IMG/VR virus record: IMGVR_UViG_3300032278_000003
Coordinates: 2,968 to 66,967 of that record
Reading direction: 5' to 3' (one strand)
Source of the DNA: a virus
DNA: 64,000 bases
The translations under genes and the position numbers were made by a program. Numbering within the stretch: the first letter of the stretch is position 1; each line of letters starts with the position of its first letter. Under the pieces are notes generated by a model. It saw only the letters and a program-made list of their open reading frames with translations. It was not told the origin of the DNA and ran no database searches. This document shows positions 1-64,000 of this stretch, one piece after another.

Positions 1-1932
1 CGTAGACCAAGCTTTAGCATAATCTCCAGAAAATGGTGAATCGCTAATTTCTGCGTCAGAAGGAGCAGCAACAAAAGCTTCGATGGCTGGAGCTAGCTCA
101 TTCTCAACAGGGAGATCTAAGTAAAGCAAGTGATTAGTTGACTTGAACTTGTGCGGGTCGGTGTTTAAAACTTTAGAAATGTATGACGGATGCTCTGGAT
201 CAAGTGACGTAGTGATTGTCCTGTAAATTGTTTTATTATCAGAACTAATAATAAGAAGCTTAAACTCAGAAGAAGCAATTGCTGCGCGGCCGTCGGTCTG
301 GAGAACATTAGAGAAATTACCTCCATCGCCTAAAGCAAAAGCTATCGGATCGATGGCGGCGTCTGTGTCTGTCCGGACAAATTCCAAATTATCTACAGTA
401 TTGGTAATAGAAGTATTTCCTGATTGTCCCTTAACGGCCTGCGTTATTACAAGGTGAGTTTTTCCGCCGGCGGCGCCGATGGCTGCATAAGTAAAAGCAG
501 CTCCGTGAGTTGCGACTAAAGCAGCTCTTAATTGAGTTAAGAAATCAGCTATAGTACTAGCATCTGTTAATGCTAACGCGATATCGTTTTCCGCTCCTGC
601 AGTCTGAGCGCCTCCAGAAAAAGAAGTTCCTGGCTCGAAGACGACTGTGCCGGCGTTGTTAGCAAACGTAACGCTATGAGCTTGTTCACCGGGTCGTGTT
701 GCCCTAAGGGTGATATTCTCACCATCATTACCGTTAATCGCAAAAATCCCTGGTATACCACCGACAGCTGCTTGGGCTTGGAGAGCTCCACCAGCGGGGT
801 CGTTGTCGCCCGATGTGCCGGCAGCAGCAAACCGAATCTTAGCGTCGCCGGCGACACCGTTAATCGCTTTGACTACTAAATCTCTAATAGCAGTATCGGC
901 GATACCGTTAGCGTTAATACCAATTCGATTATCAGCTTCGTCTGGAAGTCCAGTTGCATCGATTAATATCTGAACGCCCGCAGCCGGACCACCGGCGTTT
1001 ACTGGTACTGTAATTGTAAAAGCATTGTCATCCGCGACGCTGTCCAACTCAAGTTTGTTTGCAAGATCAGTGGGTAAAGCCGCAGTAATAAGAGCCCTAG
1101 CACCTAAAACATTTCCTGTCACTAAAGCTGTCTGTGCTGTGGCTGAGTCTGTATCTGAATTTACCGAATCAACAACAACGTATGTCTTCGAATTTGGCGT
1201 ACTTCCATTGTGAGAAATCAGGGTAATTTTATCGCCGAAAGTATAATCAGCATTTGCTGTTGTTCCCTGTATCTTAACTGACGCGTTAACGTCATCCCCG
1301 GCTGGATCATAATCACTGTACGTAAATGTATCCGCGGATGCCATCGCTGTCAAGCGATAACCGCTAGTCGTATAAACTACGCCGCGTAAAAGCTGGGTTT
1401 CAGCTCCGCGGTTTACCTGAACGCTTGGGTTATCGTTAAGGATGGGATACGTTACAAGAGCGGACTGCGAAGATCCGGCGACATTTAAATCATGATTTGC
1501 TGTAATAAAATAGACACCACCTTGAAGAAGATTCTGAGATACTGCTCTAACTCCCGCGGCCCTCTTTACCAAGTTAGCTGACGTCGCGCCATGTACCTTA
1601 AAACCGGCTCCCTTGACTATACCAGCAGTTCTAGTGTTATCGCGGTCTGCCGCGGTGGCGTTTCCGCCCGCACCTAAAACTCTCATGAAAGTCAAAGCCC
1701 GCTTATTCTTAAGGAACTCAAACGCCGCATAAACAGCTGGAAGGTCTGGGTGGAGGTCACCGAACCTGTTTATAAAATCTGTAAAATCACCTACTGTCAC
1801 AGGGACAAATGCAGGACCCTTTGCTGCTGTGCCCACAACGCCTCCAGGAATTCCTGAAGTTGCCTGTCGCCTTGCCGCAAGGTCGATTTCTCTCTCAAAA
1901 AACCCTGGGGATCTGAATGTTTGCTCTACCAT
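1..1932 (-). CDS. Contractile tail sheath protein (T4 gp18-like), 5' part; runs off the left edge of the window
   Basis: Not in the ORF track because it has no stop in the window. Manual translation from ATG at 1932 (AGGAG SD upstream) gives MVEQTFRSPGFFEREIDL...VVGTAAKGPAFVPVTV...FINRFG...EFLKNKRALTFMRVLG, the typical sheath N-terminus (SPG-x-x-x-REID, G-x-A-x-KGP, F-x-x-x-FG, RV). It lies downstream of the neck genes. Confidence 0.92.
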   Translation of the reverse strand, partial: MVEQTFRSPGFFEREIDLAARRQATSGIPGGVVGTAAKGPAFVPVTVGDFTDFINRFGDLHPDLPAVYAAFEFLKNKRALTFMRVLGAGGNATAADRDNTRTAGIVKGAGFKVHGATSANLVKRAAGVRAVSQNLLQGGVYFITANHDLNVAGSSQSALVTYPILNDNPSVQVNRGAETQLLRGVVYTTSGYRLTAMASADTFTYSDYDPAGDDVNASVKIQGTTANADYTFGDKITLISHNGSTPNSKTYVVVDSVNSDTDSATAQTALVTGNVLGARALITAALPTDLANKLELDSVADDNAFTITVPVNAGGPAAGVQILIDATGLPDEADNRIGINANGIADTAIRDLVVKAINGVAGDAKIRFAAAGTSGDNDPAGGALQAQAAVGGIPGIFAINGNDGENITLRATRPGEQAHSVTFANNAGTVVFEPGTSFSGGAQTAGAENDIALALTDASTIADFLTQLRAALVATHGAAFTYAAIGAAGGKTHLVITQAVKGQSGNTSITNTVDNLEFVRTDTDAAIDPIAFALGDGGNFSNVLQTDGRAAIASSEFKLLIISSDNKTIYRTITTSLDPEHPSYISKVLNTDPHKFKSTNHLLYLDLPVENELAPAIEAFVAAPSDAEISDSPFSGDYAKAWST

Positions 1933-2059
1933 GTATGGATTCTCCTGTGATTCACTTGTGCAACCACTGTATAACTATTTTCTAAAAACTCTAGTTTCTC
2001 GTGGTTCTTCATATTTATTTTTTATAAAAGCCACAAAATTTGATAATATTCCCCTTTTT

Positions 2060-3313
2060 TCAAAGCAAATCATCTAATTTTAAAATCGGATCACTCGGTC
2101 TAAAAATTGTCTCTCCCGATTTTTTATTTTGTTCTGTGACTCTTACCTCGGTAACAACCGTTGCTCCCGTTAGTGGATCTTGAGTTTCTACTCTTCGTAA
2201 GTCTCCCAAAGATCCTATATTATTATTTAGTGTTGTAGAACCCAAAGAATCCAGTTTTGATTCAATTTGTTTACCAGTCAATTTACCAACTGCCTGCTTT
2301 GGGACTGAACTTAACTCGTGCTCTAAATCGTTTAACACATAATCATCGACATCTGATGAGGGTACATTTGAAACATCGCCATCGGGTTTCTTCATATTCA
2401 TACCCTCGTGAATTGTAAAATTAATGCTTGGTGCCGAGACGAATCTTCTGATCGGAGACGGTTCACCGATGCTGCGTGGAGCAATCAAGTAAGCCGGCAC
2501 TTTCATCGTTATTGAACACTTTACCAATCTCTCTTCATCAGTAAAATCATCAAAGTTAGCTTCTGGGCTTAATTCATCCTGAACTAACGCGGAAAAATAA
2601 TAACCCTTATTAGTATCTAGGCGAAAAGATGGTCGGTTATTGTTTGTGTAACCACCCATGAATATCGTCAGCATCTGATTCATCTGTTGTGTATACTGGC
2701 ACCACATCGTGATCTGGTAATTGGCGGTGTAATGCTTGACTGGCGGGATCTCATATATCTCGTAAATGTTAGTAGAAAAATCACTAGAGACCAATGGGTT
2801 CCTCGCCACGCCAGAACTGACACCTTTTTTTAATAATTTTTTGCCAGCTTCAGATTCATTGTGAGCGGTATCAAGCGACGGAGCTGTTGCTAACTGATCG
2901 TCATTGTTAATTCCCTGCTTATTGATGTAACTTTGAAGCCTAGCATCATCTGGCGCAATCTTCTTCCTAACAATCATCGGCATGTTCTCGCCGACACCCG
3001 GTGTCTGAGTTATTCCCGTCCTCATGATAGAGATAAGCGGTAATATCAGGGCGTTGCTTGAATCTCTAAGGGGTTTCTTCCGCGCTAAAAGGGCAAACCT
3101 TTCGCCAGTCGCGAAAATGACCGGAACTTTCATTACCTTCTTGTTAGACTCAACTAAGAAATTTAGTTCTTTTTCGAAAAGGTTAAAGACAGATCGATCA
3201 ACGTCTTCTATAGTACATGATGGTATGTCAAAACCGTCAACTTGTTCACCATCTTGGTAACCCAGATCAGTCTTGCCACCGACGCCGGTTTTTACGCTGT
3301 ACCTAGTTGCCAT
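2060..3313 (-). CDS. Tail terminator / tail completion protein (T4 gp15-like)
   Basis: 417-aa ORF with KVPVIFATGERF, LILPLISIMRTGI and YQITMWCQYTQQMNQML, resembling gp15 motifs; it sits between the gp14-like gene and the sheath. Confidence 0.65.
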   Translation of the reverse strand: MATRYSVKTGVGGKTDLGYQDGEQVDGFDIPSCTIEDVDRSVFNLFEKELNFLVESNKKVMKVPVIFATGERFALLARKKPLRDSSNALILPLISIMRTGITQTPGVGENMPMIVRKKIAPDDARLQSYINKQGINNDDQLATAPSLDTAHNESEAGKKLLKKGVSSGVARNPLVSSDFSTNIYEIYEIPPVKHYTANYQITMWCQYTQQMNQMLTIFMGGYTNNNRPSFRLDTNKGYYFSALVQDELSPEANFDDFTDEERLVKCSITMKVPAYLIAPRSIGEPSPIRRFVSAPSINFTIHEGMNMKKPDGDVSNVPSSDVDDYVLNDLEHELSSVPKQAVGKLTGKQIESKLDSLGSTTLNNNIGSLGDLRRVETQDPLTGATVVTEVRVTEQNKKSGETIFRPSDPILKLDDLL

Positions 3314-3975
3314 TAGTCATCACCATAAAACGAAGAACTGATCGAAGCTTCATCTCCTTTTTTAGAAACTTCCACCACTTTCTCCGGAGCTTCTATCTTA
3401 TTTTGTGTAATCAACGCGCGGACGTCGCCCGTGTTGCCTAGCTTGTTTGTATCTTTACCTCGTTGTTGCACGAATTCATCCTGTATAGCATCTTCTTCTG
3501 CGGATGCCTGATCTGTTGGTCCATGTGGCAATATATCAATCTGTCCTTTTCTCGCTTGCTTGCATGCTAGCTTGATGCCCGTCTTATACTCTACTTGACC
3601 GAAAATCAAAGCAGTAAACTGTGCGCTAGTGATTTCAAAAAATATGTCGCCAAAACTTAAGTAGTCACCCTCTTTGAGTTCAAGACCACGATCTAAAATA
3701 TCTCTATAATGAATATACACCTGGATTGTTTTCATCATCTCAGAGCCAAACTTTGTAGTTTTGATCGCTGATGGGTCCCAATCGACTCGAGCTTCTACCT
3801 CTATCGGTGGATCGAAAACTTTTGTGATTGCTTCCTCATAAATCTCATGTATGTCTGTCAAATCTGTTCTTACTTTATAGTAAAATATCTTTTGACCGAT
3901 GACATCTTTATTGATCTCTTTAGTCAGATCAGATATGAAATCAATTTCTCTTGGTGTTATAAAAAGTCTTGCCAT
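3313..3975 (-). CDS. Neck / head-closure protein (T4 gp14-like)
   Basis: 220 aa; GQKIFYYKV...IYEEA...EGDYLSFGDIFFEITS resembles gp14; follows the gp13-like gene and overlaps the next start (TAATG). Confidence 0.65.
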   Translation of the reverse strand: MARLFITPREIDFISDLTKEINKDVIGQKIFYYKVRTDLTDIHEIYEEAITKVFDPPIEVEARVDWDPSAIKTTKFGSEMMKTIQVYIHYRDILDRGLELKEGDYLSFGDIFFEITSAQFTALIFGQVEYKTGIKLACKQARKGQIDILPHGPTDQASAEEDAIQDEFVQQRGKDTNKLGNTGDVRALITQNKIEAPEKVVEVSKKGDEASISSSFYGDD

Positions 3976-3981
3976 TATGCG

Positions 3982-5148
3982 TTATCCAAGTGTTATTGCT
4001 TTACCTAACGGAATTGGTACTGACTTTAGCACGGTTTTAATAGCTTCAGCAGATTCTGCTTCTCCCTTTAAGAGATTACCATAAGAAAGGGTATCTAACA
4101 GCTCAACCATCTTCTCAATTAATTTTGTTTGATCTTCTCTACCTTGAGAAATCAATTCCGAACCGTTCAAGCTTAAATCACCATCCGGAAGCGGAACGCT
4201 GGAAAATTTTGATCTTATGAGCCCAAGAAGCTCTTTGCTTAGCGCTAAGCCGTACTGCCTAACCCACTGTCGACCGATCTCATTAATTTTTTCATACCTC
4301 AGATTTCCGAAAGGAACATTCGATAAGTTAGATACCCCAAAAATGGTGCCATCTTCAATGTGAGGGTTTAACGGATCGGGATTAAACGCAACTCTAAAAA
4401 ACAGTTTTCTATCTGCAACTTGCGGAACGGGAAAAATCCTTAACTTGCTTCCCATTAGCTGATAAGAATAATTGGAACGCCGGACACGGTTGCTAATATC
4501 CATCTGTCCGGCTCTTAAAATGTCTTCGAAAACTGGCAAGACATAAAAAACAGTCTCTGGAGTGAATGACTCGAAAGCAAACTCGTTATTCAAGTAATTG
4601 ATAGCTGAAGATGTGTCAAAAAACCGGTACTGTGCTTGCGGTGAGAAATGCATGACTTCCATAATCTTCATGCGAGTCCGTGGACTATTCACGCTGCTGC
4701 TGACCATCAAAGTCCCATCGGAAGCTTTTAGCTCTTCGTACACATCATAATCTTGACGCCCGACTTCTAAAGCGATAGATCCAGAAAATATGTTATATGA
4801 CCCCCCGACACCAGCCTCGCTGGCATACGGTTCAGCCGCACGCAAAAGAAACTCTAGGTTTTGTCTTGGGTGTAGCTCTTCAGCCCCCTTGAGGGAACCG
4901 GTCGGGATACCTAATAGATTGGTCAGCTGTGACTTGCCATGAGCTTCTAGAACGATTCTCCCGTACTCGAGGAATGATTCTTCGAAACAAGACCAGATCT
5001 GTTTCTTTGTTAGCTCAACGCTAAGAATATCGTCACCCAGTTTGCGTTTGACAAAAGTCACCATCGAATCGGCTTCACGCGCGAAAATGGGATCTTCGTC
5101 AAAAAATCCGAATGGGGTGGGTCTAAGGGTACTAGTAAAAGAAGACAT
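3982..5148 (-). CDS. Neck / head-tail adaptor protein (T4 gp13-like)
   Basis: 388 aa; KRKLG...VELTKKQI at the N-terminus and WVRQYGLALSKELLGLIRSKF...LNGSELISQG at the C-terminus are characteristic gp13 motifs; AGGAG SD. Confidence 0.85.
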   Translation of the reverse strand: MSSFTSTLRPTPFGFFDEDPIFAREADSMVTFVKRKLGDDILSVELTKKQIWSCFEESFLEYGRIVLEAHGKSQLTNLLGIPTGSLKGAEELHPRQNLEFLLRAAEPYASEAGVGGSYNIFSGSIALEVGRQDYDVYEELKASDGTLMVSSSVNSPRTRMKIMEVMHFSPQAQYRFFDTSSAINYLNNEFAFESFTPETVFYVLPVFEDILRAGQMDISNRVRRSNYSYQLMGSKLRIFPVPQVADRKLFFRVAFNPDPLNPHIEDGTIFGVSNLSNVPFGNLRYEKINEIGRQWVRQYGLALSKELLGLIRSKFSSVPLPDGDLSLNGSELISQGREDQTKLIEKMVELLDTLSYGNLLKGEAESAEAIKTVLKSVPIPLGKAITLG

Positions 5149-5149
5149 G

Positions 5150-5185
5150 TCTCACTCCTAAACTAAATATGGAATAGGAGTGAGA
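5150..5185 (-). promoter_or_regulatory. Perfect 11-bp inverted repeat that pairs the gp13 SD, with an ATATTTA promoter-like motif in its loop
   Basis: Plus strand tctcactccta (5150-5160) and taggagtgaga (5175-5185); the loop contains taaatat (5164-5170), which reads ATATTTA on the coding strand. Confidence 0.7.
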
Positions 5186-5201
5186 ATATCTTTGAGATAT
5201 G

Positions 5202-5229
5202 AAGAAACTAGAAATGAAATCTAGTTCTT
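5202..5229 (-). terminator. Possible weak intrinsic terminator/hairpin after the paralog triplet
   Basis: Coding strand AAGAACTAGA-TTTCATT-TCTAGTTTCTT immediately after the stop at 5231; AU-rich stem with no long U tract. Confidence 0.35.
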
Positions 5230-5230
5230 A

Positions 5231-5569
5231 TTAGCCAAGGCTTCTTATGCACACCCAGCTTGAACCATCGAATACAGCAAGAACCCAATCTCCGATATTC
5301 GTAAGTCGTATGTCGCCGGTAGTACAGTTTGTGCCTAAAACATCACAATGAGCTTCCGAATCTGATACTATTAACTTAATAGCGCCAGTTGTGGCTGCAG
5401 CTGGTAAAGTTAAATCGTTACCTGCAACGAAGCCATCAGCGACGATTGTCAAAAATGTCGTAGCGTCTAACGCAGCAGTCGCTGCGACTGTTACTTTTGA
5501 GTCAATAGCAAAGCCGTTACCAGTCGCGCTTTGGACTAAACCTTTTACAAAATCTATATCAATTTTCAT
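5231..5569 (-). CDS. Small virion (probable capsid decoration/cement) protein, paralog 3
   Basis: 112 aa; MKIDIDFVKGLVQ...LDATTFLT...TLPA...GAIK...GD...FDG..W pattern shared with two upstream paralogs; AGGAG SD. Function inferred from position near the MCP. Confidence 0.55.
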   Translation of the reverse strand: MKIDIDFVKGLVQSATGNGFAIDSKVTVAATAALDATTFLTIVADGFVAGNDLTLPAAATTGAIKLIVSDSEAHCDVLGTNCTTGDIRLTNIGDWVLAVFDGSSWVCIRSLG

Positions 5570-5581
5570 TTTAATCTCCTA

Positions 5582-5911
5582 TTAACCGTTAGTTCTCATT
5601 ACTTGCCACTCGGTACCATCAAAGATACAAATAGCGCCGTCGCCGACTGCATTGAATGTAATGTTGCCAATAGTGGCATTGGCGCCCATAAGCTTACTAC
5701 CCACAGCAACCGTGTTGACTACTACCTTGATAGCACCGGTAGCGGCTGAAGCCGGTAAGGTACATTCATGAGCCGTTTCTATTTCTGTCAAAAAGGTAGT
5801 AGCATCAAGAGTAGCATCACCACCGTTTACTACGACTCTTGAATCGATACCAAAACCTGCGCCCGATTCTTGGACGAGGCCTTTTGTGAAATCTATATTA
5901 ATCTTTGGCAT
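5582..5911 (-). CDS. Small virion (probable capsid decoration) protein, paralog 2
   Basis: 109 aa, MPKINIDFTKGLVQE...; AAGGAG SD. Confidence 0.55.
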   Translation of the reverse strand: MPKINIDFTKGLVQESGAGFGIDSRVVVNGGDATLDATTFLTEIETAHECTLPASAATGAIKVVVNTVAVGSKLMGANATIGNITFNAVGDGAICIFDGTEWQVMRTNG

Positions 5912-5922
5912 TTCTATTCTCC

Positions 5923-6258
5923 TTAACCGTTAGTTACAAGAACTACCCAGGCAGTTCCGTTATAAATGCAAACAGCGCCGTCGCCGATTTCACCGAAAGT
6001 TATATCAGCGCCACCTTCGGTGACGGCATTGGCTGCCTTAATGACTCCAGCAGCTGCAGCAGTCATAGCAAGAACTTTGATAGCTCCAGTTTCTGCTGAA
6101 GCCGGTAAAGTTACTTCGTGGGCACCGGCAACTTTGGTTAAAAATGTCGTAGCGTCTAACGCAGCATCGTCAGCAATTGTAACGCTAGAATTAATACCAA
6201 AACCCGAACCAGTCTCTTGAACGAGACCCTTCGTAAAGTCTATATTAATTTTTGGCAT
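5923..6258 (-). CDS. Small virion (probable capsid decoration) protein, paralog 1
   Basis: True start is ATG at 6258 (MPKINIDFTKGLVQE, identical N-terminus to paralog 2, AAGGAG SD), not 6291 as in the ORF track. Confidence 0.55.
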   Translation of the reverse strand: MPKINIDFTKGLVQETGSGFGINSSVTIADDAALDATTFLTKVAGAHEVTLPASAETGAIKVLAMTAAAAGVIKAANAVTEGGADITFGEIGDGAVCIYNGTAWVVLVTNG

Positions 6259-6274
6259 GATCTTTCTCCTTTTT

Positions 6275-6332
6275 TGTCTGCAAGATTCCACACCGCCGGC
6301 AGGGTCGACTGATCAAAATGATGCGGGCCTAC
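6275..6332 (-). ncRNA. Candidate structured 5'-leader RNA upstream of the paralog triplet
   Basis: GC-rich island in AT-rich intergenic DNA between a promoter-like ATAATTA (6336-6342) and the SD; it can be folded by eye into a long interrupted hairpin (GCAUCAUUUUG/UGGAAUCUUGC and AUC-A-GUCG/CGGC-GGU). Confidence 0.35.
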
Positions 6333-6369
6333 TAATAATTATAGTAGAAGAATGGATTTACAGGTATTT

Positions 6370-6684
6370 TTACAGACCGGCTTTTCTTAAAAGCGTGAGA
6401 AGACGATTGTCATGACGAATATTAGCCCAATTTTTAATAACGCTAATTAACTCGTTGTTATCGTTGTTATCGTTGTTATTGTTGTTAGTGTTATTTGTTT
6501 GAATCGCTGTCAACTGTTCTTTCAAATTAGCGATCTCGTTAACTAGCGTATTTACTGTATTAGCTACCTGATTTACTTCTTCACGAGTAGCTGTGATGGG
6601 TGTTGTCTTATTTGTTGTCGTCTTCGCTGTGGTCGTTGCGGGGTTGGTCGTGTTCTTTGTCGCTCGGCTCTTTGAAACTGCCAT
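6370..6684 (-). CDS. Hypothetical Thr/Asn-rich coiled-coil protein
   Basis: 104-aa ORF with a strong AAGGAGG SD; low-complexity N-terminus, heptad-like middle and an Asn/Asp run. Confidence 0.7.
   Translation of the reverse strand: MAVSKSRATKNTTNPATTTAKTTTNKTTPITATREEVNQVANTVNTLVNEIANLKEQLTAIQTNNTNNNNNDNNDNNELISVIKNWANIRHDNRLLTLLRKAGL
6452..6487. repeat. 9-bp tandem repeat (cgttgttat) encoding N-N-D units
   Basis: tcgttgttatcgttgttatcgttgttattgttgtta read directly from the sequence. Confidence 0.7.
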
Positions 6685-6749
6685 GATATTGCCTCCTTTA
6701 GCTTATAACAAGCTGAATAGTTTATATCTAAGTTTATATCAATTTAAGA

Positions 6750-8309
6750 TTAATCGTTTAATAAACCGGCCAATTTATTCCAACGCGCGAGAAGCAAATC
6801 ACCTTCGCTCTTTTTAGTACGCGCTGACTCGTCTTTAATTGTGACTTTCTCTGTTGGGTTAGTACCACCACCGAAAAGATCGCCGGACCACGGTACTTTG
6901 CCATGTTTGCTAGCTCCTCTGACTTTTGGTGGGCTTATCTTTTTCATGTATTTATCAAGATCACCGGGTGTGACTCCGGAAAATTTCATTTTCTCAAAAG
7001 CGGCGATTACTTTTTCTTTTTCTTCGTCTGTTAATCCTGTTGGTAATCCACCACCGGCTTTATCGACAGCTTCATCATCCAAACCAGCAACTTTGGCCGC
7101 ATATTTTTCCATGCCAGCAAGTGATCTTGCACCGGTGGCAGGTCCATCAGCTTCATCATCACACCCCTCGATATCTAAATGACCCGTACCAGATCCCAAA
7201 GGTTCACAGATTGCGTTACCAATCGGTTGACCATCAACGACTACGCCCTCTGGATCAAACGGTTCTGGCGGGAAATATAAATGAATCTGGTCAAATCCAG
7301 CTGCTTCCATAGCTTCAATTGCGGCGCCCTTCTTGGCAATCTTTCCGGTTTTATCAATATCTGGACCGGCTGCAAAAATACGATCAACTTCTGACTGCGC
7401 TACTCGACGGCCACCAGTTGAAGCTCGGTGAAGATTAGCAATCCTAGTTCTTTCAGCTGGTTGGTGGATATAAACACCGATAATCTTAAGGCCGGCGAAA
7501 TCTGCATCACCCTTTAGGTTTCCAAGCGCAGCAATTCTTCCGGTATCAGCAGTTGACTCACCGGCTTGATCAGCTAAGTAAACTGTTGCGTAAGGAGTCT
7601 CACCAATCTCTTTAATACCATCCATTAAACTCTTTAGTTCAGTCTTAACATCACTCATGTACCGCGCCGCCGCTGCTGCTCTGACACCTAGCGTCGGTGA
7701 CCCATCGCTTGGGCCCATCATCTCATTAGTTGCACTATCTAAACCATCAATTGATTTTGAAAAACCACGGGCTTGCGTAAAGAATGCTTTGGTGTTCGGA
7801 AAACCAGCAAACTCATCACCGCCACCAGCACCTTTGACTTTTTCAAAAGCTGATTTGCTAAGAATCGAAGATAACTCAAACTTCTTACCCTTTTCATTAA
7901 CATGAAAATACTCACCAACAATTGAATCAAAATCCTCGCCAGCATCAACGCGCTTAGATATCTCATTAAAAACTGCTGGAGCTAACGTCTCTTGCGTCAC
8001 ACTAGTCATGGCTTTGTCTTCTTCTTGAAACTGTTTTGTACCAGCATCGCCCAAATCATCGAGGTAATCTTCAAAATTCTTTTCTTGGTTTGCACCAATA
8101 AAATCACCAATCGCTTTTTTAGCAGCGCCCTTACCCGCAGCAGGTGGTCCGTATAACGCAACCAAAGTTATCGGTTTGGCATCAGCGGCTTGAACTTGCT
8201 GAGCTAGCTCAGTTTCGGCTTCCCTTAAAATCTGTCGCAGCTTCTTTCGTCTCTTGAGTTTAGGCTTATTGACGTTTGGGATATCGTATAACTCTTTTAG
8301 CGTTTTCAT
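6750..8309 (-). CDS. P-loop kinase-like protein (zeta-toxin/AAA_33-like), possibly head-packaged
   Basis: Walker A LYGPPAAGKG; lid-like RIANLHRASTGGRRVAQSEVDRIF; N-terminal LRQILRE and C-terminal RWNKLAGL resemble head-protein motifs. Confidence 0.6.
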   Translation of the reverse strand: MKTLKELYDIPNVNKPKLKRRKKLRQILREAETELAQQVQAADAKPITLVALYGPPAAGKGAAKKAIGDFIGANQEKNFEDYLDDLGDAGTKQFQEEDKAMTSVTQETLAPAVFNEISKRVDAGEDFDSIVGEYFHVNEKGKKFELSSILSKSAFEKVKGAGGGDEFAGFPNTKAFFTQARGFSKSIDGLDSATNEMMGPSDGSPTLGVRAAAAARYMSDVKTELKSLMDGIKEIGETPYATVYLADQAGESTADTGRIAALGNLKGDADFAGLKIIGVYIHQPAERTRIANLHRASTGGRRVAQSEVDRIFAAGPDIDKTGKIAKKGAAIEAMEAAGFDQIHLYFPPEPFDPEGVVVDGQPIGNAICEPLGSGTGHLDIEGCDDEADGPATGARSLAGMEKYAAKVAGLDDEAVDKAGGGLPTGLTDEEKEKVIAAFEKMKFSGVTPGDLDKYMKKISPPKVRGASKHGKVPWSGDLFGGGTNPTEKVTIKDESARTKKSEGDLLLARWNKLAGLLND

Positions 8310-8377
8310 TGAATCTCCAGTAAAGCATCAAGGGTGATGATCATCAAAATATAAATATCATCCTCAGCGACAAAAGT

Positions 8378-8406
8378 AAAAAAAAAGGGTGGCCCGAAGA
8401 CCACCC
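8378..8406 (-). terminator. Rho-independent terminator after the major capsid gene
   Basis: Coding strand GGGTGGT-CTTCGG-GCCACCC followed by T9; cUUCGg tetraloop as in T4-like terminators. Confidence 0.92.
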
Positions 8407-8430
8407 TTAGTTCATAGGATTAAAAACCTA

Positions 8431-10314
8431 TTAGATAATGTCCATGTCCAAACATGTAACAGTACCGTAGAAATCACCGCGGACCATCTTCTTGCCGTAG
8501 CGAGTCATGACACCCTTACGTGGGGTGAAGTCCTCTGGCTGGAAGATTGTCGGAGTGACAATCAGCGGTACATACGGAGCGTAGACATAACCTGTCTCCA
8601 AATAGCTACCACCCTTAAAACCAACAAGGATCCTGTTGCGTGGGAAGTATGGGTCCTTGTAAACCGTAAAACGGCTTGTAAGGGTACCAACTGCTTCAGC
8701 ACCGATGCTCATTGGGCTAGCAACTTGACCGTCACTATCGAGGCTCAATGCTGGCTTATAAAGTATGGAAGATTCCAAAACAGTAGCAATCTCAGGGCTG
8801 ACAACTATAAAGTTAGCAGCACCACGAAGAGTGCGACGATGGATCTCGTTAGCAACATCAATGATCGTCTCGATGAGAGTCTCATACCACTCGCGGACCG
8901 TACCTGTAAAAGCAGGTCCGGGTCGTAGTGACGTAGCTCGCGAAACAGCCACACCAGTTCTCTTATTAACGAAGTTACCAGGTGAGCGGCTCCAAAAGTA
9001 GTTAGCTGCCTCAGCGCCATTAAGAAGATCACCAAGGATCTCACGATCAATCTCAAGAGCAACCTGCTCCGAGAGGATCTGAGTGAGCTCAACCTCAGCA
9101 TCTAAGCTGTGATAAGCGTTCAAATCCTGCGCGAGTTCTGGTGACCACTTAGCGCGTAGCTTACGGGTCTCAGCAACAACAGGTACTGACTCAATCTTGA
9201 TATCAATCTCTGGAATAGTGCTCTCTGCAGCAAAGCTAGACTCGAAGGCCGGTGAAACGATAGTCGACATATCAGCTGAATCTGTAGCCGATGGTAAGAC
9301 ATAATCGAATGCAGCATGCTGGTCAGCGCCATCGCTGAAGTCAGCAGAAACAATCTGCGTCGCATCAGTTTCGTGAAGCTTGACAACCATCAATACGTGA
9401 GTATGATCAGCGGCATTGGAAAGTACCTGAGTTGAATCTTTGTCTACCCAAGCTTTAATTAGCCGGTTAAGACGACGAACGTTAAGAATTCCCTCTCCGC
9501 CCTGGACAGCATCTGGTACTTCCACAACACCAGCAATAGCGACCGCGGCAGCAAACAGCGATACTTCTTGGACCATCGTTAAATCCATGCCTGGCAAACA
9601 AGCTTTTGGTACTGCCAATAAAGCATAATTAGCACCAGCTTCTAGTTCAGCAGTAATCTGAGGATCGTGAGAATACCAAGCAGCGTCAGCTGTTGTCAAC
9701 TTAAGAGTATCCACCCGCGCGGTGTTTGTGGCTGCTGTTCCGGGGATAAATAAATTACCGACCGCAAGAGTATCCAAAGTGTCGTTACTGACGGAACCAA
9801 CATTTTTCTTACGCGCTTTTGAATAACCAGTACCGGTTAAGTCGTATTGACCACCAGCTGCTAGCGCTGGTGTGCCAGCTTTAGGATTCGTTGGTGTGCC
9901 GTAGATTGACTCACCCTTATCGTAGGAAGCTTCAGATGCAGTACCATCACCACCGACCGAAGAACCATATGTGTAATCCAGATAGAAAAGCAGACCGGAA
10001 GGAAGGCTCATTGGCTGGATCGAGACAAGCTCGTTAGCAATCAATCCACCGAAAACTCGGCGAACGATCGGGAACGCAATATTTGTGAAACCACGGATAG
10101 ATGAATCACCTACAGTGCCGGCACCGAGACTAGAAGCCTCGCGCAGTGCCTGCCCTGCCTGATTTTCAAGCATAGTGGCCATGTTTTCGCGCTTAACTCC
10201 TTCGAGTCCGCGCAAGAGACCAGTACGGCCCCATTTTTCTAACAGTCGACGATTCGCAGTACCAATATTGCGTGATTTGATACCCTCAGTCAACTGACTC
10301 AATGAAAAACTCAT
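8431..10314 (-). CDS. Major capsid protein (T4 gp23-like, HK97 fold)
   Basis: 627 aa; FPIVRRVFGGLIANELVSIQPMSLPSGLLFYLDY, TRKLRAKWSPELAQDLNAYH, EIDREIL, GYVYAPYVPL and FTPRKGVMTRYG are gp23 signature motifs; AAGGAG SD. Confidence 0.97.
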   Translation of the reverse strand: MSFSLSQLTEGIKSRNIGTANRRLLEKWGRTGLLRGLEGVKRENMATMLENQAGQALREASSLGAGTVGDSSIRGFTNIAFPIVRRVFGGLIANELVSIQPMSLPSGLLFYLDYTYGSSVGGDGTASEASYDKGESIYGTPTNPKAGTPALAAGGQYDLTGTGYSKARKKNVGSVSNDTLDTLAVGNLFIPGTAATNTARVDTLKLTTADAAWYSHDPQITAELEAGANYALLAVPKACLPGMDLTMVQEVSLFAAAVAIAGVVEVPDAVQGGEGILNVRRLNRLIKAWVDKDSTQVLSNAADHTHVLMVVKLHETDATQIVSADFSDGADQHAAFDYVLPSATDSADMSTIVSPAFESSFAAESTIPEIDIKIESVPVVAETRKLRAKWSPELAQDLNAYHSLDAEVELTQILSEQVALEIDREILGDLLNGAEAANYFWSRSPGNFVNKRTGVAVSRATSLRPGPAFTGTVREWYETLIETIIDVANEIHRRTLRGAANFIVVSPEIATVLESSILYKPALSLDSDGQVASPMSIGAEAVGTLTSRFTVYKDPYFPRNRILVGFKGGSYLETGYVYAPYVPLIVTPTIFQPEDFTPRKGVMTRYGKKMVRGDFYGTVTCLDMDII

Positions 10315-10345
10315 TTGTTTTCTCCTTTATTCATTAAATAAGTTG

Positions 10346-12007
10346 TTATTTTCTAATGCCAGCCAAAGTTGCCCATCGTGCTGCCACAGTATCCTCGTTA
10401 ATCGCGGGTGAACCGCTACGAGTTGACTTACTGGCGGACGACAACAGTTTCCGACTACCTGCGGACTCGTTAATCTTACGAGAACGCTTAACTAAAGACT
10501 TTGCAAGTCCCTGGTAAAGGAACTTAGCCTCACGAACGGTCTTGGCATTATCAAGGGCCTCGACTATGGCACGCTGCTGCTTCTGCGTCACATTACGATT
10601 CTGCATCAGTTTATTCACATATAAAAGCTTAGCGTTAAATAAATTCATTTCTTTAAGCTGCTTCTGCAGCTTTCTGTTCTCGGTCTGTAACCGAGCTGTG
10701 CTACGACGGGTGCGGCTGGCAGAATTTCTGCGCTGTGCTCTACCTCGACGACGGCTTTCAACAGTCGGGGTTGGTGCATCACCAAGCTCGTCTGCCAAGG
10801 CATTCAAAAGGTCATCTTCATCAACATCGACAAACATATCACCTTCATCTTCGCCACCACCAAAGTTATCTATAACTCCGGGGTCTACGCCTTCGCCTTC
10901 ACGAAGCTTACGCAATCGACGAATCTCACGGCGAAGGATGTTTTCATCAATCTCGTAAACCTCATCAGTTGCTTCAGCATCATCATCGCCTTCATCGGTG
11001 GCTTCGGCTTCGTCATCGTCGCCTTCGCTAAACCGGTCGAATTCACCGAGGTCGATCTCTTCTTCCTCAGCTTCTTCACCGCCTTCTTCTTCACCTTCTT
11101 CACCTTCACCTTCGGCACCTACCTCGACCTCAAGACCGAGTGCGGCGCCTAAATCTTCAAGCGCGGTAGAGGCGGCATCGACGTCAACGTCTTCAGCAGC
11201 AGCTTCTTCGCCACCACCGAGGTCTTCATCGCCCCCCTCTAATTCTTCATCTTCTTCATATACGTCCATCTCGTTGTACTCGTCTGTTTCATCAATCTCA
11301 AACAAGCGTCGAAAGATAGCACTGCTTCTTCTAGTCATCTCTTTGATCTCCTTTATCATGTTTTTATAAGAAGTAGTTAATTGTTTGTTTGCCCCTTCTT
11401 TAAGGAGCAGCCTCTTCATCAACAAAGCTTCAGAAAGCAAGTCCTGATATGCTTTTTTTATCAGTGTCCGTTGCTTCTCATTAAGCTTATTGAACTGGAG
11501 GCCTTGAAGCATTGCATCCATCCTTTTCGCCTGGCGTCTTATAGAATTAAATGCTTCTTTAAGATTTACTTTACCTGACATTACGGTTGAACGAGTGTTT
11601 TTCCTCAAACCGCGGTTCCGACCGCGACCTTCAGCAACGGAAATATTAACGTCTCCCTGCGCATTTACTGTTACGGATGTATTCTCGACTTCATCATCGT
11701 CATCGGACATCTCATCTTCCAGTGCGGGGGGTTCCAATAATTCGTCTTCGGGCATCGGCGGTGGTCGTGGTTGATCGACTACCGACGGAGGTAATTCTTC
11801 GTCTTCGTCATCAGCCATCATTGCGATATCAATCCCAGTCACTTCATCTTCAACAGGCTCATCTTGCTCTCCCATGATTTGCGCTTCAATTAGCGCTTTA
11901 ATACGAGGAGTTACAGCCTCGATAATCTTGTTCTTGGCGTTTTGTTCCGCCATATCGCGAAGCTGCTTAGCCTCGGCAATCGCCTGTTCATATAGATTAC
12001 TTGACAT
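10346..12007 (-). CDS. Prohead core / scaffold protein (functional analogue of T4 gp22)
   Basis: 553 aa, very acidic with coiled-coil segments and many (I/L)xE motifs; C-terminal NLFNAKLLYVNKL...RWATLAGI; immediately upstream of the MCP. Confidence 0.8.
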   Translation of the reverse strand: MSSNLYEQAIAEAKQLRDMAEQNAKNKIIEAVTPRIKALIEAQIMGEQDEPVEDEVTGIDIAMMADDEDEELPPSVVDQPRPPPMPEDELLEPPALEDEMSDDDDEVENTSVTVNAQGDVNISVAEGRGRNRGLRKNTRSTVMSGKVNLKEAFNSIRRQAKRMDAMLQGLQFNKLNEKQRTLIKKAYQDLLSEALLMKRLLLKEGANKQLTTSYKNMIKEIKEMTRRSSAIFRRLFEIDETDEYNEMDVYEEDEELEGGDEDLGGGEEAAAEDVDVDAASTALEDLGAALGLEVEVGAEGEGEEGEEEGGEEAEEEEIDLGEFDRFSEGDDDEAEATDEGDDDAEATDEVYEIDENILRREIRRLRKLREGEGVDPGVIDNFGGGEDEGDMFVDVDEDDLLNALADELGDAPTPTVESRRRGRAQRRNSASRTRRSTARLQTENRKLQKQLKEMNLFNAKLLYVNKLMQNRNVTQKQQRAIVEALDNAKTVREAKFLYQGLAKSLVKRSRKINESAGSRKLLSSASKSTRSGSPAINEDTVAARWATLAGIRK

Positions 12008-12091
12008 AAAACCACCTATGCTCTACTATACGGTAAATATCGTAAAAAAAACTAAATTTACCATTTCTCAGTTAATTTATTAAAAAATAAG

Positions 12092-12640
12092 TCAACTTTC
12101 GTTGACTCCAAGTATATTTTTGATTATCAGCCTCACTTTTTTGAGAGATAAATCTTCGTCATCGCCTAAATCAAAAAAACTTATTTCATTATCCGCGCCG
12201 ACAGATCGGTGCGGATGACTATATCCTATCGTACTCCCGGTCTGCTGTAAACTGCCAGGAGAATATGCTTTCGGAGAATTCGCTCCGCCACCAACTTGTA
12301 TTCTGTTTTTATATAAACCTGGAATGGGAGATAAACCTTGCACAGAAGCTAATTCTCCAAGTTTCGTATTGCCCGCGACGTAATAAAACGGATCGGTACC
12401 ATTGATAGCTAAAAAATCATTAGCTAAATAACTGTTTACTATTTTTCTAATCTTGCTTTGAATGTCAATTGGAATATCTGACACGTCTACTTCGGCATCA
12501 TCTTCTTCTTGGTATGGATACTGAGATGATTGTTGTTTGGGTTTGTGAAATTTAGAAACTATTTGCCCGTAACCAAGACCCGTCCTACTATTAGGACGAG
12601 CCCCGGGGGCATAGTCTCCAGTAGATGCTGGTATTGACAT
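12092..12640 (-). CDS. Hypothetical head-module protein
   Basis: 182-aa Gly/Pro-rich ORF ending in ILGVNES, located in the head gene block. Confidence 0.6.
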   Translation of the reverse strand: MSIPASTGDYAPGARPNSRTGLGYGQIVSKFHKPKQQSSQYPYQEEDDAEVDVSDIPIDIQSKIRKIVNSYLANDFLAINGTDPFYYVAGNTKLGELASVQGLSPIPGLYKNRIQVGGGANSPKAYSPGSLQQTGSTIGYSHPHRSVGADNEISFFDLGDDEDLSLKKVRLIIKNILGVNES

Positions 12641-12645
12641 CTAGA

Positions 12646-13122
12646 TTACTTACCGATTGATTTCCCCAGCTCGTAATCACCAAGCGTGTGACGAGCTTGT
12701 TTTTCCGAGGTAGCTTTTGGATTCGTCAAAGCACCGACACCGACTCCGGGCGTATCGTTTGCTGTTTGGCCGAAACCATCTGGGGGATCTGGTTGGTCTG
12801 ATGGATCGACAGATCCTGCGCCTGGGGATGATGGGTTAGGAACGTAAGGGCTGGCTGGTAAACCGCCGCCGCCGGTAGCTACTTCAGACATGTCTGGCGA
12901 GTCTGAATAATCTCTATTGAACATCCCAAAAGTGTGTCCTTCATCGTTGACTGTTCCGTCAAGAACTTTTTCTTGAAAATCTGCTCGGACTTCATCGTCT
13001 TTCATCTCCAATAAAGGCGAACCGGGAAAGCACGCTTTTAATGACAGATCATCTCGAGAACCCAAAGATCTTGATCTGGGTTCACCTTTAATTTCTACAA
13101 CACCTTGTGTGTGAGTTGGCAT
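12646..13122 (-). CDS. Hypothetical Pro/Gly-rich head-module protein
   Basis: 158-aa ORF with AGGAG SD, tightly packed between head genes. Confidence 0.65.
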   Translation of the reverse strand: MPTHTQGVVEIKGEPRSRSLGSRDDLSLKACFPGSPLLEMKDDEVRADFQEKVLDGTVNDEGHTFGMFNRDYSDSPDMSEVATGGGGLPASPYVPNPSSPGAGSVDPSDQPDPPDGFGQTANDTPGVGVGALTNPKATSEKQARHTLGDYELGKSIGK

Positions 13123-13134
13123 TTAATATATCTC

Positions 13135-13410
13135 CTATTTAGAAAGTTTTTTTAACAAATACTTTTTCTTTCCCACAATCTTCGTAAGAGTCTTTCGAAT
13201 CTTAGATTCAGAAATCTTTAATGCCTTCAAGTGATCTAAGTCTTTCTCTAAAGCACCGGCATAAGAATCAGCATCAACTTCTTCAGCATCAACTTTCGCG
13301 GCGTCTTCTTCACCTTGCTCTAAGGTCTCAGAAATACTAGTTCGCTCTTCTCGAATCATTCGACGAAGAATTCTGGGTGTTAACTTAATTGATTTTCTTG
13401 ACTTTCTCAT
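13135..13410 (-). CDS. Small prohead core-like protein
   Basis: Start reassigned to ATG 13410 (GGAG SD); KLTPRILRRMIREE motif, an acidic middle and a basic coiled-coil tail. Confidence 0.6.
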   Translation of the reverse strand: MRKSRKSIKLTPRILRRMIREERTSISETLEQGEEDAAKVDAEEVDADSYAGALEKDLDHLKALKISESKIRKTLTKIVGKKKYLLKKLSK

Positions 13411-13439
13411 AACGCACTCCAAATAAACTGTTTATATTA

Positions 13440-13847
13440 TTATTTATGCTGCCCAGGCAGTTTCTTTTCAGAAAATGCTAAAGTTGCCCAGTTGCCGGCA
13501 GCGTCTCCGAAGAGATCAGTGGGATCATTTTGATCCACAACTTGAGATATAGCATCTGGAGCAACTGTCCGCGAATTGCTCTCAGCGCTTGTTTGTTCCT
13601 GTAATGTTGTCCTAGCAGTATCAGCAAAAATGCTCTGCATCAGCGGATCATCCGTCATTCCCATAATAGTTTCGGGAATCACATCTTTTTTAACCCTGGG
13701 TTTCTTGCGTCTTGCTGGGGCTCTTTTCGCTGCTACTTTCTTTGATTCTTTAATCTGGTTATTAGCACCAACTAAACCCTCAGCAAGAATCTCTACCAAA
13801 CACTCTTTGACTAAACTCTTCAAAACTGACCTGCTTACTTTAGACAT
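13440..13847 (-). CDS. Small prohead core-like protein
   Basis: 135 aa; LKSLVKECLVEILAEG...IKES motifs typical of protease-processed head proteins; C-terminal NWATLAF resembles the scaffold tail. Confidence 0.6.
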   Translation of the reverse strand: MSKVSRSVLKSLVKECLVEILAEGLVGANNQIKESKKVAAKRAPARRKKPRVKKDVIPETIMGMTDDPLMQSIFADTARTTLQEQTSAESNSRTVAPDAISQVVDQNDPTDLFGDAAGNWATLAFSEKKLPGQHK

Positions 13848-13865
13848 TTATTAATCTTCCTCATG

Positions 13866-14294
13866 TTACGCCGGTGTGACCTTAGCAGAATTGGCGGCGC
13901 CGGCTGCAACATATACATGGTCCACACCCTCAAGAGCTGCAATTGCTGGAAAATCAGAACGCTTCACATTCGTTAACCCAGCCATCACGGTTACATCAGT
14001 CTGTGTATTAGAATCGACATATAAGTCTATACATTTAATCGGTAAAACCATCATTGAATTCTGCGGAATAACCATCCGCATCGCTACAGTACCACCTTGG
14101 ACGTCCGATTGGCTAACTTTAAAAGCAATCCCCACATCTCCGCTGGGGGCTGTTATACAAATCCATTGAGTTACATACGGAAACTCTATTCGTAAATCAG
14201 CCATATCAGCGCCGTGCTGATATACGAATGGGAAACCAGAAGCTTGATATTCTGCTGCATGATTGTGGCTGGGCCGTGGGTGATTAAGAGACAT
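13866..14294 (-). CDS. Hypothetical beta-rich protein (possible head decoration)
   Basis: 142-aa ORF coupled to the protease stop (TAATG overlap); alternating hydrophobic pattern. Confidence 0.6.
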   Translation of the reverse strand: MSLNHPRPSHNHAAEYQASGFPFVYQHGADMADLRIEFPYVTQWICITAPSGDVGIAFKVSQSDVQGGTVAMRMVIPQNSMMVLPIKCIDLYVDSNTQTDVTVMAGLTNVKRSDFPAIAALEGVDHVYVAAGAANSAKVTPA

Positions 14295-14902
14295 TACTCA
14301 TCCTCCCAAGATAAGATATCATTGAATACCCTATCTATTCTGTCTGATTTGTTAAAAAATGTATCTAGCTCTGACTCGTTTATCTCTTTGCCCTCGCTCA
14401 TCATGAAGGCTCCCGGTGTTGAGGGTTCAGAGACAAAATCCCAACATATCAGTTGAAAATCATCCTGAACGACCTGATGGTCACCATCCTTTTTAGTGGA
14501 ACCGACACCACGAGAAGAGATACCGAGGGTTATGCCAGATTCGACGAGGCTTTGAAGAATCTTTCCAGCGGGTGTGTCTAACAACTCTACCGAGCCATAA
14601 ACGGTATCTTCTTCCATGTAAGCTTCCCTAACGATGTGGGAAGCGTTCTTTAGCTCTACAACACTACTGTCAGGGTGGTCGCACTCTCCAAGAGCTCTGT
14701 TCTCTTGAATAAACTTCTGGTAATTCCTGATCTCTCTTTCCAGAATCGGTTTTGGATATATCCGACCGTTCTGATTTAAAGTACCCGATTTTTGTAAAAT
14801 ACCTTTTAATACTACTTTTCCATCGTTCTCTAGCCGGGATTCACTGATCGCATCTTTTGAATACTCGAACTGAGACCAGTTTGTTAATAATTTTCTGCTC
14901 AT
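14294..14902 (-). CDS. Prohead maturation protease (T4 gp21-like)
   Basis: NQNGRIYP, ALGECDHP, GISSRGVGS and WDFVSEPSTPGA match the gp21 catalytic His/Ser motifs. Confidence 0.96.
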   Translation of the reverse strand: MSRKLLTNWSQFEYSKDAISESRLENDGKVVLKGILQKSGTLNQNGRIYPKPILEREIRNYQKFIQENRALGECDHPDSSVVELKNASHIVREAYMEEDTVYGSVELLDTPAGKILQSLVESGITLGISSRGVGSTKKDGDHQVVQDDFQLICWDFVSEPSTPGAFMMSEGKEINESELDTFFNKSDRIDRVFNDILSWEDE

Positions 14903-14903
14903 T

Positions 14904-15737
14904 TTAACTCCTTAACTCGTTACTTAACTTCATAACAGTCAGATACCTGGAAACTATTGAATCATCGATGTTTTCCGTCGGTAAAGATCTTACTTTCTCG
15001 GAAACTAAACTGATCTTTGATTTAATAATATCGCTATTGCAAGACATGGCGTAATCTGTAAGGTCTTCCAAGCAAGAAGATTTCCTGTTTTCGAATATCT
15101 TTGTTATTTTTTTATCTTCGCCGATGGCAAACACGTAATCTTTTAAGAGGTGGGCCTGCTCGGGCAATAATTCTTTAGAAAAAGAACTGTTAAAACTCTT
15201 AGTCATAATGCTAACTGTTAAATTGTCAACATCTTCAGTCTTCAGCTCTTTTATATCAGCGGTATTTTTTTCAAGAATTAACCAGTTGTGAAGCTTCGCT
15301 TCGTAAATGGCTTGAGAATCTATATCGGATTCGCTTGATCTCCAGCTGTCTAGCAACCTTTGGATCGTCGCTAAAGTCTTGTAGCTACCGACCCTTTGCT
15401 TGTAAAAGCTCGGATCGTTAAAAGAATAATTGATCTCATGAATCAACGAAGATTTTTCTTTATACAGTTTTTCAGCATTAAAATTAGTAGCGGCAATTTT
15501 AGCTTCACCGATTATCCTAGTTGCCAAACTCTCGGATGGCATCGTGGTTGAATACAGAGCGTTGAACAGCTTATACTCACGGTAAAGCTCAGTACCTTGA
15601 CTAAAATATTTATTAGTTATCTTAAAAACTTTGGAAACTTTTTCTTGATCGTTATCGACCAATGATCTTGAAGCATACTTTGCTAGTTGCTCAAATATTA
15701 TACCAACGTTTCTCTTCTTGTTGTGACTTTTAGACAT
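14904..15737 (-). CDS. Hypothetical helical protein between portal and protease
   Basis: Likely start at ATG 15737 (MSKSHNKKRNVGIIFEQL, GAAGGGA upstream), which avoids overlap with the portal gene. Confidence 0.7.
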   Translation of the reverse strand: MSKSHNKKRNVGIIFEQLAKYASRSLVDNDQEKVSKVFKITNKYFSQGTELYREYKLFNALYSTTMPSESLATRIIGEAKIAATNFNAEKLYKEKSSLIHEINYSFNDPSFYKQRVGSYKTLATIQRLLDSWRSSESDIDSQAIYEAKLHNWLILEKNTADIKELKTEDVDNLTVSIMTKSFNSSFSKELLPEQAHLLKDYVFAIGEDKKITKIFENRKSSCLEDLTDYAMSCNSDIIKSKISLVSEKVRSLPTENIDDSIVSRYLTVMKLSNELRS

Positions 15738-15756
15738 CTTTATCCCTTCGTCAAAT

Positions 15757-17709
15757 TTAACTCGAACCCTCTTCTTCATCGGGTTCATTAGAATCGCTTG
15801 ACTCATTTAAAATAGACTTTTTACTATTAAGTAAACCAGACTTTTCGATATTTCTCAAAACATTTAAAATATCATTCGACATAACGGGCGCTGAGCCAAC
15901 GCTATTATCGATATCTCTCTCGAAAGCTTCAAACGATGTAAGCCTCTGGCTTCCGTACGGCTGCCGCATTGAATCTTGTTTACGTTTATTCATCGTCATG
16001 TTACCGAAATTGGGCATGTGATAAGAAGCAGCTGTTTTCTTGCTAGAGCTAGGCTTCATTTCCTGGCCCCAGACATTTTTAATTTTCGCTTGAGCCTTCA
16101 AGGGCGCATCATCGTCATCCATCGAAAGCAATAAATCGTCTTCTTCATCATCGTCATCGTCTTCATCAATTTCGTTAAAACTAGATGGGTTATCTGACGG
16201 TTCTATTGGGACTCCATCAAGCAATTTTTCATCATTGCCCTGATCAACGGCGAAGAGGCCGCCTCCCTCTTCTTCTCCCCCAGCTTCTTCTCCGCCAGCT
16301 TCTCCGCCAGCTTCACCGCCAGATGCTTCAACCTCAGCATCATCCAGTTTATCTTGTTTCAGACCCTCCATGACTCCTTCGATTTCATCATCGGTAAGAC
16401 CAAGAACATTCTTTCTAACCCACCCCTTGTCAAGCATTCCCTCTGGAACTTTACCGGCGATATCAAACCGCTGGCTAATCAACTCAAGTTTCTGTAACTG
16501 AGCTACGGAGGATGGGTTTGACAACCTCAAATCAAAATCTATGAGCTCTTCAGCGTCATACCCGTGAGAGTACAAGTGAATCATCGCAAGCTTATTCAAC
16601 TCAGAGATTACTGTTTTTTGAACTCTTTGGATAGTTCTAGAAAACCTGATATCTTCTTGCGCTAGTGTTGCTTTAGAACCGATGTCTTCGTCATACCCGA
16701 GATACGCCTTTGGTATCTTTATTGCTGCAAATAATTTCTTCTGGATATACTCTACGTCCTCTATCGCTGTGGCATTCGTACCTCCAGCTAGCGTATCAAT
16801 CTTAGTACCGGTATCACCGCCTCGGACTGGAATGTAATAATCTTCATCGACAGCCATCGGGTTATATCTCAAATCAGCTTGACCGGTTGTTGAGCTAGTG
16901 ATAGTGCTCTTTTTAAGAGCTGATTTTGCTTGCTCTATGTAATTAGGGACGTCTTCCGGGGGCACATTACCAACATCGATATAAAACACTCGTCTCTCTG
17001 GGGCACGTATTATACGATAAACCAGCATCGCATCTTCTATGAGGATCAACTGTCGCCAGATTCGACGAGCAGATTCTAAAATTGAAGTTCCGTAAGGAAG
17101 AAAAGAATCGTTTCCCAATAACCGGAAATGAGAAATTTGCCAGTTCTCTAAAATCGTGTTGCCCTGAGTCGCCCACCGGAACCTTACTGCAGCTGGGTTA
17201 TCGGGATCAAACCCTTCTTCTCTCTCAATTTCGCTAATCGGAACTGGGTAAGCGTTAATCACACCGAACTCTGGGTGGACGTCGTTAAAAAGAAAGAAAT
17301 CACCGTATTTACAAAGATTCCTGACCCACATAACTAAATTAAACTCAATGTTTAACGTATCGTGAAAAAGAGTGTTCAAAAGCTCTTGTTTTTGAGCATC
17401 GTCAGAGTAAATATGCAAAACTCGGCTGTGTTCATCGGGAGACACTGTTTCTTCAGCATATATGTCTAACGCTGATGCTAACTCTGGTGTAGCTTCCATT
17501 TCACTGAAATCACTGTACCTAGCCATCCGGTCAAAAGAGCCATAAGCGCTTAAAGTAGAGTTATAGACATCGCTATGAGCTCTTTTAAACAGTTCGACCG
17601 CAGAGGATCTTCCGGAACCCGCAGAAGATTTGACTTTCCGCTTAACTACCGGACCTGTTCTAAATATTCTTGTCAGCCTATTAAAAAGACTTTCTGATTT
17701 TTCAGCCAT
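15757..17709 (-). CDS. Portal vertex protein (T4 gp20-like) with acidic C-terminal extension
   Basis: QLILIEDAMLVYRIIRAPERRVFYIDVGNVP, EDYYIPVRGG...IDTLAGG and DVEYIQKKLFAAIKIP match the gp20 signature. Confidence 0.96.
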   Translation of the reverse strand: MAEKSESLFNRLTRIFRTGPVVKRKVKSSAGSGRSSAVELFKRAHSDVYNSTLSAYGSFDRMARYSDFSEMEATPELASALDIYAEETVSPDEHSRVLHIYSDDAQKQELLNTLFHDTLNIEFNLVMWVRNLCKYGDFFLFNDVHPEFGVINAYPVPISEIEREEGFDPDNPAAVRFRWATQGNTILENWQISHFRLLGNDSFLPYGTSILESARRIWRQLILIEDAMLVYRIIRAPERRVFYIDVGNVPPEDVPNYIEQAKSALKKSTITSSTTGQADLRYNPMAVDEDYYIPVRGGDTGTKIDTLAGGTNATAIEDVEYIQKKLFAAIKIPKAYLGYDEDIGSKATLAQEDIRFSRTIQRVQKTVISELNKLAMIHLYSHGYDAEELIDFDLRLSNPSSVAQLQKLELISQRFDIAGKVPEGMLDKGWVRKNVLGLTDDEIEGVMEGLKQDKLDDAEVEASGGEAGGEAGGEEAGGEEEGGGLFAVDQGNDEKLLDGVPIEPSDNPSSFNEIDEDDDDDEEDDLLLSMDDDDAPLKAQAKIKNVWGQEMKPSSSKKTAASYHMPNFGNMTMNKRKQDSMRQPYGSQRLTSFEAFERDIDNSVGSAPVMSNDILNVLRNIEKSGLLNSKKSILNESSDSNEPDEEEGSS

Positions 17710-17759
17710 CTTATTACCAATCTCATTATTATAATATTAGAATTATAACTTCATTAAAA

Positions 17760-19361
17760 TTAAATTAACCACCTAAAATCCATATCTATGCTTCCCGAAA
17801 GATGCGAAGATAACACTTCATAAGGAACGCCTCTGACGCTTCTTAGTATCTTGTTTAAATATTCATTCCCGAAAGAAGAGCCAACTGACCCCTGAAACGA
17901 ATTAGAATCTGATGAAAAACCAGACAACATTGCCTTATTAAGGTCCGCAGATGATTTAGAGTGAAAACTAGATGTATCATACAACCAAATACCGATCGCT
18001 AAAGACATAACTAGATCGTCATGCTTCCCGCGCATCGCCTGTGGCCTCGAACCCTTCCATATAAAGGTTTTCATCTCTTCATAAAACCTAGAAGAGTATA
18101 TCTTTATTTGGTTATTCCTAATTACTTCTTCTAGTTTAGTTAAAATCTTGTTTCTAGAAGGACCTTGCGTTGAAAAGCCAGCTTTGCCAATGGGGCCATC
18201 ATTATAAAGGGCAGAGATGCGATCTTTCTCCTTCTCGAAGTAAATATTTTGGCATTTTAACTCTTTTAGCTTCATCAAAACAGCATATCCGTATGTATTG
18301 CTCTCCGGGCAGATGACTGCGTTGTTATACCTCTTACTAGCCTCTATTAGGACCAAAGCAAATTGATCTGGTGGTGATTTTCCCTTAAATTCGCAAACAA
18401 CTTCCGACTCGTTGGTATCAATTACATGAAAAGTTGAAAAATCAGCGCTATCGCCGCGGGATATATCGGCACTGATGACGTATTTGTTTTCTGGTTGGGC
18501 ATATTTCCAAACCCAAATGTTATTGCTTGGTCCCCAGCGCTCTAATGGGTTCTTGATTGACATCATTAGCTTCTCAATGTCCCTTTGTGTCAAAAATGTC
18601 TCACCAGAAGCTTGGAAATCACACAGTAGCTCTTGCGCTATCTGCCTTTTTGTCATATTCTTGGTTTCTTTTTCAAACCAAGCATCATCTCTTTCTGGGT
18701 GAACATCCCACTGAAGTTTTATTGGGTTAAAATCATTATCGCCAGTTTCGGCTTGCATATAAATGTCATAGTACTGACCACCGACACCATTTGGCGTTGA
18801 TAGAACTATTGCGCGGCCACCAGTGGACAACGTTGGGTATAAACCCATCCACAGTTCATCAAAATTCCTCACGAAAGCAGCTTCGTCAACTATTAGCAAA
18901 GAAAGCGCCTCAGAACGTCCAGCATCTTCTGATGTCGGTACTGCTTTTACGATTGAACCGTTCGAAAACTCAAGAGATTGCTTATTATTAGAAATTATCT
19001 CTGGCATTAGCAACCACTTCGGTAAATGGCGGATGATAAACTTAACTTTTCTAATGAAATTTTGCGCGACGGCCAATTTTGTGGCAATAATTAAAACATT
19101 CTTATCTTTATAGAAAATGGTTAACCAAACAGCGTACGCAGCAACTAAAGTAGATAACCCTAACTGACGGCTTTTGACAATTACGTTAAACCGGTGAGCA
19201 TTGAACTCTTTTACGCACTCATCTTGAAACTCGTAAGTATCGAAATCTAACGTTCCTCGAGTAGCGTGCTGTATTTTGCAGTATTTGTTAAAGAAATAAG
19301 AAGGATTTTTCCCGCATTTGATGATCTCTTTTACTTGTCGCTGCTTCGTCGATGGGGGCAT
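17760..19361 (-). CDS. terL: Terminase large subunit (T4 gp17-like)
   Basis: Walker A KSRQLGLST, Walker B LLIVDEAAF, STPNG, and nuclease motifs ISADISRG and HDDLVMS. Confidence 0.96.
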   Translation of the reverse strand: MPPSTKQRQVKEIIKCGKNPSYFFNKYCKIQHATRGTLDFDTYEFQDECVKEFNAHRFNVIVKSRQLGLSTLVAAYAVWLTIFYKDKNVLIIATKLAVAQNFIRKVKFIIRHLPKWLLMPEIISNNKQSLEFSNGSIVKAVPTSEDAGRSEALSLLIVDEAAFVRNFDELWMGLYPTLSTGGRAIVLSTPNGVGGQYYDIYMQAETGDNDFNPIKLQWDVHPERDDAWFEKETKNMTKRQIAQELLCDFQASGETFLTQRDIEKLMMSIKNPLERWGPSNNIWVWKYAQPENKYVISADISRGDSADFSTFHVIDTNESEVVCEFKGKSPPDQFALVLIEASKRYNNAVICPESNTYGYAVLMKLKELKCQNIYFEKEKDRISALYNDGPIGKAGFSTQGPSRNKILTKLEEVIRNNQIKIYSSRFYEEMKTFIWKGSRPQAMRGKHDDLVMSLAIGIWLYDTSSFHSKSSADLNKAMLSGFSSDSNSFQGSVGSSFGNEYLNKILRSVRGVPYEVLSSHLSGSIDMDFRWLI

Positions 19362-19729
19362 TATGAAACCTTGAGGTGAACATTCATCCTATAGTATGCA
19401 TGCTTACGCGGTGAGTATGGAGATACGCTTACTAACTCTACGTCATCATCCCTGTCTTCCTCTGTGACCTTAATAGAACGACCGACCCGGTCCTTAAACT
19501 GAGTTTTCATGTTCTTTAACGCATCCGCGATGGCATCATTAGCCTCTTTTTCGTATTTAGTCTTCTGCTGCTGCATTGATTCTTCACTAGCAAAAGATAT
19601 AACCGCAATGTACTTAAGAACTAAGCTATCCCCGTGTATATGAGAGGTTACTTTCATAGTATCACTAGAATAACCAAAAGTGTGATTAAATATCTGTCCT
19701 AATGCGCTGACTTCTTCTGAATTTAACAT
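19361..19729 (-). CDS. Hypothetical protein coupled to terL
   Basis: 122-aa ORF with AGGAG SD and a TAATG overlap with the terL start. Confidence 0.7.
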   Translation of the reverse strand: MLNSEEVSALGQIFNHTFGYSSDTMKVTSHIHGDSLVLKYIAVISFASEESMQQQKTKYEKEANDAIADALKNMKTQFKDRVGRSIKVTEEDRDDDVELVSVSPYSPRKHAYYRMNVHLKVS

Positions 19730-19737
19730 TCTTTCTC

Positions 19738-19998
19738 CTAAAAAAACCTATACCTCGGTTTAAATCCTGATTTCTTTCTCAATAGCCACTCGTCAACTTC
19801 TTTCTGACCCGGCTTCCAATCTTGACCCAAAAAATTCTTATTGGGTTCTATAAAACATATAAAGCACTCTGAGCAAGAATCGTGGTTGTAGACGCTGATA
19901 GTATCTTCTAAAGTTTGAAGTATACCAGAGCACACCGGACAATTGACAGCAAAGCTTTTTTCTCTTTCGTCTATATAAATATCAACAAAATTACTCAT
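19738..19998 (-). CDS. Small Zn-finger protein
   Basis: 86 aa with CPVC...CSEC; overlaps the Mre11-Rad50 stop. Confidence 0.65.
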   Translation of the reverse strand: MSNFVDIYIDEREKSFAVNCPVCSGILQTLEDTISVYNHDSCSECFICFIEPNKNFLGQDWKPGQKEVDEWLLRKKSGFKPRYRFF

Positions 19999-22900
19999 GA
20001 ACTACCAAAGAATTCTTTCCCTTATTTCTAATGTCTAAAACGTTATCAACAACATCTTTAATTGCATCTATGTGCGAGATCACCAATATACACTTAAACC
20101 ATTTTTTAAGAGACAGCAACAAACGGCTGCAAGCTTCTATGTTCCCATCATCGAGAGCACCGAAACCCTCATCAATTATAAGCAAATCTGACTTTGGTAA
20201 ATTAGATACATTAATTAAAGCCACCCTGATGGCCAAAGATGATAACATTTTCTCCATACCAGACGCACACTCTATTACGCGCTTTGAGTCACCGTAATTA
20301 ATAAATACGTCAAGAGCATTCGTGTTTTCTTCAGCCTCGATGTCGACAGTGAATTCTACAACTCCATGAAGTATCTTTTCGATTTCAGCGTTTATGATGG
20401 GAAGCTGCACACTCATTATTTTTAGCGGTATGCCTTTTTTATCAACTGCTTGAAGAAAAGCAGTATAAACATTCCACTTCTTTTTTAGCTCAGCAAATTT
20501 TTCTCTTTCTTCCTCTAGATCAGAAAGCACCTGCTGGTTTAAACCTATTTTCTCGCTGAGGCTTAGCCTTTCGGAGTCAAGAAAATTAGCGCGAGTAGAT
20601 AGCATTTTTAGCTTGCTCTTTAGACGATTAATCTCTTTTGCCTCTGAACTTTCTGTCGCATTTAACTTCATTTTTGATAACTGGTTCTTAGAATCTTGAA
20701 GCTCTTGGTTAATGTTAGTATCTTCAACTTCAAGCTCCCTCAAAGACACGACCATGCCGCTTTTTTCAAGCTTTGAATCTGATTCTGACTTTAATATATC
20801 TTCGTATTTACTGACTTTATCCTCTAGCGACTCACCCAGCATTTTTTTCAAGCTTCTCTTTATTGCGGAACAGTTAGACGAAATCTCTGTGACTTTTTCT
20901 TGCTGCAGCGGAATGTTTTCTTTTGCAATGTGGGAATCTTTGATGAATTTGCACTTTGGGAACTGAGTTCCGCAGGGAACAACTTCCAGAGTGCTAGCAC
21001 ATTTTTTCTGGTTCTTTAAAAGAGTCTTTTCTCTCTCGAGCATGTGCTGTATCGATTGTAAATTAACCTCGATCTCTTTTTGTTGCTGCAGGTTTTCTTT
21101 TAACTCTTCAATCGGAAACTGTTCTTTTATCAAGGATATTTTTTCAAGCTTATTATCGATCTCGTTGATACTGTCAGAGATGGATAATATCCTTCTTTGC
21201 ATAGACATGCTTCTTTTTAGCAAGTCATCGATATGCTTAACTTGATCTCTTATCTCATCTTCAGTAAAATCTTCAGAATTTTCGTGAGTTGCTAACAAAA
21301 GCTTTAAGCTATCAACTTCTTCTCGTATAATCTTTGACTGTTCTTCAACCTCTATTCTTTCTTGCACAAATGATTCTAACTCGAACCTTTTATTCCTGAT
21401 AATAGAAGACCAGTCTCTATCTGGAGCGCTTTTCATTGAACCCTTAAGTTCTGAAAACTCTGCTTTAGCGATATTCAGCATGCTGTCAAATATGCCCAAA
21501 TCCAAAAACTTAGTAAGTATAGATTTCCTGACTGTTGCGCCGTTACAGATGAAGTTATTCATCCCTCCCTGGCTGGCTAAAGATGTCAGAAGAAAATCTT
21601 CCGCAGACCCGACTAAAAGCTTAAGATCTTTCTCTGTTTCCCTTCTTTGTTCGCCGCTAAGATCTTCTACTTTTTCACCGTTCGATAATACCTTCCAAAG
21701 GTTTAAGCTCGTTGAGGCATTGGTCTTTCCAGACCTCATTGTATGCTTAACAGACTGCCTCTCTGTCCTGTATAATATTCCGTTAACGTTAAAATCTATA
21801 TTAACTTGACAAAAACCTTTTCTTGAATTGATGATATGCAAATTTTTGATAGCGCCACGATCGGTTGTATTAAAAAGCCCGTACATCATAGCACCAGGAA
21901 TCGATGATTTTCCAGACCTGTTTTTACCAAAAATGCCAGTTATGCCTGGAAGCTTATCAAAATCAATTGCGTTTCCAGTTCCGTAACCAAAAGTATTATC
22001 AAACCTCATCTTTTTTAAAGACCACTTTAAGTTTTTCTTGCTTTCGTTACGAGCGGCTTCCGAAGCAATTCTTTTCGTCATGTCTTCAAGGATACTGCGC
22101 TCATCGTTGCTTAAAACATAAGTCTTAGTATACTCGTTCATGAGTTTAACGTGAGTCGATGGGTTAGATAAATCAGACTTATTCAGTGTCGTATCACCGA
22201 TGGTGATCGTCTCATCGTGCGTATCATCTACATCCCACTTAAAAACGACTTCAGTCGATAAGTAATTCTCTTTTAACTCATTCGCTAGCTGTTTTATCTC
22301 ACTTTGTGGTATTGTCGTTGAAGACCTGATCCTAAATCTTCCCTGCTTCATCGATTCATCCACCACCACTAAAGTTTTTTCAATACTTCCCTCCCAGGGG
22401 ATTGTATAAAACGAACGTGGGTTAGAAACAGCGACAAACTTAACGTCAAAATCATCACGATCTCTAATGTCCCATATGAGGTATCCTTTGTCCGGATCTT
22501 CTCCATAATTCTGTTGTATTGTGCTACCTGGATAAGCTATGCGCTGATCTTCAACAAGGAATTGTGATTTATGAATATCACCCAAAAAAGCAAAATCAAA
22601 ATCTTTAAAAAACTCTGCATTTATCTGGTCGTTTTCGCTAATTTCGAAATCACTATCGACTTTGCATCCCCAAACCGGTCCGTGAAACAAGGCTATACTT
22701 AAGCCCTGTGGGCTTGGGTTTACTTCCTCCCAGGATTCTTCATCAAAACACGAAAAGACACACCAGCTAACACCGTGACCCTCTATCGGATATGTTCCGG
22801 ACTGTTTGTACAGTTTAATGTTATCATCGCCTATAGCTTCAACAATCGGGGTGATAGCATCTTGCCTGTCTTTGTTCAAGATGAGACCGTCGTGATTGCC

Positions 22901-23140
22901 CAGGATCGCGTGAACGGGGGCGATTGATGCTAATCCCTTAAACCACCAGACTAAAACTTGAATTAATTCTGGAGAAATGCCTTGAGTCTTCGAGTGTACT
23001 ATATCGCCACCGATGAATATAGCGTCTAAATCTTCGTCTCTTAAATCGGAAAATATTCTTTCGAAAACTTCGATATACTCATCGTGACGTGATAGCCCTC
23101 GAAAGTGAATGTCAGCAAAATGTGCGCATCGAAAACTCAT
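19991..23140 (-). CDS. Fused Mre11/SbcD nuclease - Rad50/SbcC ATPase (gp47-gp46 fusion)
   Basis: N-terminal metallophosphoesterase motifs ADIH, GGD, GNHD, HG and GDIH; then Walker A GKNRSGKSS, Q-loop, coiled coil, signature SGMEK, Walker B LLIIDEGFGALD and H-loop ISH, all in one 1049-aa ORF. Confidence 0.93.
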   Translation of the reverse strand: MSFRCAHFADIHFRGLSRHDEYIEVFERIFSDLRDEDLDAIFIGGDIVHSKTQGISPELIQVLVWWFKGLASIAPVHAILGNHDGLILNKDRQDAITPIVEAIGDDNIKLYKQSGTYPIEGHGVSWCVFSCFDEESWEEVNPSPQGLSIALFHGPVWGCKVDSDFEISENDQINAEFFKDFDFAFLGDIHKSQFLVEDQRIAYPGSTIQQNYGEDPDKGYLIWDIRDRDDFDVKFVAVSNPRSFYTIPWEGSIEKTLVVVDESMKQGRFRIRSSTTIPQSEIKQLANELKENYLSTEVVFKWDVDDTHDETITIGDTTLNKSDLSNPSTHVKLMNEYTKTYVLSNDERSILEDMTKRIASEAARNESKKNLKWSLKKMRFDNTFGYGTGNAIDFDKLPGITGIFGKNRSGKSSIPGAMMYGLFNTTDRGAIKNLHIINSRKGFCQVNIDFNVNGILYRTERQSVKHTMRSGKTNASTSLNLWKVLSNGEKVEDLSGEQRRETEKDLKLLVGSAEDFLLTSLASQGGMNNFICNGATVRKSILTKFLDLGIFDSMLNIAKAEFSELKGSMKSAPDRDWSSIIRNKRFELESFVQERIEVEEQSKIIREEVDSLKLLLATHENSEDFTEDEIRDQVKHIDDLLKRSMSMQRRILSISDSINEIDNKLEKISLIKEQFPIEELKENLQQQKEIEVNLQSIQHMLEREKTLLKNQKKCASTLEVVPCGTQFPKCKFIKDSHIAKENIPLQQEKVTEISSNCSAIKRSLKKMLGESLEDKVSKYEDILKSESDSKLEKSGMVVSLRELEVEDTNINQELQDSKNQLSKMKLNATESSEAKEINRLKSKLKMLSTRANFLDSERLSLSEKIGLNQQVLSDLEEEREKFAELKKKWNVYTAFLQAVDKKGIPLKIMSVQLPIINAEIEKILHGVVEFTVDIEAEENTNALDVFINYGDSKRVIECASGMEKMLSSLAIRVALINVSNLPKSDLLIIDEGFGALDDGNIEACSRLLLSLKKWFKCILVISHIDAIKDVVDNVLDIRNKGKNSLVVHE

Positions 23141-23147
23141 GAATACC

Positions 23148-24122
23148 TTAAATTAAAGATCCGGATTTTATCGAAGAGATCAGGTTCAAAAGCCGGTCAT
23201 CATTACCGAACTTTTTAGCTGAATTTAATCTTTCGAAAAAAACTTTTTTGGTCATCTCTCCAACGTCATCATACCCGTTACAATCTAAAATCCTAACAGC
23301 AATTCCGTAAGAATTCAGAAGCGATGCGATCTTATACATTTTCGTCCTCATGTCTGGATCAAGCGCCAAACAGACAGGAGTATCATTTTTTACTATCATT
23401 CTAAATAGGTTCTGATCTTCTTTTAAAGAACAACCCAACAAGCATGTAGCGTTGTTATTAGCTTTCACTAAATCAAAAGGGCCCTCTACGAGTGTTAATT
23501 CTTTGCTCCAATCAATGTTTATTTCATTGAAAATAATATCTCTTCTTGGGACTCTCGAGTTAATGTACTTCATTCTAGAATCTTTAAAAACAGAACGAGC
23601 TACATAGTAATTCAGGCATCCATCGCTATCAAACGACGGCATGATTACTCGATGTCTCAGCCTTCCAAATGGTGTCGCGCACAGTTTAAAATACCAGAGA
23701 TCATCATCCGACATGCCTCTTGACTGAGAGTATTTTATGCTTGCTTTGATGTCCGGATCGATGGACTCTTTGGATTCAACTAATAAGACAAATCCTTTCG
23801 GAAGCTCAACTTCTGGCACCTCGTCCAAATTAACAGAAACTTGGTTATCAGAATTATTCATTCTCTTAAAAACGCGAGAAGATTCATCAGCTAAAGATGG
23901 GAAATATCTAAAAGCTAGCTTGCGTACGCCCAAACCGGAAATACCACACACCCAGCAGTTGTACTGTTGCGTCTCTAGCTGGATCACTAGTTTTAGCTTT
24001 GAAGAATTGTGTGATTTACACTTTTTGTTCGGGCACGAAACTTCAACGTTAACGTTATCTGGTGTCGGTCTAATTTTTTTAAAAGCTCGACGTAAGAATT
24101 TTATTTTTTCATTTCGCGACAA
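23148..24122 (-). CDS. DNA primase (T4 gp61-like; Zn finger + TOPRIM)
   Basis: CP...C...CWVC Zn finger; YYVAR, KY-x-N, LVEGPFD, LDPD and DVGE TOPRIM motifs; TTG start. Confidence 0.88.
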   Translation of the reverse strand: MSRNEKIKFLRRAFKKIRPTPDNVNVEVSCPNKKCKSHNSSKLKLVIQLETQQYNCWVCGISGLGVRKLAFRYFPSLADESSRVFKRMNNSDNQVSVNLDEVPEVELPKGFVLLVESKESIDPDIKASIKYSQSRGMSDDDLWYFKLCATPFGRLRHRVIMPSFDSDGCLNYYVARSVFKDSRMKYINSRVPRRDIIFNEINIDWSKELTLVEGPFDLVKANNNATCLLGCSLKEDQNLFRMIVKNDTPVCLALDPDMRTKMYKIASLLNSYGIAVRILDCNGYDDVGEMTKKVFFERLNSAKKFGNDDRLLNLISSIKSGSLI

Positions 24123-24123
24123 T

Positions 24124-24663
24124 CTAATCTCTTGTAGCTAGATCTCTAGCTATAACATAAGCATCTGCCATATCATAACATTCTTTGATCAAGACTACAA
24201 AGCCTTTTCTCGGACCCTGTCTCATGACCTTGGTTGGCCAATCAAAACTTGGTTCGAGAGACGATACGTGTTCTTGAACTTGTTCTTTTGTGTTTTTGTC
24301 ACTTTTTCGATTGATCTTTATGCCCAGGTTCTTTCTAGCCGAATTTACGTTAATAAACTCTGGCGTTAATTCAAAAATTTCCTGTGATATGTAAGAACAA
24401 ATTCCGTTAAACCTTGCTAACGTCACGATCGTTTTAGCGCTAGATAAGCCGGGTCTAAATGCTTGCAAATTTTCCTCTATCCCGACCCTAGTTACGTTTA
24501 ATTTGTTAGTTAATAGGGATAATTCTTCTTTAAATTTTTTCCCCTTGTCGAAGACTGACTTTTCTTTTTCTAAGTTTATGTATTCTAAAAGCTTAAGTTG
24601 GTTTTTTTCATTTAAAACGCAAACACCAACAACGGATGTGGATATATCTAGACCTAATATCAT
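24124..24663 (-). CDS. RuvC-like Holliday junction resolvase (RNase H fold)
   Basis: MILGLDISTSVVG, IEE and DMADAYVIA follow the RuvC catalytic D/E/D pattern. Confidence 0.85.
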   Translation of the reverse strand: MILGLDISTSVVGVCVLNEKNQLKLLEYINLEKEKSVFDKGKKFKEELSLLTNKLNVTRVGIEENLQAFRPGLSSAKTIVTLARFNGICSYISQEIFELTPEFINVNSARKNLGIKINRKSDKNTKEQVQEHVSSLEPSFDWPTKVMRQGPRKGFVVLIKECYDMADAYVIARDLATRD

Positions 24664-24678
24664 TTAAAATTATATCTG

Positions 24679-27474
24679 CTAGAAATCCATCTTAAAACGA
24701 AAAACGTAACGATCGTTATCTTTTCTGACTATTGGACGCGATAGATTTACTTTACCAACAACATTTAAGTTTTCATCGTGGATAAACATATTAGTGATTA
24801 AATTACAACTGCTTTCAGCATCAGCTGGAAGATTTGTCGGTCGAAGATTTTGGAATGTTGGATTAGAAGAACTAACAGCTTCATCAGCAGATATTGGTAT
24901 TCTCATCTCTAGCATATGTATATTACGATCACCCCTAAAATCAACGTTAAATTGTTGCATGCCAAAAGGTGGTATTGTCGGATCCATAAGGCAAACCATA
25001 CCCTCTTCATAGATAATGTTTCCGACAGCTGCCCACGTTGGATGGCTACCCGAAGCGTTGCAGCGATAAAGCTCTCCCATGCCGTTATCTTTAAATGATA
25101 ACTGCATTTTTCCAGCGCTGCCGGTGACGTAAGGATCTCTGAGGACAAAAGATTCTCTCTTTATCAGATCTCCGTAAAACATGTTTGATATATCAAAAAA
25201 CGTAATCTCATTTGAGTCTGTATCTTTTGTCCTGTTAAGAACGACTAAATCGATATTGCTTTGATCTCCGTAAACTTTAGATGCCGCTATTGTAACGACT
25301 GTTCCACCATCGGAAGAAACTTGGATATCTACCGGCGGTAACAAAGCTTCAGTTATACCGTCAACGTTAGTCGTGTTTAAATCTTCAGAAAGAAGCTGGT
25401 TATACTGTTCTTTCATATCGATCAAGTTTCTCATAGATACTCGACCAACAGTCGGATAGCCCTGATCGTTAACGAAATAATCAGATGAAGAACCGCTTGT
25501 TAACGTTGATATGCGTGTTTCTAGGGTAGTAAACTGAGGTCTGTGGTCTCCACAGTCACTGGGCAATAGAGACAGGTTGCGTTTTCTGTTCTGAGGCCTC
25601 AGATAGAGCGCTTCAGTTGCCGGCATGAAATCAAAATCATCAGCATCAAAATCAGTAAAAGTACCAAGCGCTTCTTGTTCGTGCAACTGGTGACACCTAG
25701 CCTGAGCGCCAGTCACTAAATCGTAACAAAAATTTTCCAAGCTAATCGACCTAGCCCCCAGACCAAACGATAGCTGAGTATTAAAGGGAGTGTGAACGGT
25801 CGATGTTGTTGATTGCGATGGAGTCTCTAAAATCCTTCGCATCGAGCTTGACGGTACAAACATCGGTGGAAGATAAAACAAGAAATTAGAATCTGTGAAT
25901 TCGTAGTAACCGCTAGCAGCAGTTGAAATAATCTCTTCGTCTGTCCTATAACGTCCAAAAATCCGTATTTCTTGCAATTCTGCATTTAATGGTGCGTTAA
26001 AAGCTATATCCGACTGAGTTGTTCCAACGCTAGTGCCGTCTCCAGTAAACGTAAACTGTGGCACGAATTTATCTGGATCTTTTTCACCTGGAAAATGCTC
26101 TGCTAATTTCTCTACGCCAAATTTGTAAGCAGCATAATCATCGAATAAGTCAGCAGTTTTGTCAGCAGTAGATGGGCAATTATCTAAAGAAGCAACTAGA
26201 TCATCACCAGAAACTGGAAGTTTGTATTTCACATCATCCGAAGCTGTATTTTGAGAAACTTGCACAGCTCCAGCTGCGTTAGTTGCATCTAAACGCCACT
26301 GTTCTAAACCATCAGCATCTACAGTCGCATTAAATCTATTACCAATAACTAAAGCCGCTGGAATATTATTTTGTATGGCTTTTGGCTGACTCGGTGGGGC
26401 GGGATCATCTACACCAAAGTGTTTCCTAATTGAAAAAGTGTCTTCTATAACAAATTCCCCAGCGGTGTGTCCATCAATAAAAAAGCTACCGGTATAAAAA
26501 TTCTGTGTTGCGCCACCCCACCGGATCGCGCAGTAGCTCCAAACGTCTTTTTTTAACACATCGCTAGATAAGAATATCTTCCTCTTTCCGCGATTTGCAT
26601 TTCCGACCGCAGGATCGACGTGACCCGGTGGCAGACTAGCATCAAACCCAAGCTGTAACATCAACCTGAAAGTGTTAACTCTTCCGTAAGAATCTGTGCC
26701 CGAACCCGATATCAATGATATGCTGTAGCAGTTCGGCATGTGCATGATAGTTCCAGCATGAAAGGGTTCTTTGCTATCCTGGGGTCGACCTGACTCATAA
26801 TCGGTTGTATACCTTGGGTTGATAAAAAACTCATAGCTAAAAGACGCTGACGGAAAGTACCTCCCGGGGCGGTCGTCGACTGTCGGCACGGGAAACACGA
26901 TCGCTGAATCGCTTGGAACGTTTGATGGGTACCTGGCTGATGATGTGAAGAAATTCAGGCAGTGATAATTGGTAAAACCGAAAGATAGCGGTTTCTCATA
27001 CTCGCTCTGATAAAACGGAAGCATGCTTTTTATGAATATTGATTTTCTGATCGTGTTTGCGTTAAACTGGTGCGGCATATCAAACCGGTAAACGATCAGT
27101 TTTTTCTGATTGTCTAAAGATCCTGCAAGTCTTTGAACGTTATTCAGGTAATTGTTGACTATCCCACTGATATTTCTTCTTTTTACATCTCCGCTAGCAA
27201 CGTGATCTTTTACTATCGGTATTGTGGACTCCCAGCTTTTTGGGGTCCACGAACTGTCAGCGACTGATCCGCTTGTTTCAGTTCCCAGAAGCGACATCGC
27301 ATCGAAGCGATACTCTTTTAGCTCATCAGTGATCGTTTTTAAAGTAACGCTACGTTCGGCGAAAAGAAAAACGTCCCCGGTATAACCAGCAGAACTCGAG
27401 ACGAAATTCTGCGTCGGGTGTACCTTGATAGAACTGACCTTGATGTCATCAGGTAGTATAGGGATTAAAGCCAT
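24679..27474 (-). CDS. Baseplate/tail-associated protein with LamG-like domain and tail-collar-type C-terminus
   Basis: SFSYEFFINP...WSYCAIRW...FFIDG...LVIGN...LQEIRIF is a LamG/ConA pattern; the C-terminal IHDENLNVVGKVNLSRPI...FKMDF is paralogous to the next gene's C-terminus. Confidence 0.6.
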   Translation of the reverse strand: MALIPILPDDIKVSSIKVHPTQNFVSSSAGYTGDVFLFAERSVTLKTITDELKEYRFDAMSLLGTETSGSVADSSWTPKSWESTIPIVKDHVASGDVKRRNISGIVNNYLNNVQRLAGSLDNQKKLIVYRFDMPHQFNANTIRKSIFIKSMLPFYQSEYEKPLSFGFTNYHCLNFFTSSARYPSNVPSDSAIVFPVPTVDDRPGRYFPSASFSYEFFINPRYTTDYESGRPQDSKEPFHAGTIMHMPNCYSISLISGSGTDSYGRVNTFRLMLQLGFDASLPPGHVDPAVGNANRGKRKIFLSSDVLKKDVWSYCAIRWGGATQNFYTGSFFIDGHTAGEFVIEDTFSIRKHFGVDDPAPPSQPKAIQNNIPAALVIGNRFNATVDADGLEQWRLDATNAAGAVQVSQNTASDDVKYKLPVSGDDLVASLDNCPSTADKTADLFDDYAAYKFGVEKLAEHFPGEKDPDKFVPQFTFTGDGTSVGTTQSDIAFNAPLNAELQEIRIFGRYRTDEEIISTAASGYYEFTDSNFLFYLPPMFVPSSSMRRILETPSQSTTSTVHTPFNTQLSFGLGARSISLENFCYDLVTGAQARCHQLHEQEALGTFTDFDADDFDFMPATEALYLRPQNRKRNLSLLPSDCGDHRPQFTTLETRISTLTSGSSSDYFVNDQGYPTVGRVSMRNLIDMKEQYNQLLSEDLNTTNVDGITEALLPPVDIQVSSDGGTVVTIAASKVYGDQSNIDLVVLNRTKDTDSNEITFFDISNMFYGDLIKRESFVLRDPYVTGSAGKMQLSFKDNGMGELYRCNASGSHPTWAAVGNIIYEEGMVCLMDPTIPPFGMQQFNVDFRGDRNIHMLEMRIPISADEAVSSSNPTFQNLRPTNLPADAESSCNLITNMFIHDENLNVVGKVNLSRPIVRKDNDRYVFRFKMDF

Positions 27475-27484
27475 GTTATCCCCT

Positions 27485-28864
27485 TTAGAAGTCTAATCTT
27501 ACCCTGATCGTTAGATCCTTTTCGTCGTTTTTCTCTATGGGTCGAGAAGTCTTGGCGACTGCTAACAGTTCGTCATAATCGCCGTAAAGACCGACAGTCG
27601 TGATGTAAGAAAATGGTTTTTCAAGCGTGTTGATTGCATCGCTTGTCACGACAATGTTACCCGTTGAATCGACGTAAGTTGGGTTAGCTGAGTAGTTGAA
27701 TTCATCGGGCATAGCACGGATGAAATAGATGGTTGAGTTAATCTCTGTTTTATTCTGAAATGTTATCGCTGTACCAGCGTCAGTACCGAACCTTGCGCTA
27801 CAAACGTGGCTTACTATGTCATCAACAGAACCGCTAGTGAAAAAATACGGGTACACCTGACCGCCTGTGGTCACAGCGGCAGTATAAGCTGTTGGCGCGG
27901 TGCCAGCAGCTGAACCGTCAGTGCCGTAAGTTAGGACGCGGTTCGCTTCTACGCCATCTGTCGTTTCTTGTGGTGGGCCGAATAACGCTTTACCCGCGGG
28001 GATGGCATCAGCCGCTGAGAAATCTCCGACAGCACTTGATGCGGTCGAAGTCATCGCATCGATCACCCCGAAACCAATATCGGTACTAGCAAAGACTTTT
28101 TCAACATCTAAAACTACGGTACCGTGATCGTAAAATATCAGACCGACAGTCTTGCTTGTGTCAGATGCCCAAACTATGTTTCCAACTTCGCCGCCGAAAG
28201 TTACCGGTCGGTTCGTTGATGCTCCGAAATCTGTATAAATTCTTTCGTTAGTCCCCTGGGTCTGAAACAGGTTATCAGCATACGCTCGAGTCCCCGTTTT
28301 TGCTGCGGCTAAGTTGTATTTCATCCTCATCGCAAACGTTTCACGCTTGATACCGTCTCTAACAAATAACCGGTGAAAAGACAAGAACAAAGCTGCGTGG
28401 ATCTCATCAGTAGCTGTTGTAGAATCAAAGGGCGCAGAGAATATCTGTTCTTTACCGTTTTCTTTGGAACCGGGACCCAAGAGGTTTGTAGAAAACTGCT
28501 TGTAGATATCTTGTTTTTCCCTCATCATTATCGATTCTTTTACATATCGCCTTTTACCAGCGGTGTCTTCAGAGATAAACGCAGCTGGAGCAACATTCGA
28601 ACCAGTTGCCGGGGTAGAGGAAGAAGAAAAACCGAAAGTGATATCAAAAAGGCTGTTTGCTGTTTGAAGGCTAAAATCTTGATCGAAAACTGTCTGGTAA
28701 AGAGAAGAAGTAACACCGGGACCGATGCTAGAAGTTACGAAAACTTCGTAACTTTTTCGAGAATTTGAGCCAGAGACATCCTCTCTAACAATATCTACTA
28801 ACTGATTTAATACTGATTTAGTATTTCTAATATCATTACTTAATAAAGACTTAAAAACGGCCAC
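27485..28864 (-). CDS. Baseplate/tail-associated structural protein
   Basis: 459 aa; EFNYSANPTY...YITTVGLYGDYDELLAVAKTSRPIEK...IRVRLDF C-terminus; GTG start with GGAG SD. Confidence 0.6.
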   Translation of the reverse strand: MAVFKSLLSNDIRNTKSVLNQLVDIVREDVSGSNSRKSYEVFVTSSIGPGVTSSLYQTVFDQDFSLQTANSLFDITFGFSSSSTPATGSNVAPAAFISEDTAGKRRYVKESIMMREKQDIYKQFSTNLLGPGSKENGKEQIFSAPFDSTTATDEIHAALFLSFHRLFVRDGIKRETFAMRMKYNLAAAKTGTRAYADNLFQTQGTNERIYTDFGASTNRPVTFGGEVGNIVWASDTSKTVGLIFYDHGTVVLDVEKVFASTDIGFGVIDAMTSTASSAVGDFSAADAIPAGKALFGPPQETTDGVEANRVLTYGTDGSAAGTAPTAYTAAVTTGGQVYPYFFTSGSVDDIVSHVCSARFGTDAGTAITFQNKTEINSTIYFIRAMPDEFNYSANPTYVDSTGNIVVTSDAINTLEKPFSYITTVGLYGDYDELLAVAKTSRPIEKNDEKDLTIRVRLDF

Positions 28865-28880
28865 TTAGAACTCCATTAAA

Positions 28881-29624
28881 TTAACTGTACTTTAAACTAA
28901 GATTTATCGTGTGTTGGATACCCGTCAATAAGCCGGTTACTACAACAACTGTCGTTATAGCACCCTCTGAATTACCGAAAGTATTGTATATCGTTTCATT
29001 CAGGGACGATTTGGGAGATAATGTCAAGTTTAATGTCGGATTACCGCTAGTCCCAACAGACGCTGCCTTACGATACATGGCCATCTGATCTCTTTGAGAA
29101 ATGTAAGACACGGGAAGGGGATTACCAGAGGCATCTTTAACAGTTAAAAACCTGCTTGATGCCCTTATCATAAACACAGATTCTTGTATATCAATGGGAA
29201 CAGTAGTGCCAGAAGTGTTACTAGAAGTCCCAGTACCTATCTTTTGAACTAACCTAACAGATGTTGACGGGCTATTGCTTATCTGAATTAGCGGCGTTGT
29301 TACGTTGGTAGAGATAGTTCCTTCTGACGCGTTAACGAGACTTGGAAGCTGAGTCTCTACCTGGCTTGACATGCTTAATAGTTTATATTTCAACCCAAGG
29401 TTATTGCTTGTTTGAGCCTCGAAAATAGGAGTATTTTTCTCTATCTTCTCTCTTCCGACAGTTAAGCCGAATTTTTTTATCAAGCTATAGTCTATTTCAT
29501 CGTCGCCCATTGCAAACTTGACAATCGAGAAAGAACCATCGTTTTGTGCCAGCCTCTGGCGGCCTAAATCTGTTAAAACTGCATCAACAATTATGTTATT
29601 AGTACTGTGATCAAGAAATCCCAT
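28881..29624 (-). CDS. Baseplate/tail-associated structural protein
   Basis: 247 aa; N-terminus DAVLTDLGRQRLA...IVKFAMGDDEIDY resembles the start of tail-collar fibre (DUF3751-like) domains. Confidence 0.6.
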   Translation of the reverse strand: MGFLDHSTNNIIVDAVLTDLGRQRLAQNDGSFSIVKFAMGDDEIDYSLIKKFGLTVGREKIEKNTPIFEAQTSNNLGLKYKLLSMSSQVETQLPSLVNASEGTISTNVTTPLIQISNSPSTSVRLVQKIGTGTSSNTSGTTVPIDIQESVFMIRASSRFLTVKDASGNPLPVSYISQRDQMAMYRKAASVGTSGNPTLNLTLSPKSSLNETIYNTFGNSEGAITTVVVVTGLLTGIQHTINLSLKYS

Positions 29625-29707
29625 AAATGTCTCCCAACTTACAATTAAATATACCTACAAGCTAAAAAGAGTAAAATTTATTCCTCTAAAGCAAGAGCTT
29701 AAGCTTG

Positions 29708-31975
29708 TTATTCGTCATCCGTCTTTATTTGGTTTTTAGAAACTCCCAATAATCCAGCAACTTCTTCGATTTCTGCAAAATCACCCAAGTTAAAATCAGT
29801 CCTATCATCAATTTGATATTTCAAAACGATATCATCATTTCTATCTGGGTTTAATATCTGCAAATAGTAGCAATTACTCAAGTGGCCACCCGCGTCGGGA
29901 TCCATGCATTTAACTACGTCTTTAATAGCTCCCTCGCCACGACCTAATTTGATCTTTTTATAATCGGGACGGAACTTAACAACCGCCCTCCTGTATCTTG
30001 CTGTTCGTGCAGAATCTTGAAAAGCACGAGTCGATACATACCAATTCGGAAAAACCAAAGGAGCACCCGGTGGAGAGATCTGTCTTACAGATAAATTGTG
30101 CGTTTTGGCATCTAAGTTAATTTTTAACTGTGCTCCATAATTCGATATCTGTCCGTGAGCATCAATCGCGCAGACCGTGTAAATGTAATCCCTGTCAGAC
30201 TTAAAAGTAAAATCTGAGTATACTGTGTTGGAATCTCCCAATTCTAGCCTCTTAACTAAATCGTGGCGATTGGGTGGTCGCTTCTTGTTTGCTATAAAAT
30301 CTGAATACTCTAGTAAAACTTTGATCTCTTGTAAGCTTTGTTCCTCGTCTTCGATCGAGTAATTAAAATCATAAATCTGAAGCAGCCTGAACGGTTCGTA
30401 TATAGTATTTCGTCTAAAAATTGCAAAATAAGTAGAATCTCTCTGTTTATCTACCGGGAAAGCCCAGTTTAAGGTTAAAGCTTTTTTGTAATACTCGTAA
30501 AACGCCGAAATATCTCTTGGGTATGATGGAGCTTTGGTTTCTCTCGTCTCAACTCTAAGAATATTCGAGTAAGGCGTGTTGACAAAATAGCTTCTTTTTA
30601 TCATATCACCAGTATTACCCAGTGGGATTGTAATACTGAAAGTTACTATACCTCTAATTGTGTACTTGTACTCTTTATCATAATTTAGAGCAGCGTCAAG
30701 ATACCTATTCGGTATATCTCCAGCAGTTCCCTCTTCGTTATTAAAACACGAAACAAAAATTAAAGGAAATTTTTCTGACCTATATTTTACTTCATCATCT
30801 TCGCCGGGTTCTACCGCTTGTTCTTTTTCAATCACGAATCCGACAAGCTTAAAATCAGAAATTCCGCTATTGGTAAAAGAATTAATAACTTCAACATCGT
30901 AACAAGCTGCGGATGAAAGCGTTCGTTCTAGAGGACCAGCTGGTTCTCCAACTATGGTTTCAATATCACCTGAACTTTTTTGAATGCCCAGTTTATCCAT
31001 AAACTCTTTCCAATAGATCAAGTTTTTTACCCGAGCTTGCATCCCTAATAACTCGCCAGAAAACCCGCTGGAATTAATACCCATTCTCCAGAGAAACTCA
31101 GAATTCATAACTATAGTAACATCTTCTGGTATCGCTTCAGTTTCGGGATAGTCTAAGTTTTCCAGCAAAGCGCTGTCTCTCACATCAACTACAGATTTTG
31201 AATCACCTGCAGCAGAATTGCTAAAATATTTATCGAAATATGCTTTATCGGCCATGGATGGTGGCGTGGTCTTCAATCCCTCTGCTGAGTAGTCCTTTGT
31301 GCTACTCACACTTAGCATGTTCTTATACTCAGTTTTTCCCACCACATCTTTCCAAAGAAACTCTTGTCGCTGAGCATATCCCGTTGAATCTACCTCTAAA
31401 GCAAACCAATTGTTAGTAGTTGAACCATCTTCACCCATAGCAGAAAACATGTCTAAATACTCGTTGGTGATATTAACAAAATCGCGTTGCTGGACCTCGA
31501 AGCTATCATACTCTTCAGAACCACTCATTGCTAACACTTGAGATGTTGACATATCACTCGGTCTCTTCTTAGTTAAACCAACTAAGTATCTAAAGACATC
31601 TATTTGAGATTTTGAAGCGACATTATCTTTATCAAACCCACCGGGTGGTTTCCATGCTAACCTGATATAGCTTGGTACTTTTCCGCTAGAGATCTTGTTA
31701 AACCCGTCAGATTCTACGTTTTTTCCCGTTATCGTCTTAATCTGTTCCATGGTTTTTTGGTTAAAAATTGGATTCTTAAAGCTGTACCTAGTTCTTTCGT
31801 TTTGAGTATAAAAATTGTAAATGAATATGTTATTAAAATTTAAGTTTTGGACAGTTGGGGCTGAATTTTCTTGATCGTCTTTCTTGAAGTGGGATTCCCA
31901 CCGTGGCGGTGGCACGTTAACGATGACAACTCCCATCGATGTTTTAGAAGCTTTATTGTTCTTAATATCTACCAT
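29708..31975 (-). CDS. Structural protein with fibronectin type III-like domains
   Basis: YLD...YDKEYKYTIRG, P-x-x-P...LTLNW..P...FAIFRR and YSD...YIYTVCAIDAHGQIS are FN3 patterns. Confidence 0.6.
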   Translation of the reverse strand: MVDIKNNKASKTSMGVVIVNVPPPRWESHFKKDDQENSAPTVQNLNFNNIFIYNFYTQNERTRYSFKNPIFNQKTMEQIKTITGKNVESDGFNKISSGKVPSYIRLAWKPPGGFDKDNVASKSQIDVFRYLVGLTKKRPSDMSTSQVLAMSGSEEYDSFEVQQRDFVNITNEYLDMFSAMGEDGSTTNNWFALEVDSTGYAQRQEFLWKDVVGKTEYKNMLSVSSTKDYSAEGLKTTPPSMADKAYFDKYFSNSAAGDSKSVVDVRDSALLENLDYPETEAIPEDVTIVMNSEFLWRMGINSSGFSGELLGMQARVKNLIYWKEFMDKLGIQKSSGDIETIVGEPAGPLERTLSSAACYDVEVINSFTNSGISDFKLVGFVIEKEQAVEPGEDDEVKYRSEKFPLIFVSCFNNEEGTAGDIPNRYLDAALNYDKEYKYTIRGIVTFSITIPLGNTGDMIKRSYFVNTPYSNILRVETRETKAPSYPRDISAFYEYYKKALTLNWAFPVDKQRDSTYFAIFRRNTIYEPFRLLQIYDFNYSIEDEEQSLQEIKVLLEYSDFIANKKRPPNRHDLVKRLELGDSNTVYSDFTFKSDRDYIYTVCAIDAHGQISNYGAQLKINLDAKTHNLSVRQISPPGAPLVFPNWYVSTRAFQDSARTARYRRAVVKFRPDYKKIKLGRGEGAIKDVVKCMDPDAGGHLSNCYYLQILNPDRNDDIVLKYQIDDRTDFNLGDFAEIEEVAGLLGVSKNQIKTDDE

Positions 31976-31977
31976 CT

Positions 31978-34900
31978 TTAGTTACTCGACCCAGCCTTTT
32001 TAATTTTTGCGCGTAAAGTTAACGGATACATAGAGTTTCTCTTAACTCTTCCATCAGTGCTGTTTAAGTAAGGCAAGCCCTCTCTTATTAAAGAAAAATC
32101 TTTTATCTCTTGACCATCTATTAACTCAATCTCTCCTGGTGTATCAATCAAACTACCGTCCAATTCTTTTCGGATATTTTTTTGCAAGACAAAATCATCT
32201 AGCTTGTATGTTAGACCGACAATATGATCAAAAACAAAACCGTGCTCAAACTGTTCTAACACCTCTTCCACATTGGAAAAAACTTCGTTTACTGACGTAA
32301 GTATTTCCGCAGCTGCTAAACTCCTCTTCGTAATCGGTTGTTCAAATTTGAACGGATAAAATATTTTGCTCTCTAAATCAACAGCATCTTTCGCGAATAA
32401 CGCGTTACTAAGATCGTCAAACTTAAATAGATCTTGCCGACCGATCTCGTCAAAGTGAGAGTAAAAAGGCGTTGAAGCTTCGTCTATCCTAGTCCTGTCA
32501 TAGAAATACTTAAGCAGATGCTGCGGACCTGTTTGAGCATTTTCAGCAACATTGCTAGCTCCTTTAAAAGTAGCAACTATTTTCGCCAAACTTTCCCGCA
32601 TGGGTTCTTGGTAATTCCTCTCTTCAGGCAACTCTCCCCTTCTATCTGGAAAATAATCTCCGACCGGAGCGTGACTGTTAAGATAGGGTATCGTGTATTC
32701 AAAAAAGTTCAAACCCAAAACGTGATTAGCATAAATCTTTAAAAATACGCTTAGTATTTCAACTTCATCGCTATACCCCTTTTTGACTTTAGAAACACCG
32801 CCCCTTAAATACCCAAGCGAATCAGCGAGTCCACGCCTGTTGTTTGATACTTCACTTCCCAGTGAAGAGACAGATATTCCTTCGTTAAATCGTGCTAGTA
32901 TATCTTCAACTCTAGAATGCTGGTTTTCTTGAGAATCCCAGTTAGTTGCAATTTTGATAATTTTACCACGAGAAAAATTTAAAACTTTTGTCTCAGGAGA
33001 TCGTTCTTTCGGATCAAACTTAAGAACTATCCATGGACGAAAATAATCAAACAACTCAAGCTGAATCTCAAAATCACCATCGCCAAAGAGGGAAAAATGA
33101 CCCTGGGTACTTTCGTCTTCATTGTCCAGATCATCCGGTGCTGACAGTATTCTTGTTAGCTCGCCAGTTTCTATACCGACAAAACAAACTCTAGTGTTTT
33201 GAGAATCGATCAAACCCAATTCATGAAACCACCTTTCTGCTTTTTTGTAAGAGTTAAGCTGGTTATGCTTGCTACCGAAATGGGGAGACTTAACCTCATT
33301 AGCAGCGGCACCGTGATTGTTTGGTGGAGCGAATGGGGTAAGTTTAAAACCGGGAACTATGCTAAGCTTTTTCCTGCCACCAGGACCGTATGGCAAATAC
33401 CACGATTCTTGAGAGCCGTCATTTCCATCGTGTCCGTGAGTCATCGCCCTGACCCTTAACGCGTTATAATTGTCTAACACTTCTGGCGTAACGTTGACAA
33501 ACCCAATCTTAGATATCTGCTCAACCGCTAACTGATTTGTCTTTCCTTGCTGCGCATTTTTTAAATCCTTAGCGATTTTTTCGTAGGTTGACATTGACAA
33601 ATCAAAAACTTCTCTATAGAGTTCAGCATACTGCTTCTGAGCATACAAGTACTGGTAATACTGCCTCTCTAAGCTATCAACGTTATTCACACTATTCTGG
33701 TGGGTATAATTTGACCAAGTTCCAGAACTTTGAGCATCAACATTTCTTGAAATATTACCCCATTTTGGCACAACAGCAATTTCCGGCGGGGTGTAATCTT
33801 CAACCCACTCCCTCTTAGCAGTTATTTCAAAATACGGATGATCTTCTTGCCAGAAAAAGCAGTAAGGTAACTGGGCCACGGTGGCTCTTGCTTTTCGTTG
33901 ATTAAAGCGAGAAGTACCGGTAGCTATCTCACAAATTTTGGCATGCATGTTTGTAAAAAACGTTTTAGCTTTAACTTTTTCAGCCTCAATTTTTCGCTCA
34001 ACCCGGGTATACATCGCACGGCTCCATGGAGCTTCCATCCACTCTTGGTAAGCATCTTCACCGTATGAATTGTAATACTGCGTTGCTGAACCCTCTCCTG
34101 TGACAAACTCGTTAATAGTGTATTCTTTATTTTGACCGTCGCCGGAATAATTACCGTGCTCATCAAACTCTAGACCTTCGTTGATTTCACTGACCATGTA
34201 ATCAAGCGCCATAGTACCCAAAGGGAGGGCTACATGCAAGTTATTCTTGTACCAATCTAAGCTTCTATCATAAAACGGTTGAGTACCAGAAATATTGAAT
34301 CCCTTAACGTAATCTGGCAAATACGTTGCTTCAGCGTCAGCCTCGGCTGTCCCGAAACCCATCGAAGGATTCAGCGTGCCCATCTGACCGGTACCGTCTT
34401 TATATACTGGGTCTGGGCTATAATGCGTCCAGTTTGAACCACCCTCTCCTGTAAAATATAGATAAGTAGTTACGGTATTTGCATCACCCTCAGAACCGAT
34501 ATACTCAGTCGGTATGCCACTATTGAGGTATTTAAACTCTGGATAAAATCTACCCGCGCGGACGTCATCTAGATCATCTGGATACGGATAATACTCAGAC
34601 GCGATATCTTTTCTATAGTATACATCTGCAGCGGTTATCTTGTTGTGCTCTATATCTTCGTCATGAAAACCCTCAGCTTTCCCAAGAAAAACTTGCCGGG
34701 CGACGGTTGAGATAGCTTTAAGACCGTCGTCTATCCGAACTAGCCCGTTATCCGGACCTCTATCTTCGTATGCCCACATCCAATCAACTGGGACTGCAGA
34801 TATTGTCGGTGCGTGACCCGTGTACTCTAAGATCCAGTCAGGTATCAACCCGATGCCCGATTCAGCACCCTCGGCAGGTTCTCTGGGGTTCGGTGGATTA

Positions 34901-37900
34901 TAACCGTCTCGAGAGTAGTAAAAATAATTATCTGGTCGCGGGGGTGGGGTGCCGTCCTGGTTATTATTTCCATCTACCCATCGACTCCACCAGGCATCCT
35001 GGCGGCCGCCCTTCTCTGGGTTTTTGGAAAAGCCGTAGGTCGGGTGGTTGTGAGCGTGACGGACCCAATCCCAAGTTTGATGCCCCCAACCGATGACAGC
35101 TGGGTCATCTTTCAGGTCATTGTAAAACAACCTTGCGTACTCGTACTGCTGTCGAAAACCCTCCACATTGTTGGACATCGTTATCCCAGTATCAGTTAAA
35201 CCGCCGTTTAAATCATCATAGTAAGCAAGAGCTAAAAACAAATTTGCCATCACCCATCTTGCGTTCTGGTTACCTCTTCGGTAATCCTCGACAGCTTCAA
35301 CATCTGAGACAGTGACTGGGCCACCGAATGAGTTATAGTGAGCTGCGTTGCCGCCGGAGGGGTGGTGATCGCCCAAGCGCCAGTCAGCGTACATATAATT
35401 GTCGCGGAACCCGCGGTTGTACGTCCGGCCATTGCCATAGAACTGTGCGTGATGAAAGCGAGGGCCAACGCGGACCGACTCTGGTAACTCTTTAGCAATA
35501 CCGTCTACAAGCATGTTACGATCGTTAGTGGGCCGACACCTGAGAGCGTGGGCGAACGAGTAAGTCCTTTTCTTCAGTTTAATATCAAATTTAATTCTAG
35601 TTATGATCTTGACTATCGGCTCTGACAATGGATAAATTTGGACCCAGTCACTTGAGTTATCTTCAGTGAAGTTATCCATTCTTCCCCTGAACACTTGCGA
35701 ACTTCCTACAAGATCATTAATGATCGGCATCTTTTCTAGTAGCTCGTTATACCATTTCGTTGGTAACAAACCTACCCTTGAGGAAAAGAAAGCATGAACT
35801 CGAGTAAAAGTACCCTCTCCAAGGGCAGCAAAATCACTTTGATTTTGCTCAAAATTTCGCCACCCGCCCTGCTCTAAGAAAATAGGTTTGGAAGAATAAC
35901 CAAAAAATGTATCTGCATCGCTTACGTCAAAATTAAAAGTCGTTTTTTCTCCATGGGTGTAGCTTATTAAAGCGCGGTCTGAAACAGAGAGTTGAGTTTT
36001 CAGTTTATCTCTAAATTTAATATTTTTCGGAACACAAGAAAACAAAAAATCACGATAATCTCTTCTGTTTACTAGCGCTGTTGTCTTATAAAGAAAATCG
36101 GTTTTTTCAAGCGTAGTTCCGCCTCGATTTATACCATGCGGAGCATCATCTTCTGATGCGAGCTGGATTTTCTGCCTTTGAAACGGGCTATTGAGCGAAA
36201 CGTGCGGTAAGAATCCAGAACGAGTGTGAATTGCGAAAGCAGTCCACTCATCTATAGAGTTATTGATAGGTTCAACAGCTAATCTGAAAACTGGCTCTTT
36301 TGACAACTGATCCTCAGCAATCTTGAAGTAATCGTTCGCCCGGGCGACATACTCATTTAGCTGGTAAGCTAACTGAGCCTGGCTTCCTCCCTCCGTTGTA
36401 AAAGTTCTTAACGTTCTTCGTATATTATCAGAGTAAGTACTTGTTCTATCATAAGATGATTGAGCATCTCTCACGTCATAATACCCGCTAGACACCACTT
36501 CTTGACGGTTTGAATTTTGAACTTGCTTAAACTTAAGCTTAACTTTGGGTAACTCTTTCGTGAATATCTCAGCTATCTTAACGTATTCCCAAACTACATC
36601 AAAAAGATCCTCGTCAGACATATTAACGATTTTTTCATCTTGACGGTTTTCAGCATTAGTCACTAATCCCAATCCACGGAAGATACCAAGCGGGTTATCG
36701 TTAAAGCTTGATTTACCCTCTATTTTTTCGAAAATATCTGCTAAATTTTGACCGTCTTCGATGGTTTCCTGGGTTGGATAGCCGTAAAAAAGCTGCGCGC
36801 ATATAGCTTCTGCAAGCATTATTAGAAAATTATCATCCCTATCCAAGTTTAGTACTTGGCTTCTCAACTTATTTATCGCAGACTGCTTAACGCCGTCATT
36901 CAGGTTTAACGAAGCAAAACCAGCTGTTTCTTTAGGACCGCCGGCTCCGATACCACGAACGCCCATAACCATATTATCTATTGTTCTAACATTAGTCTCT
37001 GCAGCAGTAGCATCTGTTCTTTGCGGTCTTCCTTCAGCAGGTTGTCCCTCAGAATTGCGTCTTGCTCGTCCCTGGTATTCATACTCTTGTTCTGTCGCTC
37101 CCGGACTGTATCCACCCTCGGAAGTAAATAAAAAATCTTGAACAACACCGGCATAATTTTCTTGCGCATCAGCTCGTCCAAAGAATCTGCTAACGGCATT
37201 AACAAATCCTTCTGAGTTTGGTGACATGCCAGTTCCAGCTTCAACTGTTCGAACGATGTTTCTTCGATACTGTGCTAAAGCCCTATCCCTGTTTCTTGGT
37301 AATTCGTCTACACGATCAGCTAAATTTGAAACATTGCTAAACAAACCAGAAACTAAGCTTGAGTTATCAAACCCCTCCCTAACTACATCTTCGTTCATCT
37401 GGTTCATCAAACCGATTTTTTGATTCAAAGTGAACCTAGTGAATGCTTTATTTTCTTCAAAAAAAACAGATTTTGGGTTGTTAAAATCCCTAATCCAGTT
37501 ATTGTCTTCAATTTTTTCGTGATACTGTGAGTACAAAGCGTTTGCAGCTTGAGAGTAAGCTATATCGCTGTAATAATGTGAAAAGAACGGTGAACCGACG
37601 TCGTTATACCTTTCAGATAGCTGAATCAGCACAGCGAAAAAGATATATTTCCTCTTTGAATCTATTGACATAGATCCAATAACCGTCCCGTTGATCAGCG
37701 AATTTATATCATCTCCCAGCTGACCGCCAGCAGCAACAGTGGCACCTACAGTGCCGCCCTCAGCAGTAGTACCGGCAGGGATATCTTGACCGGTGGATAA
37801 ATTTTGAGTAAAAACAGAAACACTGTTACTGTTTGCAGAATTTCCCAATAGTATCCTAGACGCTCTATTAAACGCGTTGCTCTTAAAAACTCCCAGCGAA

Positions 37901-39756
37901 TAATTTGATAACTTAGTACCGCGACTGCTCGATCCCTGATGCGCATAGTGCGAAGCTAGTAACGCGCTGTTATAGATATACCGACCGACTCGTCGCTTCG
38001 TTATGTGGGAAACTATATTCCTGGGATCTAGCAAAACTAAAACTTCTTTTTCTCTAACTTCAGCATCAACTGAGTATTCTATTCCGGCCATTACGTTGCC
38101 GCCGATCACTGTTTCCCTGATCGGACACATTTTATCGATAAGCTTCTCGGAAAGGTTTACCAAACTTTCTGGCCCGTTCTCGAACGGAAAAGCTTTTAGT
38201 ATCTCGACTTTTTTGTTAAAATCTGAGTCACCAAGATTATTTTTGATGTTATCAATAAGCGCCAACAGCTGACTTTTCTTTAAAATCAAAACATCTCTTA
38301 TCGTCATAAAATGCATTATCAACGAACCAGATTTTTCTAAAGCATCATTAATCAAAAACGGAGCAAAAGTAACAGCTTGATTATTCCTTTTTATTGATTT
38401 AGTTCTAGCAAAAATTTTCTGGACATCATCTTCTATTACATCATCAACTTTACCGTTGGGTAAGATCCTGCCCTGCGATATAACGAATGTACCAGCTGTA
38501 TCTCGTGGTGATTTTATATCTAAGTTTGGGTTTTCATCCGCGGATGCGTACTTAAAATCTGATTTAGCTCTTAGTATTTTTCTTCTAATCTTTAAAGCTG
38601 AGCTATAGATATCATACTCGATAAAATCACTCACTACCGGCATTGTCGACGCACCGGAATAAACATTTTTTCCCGACCTAAACCTTGCTCCCGAAACATC
38701 ATTGTGGACAAATTTCATTTCTTCTATGTAGTGATTTATATTCCTGATAGATTCTGAAGCTGATTTAATGAAAAATTGCCAGTGATCCGATTTGTCAAAC
38801 TTAAAACTTAACTCTTGATCGTCAAACGTATTAAACCGAAAATTATGCTTCAAACTTTCGTAATTTGTTGGGGCGTGCGGGCCGAGGTCGTTGTAATTAG
38901 AACCCCAAACTATTCGATTAATAAAATCTATGTATTTATTAGCTTTTAAATTATCTTTCCAAGCTGTCCGGGCCATGAATCGAACTTTGCCGATATCGAT
39001 AGCCATTTCTTTGTTGAACTTCATTTGCCTGGGTTGCGCATTAACAGCTTGAATTACGTATTCGTCTATCTGATATAGCATTGCATAGACTTCTAAGATC
39101 TTTTGAAAACAAGCCGACATGCCCGTTCTTGATTCGGTCTGTTCTTCGTTGTAAGACCTGATTACGGGATGGCGTGCGTACAGCCCTATATTCATTCTAT
39201 CTAAATTTCCGGTAGAGTCAACCCTGTACGTCCGCGGATCTTTTGCGTTCTTAGGATTTTCCTCACCAACATAATTCTCGAACATGATACAGTTAGCAAC
39301 CCAGTCTCTCCAGACTCTAGCATCTGAATTCCTTCGCCACATCTTAGCAGAACCAGAGTCTTTTTGTGCCGCTAACCCAGCAGGTTCGTCAGCGCCGGTT
39401 TCTTCTAAGTCAAAATTTAACGGTACATAATTGAAGTCGGCCAGAATGTGAACCGGTTTGCGCTTTATCTCTCTCTGCAGAAAACGGTCGCCGTCGGGTT
39501 GCTTAAAAAAATCAACAAGCTGTTGATCAGTATAATTGATTTTTGTTGTAGTCTCTGCAACACCGGTATTATGAACAATGGCTGCCGGCGTGGGAAGCAA
39601 ACCCTGATTGCTTGTAGATACAACGATTGATTCTCTTATATTTTCATGTCGTTCTTCATTAGAAACAGCGATATTGTTGTTACTACTTTTGGGAGAAGTG
39701 TTGGATATCGTCGGATTGATTCCTTGAGCAGAATTTTTTCCGCTGTTATTTCCCAT
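31978..39756 (-). CDS. Very large (2592 aa) hypothetical protein, probably virion/baseplate-associated
   Basis: Uninterrupted ORF, translationally coupled within the structural block; no recognisable catalytic motif. Confidence 0.6.
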   Translation of the reverse strand: MGNNSGKNSAQGINPTISNTSPKSSNNNIAVSNEERHENIRESIVVSTSNQGLLPTPAAIVHNTGVAETTTKINYTDQQLVDFFKQPDGDRFLQREIKRKPVHILADFNYVPLNFDLEETGADEPAGLAAQKDSGSAKMWRRNSDARVWRDWVANCIMFENYVGEENPKNAKDPRTYRVDSTGNLDRMNIGLYARHPVIRSYNEEQTESRTGMSACFQKILEVYAMLYQIDEYVIQAVNAQPRQMKFNKEMAIDIGKVRFMARTAWKDNLKANKYIDFINRIVWGSNYNDLGPHAPTNYESLKHNFRFNTFDDQELSFKFDKSDHWQFFIKSASESIRNINHYIEEMKFVHNDVSGARFRSGKNVYSGASTMPVVSDFIEYDIYSSALKIRRKILRAKSDFKYASADENPNLDIKSPRDTAGTFVISQGRILPNGKVDDVIEDDVQKIFARTKSIKRNNQAVTFAPFLINDALEKSGSLIMHFMTIRDVLILKKSQLLALIDNIKNNLGDSDFNKKVEILKAFPFENGPESLVNLSEKLIDKMCPIRETVIGGNVMAGIEYSVDAEVREKEVLVLLDPRNIVSHITKRRVGRYIYNSALLASHYAHQGSSSRGTKLSNYSLGVFKSNAFNRASRILLGNSANSNSVSVFTQNLSTGQDIPAGTTAEGGTVGATVAAGGQLGDDINSLINGTVIGSMSIDSKRKYIFFAVLIQLSERYNDVGSPFFSHYYSDIAYSQAANALYSQYHEKIEDNNWIRDFNNPKSVFFEENKAFTRFTLNQKIGLMNQMNEDVVREGFDNSSLVSGLFSNVSNLADRVDELPRNRDRALAQYRRNIVRTVEAGTGMSPNSEGFVNAVSRFFGRADAQENYAGVVQDFLFTSEGGYSPGATEQEYEYQGRARRNSEGQPAEGRPQRTDATAAETNVRTIDNMVMGVRGIGAGGPKETAGFASLNLNDGVKQSAINKLRSQVLNLDRDDNFLIMLAEAICAQLFYGYPTQETIEDGQNLADIFEKIEGKSSFNDNPLGIFRGLGLVTNAENRQDEKIVNMSDEDLFDVVWEYVKIAEIFTKELPKVKLKFKQVQNSNRQEVVSSGYYDVRDAQSSYDRTSTYSDNIRRTLRTFTTEGGSQAQLAYQLNEYVARANDYFKIAEDQLSKEPVFRLAVEPINNSIDEWTAFAIHTRSGFLPHVSLNSPFQRQKIQLASEDDAPHGINRGGTTLEKTDFLYKTTALVNRRDYRDFLFSCVPKNIKFRDKLKTQLSVSDRALISYTHGEKTTFNFDVSDADTFFGYSSKPIFLEQGGWRNFEQNQSDFAALGEGTFTRVHAFFSSRVGLLPTKWYNELLEKMPIINDLVGSSQVFRGRMDNFTEDNSSDWVQIYPLSEPIVKIITRIKFDIKLKKRTYSFAHALRCRPTNDRNMLVDGIAKELPESVRVGPRFHHAQFYGNGRTYNRGFRDNYMYADWRLGDHHPSGGNAAHYNSFGGPVTVSDVEAVEDYRRGNQNARWVMANLFLALAYYDDLNGGLTDTGITMSNNVEGFRQQYEYARLFYNDLKDDPAVIGWGHQTWDWVRHAHNHPTYGFSKNPEKGGRQDAWWSRWVDGNNNQDGTPPPRPDNYFYYSRDGYNPPNPREPAEGAESGIGLIPDWILEYTGHAPTISAVPVDWMWAYEDRGPDNGLVRIDDGLKAISTVARQVFLGKAEGFHDEDIEHNKITAADVYYRKDIASEYYPYPDDLDDVRAGRFYPEFKYLNSGIPTEYIGSEGDANTVTTYLYFTGEGGSNWTHYSPDPVYKDGTGQMGTLNPSMGFGTAEADAEATYLPDYVKGFNISGTQPFYDRSLDWYKNNLHVALPLGTMALDYMVSEINEGLEFDEHGNYSGDGQNKEYTINEFVTGEGSATQYYNSYGEDAYQEWMEAPWSRAMYTRVERKIEAEKVKAKTFFTNMHAKICEIATGTSRFNQRKARATVAQLPYCFFWQEDHPYFEITAKREWVEDYTPPEIAVVPKWGNISRNVDAQSSGTWSNYTHQNSVNNVDSLERQYYQYLYAQKQYAELYREVFDLSMSTYEKIAKDLKNAQQGKTNQLAVEQISKIGFVNVTPEVLDNYNALRVRAMTHGHDGNDGSQESWYLPYGPGGRKKLSIVPGFKLTPFAPPNNHGAAANEVKSPHFGSKHNQLNSYKKAERWFHELGLIDSQNTRVCFVGIETGELTRILSAPDDLDNEDESTQGHFSLFGDGDFEIQLELFDYFRPWIVLKFDPKERSPETKVLNFSRGKIIKIATNWDSQENQHSRVEDILARFNEGISVSSLGSEVSNNRRGLADSLGYLRGGVSKVKKGYSDEVEILSVFLKIYANHVLGLNFFEYTIPYLNSHAPVGDYFPDRRGELPEERNYQEPMRESLAKIVATFKGASNVAENAQTGPQHLLKYFYDRTRIDEASTPFYSHFDEIGRQDLFKFDDLSNALFAKDAVDLESKIFYPFKFEQPITKRSLAAAEILTSVNEVFSNVEEVLEQFEHGFVFDHIVGLTYKLDDFVLQKNIRKELDGSLIDTPGEIELIDGQEIKDFSLIREGLPYLNSTDGRVKRNSMYPLTLRAKIKKAGSSN

Positions 39757-42489
39757 TTAAATCACCTTATTACCCTCTAGCCTCATGTCAGCGATATCAT
39801 ATATATCACTAGCAGCAGCTCCGCTGATATCAACTTTAAAATCATTATAAACTGGGTAAATCTTAAACCTTACGCGAGTGCACGCACCAAGCATAGAAAA
39901 AGTCCGCATTTTATAATTGGTAAAACCCAAAAACGGGTACGCTGAAATTGGAATTTCAATATCTTCTATTATAGCTGTAATAACAAAAAAGTCGATATGT
40001 ACCGGCTTGGTCCACTGAGTGCGCATTCCGGTGGCATTCCACTTTAATAAAAACTCTCCATCATCTGGAAAATAAACTGCGCTGAGTCGCATCACTTTGT
40101 GCCTCTTGCTGCCACCGCTGTTTAAAGCTTCGTAAATACCGCCAGAACAGACTAGCCTAGCAAGTTTGCTATCGGCAGAAAACCTAGATAAAGTTTGGTA
40201 CAAGATGTCACCCGTTTGTGGGTCTTTCGTTCTGGCGGGTATTACACCGGCAGCGCGACCGACAGTGCTAAAAAACTTGCTTGTATCTTTTAGAAAAGTC
40301 TTCATAGAATCAGCGCCTTCAAAATCTTCTTGTACTGTCACGAGGTCAATGGGATTCGTTATTATTAGGTTGTAGCTAATTACCAAATCTTCCATTAAGA
40401 TATCAGTCGGTATCAAGAAATATAAGTTATCATCACTACCACCGCTTTCTTCTGGGGGTCTTGGACTTAAGTACCTAGACTCTATCAATTCTCCAGTCTC
40501 TTTTGAGTAATAAGAAGCAAACAACTCGAAACTTTTACCGATGTTTTGTAAATTTTTGTTTAATTTTTCTTTGAACTGTTCTGTATAAAATTCTCTATCG
40601 CGTGATTTAAAAATTTGATCTAAATTTTTGGATATGTTAGTCGCGTAATTGTTCAAGAGTGATTTTGCTAAACCCACTCTTAAATACCTAGATTTATTGC
40701 TGCTTGTCCACTGTCCCAGGTTTTCAAGAACGATATTTCTCGGAGCGGCATTTAACGTCCTGATCTTTGTCTTTAAGAAATTATCATACTTTTTTCCGTG
40801 AGAATCGATAAAATCTATCTCGTATGAATACCTGACTCCGGGTAACGGATCACCGTGAATTATCTCGTTAGCGCCCCTTGTAAAAGGTAACTCAAAACCT
40901 GGGGTACCTATCTCTGGTTGGCAAAATACGCTAGATATCCTCACGCTACCTGGAATATTAGATATCTTGAGAACATTAACTGGAAAATTATTCTCTTTGT
41001 TAGAAATGCAAAAAGAAAACAATTTTATTGAGTTCATTCGTTCTTCTGATATAGGAAAATCAGGATAAGACTTATCATATTTTTCATTATTCAGTTTGAC
41101 TGTTGAGTTAACTGAGTATTCTCCTGAATTAATGTTGGTGATTACATCTCTGTTTAAATTTGCTTTACCCGATGAATCAAAAACGACGACAGTATCTGAT
41201 CTTAGAGATAAATCAACCTGTGAATATCCGGAATTTACTTCTTTGTCTTCTGATACTACCCTGTTACAGGAAAATAATTTCAGTGAGTTATCGTAAAGCT
41301 GATCCCTAGTGATGAAAACTTCTTTTTGTGAAGGGTTACCCCGGTGGGCAAACTGTGACGGAAAGCTTCCTAAATTTTCAAGCCGGGGAAGTTTTAAGTA
41401 TTTTTCGCTTTTCCTCCAAGGTTCATCACAATCTATAACTGCGAATACTTCATCTGTTTTTTTATTAGACTTAATAAGCTTAATTTTTAGCATTTTTGGA
41501 TCAATATTCTCGCTCCCCCTAAAAACGCACTCAACTTTCAGCTTCTTGAAATTAGATAAAACAACTACGCTAGAAACATCGCTGTGAACCCCGACGCTAG
41601 TGTTGTTTCTCAAGATCAAATTATGGCTTGATATCTTCGCAACACGCATAAAACTAGCTAACAGTTTTTTCTCAAAATCATCTAGCGGAGTTGCTTGAGT
41701 ATTTGAAAACGGAGCCTTTAATAAGTTAGCTTTCATAAAAATGCTTAACGGATCTCTTTTACGAAACACTGTCCTAAAACACTCTCTCTGAAAAGCATCA
41801 TACCCGTCAAGATCTGATTCGCCCAAATCCTGCTTTGATAGCTGGTTTATTTCTTTAAAATCTCGAGATAAAGGAATGGGTAATCTCATGATTGAATTTG
41901 AATCTTTTTTTGGAATTACTTTCTTAGAATCTTGAAAAGCACTAAAGCTGTAAACATACAGGTTGTTTTTAAAGATTTTAATTTCCGGAAATTTTTCAGT
42001 TAAAGTTTCAATCCTCCACTGTCCCTTATGACGGTTAAAACCATCTTGGATAAAAAACTTTAATAATTTCTCAAGGTTTCTTTTCTTTCTTTTTTCCGAA
42101 CCGCGCATCCAATCTCGATCTTGCGCGTATTTAATAAACCCACGGACGTAATCAACTAATTCTTGTTCCCTCGCTGAAAGCTTTTCCTCTATAGAAACTC
42201 TTTTTATAACGCGCTCAAACTGATCGGGACCAACATAACAGATTTCTAAAGTGTCAACACCGAAAATGGTAGTTAACACGTTATAATAAATCGTTAAGTC
42301 GTAAATCTTATCAGAAAACATGCCACCGTAACTTTCTGCAACTAATCGGACAAAATCATCTTTTAAAACGATCGGTTGAGATCCTAAAAATTCATTAATA
42401 ACCGGAACATTGGCTGGAAGCCGGGGTTTAATAGTAACTTTTGGGCGGCTAATCGGTATTACTTTTCTTTTCATGCTACTCATCACCAA
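39757..42489 (-). CDS. Large hypothetical structural protein (possible FN3/Ig-like domains)
   Basis: 910 aa; PGVRYSYEIDFIDSHG and FLLKW...IDFFVI FN3-like patterns; exact start uncertain (several Met). Confidence 0.55.
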   Translation of the reverse strand: MVMSSMKRKVIPISRPKVTIKPRLPANVPVINEFLGSQPIVLKDDFVRLVAESYGGMFSDKIYDLTIYYNVLTTIFGVDTLEICYVGPDQFERVIKRVSIEEKLSAREQELVDYVRGFIKYAQDRDWMRGSEKRKKRNLEKLLKFFIQDGFNRHKGQWRIETLTEKFPEIKIFKNNLYVYSFSAFQDSKKVIPKKDSNSIMRLPIPLSRDFKEINQLSKQDLGESDLDGYDAFQRECFRTVFRKRDPLSIFMKANLLKAPFSNTQATPLDDFEKKLLASFMRVAKISSHNLILRNNTSVGVHSDVSSVVVLSNFKKLKVECVFRGSENIDPKMLKIKLIKSNKKTDEVFAVIDCDEPWRKSEKYLKLPRLENLGSFPSQFAHRGNPSQKEVFITRDQLYDNSLKLFSCNRVVSEDKEVNSGYSQVDLSLRSDTVVVFDSSGKANLNRDVITNINSGEYSVNSTVKLNNEKYDKSYPDFPISEERMNSIKLFSFCISNKENNFPVNVLKISNIPGSVRISSVFCQPEIGTPGFELPFTRGANEIIHGDPLPGVRYSYEIDFIDSHGKKYDNFLKTKIRTLNAAPRNIVLENLGQWTSSNKSRYLRVGLAKSLLNNYATNISKNLDQIFKSRDREFYTEQFKEKLNKNLQNIGKSFELFASYYSKETGELIESRYLSPRPPEESGGSDDNLYFLIPTDILMEDLVISYNLIITNPIDLVTVQEDFEGADSMKTFLKDTSKFFSTVGRAAGVIPARTKDPQTGDILYQTLSRFSADSKLARLVCSGGIYEALNSGGSKRHKVMRLSAVYFPDDGEFLLKWNATGMRTQWTKPVHIDFFVITAIIEDIEIPISAYPFLGFTNYKMRTFSMLGACTRVRFKIYPVYNDFKVDISGAAASDIYDIADMRLEGNKVI

Positions 42490-45316
42490 TTATAAATTCA
42501 ATTGTAAAAATCGGGAAAAAATAAATGTCAGTACCCGGGACTTTCGGGTCAGTTTTATCGTGAAATATCTTTCCGAAAGCAAAAACGTGAGCTAATTCTG
42601 GATAATCGTCATCGTTATTCTCAATAGCGTCAAACGCAGCGGTTAAGTCACCAGCTACGTTGTTTTCTCTTGCACCCCTAAACTTCTTTTTGTACGATGC
42701 TTTTTCCCTTCTTATTACGCCCAAATCTCTGATAGCTAGTTTTTTAAAAGACGGTTTACCGTCATCTTCCGAAGCTTCAAACATTTGAATAAACGAATTG
42801 TTTAACTCGCTGGTTTTTGTGAAAGTGATCAATTCACTAAATTTTTCTAAATTGGGAAAATCAAGCACATTTTGCGGGCCTTTATTCATATCTCGAGTCA
42901 AATAATAGATAACTTGCTCATTAGAATCATTCTCGCTCGGTCGAAACACGTCTAATAAATTAGATATTGTCTCTTTTGGGATCAGGGTTTGAAACCATTT
43001 TTGCAACTGTTTTTCATAAACACGCCGAGTGCTAGTCTCTGAAACACTTAATTCGCCCCATCTCTGACCGTACCAGGCAGTATCAGTCGCTCTTCTTCTT
43101 AAGAATTGAGTCCAAGACATTGCAGATCTTACAGTTACTGGGCTACTGTATTCACTAAAAACAAAATCGGGTTGAGCGATCGGTGGGAGAAAAAAGAAAT
43201 TAGGAAGGCGAGAGCTAGAAAATGTTAGATCATCATTGTCTAACTCATTATCCATGATCTCATTCAAGTGATAAACAGTTGCTTCCCTCTCAAAAAACCG
43301 ACCCCCCATGGGGCCTCGAGCTACTCTAGCGTGTGGAATAAAATCATCTCTTCTGTAATCGTTTTGCTGACCGTACACAGATTCTATAAAGGGAAAAGAT
43401 TCTAAACGCGTCTTGAAGATAGTCGGGTTATCTAAATCTAATTTTCGAAAAGTTGTGGGTTCTATCACGCTACCGTATTCACCTTTTTGAATTCTTACCA
43501 TTTCTTGCCTTGTTATCTCTAACCCTTGCTGGTCGCTCGAGACGTTCAAGTCTAAATGACCTAATAGTTTCAATTCTTGGTAAGCATGCAGTGTCCCAGA
43601 CATCACCATGGATACCTTATCTAACAACTCTGTCATCTCTACGCGTTTAGTTCCACGTTCCATCAGTTGTTCAGTGATATAAGTCTTTGAAGATTTAGCC
43701 CAGTAAAGAGCTGCTTCATCTGCTATCGGATAATAGTGAACCCACTTTCTTTGATTCACGTTAGATTCAACGTATTTTCCGTAGTATGTGTAAAGCCTGT
43801 TATTTTGACCAGCTTGATATGATAATAAGTGATTGTTTTCAACCGAAGCTACTAAAGAACCAATCGTGGCGATTAAGTTGTCATAAGAACTGAAATTGTC
43901 TTCTTTGGGGATTGCTGGTAAAGCGCTTCCAGATGGAACTAAAAAGTACTGACAATCTAAAATATAACCGTCTAAATAAGAATCAGCTGTTATGCTATGA
44001 GCTGCTGTGTTATCTAATACAGCGCTTGTTGCAAATTTATTTCCAAGGATTAAATCAGAAGATGATGTCAAAGAGTAAACATTAATACCTTCGCTGATCG
44101 GAACAGGTATCCTCAAAGATTTATCCATAGTCCCATCTACAACTAGAAAAATATAATTGTGATCAAATGCTAACGAAACCCTGTGCCACGTGTTCGCCGA
44201 AATAACATTACTGATAGTGTAAACTTTCGACTGAGAATATCCTTCGGCAGTTACGGGGGCGACGCCGTCGTGATAGTTAAACAATTTTAAATTTAAGTGA
44301 TTCGAAATAGTAAATACTTCAGCGACTGGTACTTTGATTTTTGTATCGTTAGCTTTAACGTAAGTGTCAAAAAGCTGCATTATCGTATTATTTAAACCAC
44401 CATCGATACCACGTTTTGGATCAGTAGAACCTTGACTAATATAAACCCATGTTGATATCTGGCTAGAGTAACGATCTTTATGATAACCAGCACCCCTGAT
44501 CAACCCTTCTGTGTTGTACAGGCTGGCTGTTAGGTTTAACCTAATGAATTTGTTAAAAGACCCACCGACGTTCCACGATTTACCCTCATTAGAGAATGCC
44601 CTTATGCTGGGGTTTGCTATCCCGCTTGAATCGAATGTCGGACTAGCATCAGCTGTGTTTGCCGGAGATCCATTGACTAAGTAAGCAGCGTTCGTGCTTA
44701 AATCGCTGCTAGCTGAAAGGTTCTGGCTTATCTTATTATTCTCAACCAAAAAAACGTAATCAGGATCCAGCAGATCGGTCCTTGTTCCCAGCTGAGATTG
44801 CCACTCATCGAAGAGCCACCAGCCCGTTAACCGACCACCCATATTATCATACATAACTTCTTGTGTGGCTGAACCACTGATAAAGAAACTGGCTAGCGGG
44901 TTATATTTCACTCCCGCGCGGTCAATACCAGCTGTTGAAAGCTTGATAACTGTTTTGCCATCGGGTGGTTCCATGATGGAAGTACCAAACATCGATGCCT
45001 TGACCGGACGCATGTTACCATCTGAACCAGAAGTAAACAGGAATGCTGGTCTCTCTCCCTGTTCCCTAACTTCCATCATATTGACGATGCTTTCGTTCTC
45101 AGTTATGATCGAATCTTGGGGACGCGACATAGCTTCAAAAAACGGAACTCCGTCTTTCGGATCAACAACTTTAAATTCTGATTGCTCATACATTGTCAAG
45201 CCGTCTGAGAACGAGACAAACCGCATCCTTAACTCACCGGATGACAGTTGTTTCCTGCCCTCGTGAGTTAGATACGTATCAAAAAAACGCGATTTAGGGT
45301 CTAATATTCCAGCCAT
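42476..45316 (-). CDS. Baseplate-associated protein with LamG-like domain
   Basis: N-terminus MAGILD...DTYLTHEGRKQL is paralogous to the 247-aa protein; ISTWVYI...NTWHRVSLAFD...LVVDG...LILG is a LamG pattern. Confidence 0.6.
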   Translation of the reverse strand: MAGILDPKSRFFDTYLTHEGRKQLSSGELRMRFVSFSDGLTMYEQSEFKVVDPKDGVPFFEAMSRPQDSIITENESIVNMMEVREQGERPAFLFTSGSDGNMRPVKASMFGTSIMEPPDGKTVIKLSTAGIDRAGVKYNPLASFFISGSATQEVMYDNMGGRLTGWWLFDEWQSQLGTRTDLLDPDYVFLVENNKISQNLSASSDLSTNAAYLVNGSPANTADASPTFDSSGIANPSIRAFSNEGKSWNVGGSFNKFIRLNLTASLYNTEGLIRGAGYHKDRYSSQISTWVYISQGSTDPKRGIDGGLNNTIMQLFDTYVKANDTKIKVPVAEVFTISNHLNLKLFNYHDGVAPVTAEGYSQSKVYTISNVISANTWHRVSLAFDHNYIFLVVDGTMDKSLRIPVPISEGINVYSLTSSSDLILGNKFATSAVLDNTAAHSITADSYLDGYILDCQYFLVPSGSALPAIPKEDNFSSYDNLIATIGSLVASVENNHLLSYQAGQNNRLYTYYGKYVESNVNQRKWVHYYPIADEAALYWAKSSKTYITEQLMERGTKRVEMTELLDKVSMVMSGTLHAYQELKLLGHLDLNVSSDQQGLEITRQEMVRIQKGEYGSVIEPTTFRKLDLDNPTIFKTRLESFPFIESVYGQQNDYRRDDFIPHARVARGPMGGRFFEREATVYHLNEIMDNELDNDDLTFSSSRLPNFFFLPPIAQPDFVFSEYSSPVTVRSAMSWTQFLRRRATDTAWYGQRWGELSVSETSTRRVYEKQLQKWFQTLIPKETISNLLDVFRPSENDSNEQVIYYLTRDMNKGPQNVLDFPNLEKFSELITFTKTSELNNSFIQMFEASEDDGKPSFKKLAIRDLGVIRREKASYKKKFRGARENNVAGDLTAAFDAIENNDDDYPELAHVFAFGKIFHDKTDPKVPGTDIYFFPIFTIEFIIGDE

Positions 45317-45373
45317 AAAACTAAATATACCTCTTGAGAATTCTCTGATTGATAATAGGCTTAGGACTATTTA

Positions 45374-45883
45374 TTACTGAGAGCTATTATCATCCTCTGA
45401 ATCATCACTAGATTCATCACTCTCGTCAGAATCTTCTGACAGCGACTCTTCAGCTTTTCTCAATACTTTTAGCTTTTCTGGTCTATCACCGATCTTTCTG
45501 GGTTTTATGCCACCATCTTCTTTTATTTTTTCAGCAGCTTCTTCAACTCTTTCTGCTTCAATTTCAGCATGTTTGGCCGCTTTTTCTGCTTCGGTAGTGG
45601 CGTAGAACTCTTCTAATGCACGGCAACGAGCTGTCTGTTCTCTTCGAAGAGTGTTTATTTCAAAAGCTATTTCTTCTAAAACTTTCGGTAAACCTCGTAG
45701 CAAAGATACTGTTTTTGTCAGCAAATCTTGCGCATCTTCGATTTTGGCTAAGGCTTCCAAATTTTGATTGATATAGGTAGCAAAATTGCTCACTAACCTT
45801 CGACCGTTTAGATCAGCAATTTGTTGGTTTCTTAAATTTTCTGTTTCAGATTGTAACATTTCTTTTAGGGTTTCTTCAAACAC
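45374..45883 (-). CDS. Hypothetical coiled-coil protein with acidic tail
   Basis: Likely GTG start at 45883 behind GGAGG; helical, with an E/D/S-rich C-terminus. Confidence 0.65.
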   Translation of the reverse strand: MFEETLKEMLQSETENLRNQQIADLNGRRLVSNFATYINQNLEALAKIEDAQDLLTKTVSLLRGLPKVLEEIAFEINTLRREQTARCRALEEFYATTEAEKAAKHAEIEAERVEEAAEKIKEDGGIKPRKIGDRPEKLKVLRKAEESLSEDSDESDESSDDSEDDNSSQ

Positions 45884-45943
45884 AGTTATCCTCCAGCTAA
45901 ACAAAAATAACTATCGAATTCTAAGCAAAAATCTTGTAGAGTT

Positions 45944-45975
45944 AAAAAAAAAAGAGGGGGGCGAATGCCCCCCTC
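45944..45975 (-). terminator. Rho-independent terminator after the 2001-aa fibre gene
   Basis: Coding strand GAGGGGGGC-ATTC-GCCCCCCTC followed by T10. Confidence 0.93.
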
Positions 45976-46012
45976 GGAAAGGTTAACAGTTAAAGCTTAA
46001 GATTAATTTGTA

Positions 46013-49000
46013 TTAAACGTAAACGATAACCTGAACAACATCATCAAGTGCGAGGTCATACGCGAACTTTAACTGCTTGGAGGTTGCTGTAAAGTAAGCA
46101 TCATGCGTTGCTGCGGACGCATGTAACCTTTGTAACTGGCCATTGACATATACTTGTATCTTGTGAAGAGCAGTACTCGACGTCCATGCGGTGCTACCAC
46201 CAACGGTTGTCCAGTCGGCAGACACAAGCGCATCTCCAGCCTCTAATGCACCACTTGTGTCATTCGCAAGGTCAGTATTGATAACAACGTTATACACTGA
46301 TGGTGCTGTAGATGATAAAGCCGTACCGTTAAAGTAAAGCGTCCCACTGACGTTGTATAGTTTATCAGTCGTTGAACTTGGCGCAGAAATCTGCTCGAAC
46401 TGGATCGGTGAGTTATTGAATAAGAACGAATCGTTCTGATCACCACCATCAAAAGTCATACCGTAACCAACTAAGTGAATTGAAGCTGCGTCATCTTTAC
46501 CAGAGGTAAGTTTCACGCCACCAAGCGTCGCTTCAAGTCCAACCGCTGTTGCAGCAGTACCCGCATCATTCAATATTGATATTGTCTGGCTAGATCCTGC
46601 GTCAGCATGAAGCTTGATAGCATTTGCAGCATCATGATTAGCAACCATCATGATCTGTCCACCTTCTGCCCAAAGATCTTTGTCATCTGCCCATGCAAGA
46701 GACATACCACCTGCAACTGACGATAACAAAATAGCACCTGCGGCATCTGTACCATCCGTGGTACCTGCAGTATTAATCAACGAAGCAAGTTCGCTACCAG
46801 CAGTTCCGTGTGGCGAGAGCAACAGACAAGAAGCTCCACTCTGACCGAGCGTTAGCGTTTGGCCATCGATAACAGTCATTGTGACTCCAGCGCCCGAAGA
46901 TGAAATATCTAATGCACCAGCTGAAACAATGTCCATGCCTGTTCCGTTGTCATGCGTGAATGTTACATCACTGCCAGCGCCGAAGCTGAGAACCGCTGCA
47001 TCAGAAAGCAGCTTCATATCATCACCGATGATAGCATCACCAGCAACGCTCAAACCACCGTCGGTCTGTAAAGAACCGTCAGTCGTTGAAGTAGCTGCTG
47101 TCGTGTCGTCAACAATCACGCGACCTGAAGTTGTAAGTTGTACCATTGAAGAATTACCGGTTGAGGTGATAGCACCGCAACCAATCGTACCAATAGTGGC
47201 AATGTTCTTAGAACCATCAAGGACAACAGCTTTTGAAGCTGCGGCAGTACCATTCGTGATACCATCTAACTTCTCAAGGTCAGCTTCGTTCATATCAGCG
47301 CTACCAATAATAAAAGAACCAACAGCGGTTACAGAACCAGCCGTTGTCAGATTACCGGTGGAAGCTAGCGTCATCTTAGCTGTTGCAGAAGCTGCAGCAG
47401 TTTCAGAATCAGCCGTTGTAAACACCAGCTTCGTAGCATTAGCGTCGGCAGCGAAAGTTTCCTCTGCGATTGCGTGGATACCAGCGGCAACAGTTGCACC
47501 GTCAGTACCGTCAGAATCACCAGCAGCAAATTCCATTGAAGCGATAACTTCATCAGCGATAACTACATCTTCTTCAGACTTTAGCTGTAAAATAACAGGT
47601 TTATCATCCCCGGCATTTGTATTCGTTATCGTGAGTCCCTTGTCAGCAACGTGAGTCAAAGTAACCTCTTTGTCGGCACCGAAGTGCACGACAGCGGCGT
47701 CCGATAACAAAATAAGGTCATCACCGATAACAGCATCCAAAGCAACACTCAAACCACCGTCAGTCTGCAAAGAGCCATCGGTCGTAGAGGTTGCTGCAGT
47801 TGTATCATCAACAATAACACGGCCCGAAAAGGTGCCTTGTGCAAATGAAGAACTACCCGTTGAGGTAATAGCACCACAGCCAACAGTACCAATAGTAGCA
47901 ATGTTCTTGCTACCATCAAGGACAACAGCCTTCGAGGCTGCAGCAGTACCAGCGGTAATTCCATCAAGTTGCTCAAGATCAGCTTCGCTCATAGCAGCAG
48001 AACCGATTGTGAACGAAGTAGTGGCCTCCAAAGTCCCGAAGAACTTAGCAGACTTATCAGCTTCGATCTCAAACGCTGGATCGGCGCCCAAGGCACCCGC
48101 CGCGTCTTCAATCACAAACTTGTCACTATCACCATCTTCAACACCCATTGACCAAACAGTAGTCCCGCTAAGCTGAAACTCGACTCTTGCGTCGCCGTCA
48201 GATGCAGTGTTGTTAATCTTGAGATTAGTTCCGTTTGCGTGTGCGCCCGCCATTGTAAGACCGGTGTCCGCGGTATGCGTCAAACTAATATCACTATCTG
48301 CACCGAAATTAAGCACAGCTGAATCTGAAATTAGCGACACATCATCACCAACATATAAATCAGCCTGCGTGGAAATACCACCAGTTACTTTAAGCGCACC
48401 AGTTGTTGCACTAGAAGCAGCAGTGCTGTCGCTAATAGTCGCAGCTGCGCTAAAAGTCTTCGCTCCCGAAAATGTCTGAGTGGTGCTCAAGTGAGCAGTG
48501 TCAGCATCCAAGTAAGCCGAAGCGACCGCAGTGCCGTTCCAGACGCCAGTACCAATCGTACCAACGCTAGTCAAACTAGAAGCAGTAACTCCAGAACCAA
48601 GCGTACTTGCATTAAGAACCGAAGTTCCAGCAATCTTGTACGCCTTTCCCGAAGCTGCATCAATATCTACATTAGAGCTAAGTGCAGTATTGGCGTGCAC
48701 GTACTTCCAATAGAGGTTAGTGCCACCAGTGACATCAATCTCCATGCCTGATCCATCTGCGTTAGCTACAGTATCATTACCCTTCGACACAGTGATCAAA
48801 TCATCTGCAACAGAAAGTACTGTCGAGTTGACTGTCGTTGTCGTACCGGTGACAGTAAGATTACCAGCAACCGTTGTTGTTGACGCAGAACCCAAGCCGA
48901 GCGTCACATCAACGACACCGCTTGAAGTTGTTCCCTGAATCTGAAGTCCTTTTGTGAGAGTACCATCATTTGCTGCAACGTAGAAATCTAAGCCACCTTG

Positions 49001-52000
49001 TTCTGCACCGGAAGATGCGTCATCGATAGTTGCGTTGATTCTTGCGAAAGTATGCGCGTTAGAAGCGTCATCCTCACTAGCGAAATCGACGTTACCGCAG
49101 ATGTCTCCATCAGCTGGACTAGATCCATTCTTGTTGAGTTTGAGTGTGGCGCCCGTGGCATCTGCATTTGTGTTTTTAAGCTCAAATACCGGAACGGCTG
49201 TGACCGCACTCGTCATCAATAAGCCCGAGTCTGCAACGTGAGCTAAAGTAACTTCTGAATCTGCACCGAAGGCGATCTGAGCCGAATCGGAAAGCAGAAT
49301 AAGATCATCACCGATAACCGCGTCTAAAACAACACTCAAACCACCGTCGGTTTGCAAAGAACCGTCGGTTGTAGAAGTTGCTGCAGTTGAATCATCAGTC
49401 TTGATAATGCCACTAGCAACGATAGTTGAGGTAGTAAGAGCAGCAGTTGCTAGCGTTCCGCCGGCGACTGTTAACGTCGTAGTACCATTGTGAGTGAATG
49501 TAATATCCTGATCATCACCAAAGCTGAGGACTGCGGCGTCGGCCAAGAATAGATCAGAAAAGTTCTGATTTGCACTACCAAGTGCCACACCGTCATCCGA
49601 CGCAGGATATAATGCAGTTGCGCTAAGAGATAGTTCATCACTACCCCCAACTTCAAATGTAATAACATCATCAGCTGAAGCACGAATTGAAGTATCATCA
49701 TCGGCATCTAGATCAATACGACCCGTACCGCCTATGCTGATACTACCTTGAGCATTCAAGTCAATATTATCAACATAAAGATTTGCCCAAGCCACACCGG
49801 AAACAGACCTAGTAACAGTAGCCGTACGGCCACCGTTCATCTCACTGACGTCTAGAGTTCCGCTAGCAGATGACACTTGGATTGCATCACCAATAAGGGT
49901 AGTAGTCAACCCACCGTTGGGCACCTGATCGGCGCCCGATGCGTATGAAACACCCAGCGTACCGCTAGTAGATGTAGGAGCAGTCGAAACTGTACCCACC
50001 CAGGAGCCGATGACGAGGGCGTCACCAGAAACTGCCTGCATCAGAGCCACAGACCAACCCCCACCGTACGGCGAAATCGTCGACGTGGAAGAAGTGAGTT
50101 CCGTACTTGCCAATATTGAACCAAAAGAGGAAGCTTTTGTTGCAGTTGCTGAAGCAGCTGCTGCCACCGTTGCAGTCCAAGTATTGCTACCATCGTTTAT
50201 TGTAATAGTATCATCAGCTAGAGCATCTGCAATCTCAGATGAAAGGCTCGTGAAAGAAACGAACGTTGTATTGCTATCGTAATCGTTAGCGTTATCTCGA
50301 ACCACATAACCCGCAAAATCATCTGCAATGGTTGAATCACCAGTAGTTGAACCGAGAGAGTCCGCGCTGTCAGAGCCAGGAAGCACATTGTTGCCAGCTG
50401 GATCTAATATAATATCACCTATAGCTGCCAATTCAACGCTTGTGGTGCCATCCATTGTAAGCCTTGCTGATTCAGTTCCGCCATCTTTAAAAATAACGTC
50501 GGCACCATCAGCATCAAGAACGATGTCGGTGGATGAATCCAAAGTTAAGTCGCCGGTGGAATTAATACTGATTGGGGTTGCAGCAATAGTTAAACCAGTT
50601 GTACCATCGTGGGTTAAAGTAGCATCTTTACCAGCGCCGAGACCGAGAACGGCCGAGTCGCTCAACAGATACACATCATCACCGATGATAGCATCAGCCG
50701 CCACAGACAAGCCACCGTCGGTCTGTAAAGAACCGTCAGTAGTAGAAGTTGCCGCAGTTGTATCGTCAACGATCACGCGACCAGAAGTCGTAAGCTGAAC
50801 CATTGAAGAGCTACCGGTTGATGTGATAGCACCACAGCCAACTGTTCCGATTGTTGCAATATTCTTAGAACCATCGAGAACAACAGCTTTGCTAGCAGCA
50901 GCAGTACCGTTGGTAATACCGTCTAGCTTCTCAAGGTCAGCTTCACTCATATCAGCAGAACCGATAATGAAAGAGCCAACTGCAGTTACTGATCCGGCGG
51001 TTGTTAAATTACCAGTGGAAGCTAATGTCATCTTAGCCGTTGCAGAAGCTGCAGCAGTTTCAGAATCAGCTGCTGTAAATACCAGCTTCGTAGCGTTAGC
51101 GTCGGCAGCGAAAGTTTCCTCTGCGATTGCGTGGATACCAGCGGCAACAGTCGCACCGTCAGTACCGTCTGAATCGCCTGCTGCTAATTCAATAGACGCA
51201 ATTACGTCAGCTGCAGCAATAGCATCTTCTTCTGATTTCAGTTGTAAGATAACCGGCTTACCAGCACCAGTATTGGTGTTTGTTAATGTAAGTCCTTTAT
51301 CAGCAACATGAGTCAGAGTGACTTCTTTATCTGCACCAAAATGAACGACGGCCGCATCAGAAAGCATAATAAGATCGTCACCAACAACCGCATCAAGAGC
51401 CACAGACAAGCCACCATCAGTCTGTAAAGAACCGTCAGTCGTTGAAGTTGCCGCAGTTGTATCATTAACAAGAATGCGACCAGTAGTGTTCAAGTTATCA
51501 TTAACAGTAGTCTCTGAAGTCGTATGACCAATCGAGATTGCGGCGCCTGAATCATTAGTACCAACATTAACACCCGATGCACCGTCAATCGACACAGCAG
51601 CTGCGCCATCGATAAGGAACGCACCAGCTGAAGCGAGAGTAGCTCCTGTTCCGCCATCATGAGTGATTTTTACATCTTGGCCTGCACCCATAGCGAAGAT
51701 TGCTCCATCGGATAACAGATCGAGATCATTACCAATAACAGCGCTATTTGCAACGCTCAAACCACCGTCGGTCTGTAAAGATCCGTCAGTAGTGGAAGTT
51801 GCTTCGGTGGTGTCGTCGACTTGGATTCGACCAGCAAAGACTCCAGCGGCCTGGGCAGTAAATGTTGCACCACCATGCACGCGTTTAATAGCTGATGCCA
51901 TGTGGTTTAAAACGACACCTAAGTTTGCTGCAGCAAGTCCTGTTGATGCTGCTGCGCTTTCGCTGTCGGTCGGCATGGAACCTGTTAGTTGGGCCAGCCG

Positions 52001-52018
52001 TATTTGTGTAGTAGCCAT
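46013..52018 (-). CDS. Giant modular fibre protein (2001 aa)
   Basis: A/T/G/S/D-rich; six near-exact TSTTDGSLQTDGGLSV repeats, a ~270-aa internal duplication and a C-terminal VYVNG beta-domain; AAGGAG SD. Confidence 0.8.
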   Translation of the reverse strand: MATTQIRLAQLTGSMPTDSESAAASTGLAAANLGVVLNHMASAIKRVHGGATFTAQAAGVFAGRIQVDDTTEATSTTDGSLQTDGGLSVANSAVIGNDLDLLSDGAIFAMGAGQDVKITHDGGTGATLASAGAFLIDGAAAVSIDGASGVNVGTNDSGAAISIGHTTSETTVNDNLNTTGRILVNDTTAATSTTDGSLQTDGGLSVALDAVVGDDLIMLSDAAVVHFGADKEVTLTHVADKGLTLTNTNTGAGKPVILQLKSEEDAIAAADVIASIELAAGDSDGTDGATVAAGIHAIAEETFAADANATKLVFTAADSETAAASATAKMTLASTGNLTTAGSVTAVGSFIIGSADMSEADLEKLDGITNGTAAASKAVVLDGSKNIATIGTVGCGAITSTGSSSMVQLTTSGRVIVDDTTAATSTTDGSLQTDGGLSVAADAIIGDDVYLLSDSAVLGLGAGKDATLTHDGTTGLTIAATPISINSTGDLTLDSSTDIVLDADGADVIFKDGGTESARLTMDGTTSVELAAIGDIILDPAGNNVLPGSDSADSLGSTTGDSTIADDFAGYVVRDNANDYDSNTTFVSFTSLSSEIADALADDTITINDGSNTWTATVAAAASATATKASSFGSILASTELTSSTSTISPYGGGWSVALMQAVSGDALVIGSWVGTVSTAPTSTSGTLGVSYASGADQVPNGGLTTTLIGDAIQVSSASGTLDVSEMNGGRTATVTRSVSGVAWANLYVDNIDLNAQGSISIGGTGRIDLDADDDTSIRASADDVITFEVGGSDELSLSATALYPASDDGVALGSANQNFSDLFLADAAVLSFGDDQDITFTHNGTTTLTVAGGTLATAALTTSTIVASGIIKTDDSTAATSTTDGSLQTDGGLSVVLDAVIGDDLILLSDSAQIAFGADSEVTLAHVADSGLLMTSAVTAVPVFELKNTNADATGATLKLNKNGSSPADGDICGNVDFASEDDASNAHTFARINATIDDASSGAEQGGLDFYVAANDGTLTKGLQIQGTTSSGVVDVTLGLGSASTTTVAGNLTVTGTTTTVNSTVLSVADDLITVSKGNDTVANADGSGMEIDVTGGTNLYWKYVHANTALSSNVDIDAASGKAYKIAGTSVLNASTLGSGVTASSLTSVGTIGTGVWNGTAVASAYLDADTAHLSTTQTFSGAKTFSAAATISDSTAASSATTGALKVTGGISTQADLYVGDDVSLISDSAVLNFGADSDISLTHTADTGLTMAGAHANGTNLKINNTASDGDARVEFQLSGTTVWSMGVEDGDSDKFVIEDAAGALGADPAFEIEADKSAKFFGTLEATTSFTIGSAAMSEADLEQLDGITAGTAAASKAVVLDGSKNIATIGTVGCGAITSTGSSSFAQGTFSGRVIVDDTTAATSTTDGSLQTDGGLSVALDAVIGDDLILLSDAAVVHFGADKEVTLTHVADKGLTITNTNAGDDKPVILQLKSEEDVVIADEVIASMEFAAGDSDGTDGATVAAGIHAIAEETFAADANATKLVFTTADSETAAASATAKMTLASTGNLTTAGSVTAVGSFIIGSADMNEADLEKLDGITNGTAAASKAVVLDGSKNIATIGTIGCGAITSTGNSSMVQLTTSGRVIVDDTTAATSTTDGSLQTDGGLSVAGDAIIGDDMKLLSDAAVLSFGAGSDVTFTHDNGTGMDIVSAGALDISSSGAGVTMTVIDGQTLTLGQSGASCLLLSPHGTAGSELASLINTAGTTDGTDAAGAILLSSVAGGMSLAWADDKDLWAEGGQIMMVANHDAANAIKLHADAGSSQTISILNDAGTAATAVGLEATLGGVKLTSGKDDAASIHLVGYGMTFDGGDQNDSFLFNNSPIQFEQISAPSSTTDKLYNVSGTLYFNGTALSSTAPSVYNVVINTDLANDTSGALEAGDALVSADWTTVGGSTAWTSSTALHKIQVYVNGQLQRLHASAATHDAYFTATSKQLKFAYDLALDDVVQVIVYV
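47015..51480. repeat. ~810-bp direct repeat pair inside the 2001-aa fibre gene (about 47015-47825 and 50670-51480)
   Basis: The two protein copies are nearly identical; the DNA stretch agcgtcggcagcgaaagtttcctctgcgattgcgtggataccagcggcaacagt is identical at 47441 and 51098. Confidence 0.85.
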
Positions 52019-52260
52019 ATTTTTTTCTCCTTATATATTAGGCTATTTTTTTGTGAAAAAGACAAATCGATTCGTCTATTTCGAGAACTACACCGAAAGA
52101 TAATCAAAAATTTAATTGAAATGTTGTGAAATAAAACTAAGAAATGAAAGGGAACGCAGATAAATATAACATACAAACAGAAATTGACTCAAAAAAATGA
52201 CTTTTATTTACAGCAATAGAACTCAACAAAATTTAGCGCAACAAACTTAACAAAGCAACC

Positions 52261-52482
52261 CTAATACATCAACTTTTTTAGATTCTTCAAGTGAGTATCA
52301 AAAGCACAAAACTCAGATGTTATATACTCAACAACTAAACTTTGGGCTAACCCCTGAGGATCTTCAAACTCAAACCTAAACTTACCAGTAACTTCTCTAG
52401 TCGCAGACAGCAGTTGCAATCCCCTTAACATCAAGTAGGCTGAGATCGCGATGTCTGACGTTACGTACCTATTATCTGACAA
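52261..52482 (-). CDS. Small DUF5659-like protein
   Basis: 73 aa; TSDIAISAYLMLRG...GKFRFEFED...LKNLKKLMY pattern recalled for DUF5659; TTG start with AAGGGA SD. Confidence 0.55.
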   Translation of the reverse strand: MSDNRYVTSDIAISAYLMLRGLQLLSATREVTGKFRFEFEDPQGLAQSLVVEYITSEFCAFDTHLKNLKKLMY

Positions 52483-52514
52483 GATGATTTCCCTTTAGTC
52501 TAAATATAAATATT

Positions 52515-55500
52515 TCAGATAATGTTTATCGTCACATGATCGTCAACAAAAAGATTAAAACCAAAAATTATGTTATTTGTCGGCTGCAAATAGTAATCGT
52601 AACTTGAGCCGCTAAGAAGCAAGACACCATTAACGAAGACATCGATCCTTTCTGGATCGTATGATACCGTACTGAAATTATAACTAGTTGAAAATGCGTT
52701 ACCAGCGGCTAAGTCTGTAGCGATTACTTGCGTTATTTTCTTCCTGCTTATGTCTAAATCAATAAACCCAGGCGAATCTGTAGTTAAACTTAGTAAGCTA
52801 GAAACACGAAAAACTTTCTCGTTAGACAAAACGCTATGGGATTCAAAAGTTATAACTGGGGAATCTCTGGGAGCAGCTCCTTCAGATATAACGACGTCTA
52901 GAAGATCATCAACTTGAACTTCAAAAGCAAACTTAAGAGTGCTAGCACCAGTCAAATAGTAATCTGCGCCTGAAGCTGCTACTTCGCTAGCTGAACCCGA
53001 ATGCATCAACATACCGTTCAAAAACACATCAATGGAATTTGGATCGTAATCTACAGCTGATAAATCGGTGCTTCCAACTGTTATATTTGTAAGAGCTGAC
53101 GTTTGCGATAACGCATATACGTCTTTATCTCGGCCGCCACCGTCGCCGGCGAGGCCGACTGGACCGACCAAAGTCTTAAGTTGAGTTAAGCTGATCTTTT
53201 TAACTGCGTTACTGTCGCTAGCATCTGATATAGCTATTGAGTCTAAAAGATTACCAGCGTTCGAATCTGCACCGAGACTATTGATGTCTAAATTAAGAGT
53301 TGCTGCGCCCTGAGTTGCTCCGCCGCTAAGGCCGGTTCCTGCAACAACAGAGGTTATATCACCGCTACCGCCGGCGCCTAAATTAAGTAGCTGCGTTATA
53401 GTGATCTTCTTAACTGCGTTACTGTCACTAGCATCTGATATTGCGATCGTATCTGCAACATTACCAGCGTTTGTATCAGCATCAAGGCTGTTGATATCTA
53501 AATTAACAGTTGCTGCGCCAGAGTTCGCGCCTCCTGAAAGACCTGTGCCTGCAACAACTGAAGTTATATCGCCAGAACCGTCGCCTCCGATTAACGTCTG
53601 GAGTTGAGTCAAAGTAATCTTTTTGCTTAAGTTACTGTCGCTAGCATCAGCAATAGCCATTGTATCAGCTAAGTTTCCAGCATTACCATCAGCAGCTAGA
53701 CCGTGGACATTGAGGCGTAAATTATCAGACCCATCGTCTTCAAGACCGACACCAGCGATGTCAGCTGGTTCGATAGCTAACTCAGAAGAAACAATTTTGA
53801 GACCAGCAGAGCTCTTAAGATCTAGCGCAAATTCGGTGCCTGATAAGTCTAGACCATCACCAGCTGTATAAGTCGTATCCGTGTCAGTATTAACTCGAGC
53901 TTTAAGCTGAGTTAACGTAATCTTTTTAGTCGCGTTGCTGTCGCTAGCATCTGAAATTGCGATAGAATCTGCTAAAGCTCCAGCATTCCCATCGGCAGCT
54001 AAACCATTAATGTCTACAGCTAGCTCAGTAGAATCGATTTTGAGACCACCCGTCGACTTGAGATCAAGAGCAAATTCAGTACCTGATAAATCTAAGCCGT
54101 TACCGGCAGTATAAGTTGTATTTGTATCAGCTGAAGCAATCGTAACAGCATCAGAACCAGCAACTGTTGTTATGGTAACGTTAGATCCAGGTATTAGTGT
54201 CAACGTATCAGCTGCAGAATCAGCTACTACATCATCTTGTCCGGAAATAGACGTGACAAGAGTAAACCCAGCAGCGTCACCGAAATTACCGCTATTATTA
54301 TTACCCGGATCTTCTGTTACTGTCACTGTAGATCCGGAATCAGGTTCTACGGTGAAAGACGCATCAGTTGATGTATTTCCTGCGACAGCTGTTGCTGTAA
54401 CATTCAAGGAACCAGCATTTATCTCTGAAACAAACTCAGCAACGACATCAGCAGCTGACCTGTCTGTTCCGCCACCGACGGTTGTTGCTGACGCTGTACT
54501 AGATCCGCTATTGTCGTCAACAGTAAAGTCATGATTTGTGGATCCGTCACTGAACCTCAATATAATATTGCTTGGAACTGTACCGTAGCTTCCCATACCA
54601 AAATTATTAGTAAACCGAACTTTTTTACCGGGCGGGCCGATAGAAATAGTTTTAAATGCATTGCTTGCGCCAGAACCACTGCCAACAAGAGTTTTAAGCT
54701 GAGTCAGCGTGATCTTTTTGCTTAGATTACTGTCACTAGCATCTGCAATAGCAATTGAATCACTTAAGTTACCGGCGTTTCCATCAGCGGCTAGACCGTG
54801 CACATTCAATCTTAGATTATCAGACCCATCATCCTCAAGACCGACACCTGCTAGGTCTGCTGGTTCGATAGCTAACTCAGAAGAAACAATTTTGAGACCA
54901 GCTGATGCTTTGAGATCTAGCGCAAACTCAGTACCTGACAAATCGAGACCGTTACCAGCGGTATATGTTGTATTTGTATCAGTGTTAACCGCTGCTTTAA
55001 GTTGAGTTAACGTGATCTTCTTGGTCAAGTTACTATCGCTAGCATCAGCTATCGCGATTGAATCGCTTAGATTTCCAGCGTTTCCATCAGCTGCTAAGCC
55101 ATGAACATTTAGCCTAAGTTTATCAGATCCACCGTCTTCAAGACCGACACCGGCAAAATCTGCAGGTTCAACTGCTAATTCTGTAGATACTATTTTTAAA
55201 CCGCCAGCAGAAGAGCCACCGGTGAACTGTGATGCAATAGCAATACCAGCCCCACTCGGATCGTTGAAAGAGATAGTCGTATTTCCAGCAGAACCAGCAG
55301 TGGCTTGAGTTAACGTTATCGTTGGACCGGACGATTCTCCATCAGAAACAGCTGTTATCTTTCCGTTATGACCGCCTGAGTGGTTGATTCCTGCAGTCAG
55401 CTTAGCACCAATTGCAGCCTTATCAAAATCGAGGCCTTGAATCTTTATGACTGGACCGGTGTTGTCTGGGGCAGAGTTCTTATCAAACGTATAATTGACC

Positions 55501-57506
55501 GATGTTCCGTCTGTTGATATTATTGTGATATCAGCATCATGATAATTATCAATCATCCCACCATCGCACCTAATCGACCCAACAGCAGCAACTGCTTCTT
55601 TTAAATCTACGCTAAAAGCAGTCCCAGCCAAATCTAGACCGTTGCCGGCCGTGTATGTTGTATTAGTGTCAGTATTTACCAAAGTTTTAAGCTGAGTCAG
55701 TGTGATCTTTTTGACATTATCGCTATCGCTAGCATCAGCTATCGCGATTGCATCGCTTAGATTTCCAGCATTACCGTCAGCACCAAGGCTGTTGATGTCT
55801 AAGTTAACTGTTGCTGCGCCAGAATTAGCACCACCCGACAGGCCGGTTCCGGCTACGACAGAAGTAATGTCTCCGGAACCACCGCTACCGATTAATGTCT
55901 GGAGTTGAGTCAAAGTGATCTTCTTACTTAGATTACTGTCACTAGCATCAGCAATGGCCATTGTATCAGCTAAGTTTCCAGCATTACCATCAGCAGCTAG
56001 ACCGTGAACGTTCAGTCGCAAGTTGTCAGATCCATCATCATCGAGACCGACACCAGCAATATCAGCTGGTTCGATAGCTAGTTCGGAAGAAACAATTTTG
56101 AGGCCAGATGAAGATTTAAGATCAAGAGCAAATTCAGTACCTGATAAATCTAGACCATCCCCAGCGGTGTAAGTTGTGTTTGTATCGGTATTAACAACTG
56201 CTTTGAGCTGGGTTAACGTAATCTTCTTGACTGCATTACTGTCACTAGCGTCTGCAATAGCCATTGAATCTGCGAGAGCTCCTGCATTTCCATCAGCAGA
56301 CAAACCGTCTATATCCAAATTGACTGTTGCTGCGCCCGATGTAGCACCGCCGCTAAGACCTGTTCCAGCGACGACTTCTGTAATGTCGCCACTCCCACCA
56401 CTGCCGATTAATGTTTGAAGTTGTGTCAATGTAATCTTTTTGCTTAAGTTGCTATCGCTAGCGTCAGCAATCGCGATTGCATCGCTTAGATTTCCAGCAT
56501 TACCGTCAGCGGCTAGGCCATGAACGTTTAATCTTAAATTATCTGATCCATCGTCTTCGAGACCGACACCAGCAATATCAGCCGGCTCAACAGCTAATTC
56601 GGAAGATACTATTTTGAGACCAGCAGAACTCTTAAGATCTAGTGCAAATTCAGTACCAGACAAGTCTAAGCCGTCGCCGGGAGTATAGGTTGTATTAGTG
56701 TCAGTATTAACCACCGCTTTAAGCTGGGTTAACGTGATCTTTTTAGTCGCGTTGCTATCACTGGCATCAGCAATTGTCATTGAATCAGCTAAGTTACCAG
56801 CGTTAGAGTCGGTTGGTAAGCTATCGACGTTTAAATTAACTGTTGCTGCACCAGAATTTGCACCACCACTAAGACCGGTTCCAGCTATCACACTTGTGAT
56901 GTCTCCAGAGCCTCCAGAAGACTCGCTTAAATAATCCCCAATATACAAAAAGGCTTCTATATAAGTTGGATTCTGTGCATGGTCTCCAGTCCCTGGCGGG
57001 TCTTGTTGAAATAGCACACCATTAAAATAATCTAAGTTCCAGTCCCGATCATCGAGCAATGGTATCTGAGTTCCAGAGCCTATTGTACCGTAAAAAGGCT
57101 TTGCTTCATAAGCAGTCGCAAAAGATGATGGAATTAATTGAAGCGTTCCGCCTGTTTCATGCAAAAGCTTACCGTTGGTAAAATTTCCAGTTCCCGCTTT
57201 TGAGTTAGAAGAGTTTGCTACGTAATCATCTGGCAACTTTATCTCAAAACCATGGCGACCATCAACAGTATTCGTACCAGATTTAAAAGAGCAAGGTAAA
57301 CGTAAAAACTCAACGTTGCCAGTGATAGTATATGGAGAAGCAGAATTCGGACTAGCAGTTATTGCATCAGCGAATATAGTCGTAGTAGACATCGTGATAC
57401 CAGAAGGTAACGGTTCGTTGGCTAATCCTTTATCATTAGAAGTGTGAGCTTTGCCTGATAGCTTTTTAAGAGATATTAACCGTTCGGTTTTTGCATCATA
57501 TCCCAT
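52515..57506 (-). CDS. Giant modular fibre protein (1663 aa)
   Basis: 11 copies of the D-x-NAG...DASDS...KKI(T/S)(L/I)TQL module alternating with TYTAGDGLDLSGTEF and GDITSVVAGTGLSGG modules; two C-terminal IDVF-x-NG domains. Confidence 0.82.
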   Translation of the reverse strand: MGYDAKTERLISLKKLSGKAHTSNDKGLANEPLPSGITMSTTTIFADAITASPNSASPYTITGNVEFLRLPCSFKSGTNTVDGRHGFEIKLPDDYVANSSNSKAGTGNFTNGKLLHETGGTLQLIPSSFATAYEAKPFYGTIGSGTQIPLLDDRDWNLDYFNGVLFQQDPPGTGDHAQNPTYIEAFLYIGDYLSESSGGSGDITSVIAGTGLSGGANSGAATVNLNVDSLPTDSNAGNLADSMTIADASDSNATKKITLTQLKAVVNTDTNTTYTPGDGLDLSGTEFALDLKSSAGLKIVSSELAVEPADIAGVGLEDDGSDNLRLNVHGLAADGNAGNLSDAIAIADASDSNLSKKITLTQLQTLIGSGGSGDITEVVAGTGLSGGATSGAATVNLDIDGLSADGNAGALADSMAIADASDSNAVKKITLTQLKAVVNTDTNTTYTAGDGLDLSGTEFALDLKSSSGLKIVSSELAIEPADIAGVGLDDDGSDNLRLNVHGLAADGNAGNLADTMAIADASDSNLSKKITLTQLQTLIGSGGSGDITSVVAGTGLSGGANSGAATVNLDINSLGADGNAGNLSDAIAIADASDSDNVKKITLTQLKTLVNTDTNTTYTAGNGLDLAGTAFSVDLKEAVAAVGSIRCDGGMIDNYHDADITIISTDGTSVNYTFDKNSAPDNTGPVIKIQGLDFDKAAIGAKLTAGINHSGGHNGKITAVSDGESSGPTITLTQATAGSAGNTTISFNDPSGAGIAIASQFTGGSSAGGLKIVSTELAVEPADFAGVGLEDGGSDKLRLNVHGLAADGNAGNLSDSIAIADASDSNLTKKITLTQLKAAVNTDTNTTYTAGNGLDLSGTEFALDLKASAGLKIVSSELAIEPADLAGVGLEDDGSDNLRLNVHGLAADGNAGNLSDSIAIADASDSNLSKKITLTQLKTLVGSGSGASNAFKTISIGPPGKKVRFTNNFGMGSYGTVPSNIILRFSDGSTNHDFTVDDNSGSSTASATTVGGGTDRSAADVVAEFVSEINAGSLNVTATAVAGNTSTDASFTVEPDSGSTVTVTEDPGNNNSGNFGDAAGFTLVTSISGQDDVVADSAADTLTLIPGSNVTITTVAGSDAVTIASADTNTTYTAGNGLDLSGTEFALDLKSTGGLKIDSTELAVDINGLAADGNAGALADSIAISDASDSNATKKITLTQLKARVNTDTDTTYTAGDGLDLSGTEFALDLKSSAGLKIVSSELAIEPADIAGVGLEDDGSDNLRLNVHGLAADGNAGNLADTMAIADASDSNLSKKITLTQLQTLIGGDGSGDITSVVAGTGLSGGANSGAATVNLDINSLDADTNAGNVADTIAISDASDSNAVKKITITQLLNLGAGGSGDITSVVAGTGLSGGATQGAATLNLDINSLGADSNAGNLLDSIAISDASDSNAVKKISLTQLKTLVGPVGLAGDGGGRDKDVYALSQTSALTNITVGSTDLSAVDYDPNSIDVFLNGMLMHSGSASEVAASGADYYLTGASTLKFAFEVQVDDLLDVVISEGAAPRDSPVITFESHSVLSNEKVFRVSSLLSLTTDSPGFIDLDISRKKITQVIATDLAAGNAFSTSYNFSTVSYDPERIDVFVNGVLLLSGSSYDYYLQPTNNIIFGFNLFVDDHVTINII

Positions 57507-57509
57507 CCA

Positions 57510-60500
57510 CTAACTCCAAGAAACCGACATTTGAGTTATATTGCCAGTCCACGTCTTATCCGCAACTATCTTAATTAGTATATACTCATTATTATCAACA
57601 AATTTAGTACCAAAAGTAACCTCATTCGTTGCGTTAAGGGAACTATCAAGAGAACCAACCAGAGCACCGGCGTTGTCTCCGTTCTGGCCTGAAGCAAAAG
57701 CTTTTGCTGTATCCATCCAGCCCGTTGTCTGATCGGCACTTGAGTGGGATATCTTGGCAAAAACTTGTATTTTGTTACTAGATCCTAATGCTTCAGTATT
57801 TTGAACAATCGTACCGGTACCGTTAATTGTTAAATCGAAGTTTGTTTTTGAAGCGCCCGAAGTATTCTTGAACCACCTTATGTATTCACGAGTTGCGTTA
57901 GTTAACGAACCGTAATCCGGATTACCATTAGGAGCAATGATTGTTCCGCTTTGACCAGAATCTCTAAAATCTCCAAGATTTCCGGATGGGCCGACTTTCT
58001 GCGGAGATCTTAATTTACCATCATAAACAATCAAACCGGTATTGTGAGCAGCGTCTGCACCGTCCATCGATGTTGCGCTGTTCCAGTCGTTGCTGCCACC
58101 AGAGACATGCGCTTGAGTCGTATACGATGTTGTACCAGCTTTGAGCCTCTTAGCTTCTCCGTTAAAATACTCAGTCGTATTTGTAGAGTTGTCTGTGAAG
58201 TTTGCTACTAACAATTCAGCGCTTGATGTCGAGCTTGTTGTTGTATTACCCTCCAACGGATGATGAACTCTGCCTGTTAGAGTCACGGAATATGCTGTTT
58301 CACCCGGTATTGATGTTCCCTGGTCAAAAGAGAATGTTGCTTGCACCACTAAGTCATCATCGTAAGCATCCGAAACGCCTGTATCAAGGGCGGGGAGAGT
58401 TCTTGATGCAGCATTAACTGTTGAATTTGTAACACCGTCACCAGTCGCAGCGATTGAAGTTACAGTGCTGTTTGTCGTAGTCGGAAAACTAATCGCTGAT
58501 GCGCTGCTACTGTACACGTATTTATAAAGGTTAGCAACTGTAAAATCGAAACGGCCAGTTGGAGATATGAAATAAGTAACTCCAGAGCATTGGTAAGTTG
58601 AACCCGAAGTAAAATTACCAACAGCAACACCAGAAAAAGATATTGTCGGATTAGAATCATCGTTGACCCACTCAGCATAATCTGATGCATGGTCCGAGCC
58701 GTCAACGCTATGAATCACCCGAACATAATTCCAGCCGTTTCGTTGTGCTGCAATTGCAACTTGAAACTGTCCTGTTCGATAAAACCTTGTATAGTCTGGT
58801 AGGTTGTTGTTATCTTCACCAACAGTTGCAGCGCTTAAATTAATAAAACCAGAACCGCTTGTCAAACTGCTACCAGATCCAAATGATGTTAAATCTGCGG
58901 TATGTATTACGCTTCCGTTAACTTCAAGCTTAAGAGAACCTTGGTGTGCTTTACCGCTACCGAAAGCATTTGCTGGATAGTTATTTCCGCTAGCTGAAGT
59001 GCTCTCATTTATGTCGCCCGATATAACTTGCCCCTTGTTGAATATAGCCCTTCTATCACTAGATAAGTTATACGCTCCATTCGCGTTAACTGCGGAAAAA
59101 CCAGCTGCAGTAGAGACTGCCGTGTAGCCACCCTTCGTTAAGGTTGCTCCAAAGCTTAGTTTCCCATTTACACCGGATTGATTACAATCAATATCGTTAA
59201 CATTCGGTGATGCATTTACTGCATTAACGGCCCCAAATGTAACTGCAAAGCTGTCTAGGTAACCAGACCAATCATCGTCTGTCACAATCTTCGCCACAAC
59301 CCACTCGTCCGTCCCAACTTCCACCGTTCCGAATGTGATGTTGTTTGTCATAGCGTTCGATGTATCTACAGCACCGATAGCACAGCCGGCATTCTCAGTA
59401 ACAGTATTGTAAGAAAACGCAGTCTTTGCATCAAGCCAGTCAGTGGTGTTACCAGCACCATCAGATGGCATCTTAAAGTATAGCCTAAATTTATTGTTAG
59501 CACCGACCGCGTCGCCGTTCGCCACGAGCGTCACAGACCCCGCGATTGTGTAACTTAAATCGCGTTTTGCAGCGCCAGCATTCTTGAACTTCCTGTAATA
59601 AGTCCTGAGCCCAGTCGCTGCTGAATAATTTGGGTTACTATCTGGTCCGTTCGCGAGAGAACCGCCATCGGATGTGTTTCTAAAATCACCCGAGTTCAGA
59701 GTGTTCTTTGGTGCATAGAGTCTTTCTCTGTAAACTTGCAAGCCATCACCGTGAGTTCCACCACCGACTAAGCTTGTCGCAGGATTCCAATTTAGAGATC
59801 CACCGGTTACGTCTGATTGATTCGCGTATGCATCCAATTGTAACCTATAAGCTTCTCTCTGAAAAGTCTCTGAGGTGACTGTAGCTGTATCTGACACATT
59901 ATATAACAGTATCCCCGATGCGGAAGATTGGCCAGAGTTGTTAAGGTTGTTTTTTATGGGATGAGAGACAGTCACGCCAGCAGTTATTGAACCACCCAGG
60001 ATATAATTTGCTGCGACTGAATCTGTCTCGTTTATAACAATTTGCTTAAGATGATTTTCTCCACCACCGATTGCAGCTTTCGCTACATTACTGATGTTAT
60101 ATGTTACGCCTGATCTTGTTCCTGCATTAGACGTAGTAAAACTAGTTGCTGTCGTATCGTAGACGTATCGATAAGCATTAGAAACTGTCACTTGGTACTG
60201 AGCGTTACCACCGGTAAAATACGTGACGCCAGAAATCTGTAACGAGCCAGTACCAGTAAAAGCCAACGAGTTGCTAGCAGCAGCCAGTGCGTTGGCGTCC
60301 GGATCATTGACCCACTCAACATAATTTGTCACGACTGTTACGCCTTTGACGTGCTTGACACGAGCGTAATTCCAACCGTTTTTCTGACCTACCGCGCCGG
60401 TCGTTGCGACTTTCCACTTGCCTGTCCTGTGTTTAAAATTATCAAACGATGTTCCGTTATCGAAGGTACCCGATTTTACAGCTGACACGTTTATAAAACC

Positions 60501-63500
60501 CGAACCCTCATAATCGCCCGCAGCATTTACGTGGGTACCTGATCCGGATCCCGGGACGCCGCCACCAGTAGAACCTGAAGTTAAGTCAAGCGTGTATATG
60601 TCTACTCCGTTTAATTCTAAGACTAACGAACCGACATTGGCATCACCGAAAGAATTAGCGACGTAATTAGTCTCGTTACTTGGGGTAGTTACGTCGGCGG
60701 GAATGTCTTCGTTCAAATCACCAATTAAATCGCTAGCGCCATTATAAACTGCAGCTCGTAAATTATTTGAACTAGTCGCAGTCGCATAATCCCCGTTCAC
60801 GTCAACAGCTGCTCCAATTCCGGCGGAAGCTGCTACATTGACATACGCCGGGGAAGCTGCAGACTGGTCGTTGCTTGTACCAAACGAAAGTTTGACATCC
60901 GTACCATCTGAGTTGACATCAACATCATCTAAATCTGGAGCTGGCGCTGGAACCAAAAGCTTAAGGATCTCGTTAAACCTATCAACAGGAGTACCAACGG
61001 GAGTTGATGTCGTAAAATCGGTAAAAAGACCATCAGAATAGCTTCCATCTTCTGCTGCGCCAATTGTTCCACCAGGCAGCTGGTTTGGTTTAATATATTT
61101 GACAGCTGTAGCATCATTGTCATAAATCATTAATAAATCATTTGCAGCATCGACTGTAATACCTGTACCGTCCGTTGCAGATTTAATAACTGAATCATTA
61201 CCAGCATAATCTATTGATAATTCTGCACCGTCAATTACTAATCCACCAGATGATTTCAAATCTACGCTAAACTCGGTTCCTGATAAATCTAAGCCATCTC
61301 CGGCTGTATATGTTGTGTTAGTGTCAGTGTTAACTCGAGCTTTAAGCTGGGTCAGAGTAATCTTTTTTGTCAAGTTACTATCACTAGCGTCAGCAATTGC
61401 AATTGAATCTGCTAAAGCTCCAGCGTTCCCATCAGCGGCTAAGCCGTCGACATTAAGGCGTAAGTTATCTGATCCATCGTCTTGTAAACCAACACCTGCT
61501 ATATCATTGGGCTCTATAGCAAGAACGCCTGCGGAGGCTTTTATGCCGTCTCCAGCAATTGTTGCCATTAAATCAACGATAGACTCTTTTTTAGAACCAT
61601 TGCTAGCATCAGCATCTATTATCACGATAGAGTCATTAGCTGGATCAACTAAAGCGGAATTAAGCTCGTTGAGGTCAATCTCTAACGCGTCACCAGCGCC
61701 GCCCTTCAAGCCAGTACCCGCGGCAGAGGCTGCAATCCTTATCTGATCTGTACCCGAATCTTCTAAACCGGTTCCAGCAATAGCAGATGTCGCAACTTTG
61801 ATCTCACCGCTTTCTATAGTAAGACCACCGCCGCCTTTAAGATCAACGCTAAACTCAGTACCTGATAAATCTAAACCGTTACCAGCAGTATATGTTGTAT
61901 TGGTATCTGCTGCGGCGATTGTAACAGTATCAGAACCAGCATTTGTCGTTATTGTTACGTTGGCACCGCCGGCTAAAGTTAGTGTATCTGTACCAGAATC
62001 TGCGACAACGCTTGATTGTCCGGATACAGCAATTGTTTTAAAAGTCTCTGCAGCTCCTCCTCCACCGACGAGGGTTTTAAGCTGATCTAGAGTAATCTTT
62101 TTTGTTTCATTTCCATCACTGCTATCAGCGATCGCCATGAAATCCGCTAAGTTTCCAGCATTGCTGTCAACTCCCAGCCCGTTAATGTCCATCGGAGCAG
62201 CTCCGCCGCCGGCGGTGTTGGTGATCACAACTTGGCCGGTTGATCCCGTCGACACAAGAATACCGGTACCACCTGTGATGTATGCTTTTCCATCTGTCAA
62301 ATTGTAAATAGAGCCCGATAGACCTGCATTAAAATTTACAACCCCCGTGAACGTAGAACCGTTTAGTTTTGGGACAACAGCTTCATCTATAGCTACCGTT
62401 GCTGCTGAAGAACCGTTGAAAGTAAAAGCAGCAATGCCCGTGCCAGCGGTGACAGAATTCGGAAGAGACGCAACGCTGAGGCCCTGAGCACTTGAAGCTA
62501 TCGTCGCACCGTTAAGTTTCACTGCGGCTGAAAATGCGTTTGCGGCGCCGTTAGTTGTGATCTGAACGGTGTCAGATGATGTTGCTAAACTCGTACGATC
62601 AACTAAGTCAGCAATGCTTGCAACATCAGATTTTATGTTTGAACCACCACTCTCTAAAACCATTATGTCACTTCTGGCTGGAGTTTGCTGGTTGTAGCTA
62701 TCGATATCAATAGCTGCCGCGGCAGCGTTAATAGTCATCTGGCCGTTTCCAGCCGTTGTTATCGTAACATTAGTTCCAGCAGTTACTAGCGGCGTGGACG
62801 AGTTGATCTTAAAGTTACCGAAGACATCTCCCGAAAAAGTAATGTCTCCAGTGAACGTTCCGTCGGCTGCGTAAGTGACTAAAGAAGAAGTGTCAACAGC
62901 AATCTGAACATTGGAAGAGCCATCGAAAGTAAAAGCAGAGATACCAGTACCATTAGAGAGTGTACCGGGTGTGCTAACCACAGCGATACCAGCACCGGCT
63001 GAAGAGATTGTTGCGCCGTTTGTTTTTACTTTTATCTCTTGAGTTACTGAGTTGTTATAAGAGGCTGCGCCTGATTGTAACTTTAGACCGTCGCCGACGG
63101 AAAGAATGTTAGACAAAGTGCTAGCAGCAGTCCCCAAAGATGCAACAGTAACTTTTTTTGGTGCACCTCCAGCTCCTGAATCGCTGATTAAAACAGTGTC
63201 TTCAGCTACTGGGCTTGCTTTTGACTCAGCAGTATCAGGTTTTACTCTAAGCGCGTCACTATCTATTTCTAAACCCGAGTTAGCCGCTAGGTTGATCTTT
63301 ATAGTCTCAGCAACCGCGTTATTGTAACTTGCATTTCCAGTCTCAAAAACTAGACCGTCTCCTGGCGTTAGAGGACGCTGTAATGAAACTCCAGCTTGAG
63401 CAGCTGAGCTTAAGCTTGATACTGTTATCTTCTTAAGGGCACCATCACCGTCATCTCGGATCATGAGCAAATCAGCATCAGCTGGGGTGGCTGATGATAA

Positions 63501-63998
63501 ACTGTTTATATCAACCGTTAGGCCAGATGCTGCTGAAAGACCGCTTGCCGCAGCTAGATTCAACGACATGGTTTTTGCAGCAGAACCATCAAACGTCGTT
63601 CCAGAATTAAGAGAAATACCAGTTCCAGCCGTCAGCGCATTTGTCGTGTTCCCAGAATAAGAACCAGCTGCAGTGCCGATTGTAATTGATCCATCAGCGT
63701 TATTTGTGACTGCTAGATTAGTACCAGCACGTAAATAATCACTACCATCGTATAATTTTTGTAATGAACCGGTAATTCCCTGGTGAATTATAGCTCCACG
63801 TTCAAATGTTGATGAACCGATTACTTTAAAAGTTGATCTAAACTCAGGGTGTTCTAATCCGACTTGTAAGTGTTTGGGAGCAACGACGCGAGCAACATGA
63901 TGTTGAGGAGTACTACCATCAGCCCTAACTACTATGAACTCAGAACGTCGTAGTTGTTCTATCGCTGTGGGTACAGACCCAGTTGGATAATTGTTGCT
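57510..63998 (-). CDS. Giant fibre/spike protein (>2160 aa), 5' end outside the window
   Basis: The frame stays open upstream of the track's ATG at 63569 to the window edge (SNNYPTGSVPTAIEQLRRSEF...GITGSLQKLYDGSDYLRAG...). It shares repeat modules with the 1663-aa gene, and its C-terminal half is a tandem duplication of a ~560-aa domain. Confidence 0.82.
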   Translation of the reverse strand, partial: SNNYPTGSVPTAIEQLRRSEFIVVRADGSTPQHHVARVVAPKHLQVGLEHPEFRSTFKVIGSSTFERGAIIHQGITGSLQKLYDGSDYLRAGTNLAVTNNADGSITIGTAAGSYSGNTTNALTAGTGISLNSGTTFDGSAAKTMSLNLAAASGLSAASGLTVDINSLSSATPADADLLMIRDDGDGALKKITVSSLSSAAQAGVSLQRPLTPGDGLVFETGNASYNNAVAETIKINLAANSGLEIDSDALRVKPDTAESKASPVAEDTVLISDSGAGGAPKKVTVASLGTAASTLSNILSVGDGLKLQSGAASYNNSVTQEIKVKTNGATISSAGAGIAVVSTPGTLSNGTGISAFTFDGSSNVQIAVDTSSLVTYAADGTFTGDITFSGDVFGNFKINSSTPLVTAGTNVTITTAGNGQMTINAAAAAIDIDSYNQQTPARSDIMVLESGGSNIKSDVASIADLVDRTSLATSSDTVQITTNGAANAFSAAVKLNGATIASSAQGLSVASLPNSVTAGTGIAAFTFNGSSAATVAIDEAVVPKLNGSTFTGVVNFNAGLSGSIYNLTDGKAYITGGTGILVSTGSTGQVVITNTAGGGAAPMDINGLGVDSNAGNLADFMAIADSSDGNETKKITLDQLKTLVGGGGAAETFKTIAVSGQSSVVADSGTDTLTLAGGANVTITTNAGSDTVTIAAADTNTTYTAGNGLDLSGTEFSVDLKGGGGLTIESGEIKVATSAIAGTGLEDSGTDQIRIAASAAGTGLKGGAGDALEIDLNELNSALVDPANDSIVIIDADASNGSKKESIVDLMATIAGDGIKASAGVLAIEPNDIAGVGLQDDGSDNLRLNVDGLAADGNAGALADSIAIADASDSNLTKKITLTQLKARVNTDTNTTYTAGDGLDLSGTEFSVDLKSSGGLVIDGAELSIDYAGNDSVIKSATDGTGITVDAANDLLMIYDNDATAVKYIKPNQLPGGTIGAAEDGSYSDGLFTDFTTSTPVGTPVDRFNEILKLLVPAPAPDLDDVDVNSDGTDVKLSFGTSNDQSAASPAYVNVAASAGIGAAVDVNGDYATATSSNNLRAAVYNGASDLIGDLNEDIPADVTTPSNETNYVANSFGDANVGSLVLELNGVDIYTLDLTSGSTGGGVPGSGSGTHVNAAGDYEGSGFINVSAVKSGTFDNGTSFDNFKHRTGKWKVATTGAVGQKNGWNYARVKHVKGVTVVTNYVEWVNDPDANALAAASNSLAFTGTGSLQISGVTYFTGGNAQYQVTVSNAYRYVYDTTATSFTTSNAGTRSGVTYNISNVAKAAIGGGENHLKQIVINETDSVAANYILGGSITAGVTVSHPIKNNLNNSGQSSASGILLYNVSDTATVTSETFQREAYRLQLDAYANQSDVTGGSLNWNPATSLVGGGTHGDGLQVYRERLYAPKNTLNSGDFRNTSDGGSLANGPDSNPNYSAATGLRTYYRKFKNAGAAKRDLSYTIAGSVTLVANGDAVGANNKFRLYFKMPSDGAGNTTDWLDAKTAFSYNTVTENAGCAIGAVDTSNAMTNNITFGTVEVGTDEWVVAKIVTDDDWSGYLDSFAVTFGAVNAVNASPNVNDIDCNQSGVNGKLSFGATLTKGGYTAVSTAAGFSAVNANGAYNLSSDRRAIFNKGQVISGDINESTSASGNNYPANAFGSGKAHQGSLKLEVNGSVIHTADLTSFGSGSSLTSGSGFINLSAATVGEDNNNLPDYTRFYRTGQFQVAIAAQRNGWNYVRVIHSVDGSDHASDYAEWVNDDSNPTISFSGVAVGNFTSGSTYQCSGVTYFISPTGRFDFTVANLYKYVYSSSASAISFPTTTNSTVTSIAATGDGVTNSTVNAASRTLPALDTGVSDAYDDDLVVQATFSFDQGTSIPGETAYSVTLTGRVHHPLEGNTTTSSTSSAELLVANFTDNSTNTTEYFNGEAKRLKAGTTSYTTQAHVSGGSNDWNSATSMDGADAAHNTGLIVYDGKLRSPQKVGPSGNLGDFRDSGQSGTIIAPNGNPDYGSLTNATREYIRWFKNTSGASKTNFDLTINGTGTIVQNTEALGSSNKIQVFAKISHSSADQTTGWMDTAKAFASGQNGDNAGALVGSLDSSLNATNEVTFGTKFVDNNEYILIKIVADKTWTGNITQMSVSWS

Positions 63999-64000
63999 AC

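Follow-up and report, generated by a model that had tools for sequence, protein, structure and literature searches.

An F-type module that probably encloses a sister-family module at an exchangeable loop of a contractile-tail sheath

In the tail sheath protein gp18 of phage T4, domain I lies within domain II, and domain II within domain III. The main text of Evseev et al. 2022 (PMC9230969) describes myophage sheaths as having a conserved core made from the N and C termini, with extra domains placed outward, away from the tube, some of them built of two returning chain segments; in jumbo phages there are five or more sheath domains, and certain genomes carry two sheath copies. A weak surface-binding or stabilising role is proposed there for the accessory domains, and Fraser et al. 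2006 are quoted for promiscuous Ig-like phage domains that hop among structural proteins; the word "nested" is absent from that main text. A parallel to the arrangement reported here is found in PMC11532411, where domains D4/D5 of the Geovibrio thiophilus flagellin embody a similar idea, a FliD-like outer domain nested in its own kind in a subunit of a helical filament; that protein is a bacterial flagellin with a direct duplication, whereas the insert in our sheath would come from a diverged sister family. In the main texts of the literature (supplements aside), we found no description of either module family reported below or of a same-kind nest in a sheath.

The window, by which we mean the whole stretch of 64,000 nucleotides of viral DNA analysed here, opens inside a sheath gene. 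Translation of positions 1 to 1932 in the minus-strand frame yields the sheath peptides quoted in an earlier note on this DNA; the gene extends past the window start, and the complete sheath has 1410 aa encoded by 1410 codons (G000:C1:670-4899). Pfam matches Phage_sheath_1C (PF17482) to residues 1304-1402 (31.5 bits, above the cut-off of 26.9), and gives sub-threshold matches, in the expected order, for Gp18_domIII_N (PF22671; residues 32-85, 17-18.5 bits, cut-off 27) and Phage_sheath_1 (PF04984; residues 1193-1298, 27.4 bits, cut-off 31.4). Precomputed Pfam assignments place PF04984 and PF17482 on the sheath and on the majority of its 1448 homologues; a PHROGs search gave no match on the sheath. 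A second sheath paralogue, which has 225 relatives, comes after this gene on a contig that CheckV puts at about 27% completeness, and the strand of the sheath gene also encodes a head-tail adaptor, major head protein, protease, portal and large terminase, a myophage structural block. The gene belongs to a large, uncultured myophage of marine type and encodes its contractile-tail sheath; the best match to this sheath from a cultured phage, Microcystis phage Mel-JY01, is not close (32.7% identity, 51% query coverage). With multi-domain myophage sheaths of the T4 gp18 type the sheath shares core termini, inserted domains, with about 1100 aa lying between its Pfam core matches at 32-85 and 1193-1402, and a second paralogue. 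It differs in that its 1410 aa far exceed the sheaths named in the main text of PMC9230969, and in that its extra levels are small modules exchanged between near-identical backbones.

The features referred to below are listed by window position; F denotes a module family that we defined from an insert in a tail-fibre-like protein.

1..1932, minus strand: tail sheath gene, its first 644 codons (ORF, minus-strand frame)
274..1350, minus strand: hypervariable sheath surface loop of 359 aa (residues 195-553), flanked by conserved anchors, host of the composite insert (MAFFT alignment)
1165..1284, minus strand: N part of the outer F-type module, residues 217-256, ASVKIQ strand and ITLISHNG..SKTYVVVD hairpin (F profile, hhalign)
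1021..1164, minus strand: linker, or extended beta2-beta3 loop of the outer module, residues 257-304, 48 aa (conservation)
610..1020, minus strand: inner module, residues 305-441 (HMM envelope 294-443), lying between the two parts of the outer module (inner-family HMM)
328..582, minus strand: C part of the outer F-type module, residues 451-535, IALALT strand, helix, THG..LVITQAVKGQSGNTSIT..FALG (F profile, hhalign)
52515..57506, minus strand: tail-fibre-like protein, 1663 aa, repetitive, bearing an unbroken F module (ORF)
55215..55598, minus strand: F module in one fibre repeat, fibre residues 637-764 (comparison with an unbroken repeat)

The loop was surveyed in a MAFFT alignment of the best 120 of the 1448 homologues, with the window's sheath (P0003) counted in. 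It is shorter than 50 residues in 112 of the 120, 350-375 residues long in three, 251 in one, 208 in one and 162-175 in three. The number of modules at this loop varies among relatives (0, 1 or 2), as the earlier note had anticipated for aligned related sheaths. At the corresponding loop, sheath P0005 has just one F module, unbroken, whose residues 232-370 fall on profile positions 9-100 with 23.6 bits; the P0005 backbone is 96-97% identical to that of the window's sheath while its loop is only 34% identical; for P0004 the figures are 83-90% in the backbone and 71% in the loop. On a loop-masked tree, the double-module state requires three changes inside one clade of eight. Since backbones that are 96-97% identical carry a completely different loop, we take exchange to be diversifying the loop, a sign of a testable role in environment or host contact.

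The F family (alignment A4) was seeded with the insert in the 1663-aa fibre-like protein, for which neither Pfam nor PHROG gave an informative match. Compared with an unbroken repeat of the same protein, this is a clean insertion of 129 aa between ..DLK and SSAGGLKIVS.., and it matches the F profile over its full length at 85.6-130.9 bits; the landmarks of the family are TITIISTDGTSKTY, NGHNGKIT, LTLTQ..G..GNTTIT and F.GG. An AF2 model of the fibre insert (pLDDT 77.8, pTM 0.77) had 17 matches in BFVD at E ≤1e-3 (best 4.5e-8) and superposes on solved FliD-D3 and sheath insertion-domain members over most of the domain; the predicted fold is a beta-barrel with one helix, of the class that takes in the Mu/A-1(L)/PhiTE sheath insertion domain, FliD D3 and outer domains of flagellins. 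Relative to the InD/D3 domains of the XM1, Mu, Milano, A-1(L) and PhiTE sheaths, the F module has a sequence identity of only 16-20%, has no Pfam family, sits atop further sheath domains, with a copy number from 0 to 3 or more, and occurs in fibres too. In a sequence search of the PDB, the modules had no solved-chain match (best E 0.38); Pfam gave four unrelated single matches among 77 F members and none among 12 inner members, and the ESM Atlas returned unnamed clusters at ≤0.92. Like Ig-like decoration domains, for which PMC9230969 mentions weak cell-surface binding, these are small accessory units that move among sheath, fibre and baseplate; unlike them, the modelled fold is a barrel plus helix of FliD-D3 type, the best structure-comparison rows include no Ig-like chain, and no Ig Pfam family falls on the modules or their proteins. 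T4 gp18 is not among the VIA matches listed, which does not exclude kinship. With single sequences, phmmer found nothing within the contig, single-segment scans of viral contigs found no relative, and a composite profile (A6) run over viral contigs found only the contig of L143, which was already known.

We compared the sheath loop with an F HMM built from 45 fibre-type modules, none of them taken from sheaths carrying the loop insert. On P0003, residues 453-513 match profile positions 33-93 (21.9 bits, E 1.4e-6) and residues 233-272 match positions 3-39, by itself a weak match (7.2 bits, E 0.052). Across F-profile runs, the C half, with residues 441-517, covers positions 29-102 at 16-21.9 bits and E values of 1.7e-4 to 1.1e-6, and the N half, with residues 228-272, covers positions 3-41 (7.2-7.7 bits for P0003; 3.2 bits for P0006). 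The split match is also seen in P0004 and P0006, and the composite of L143 likewise has two separated segments on complementary, co-linear parts of the profile. When a three-sequence sheath-loop alignment was compared with a 77-row F-module alignment in hhalign, residues 460-518 fell on positions 59-118 (93.1%, E 3.3e-7) and residues 233-256, as a separate and co-linear match, on positions 21-41 (82.2%, E 1e-5); BLASTP of the outer C half against the fibre insert gave a weak match (E 0.003, 13/35 identities). The outer module has the landmarks ITLISHNG..SKTY, THG, LVITQAVKGQSGNTSIT and FALG, and keeps the NGHNG landmark only in part. P0004, P0006 and the composite of L143 all keep the linker of this module, residues 257-304, and some unbroken F modules, P0136, L012 and L014 among them, have long loops like it. 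At the level of sequence profiles, these complementary and co-linear matches show a discontinuous outer domain that shares its sequence family with the fibre insert; both the split and the kinship had been proposed in the earlier note, and the halves it quoted lie at residues 217-255 (ASVKIQG..KTYVVVD, window 1168-1284) and 451-535 (IALALTD..FALG, window 328-582).

The inner segment had been described as running from FTITVP at ~1100 to FSGG at 610; the end is right and the segment corresponds to residues 305-441, but its start is at 1020, the earlier figure taking in the 48-aa linker. An inner-family HMM gives P0003 149-205 bits and finds 13 instances in 12 proteins (42-205 bits). The module is unbroken in P0123, P0125, P0126 and P0142-P0147. 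Three of these proteins are sheaths (P0143, P0144 and P0146, with the inner module alone at about residues 160-320), and where the module stands alone in other proteins it scores 42-165 bits; a single-sequence HMMER search over 1.84 billion representatives gave four matches at E ≤1e-3. As judged from these profile matches, the inner module is an autonomous domain. In place of the one mobile unit of ~130 aa suggested earlier, there are an F core of ~105-110 aa and an inner module of ~135-150 aa. P0124, a repetitive protein of 1275 aa, was considered as a further relative of the inner module and dropped, as the inner-family HMM has no match on it.

The explanation that we favour, with a probability of about 0.72, is that an F-type module nests a module of a sister family at an exchangeable loop of the sheath. 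The peripheral sheath-domain loop after residue ~205 would be a hot spot for plugged-in small decoration modules; in the phage of the window it would hold an F-type module together with a second, distantly related one, received by the beta2-beta3 loop of the first. The chain would then pass from the sheath through the first strands of the outer module, the linker, the whole inner module and the remainder of the outer module back to the sheath, a nest that would add two levels to the usual domain-within-domain build. The same F family would sit in the tail fibre and the second sheath paralogue of the phage, and the loop cassettes would be swapped by recombination among otherwise near-identical sheaths. 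The composite probably projects from the tail surface, where hundreds of copies per tail may, by analogy with known accessory domains, provide weak multivalent adhesion or stabilising decoration.

A nest of this form could also come about by ordinary heterologous insertion of an unrelated domain, the inner one mimicking the strand-strand-strand-helix-strand order and G..GN motif of F through convergence or composition. Neither HMM picks up the other family significantly (F HMM ≤8.6 bits on inner, inner HMM ≤6.8 bits on F modules), BLASTP of the inner module against the fibre insert and against the outer module gave nothing significant, and Gly, Ala and Thr are abundant in both families; an AF2 model of sheath residues 196-560 from a 7-row alignment (pLDDT 38.5, pTM 0.31) conveys only a low-confidence order of secondary structure, so that a kinship of folds is argued here from sequence. 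The hhalign probability depends on alignment depth: it is only 1.1% for the inner part of the three-sequence sheath alignment and 7.2%, 40.7% and 55.4% with six inner rows, and it reaches 85.9% (E 5.2e-6) with 12-13 rows, with 91.7%, 81.1% and 80.8% in further local runs, the last without the three double sheaths of the window's own clade. The pairwise profile comparison proposed in the earlier note ranges over 81-92% with 12-13 rows and over 7-55% with six. Against unrelated origins, the alignment stays co-linear from the helix through the ITL..G..GN strand to the F.GG end. In the controls, reversed alignments scored 11.9 and 13.4 and 40 column shuffles at most 14.7, with probabilities of no more than 0.8%, compared with 37.5 for the real pair. 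Unrelated loop inserts reach 1-4%: the second insert of the fibre gave 4.3% and 0.4% against the two profiles, and that of P0008/P0009/P0021 1.0% and 0.4%; the insert of P0015 gave 47.9%, with the inner family only. MAFFT, unprompted, placed the C-terminal parts of the inner family onto the outer C half and the F helices onto the inner helix. We consider an unrelated inner domain unlikely and infer that inner and F are separate sequence families, distantly related as sisters, and that the inner and outer modules share ancestry. Since the inner module would be of a sister family, the nest in the sheath is better described as insertion of a related module than as self-duplication; of the earlier picture of a plug-in inside its own family, the autonomous, nested domain stands and the membership in one family does not.

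A tandem of remnants, in which an F N-terminal leftover, an inner-type domain and an N-truncated F follow one another without the fragments co-folding, would suit the weak N-half match in P0003 and P0006 and the pLDDT of only 38.5 for the whole region. It accords poorly with an N part that P0003, P0004, P0006 and L143 all keep, even where overall identity falls to 33%, with profile coordinates that are complementary and not redundant, and with the independent origin of the same order (N part, full module, C part) in P0138 and L062. Two-chain folding of sheath residues 213-275 and 445-540, with our own 6-row alignments and three controls, also set the outer halves against each other with a score of 0.70 (best control 0.00), at least 67% contact agreement between runs and a partner pLDDT of at least 50. 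Of 80 solved complexes 58 attained 0.70, as did 2 out of 110 mismatched pairs, a calibration that is rough here given the 6-row alignments, and halves of one fold may also pass via resemblance to solved structures; the predicted packing is support and not proof. We regard the tandem as very unlikely, and it is scarcely credible that the similarities are chance or low complexity within one idiosyncratic domain: BLASTP among the segments is weak and the composition is biased, but the region is wholly absent in 112 of the 120 best homologues, the C half reaches E 1e-6 to 1e-7 with family profiles, and the inner module stands alone elsewhere at 42-165 bits.

The favoured reading, an F-type module nesting a sister-family module, fits a wider pattern of exchange. 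The second sheath paralogue of L143 has a cassette that is co-linear with the composite of the window (289 aa aligned at 33% identity, E 5e-21); together with the loop swap in P0005 and the clean plug-in of the fibre, this supports mobility between sheaths, sheath paralogues and fibre. The earlier note had called the module mobile, and its idea of recursive nesting is also borne out, by profile coordinates in other proteins in which F lies inside F: P0138/L045 has F 2-53, a full F 1-108 and F 42-109 in series (35, 103 and 44.5 bits), and L062 runs through F 2-35, F 9-91 and F 36-108 in turn. It is these direct F-in-F cases that are comparable to the D4/D5 duplication of Geovibrio thiophilus. 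A bolder proposal, possible though in our view doubtful, is that the beta2-beta3 and beta3-helix loops of the FliD-D3-like module are privileged acceptor sites for repeated insertion of modules, and that this gives an uncultured lineage of large marine myophages a plug-and-play system, with single, tandem and nested cassettes shuttling among the two sheath paralogues, fibres and baseplate proteins and the tail serving as a fast-evolving host-binding surface; if so, the sheath would contribute to host range beside the fibres, and the entire length of the tail would be multivalent.

Nested sheath modules elaborate a known growth route of sheaths and flagella and are not a new kind of machine. 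Under the favoured reading, very large sheaths would owe their growth to small exchangeable modules piled onto a single tolerant loop, giving four levels of domain within domain. Two module families outside Pfam are now defined, and the F-type module would offer a natural scaffold that accepts whole-domain insertions, itself included, which may be useful for display on phage tails or polysheaths.

At the DNA level, no repeats, flanking direct repeats included, were found in window positions 250-1400, which argues that the divergence is old and that no recent duplication took place. The GC content of the inner segment is ~0.51, compared with 0.40-0.46 in most of the gene; we dropped this as a sign of recent acquisition because the N terminus of the gene likewise stands at 0.50, and judge the rise to be an effect of composition.

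The viral contig spans 66,967 bases and is approximately 27% complete by CheckV, and the window covers its bases 2968 to 66967. The open reading frame at 1-1932 encodes a contractile-tail sheath: Pfam detected Phage_sheath_1C above its cut-off at residues 1304 to 1402, with Phage_sheath_1 (1193 to 1298) and Gp18_domIII_N (32 to 85) under their cut-offs and in the expected order, and the head-tail adaptor, major head protein, protease, portal, and large terminase lie on the same strand. Scoring 8000 candidates yielded 1448 sheath homologues; no close cultured relative was found, the nearest cultured phage match being Microcystis phage Mel-JY01 (32.7% identity, 51% query coverage). An earlier note on this DNA had described, by eye, two halves of an outer domain in the sheath with a second domain between them, and a similar domain inserted in a fibre; its peptides and coordinates proved correct on translation:

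1-1932, minus strand: first 644 codons of the tail sheath gene, which extends upstream of the window (product 1410 aa)
1168-1284, minus strand: outer N half, sheath residues 217-255
610-1020, minus strand: inner domain, sheath residues 305-441
328-582, minus strand: outer C half, sheath residues 451-535
55215-55598, minus strand: F module (the fibre-insert family), residues 637-764 of the 1663-aa fibre ORF
L003:1-642 (G000:C1:1-642 on the full contig), minus strand: second sheath-like gene, just outside the window, its start lying 25 bases beyond the sheath stop

The sheath loop insert is an add-on. We aligned the best 120 sheath homologues, including the window's sheath (P0003) and the fragments P0020 and P0021, and counted the residues between conserved anchors at P0003 residues 194 and 554. 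The loop was shorter than 50 residues in 112 of them; it measured 350 to 375 residues in three (P0003, P0004, and P0006), 208 in P0005 only, 251 in P0015 only, and 162 to 175 in P0008, P0009, and P0021. The earlier note had proposed looking for zero, one, or two modules at this loop, and besides the 112 short loops we found a single F module in P0005 and the double state in P0003, P0004, and P0006. The insert of P0008, P0009, and P0021 is a different domain of 162 to 175 aa with no relation to the F or inner families (≤1.0% by hhalign), and the 251-aa insert of P0015 reached 47.9% probability to the inner family. Two ORFs overlap the inner-module coding region at 573-973 (94 aa, minus strand, other frame; 87 aa, plus strand); the sequence is Gly/Ala-rich with higher GC, and both are most likely spurious.

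Single-sequence measures did not establish the likeness of the segments, since pairwise BLASTP was weak (outer C half against fibre insert, E 0.003; no significant match for the remaining pairs) and phmmer inside the contig found no significant match among them. The best, nonsignificant phmmer matches to the sheath loop or fibre insert (E 0.16 to 0.9) were three tandem ORFs of 112, 109, and 122 aa at 5231-6291 (minus strand), which had no match to the family HMMs. A search with the fibre insert returned 15 of 2024 candidates at E ≤0.01, four of them sheaths, and an F-module profile scan found 70 viral-contig loci; the module's signature is strongly conserved across members. A first F HMM, made from direct matches of the fibre insert only, scored P0006 residues 473-524 at 27.6 bits, P0005 at 17.5 bits, and P0003 residues 435-512 at 16.0 bits (E 1.7e-4). 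A 45-row HMM from which all sheaths with a loop insert were excluded matched each double loop in two parts.

Split matches of sheath loops to the 45-row F HMM (sheath residues to profile positions)
P0003: N part 233-272 to 3-39, 7.2 bits, E 0.052; C part 453-513 to 33-93, 21.9 bits, E 1.4e-6
P0004: N part 233-265 to 3-32, 10.1 bits; C part 454-520 to 28-94, 14.7 bits
P0006: N part 234-268 to 3-32, 3.2 bits; C part 454-524 to 26-93, 27.5 bits

The split pattern was repeated with a 77-row F HMM (the fibre insert together with 76 viral-contig modules), which matched P0005 residues 232-370 as one single stretch, at positions 9-100. With hhalign, a three-sequence loop alignment gave two separate, co-linear matches to the 77-row alignment, sheath residues 460-518 to positions 59-118 (93.1%, E 3.3e-7) and 233-256 to 21-41 (82.2%, E 1e-5). 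A two-chain fold of the halves (213-275 with 445-540) scored 0.70 against 0.00 for the best of three controls, with contact agreement of at least 67% and partner pLDDT of at least 50. Of 80 solved complexes, 58 attain this score mark, as do 2 of 110 mismatched pairs; these counts are only roughly valid here because our own shallow alignments were used, and likeness to solved structures may also let the halves of a single fold pass. The predicted fold supports one outer domain without proving it. By sequence profile, the sheath's outer domain is the fibre's F module split in two, and the proposed resemblance of the joined halves to the fibre insert stands on the split HMM and hhalign matches.

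Judged by its sequence relatives, the inner domain is an independent module. HMMER with the 321-aa region as query against 1.84 billion representatives gave four matches at E ≤1e-3, and in three of these (P0123, P0125, and P0126) the alignment is confined to the inner part; the remaining match, the repetitive protein P0124, was rejected, as the inner-family HMM did not confirm it. A six-segment inner profile added six proteins, including sheaths of 749, 751, and 1193 aa that carry the inner module alone at approximately residues 160-320. The earlier note had taken this domain for a second copy of the outer family, which fails as stated because the HMMs do not cross-detect (F HMM on inner modules, ≤8.6 bits; inner HMM on F modules, ≤6.8 bits). 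Profile-profile probability varied with alignment depth: 7.2%, 40.7%, and 55.4% with 6 inner rows, 85.9% (E 5.2e-6) with 12, 91.7% and 81.1% with 13, and 80.8% with 10, the three double sheaths excluded. Co-linearity extends from the strand that precedes the helix, across the ITL..G..GN strand, and on to the F.GG end, and the alignment's score of 37.5 compares with 11.9 and 13.4 for reversed alignments and a maximum of 14.7 (0.8%) in 40 column shuffles; other inserts at the loop gave 1 to 4%, P0015 aside. Distant common ancestry of the two families is therefore probable, at odds of about two in three to three in four.

Nesting within the F family itself was detected elsewhere by a split-F scan of all the collected sequences: the order in P0138 and in its locus L045 is F 2-53, a full F, and F 42-109 (35, 103, and 44.5 bits), and L062 reads F 2-35, F 9-91, and F 36-108. 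The weak N-part matches of P0003 and P0006 kept both below the scan threshold. These F-in-F cases differ from the window's sheath, where the module inside is no copy of the outer family. The second sheath paralogue is 44% identical to the sheath over its first 93 aa, and an F module begins at residues 151-214, where the contig stops; in L074, its closest relative at 85% identity, three F modules stand in tandem. It has 225 viral-contig relatives, and 17 of 80 second paralogues from related contigs carry modules: three or more tandem F modules in six (L074 included), one F module in three, one inner-type module in seven, and a composite in one, L143 (F 9-63, inner 2-129, F 35-109). The L143 cassette is co-linear with the window's sheath composite (33% identity, 289 aa, E 5e-21), and the F and inner composite travels as a unit.

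P0005 is 96 to 97% identical to the window's sheath over residues 554-1410 and only 34% in the loop; P0004 has 83 to 90% in the backbone and 71% in the loop, and P0006 has 66 to 81% and 51%. On a tree of 26 sheaths with loop columns masked and fragments P0020 and P0021 excluded, all loop variants fell within one clade of eight (SH-aLRT 99), and the double state required three changes. In the fibre, the F module is a clean 129-aa insertion within one repeat unit. The contrast between backbone and loop in P0005, this clean insertion, and the co-linear L143 cassette bear out the suggestion that the module is mobile. The observation is confirmed, largely as had been proposed.

AF2 gave no usable model of the sheath region (pLDDT 38.5); the fibre insert, from the 77-row alignment, reached pLDDT 77.8 and pTM 0.77. 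Its model has strands at 4-11, 23-27, 33-38, and 50-53, followed by one helix (60-72) and then by strands at 81-85, 93-101, 109-112, and 119-126; the sheath insertion point maps to the loop that joins strand 33-38 to strand 50-53, where model confidence is low. Foldseek against PDB found no match to this model at E ≤0.001, the best rows being FliD D2-D3 and the A-1(L), Mu, and Milano sheaths (E 0.018 to 0.06). The matched ranges in the solved sheaths are the insertion domain, which the XM1 paper likens to FliD D3 (PMC10457771). BFVD gave 17 matches at E ≤0.001 (best 4.5e-8, TM 0.80), some named baseplate J-like, and Sf14 and T7-type tail proteins ranked next.

Sheath additions elsewhere are described as situated away from the tube (PMC9230969), so the composite should project from every subunit, and by this analogy it would stand along the tail, one per subunit, as a two-tier knob. 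The loop may bind weakly and multivalently to the surfaces of hosts or particles, a role that fits its rapid exchange and the modules common to fibres and baseplate-like proteins; alternatively, the composite may stabilize the lattice instead of adhering. Sheaths built as domains within domains are already in the literature, as is the presence of two sheath copies in large phages (PMC9230969); so are a sheath insertion domain that resembles FliD (PMC10457771) and, in Geovibrio thiophilus flagellin D4/D5, a FliD-like outer domain that carries a duplicate of itself within a loop (PMC11532411). Pfam covers neither module family, and a literature search of main texts (supplements, which may hold relevant models, lay outside it) found no account of the two families, of their nesting on a sheath, or of cassettes being exchanged at one loop in two sheath paralogues.

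Elsewhere in the window, the 627-aa major head protein (8431-10314, minus strand) has a PHROG match at residues 341-609 only, leaving approximately 340 N-terminal residues unexplained. A 1049-aa ORF (19991-23140, minus strand) is SbcD-like at residues 1-368 and SbcC-like at 295-1047, which suggests a fused SbcDC. At 31978-63998 (minus strand) lies a run of very large ORFs (2592, 910, 946, 2001, 1663, and >2162 aa) with no PHROG match; the last three consist of approximately 100-aa repeat units ending in KKITLTQLK-like motifs and are presumably fibres or whiskers. The fibre appears to carry a second plug-in of approximately 130 aa (54252-54638, minus strand; residues ~957-1085) with a strand-helix-strand look, though hhalign gave it a probability of only 4.3% against the F family and 0.4% against the inner one. 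By eye it is flanked by FKTISI and SGQDDVVADS, and this flanking motif runs uninterrupted, as FKTIAVSGQSSVVADS, in the neighboring 2162-aa protein.
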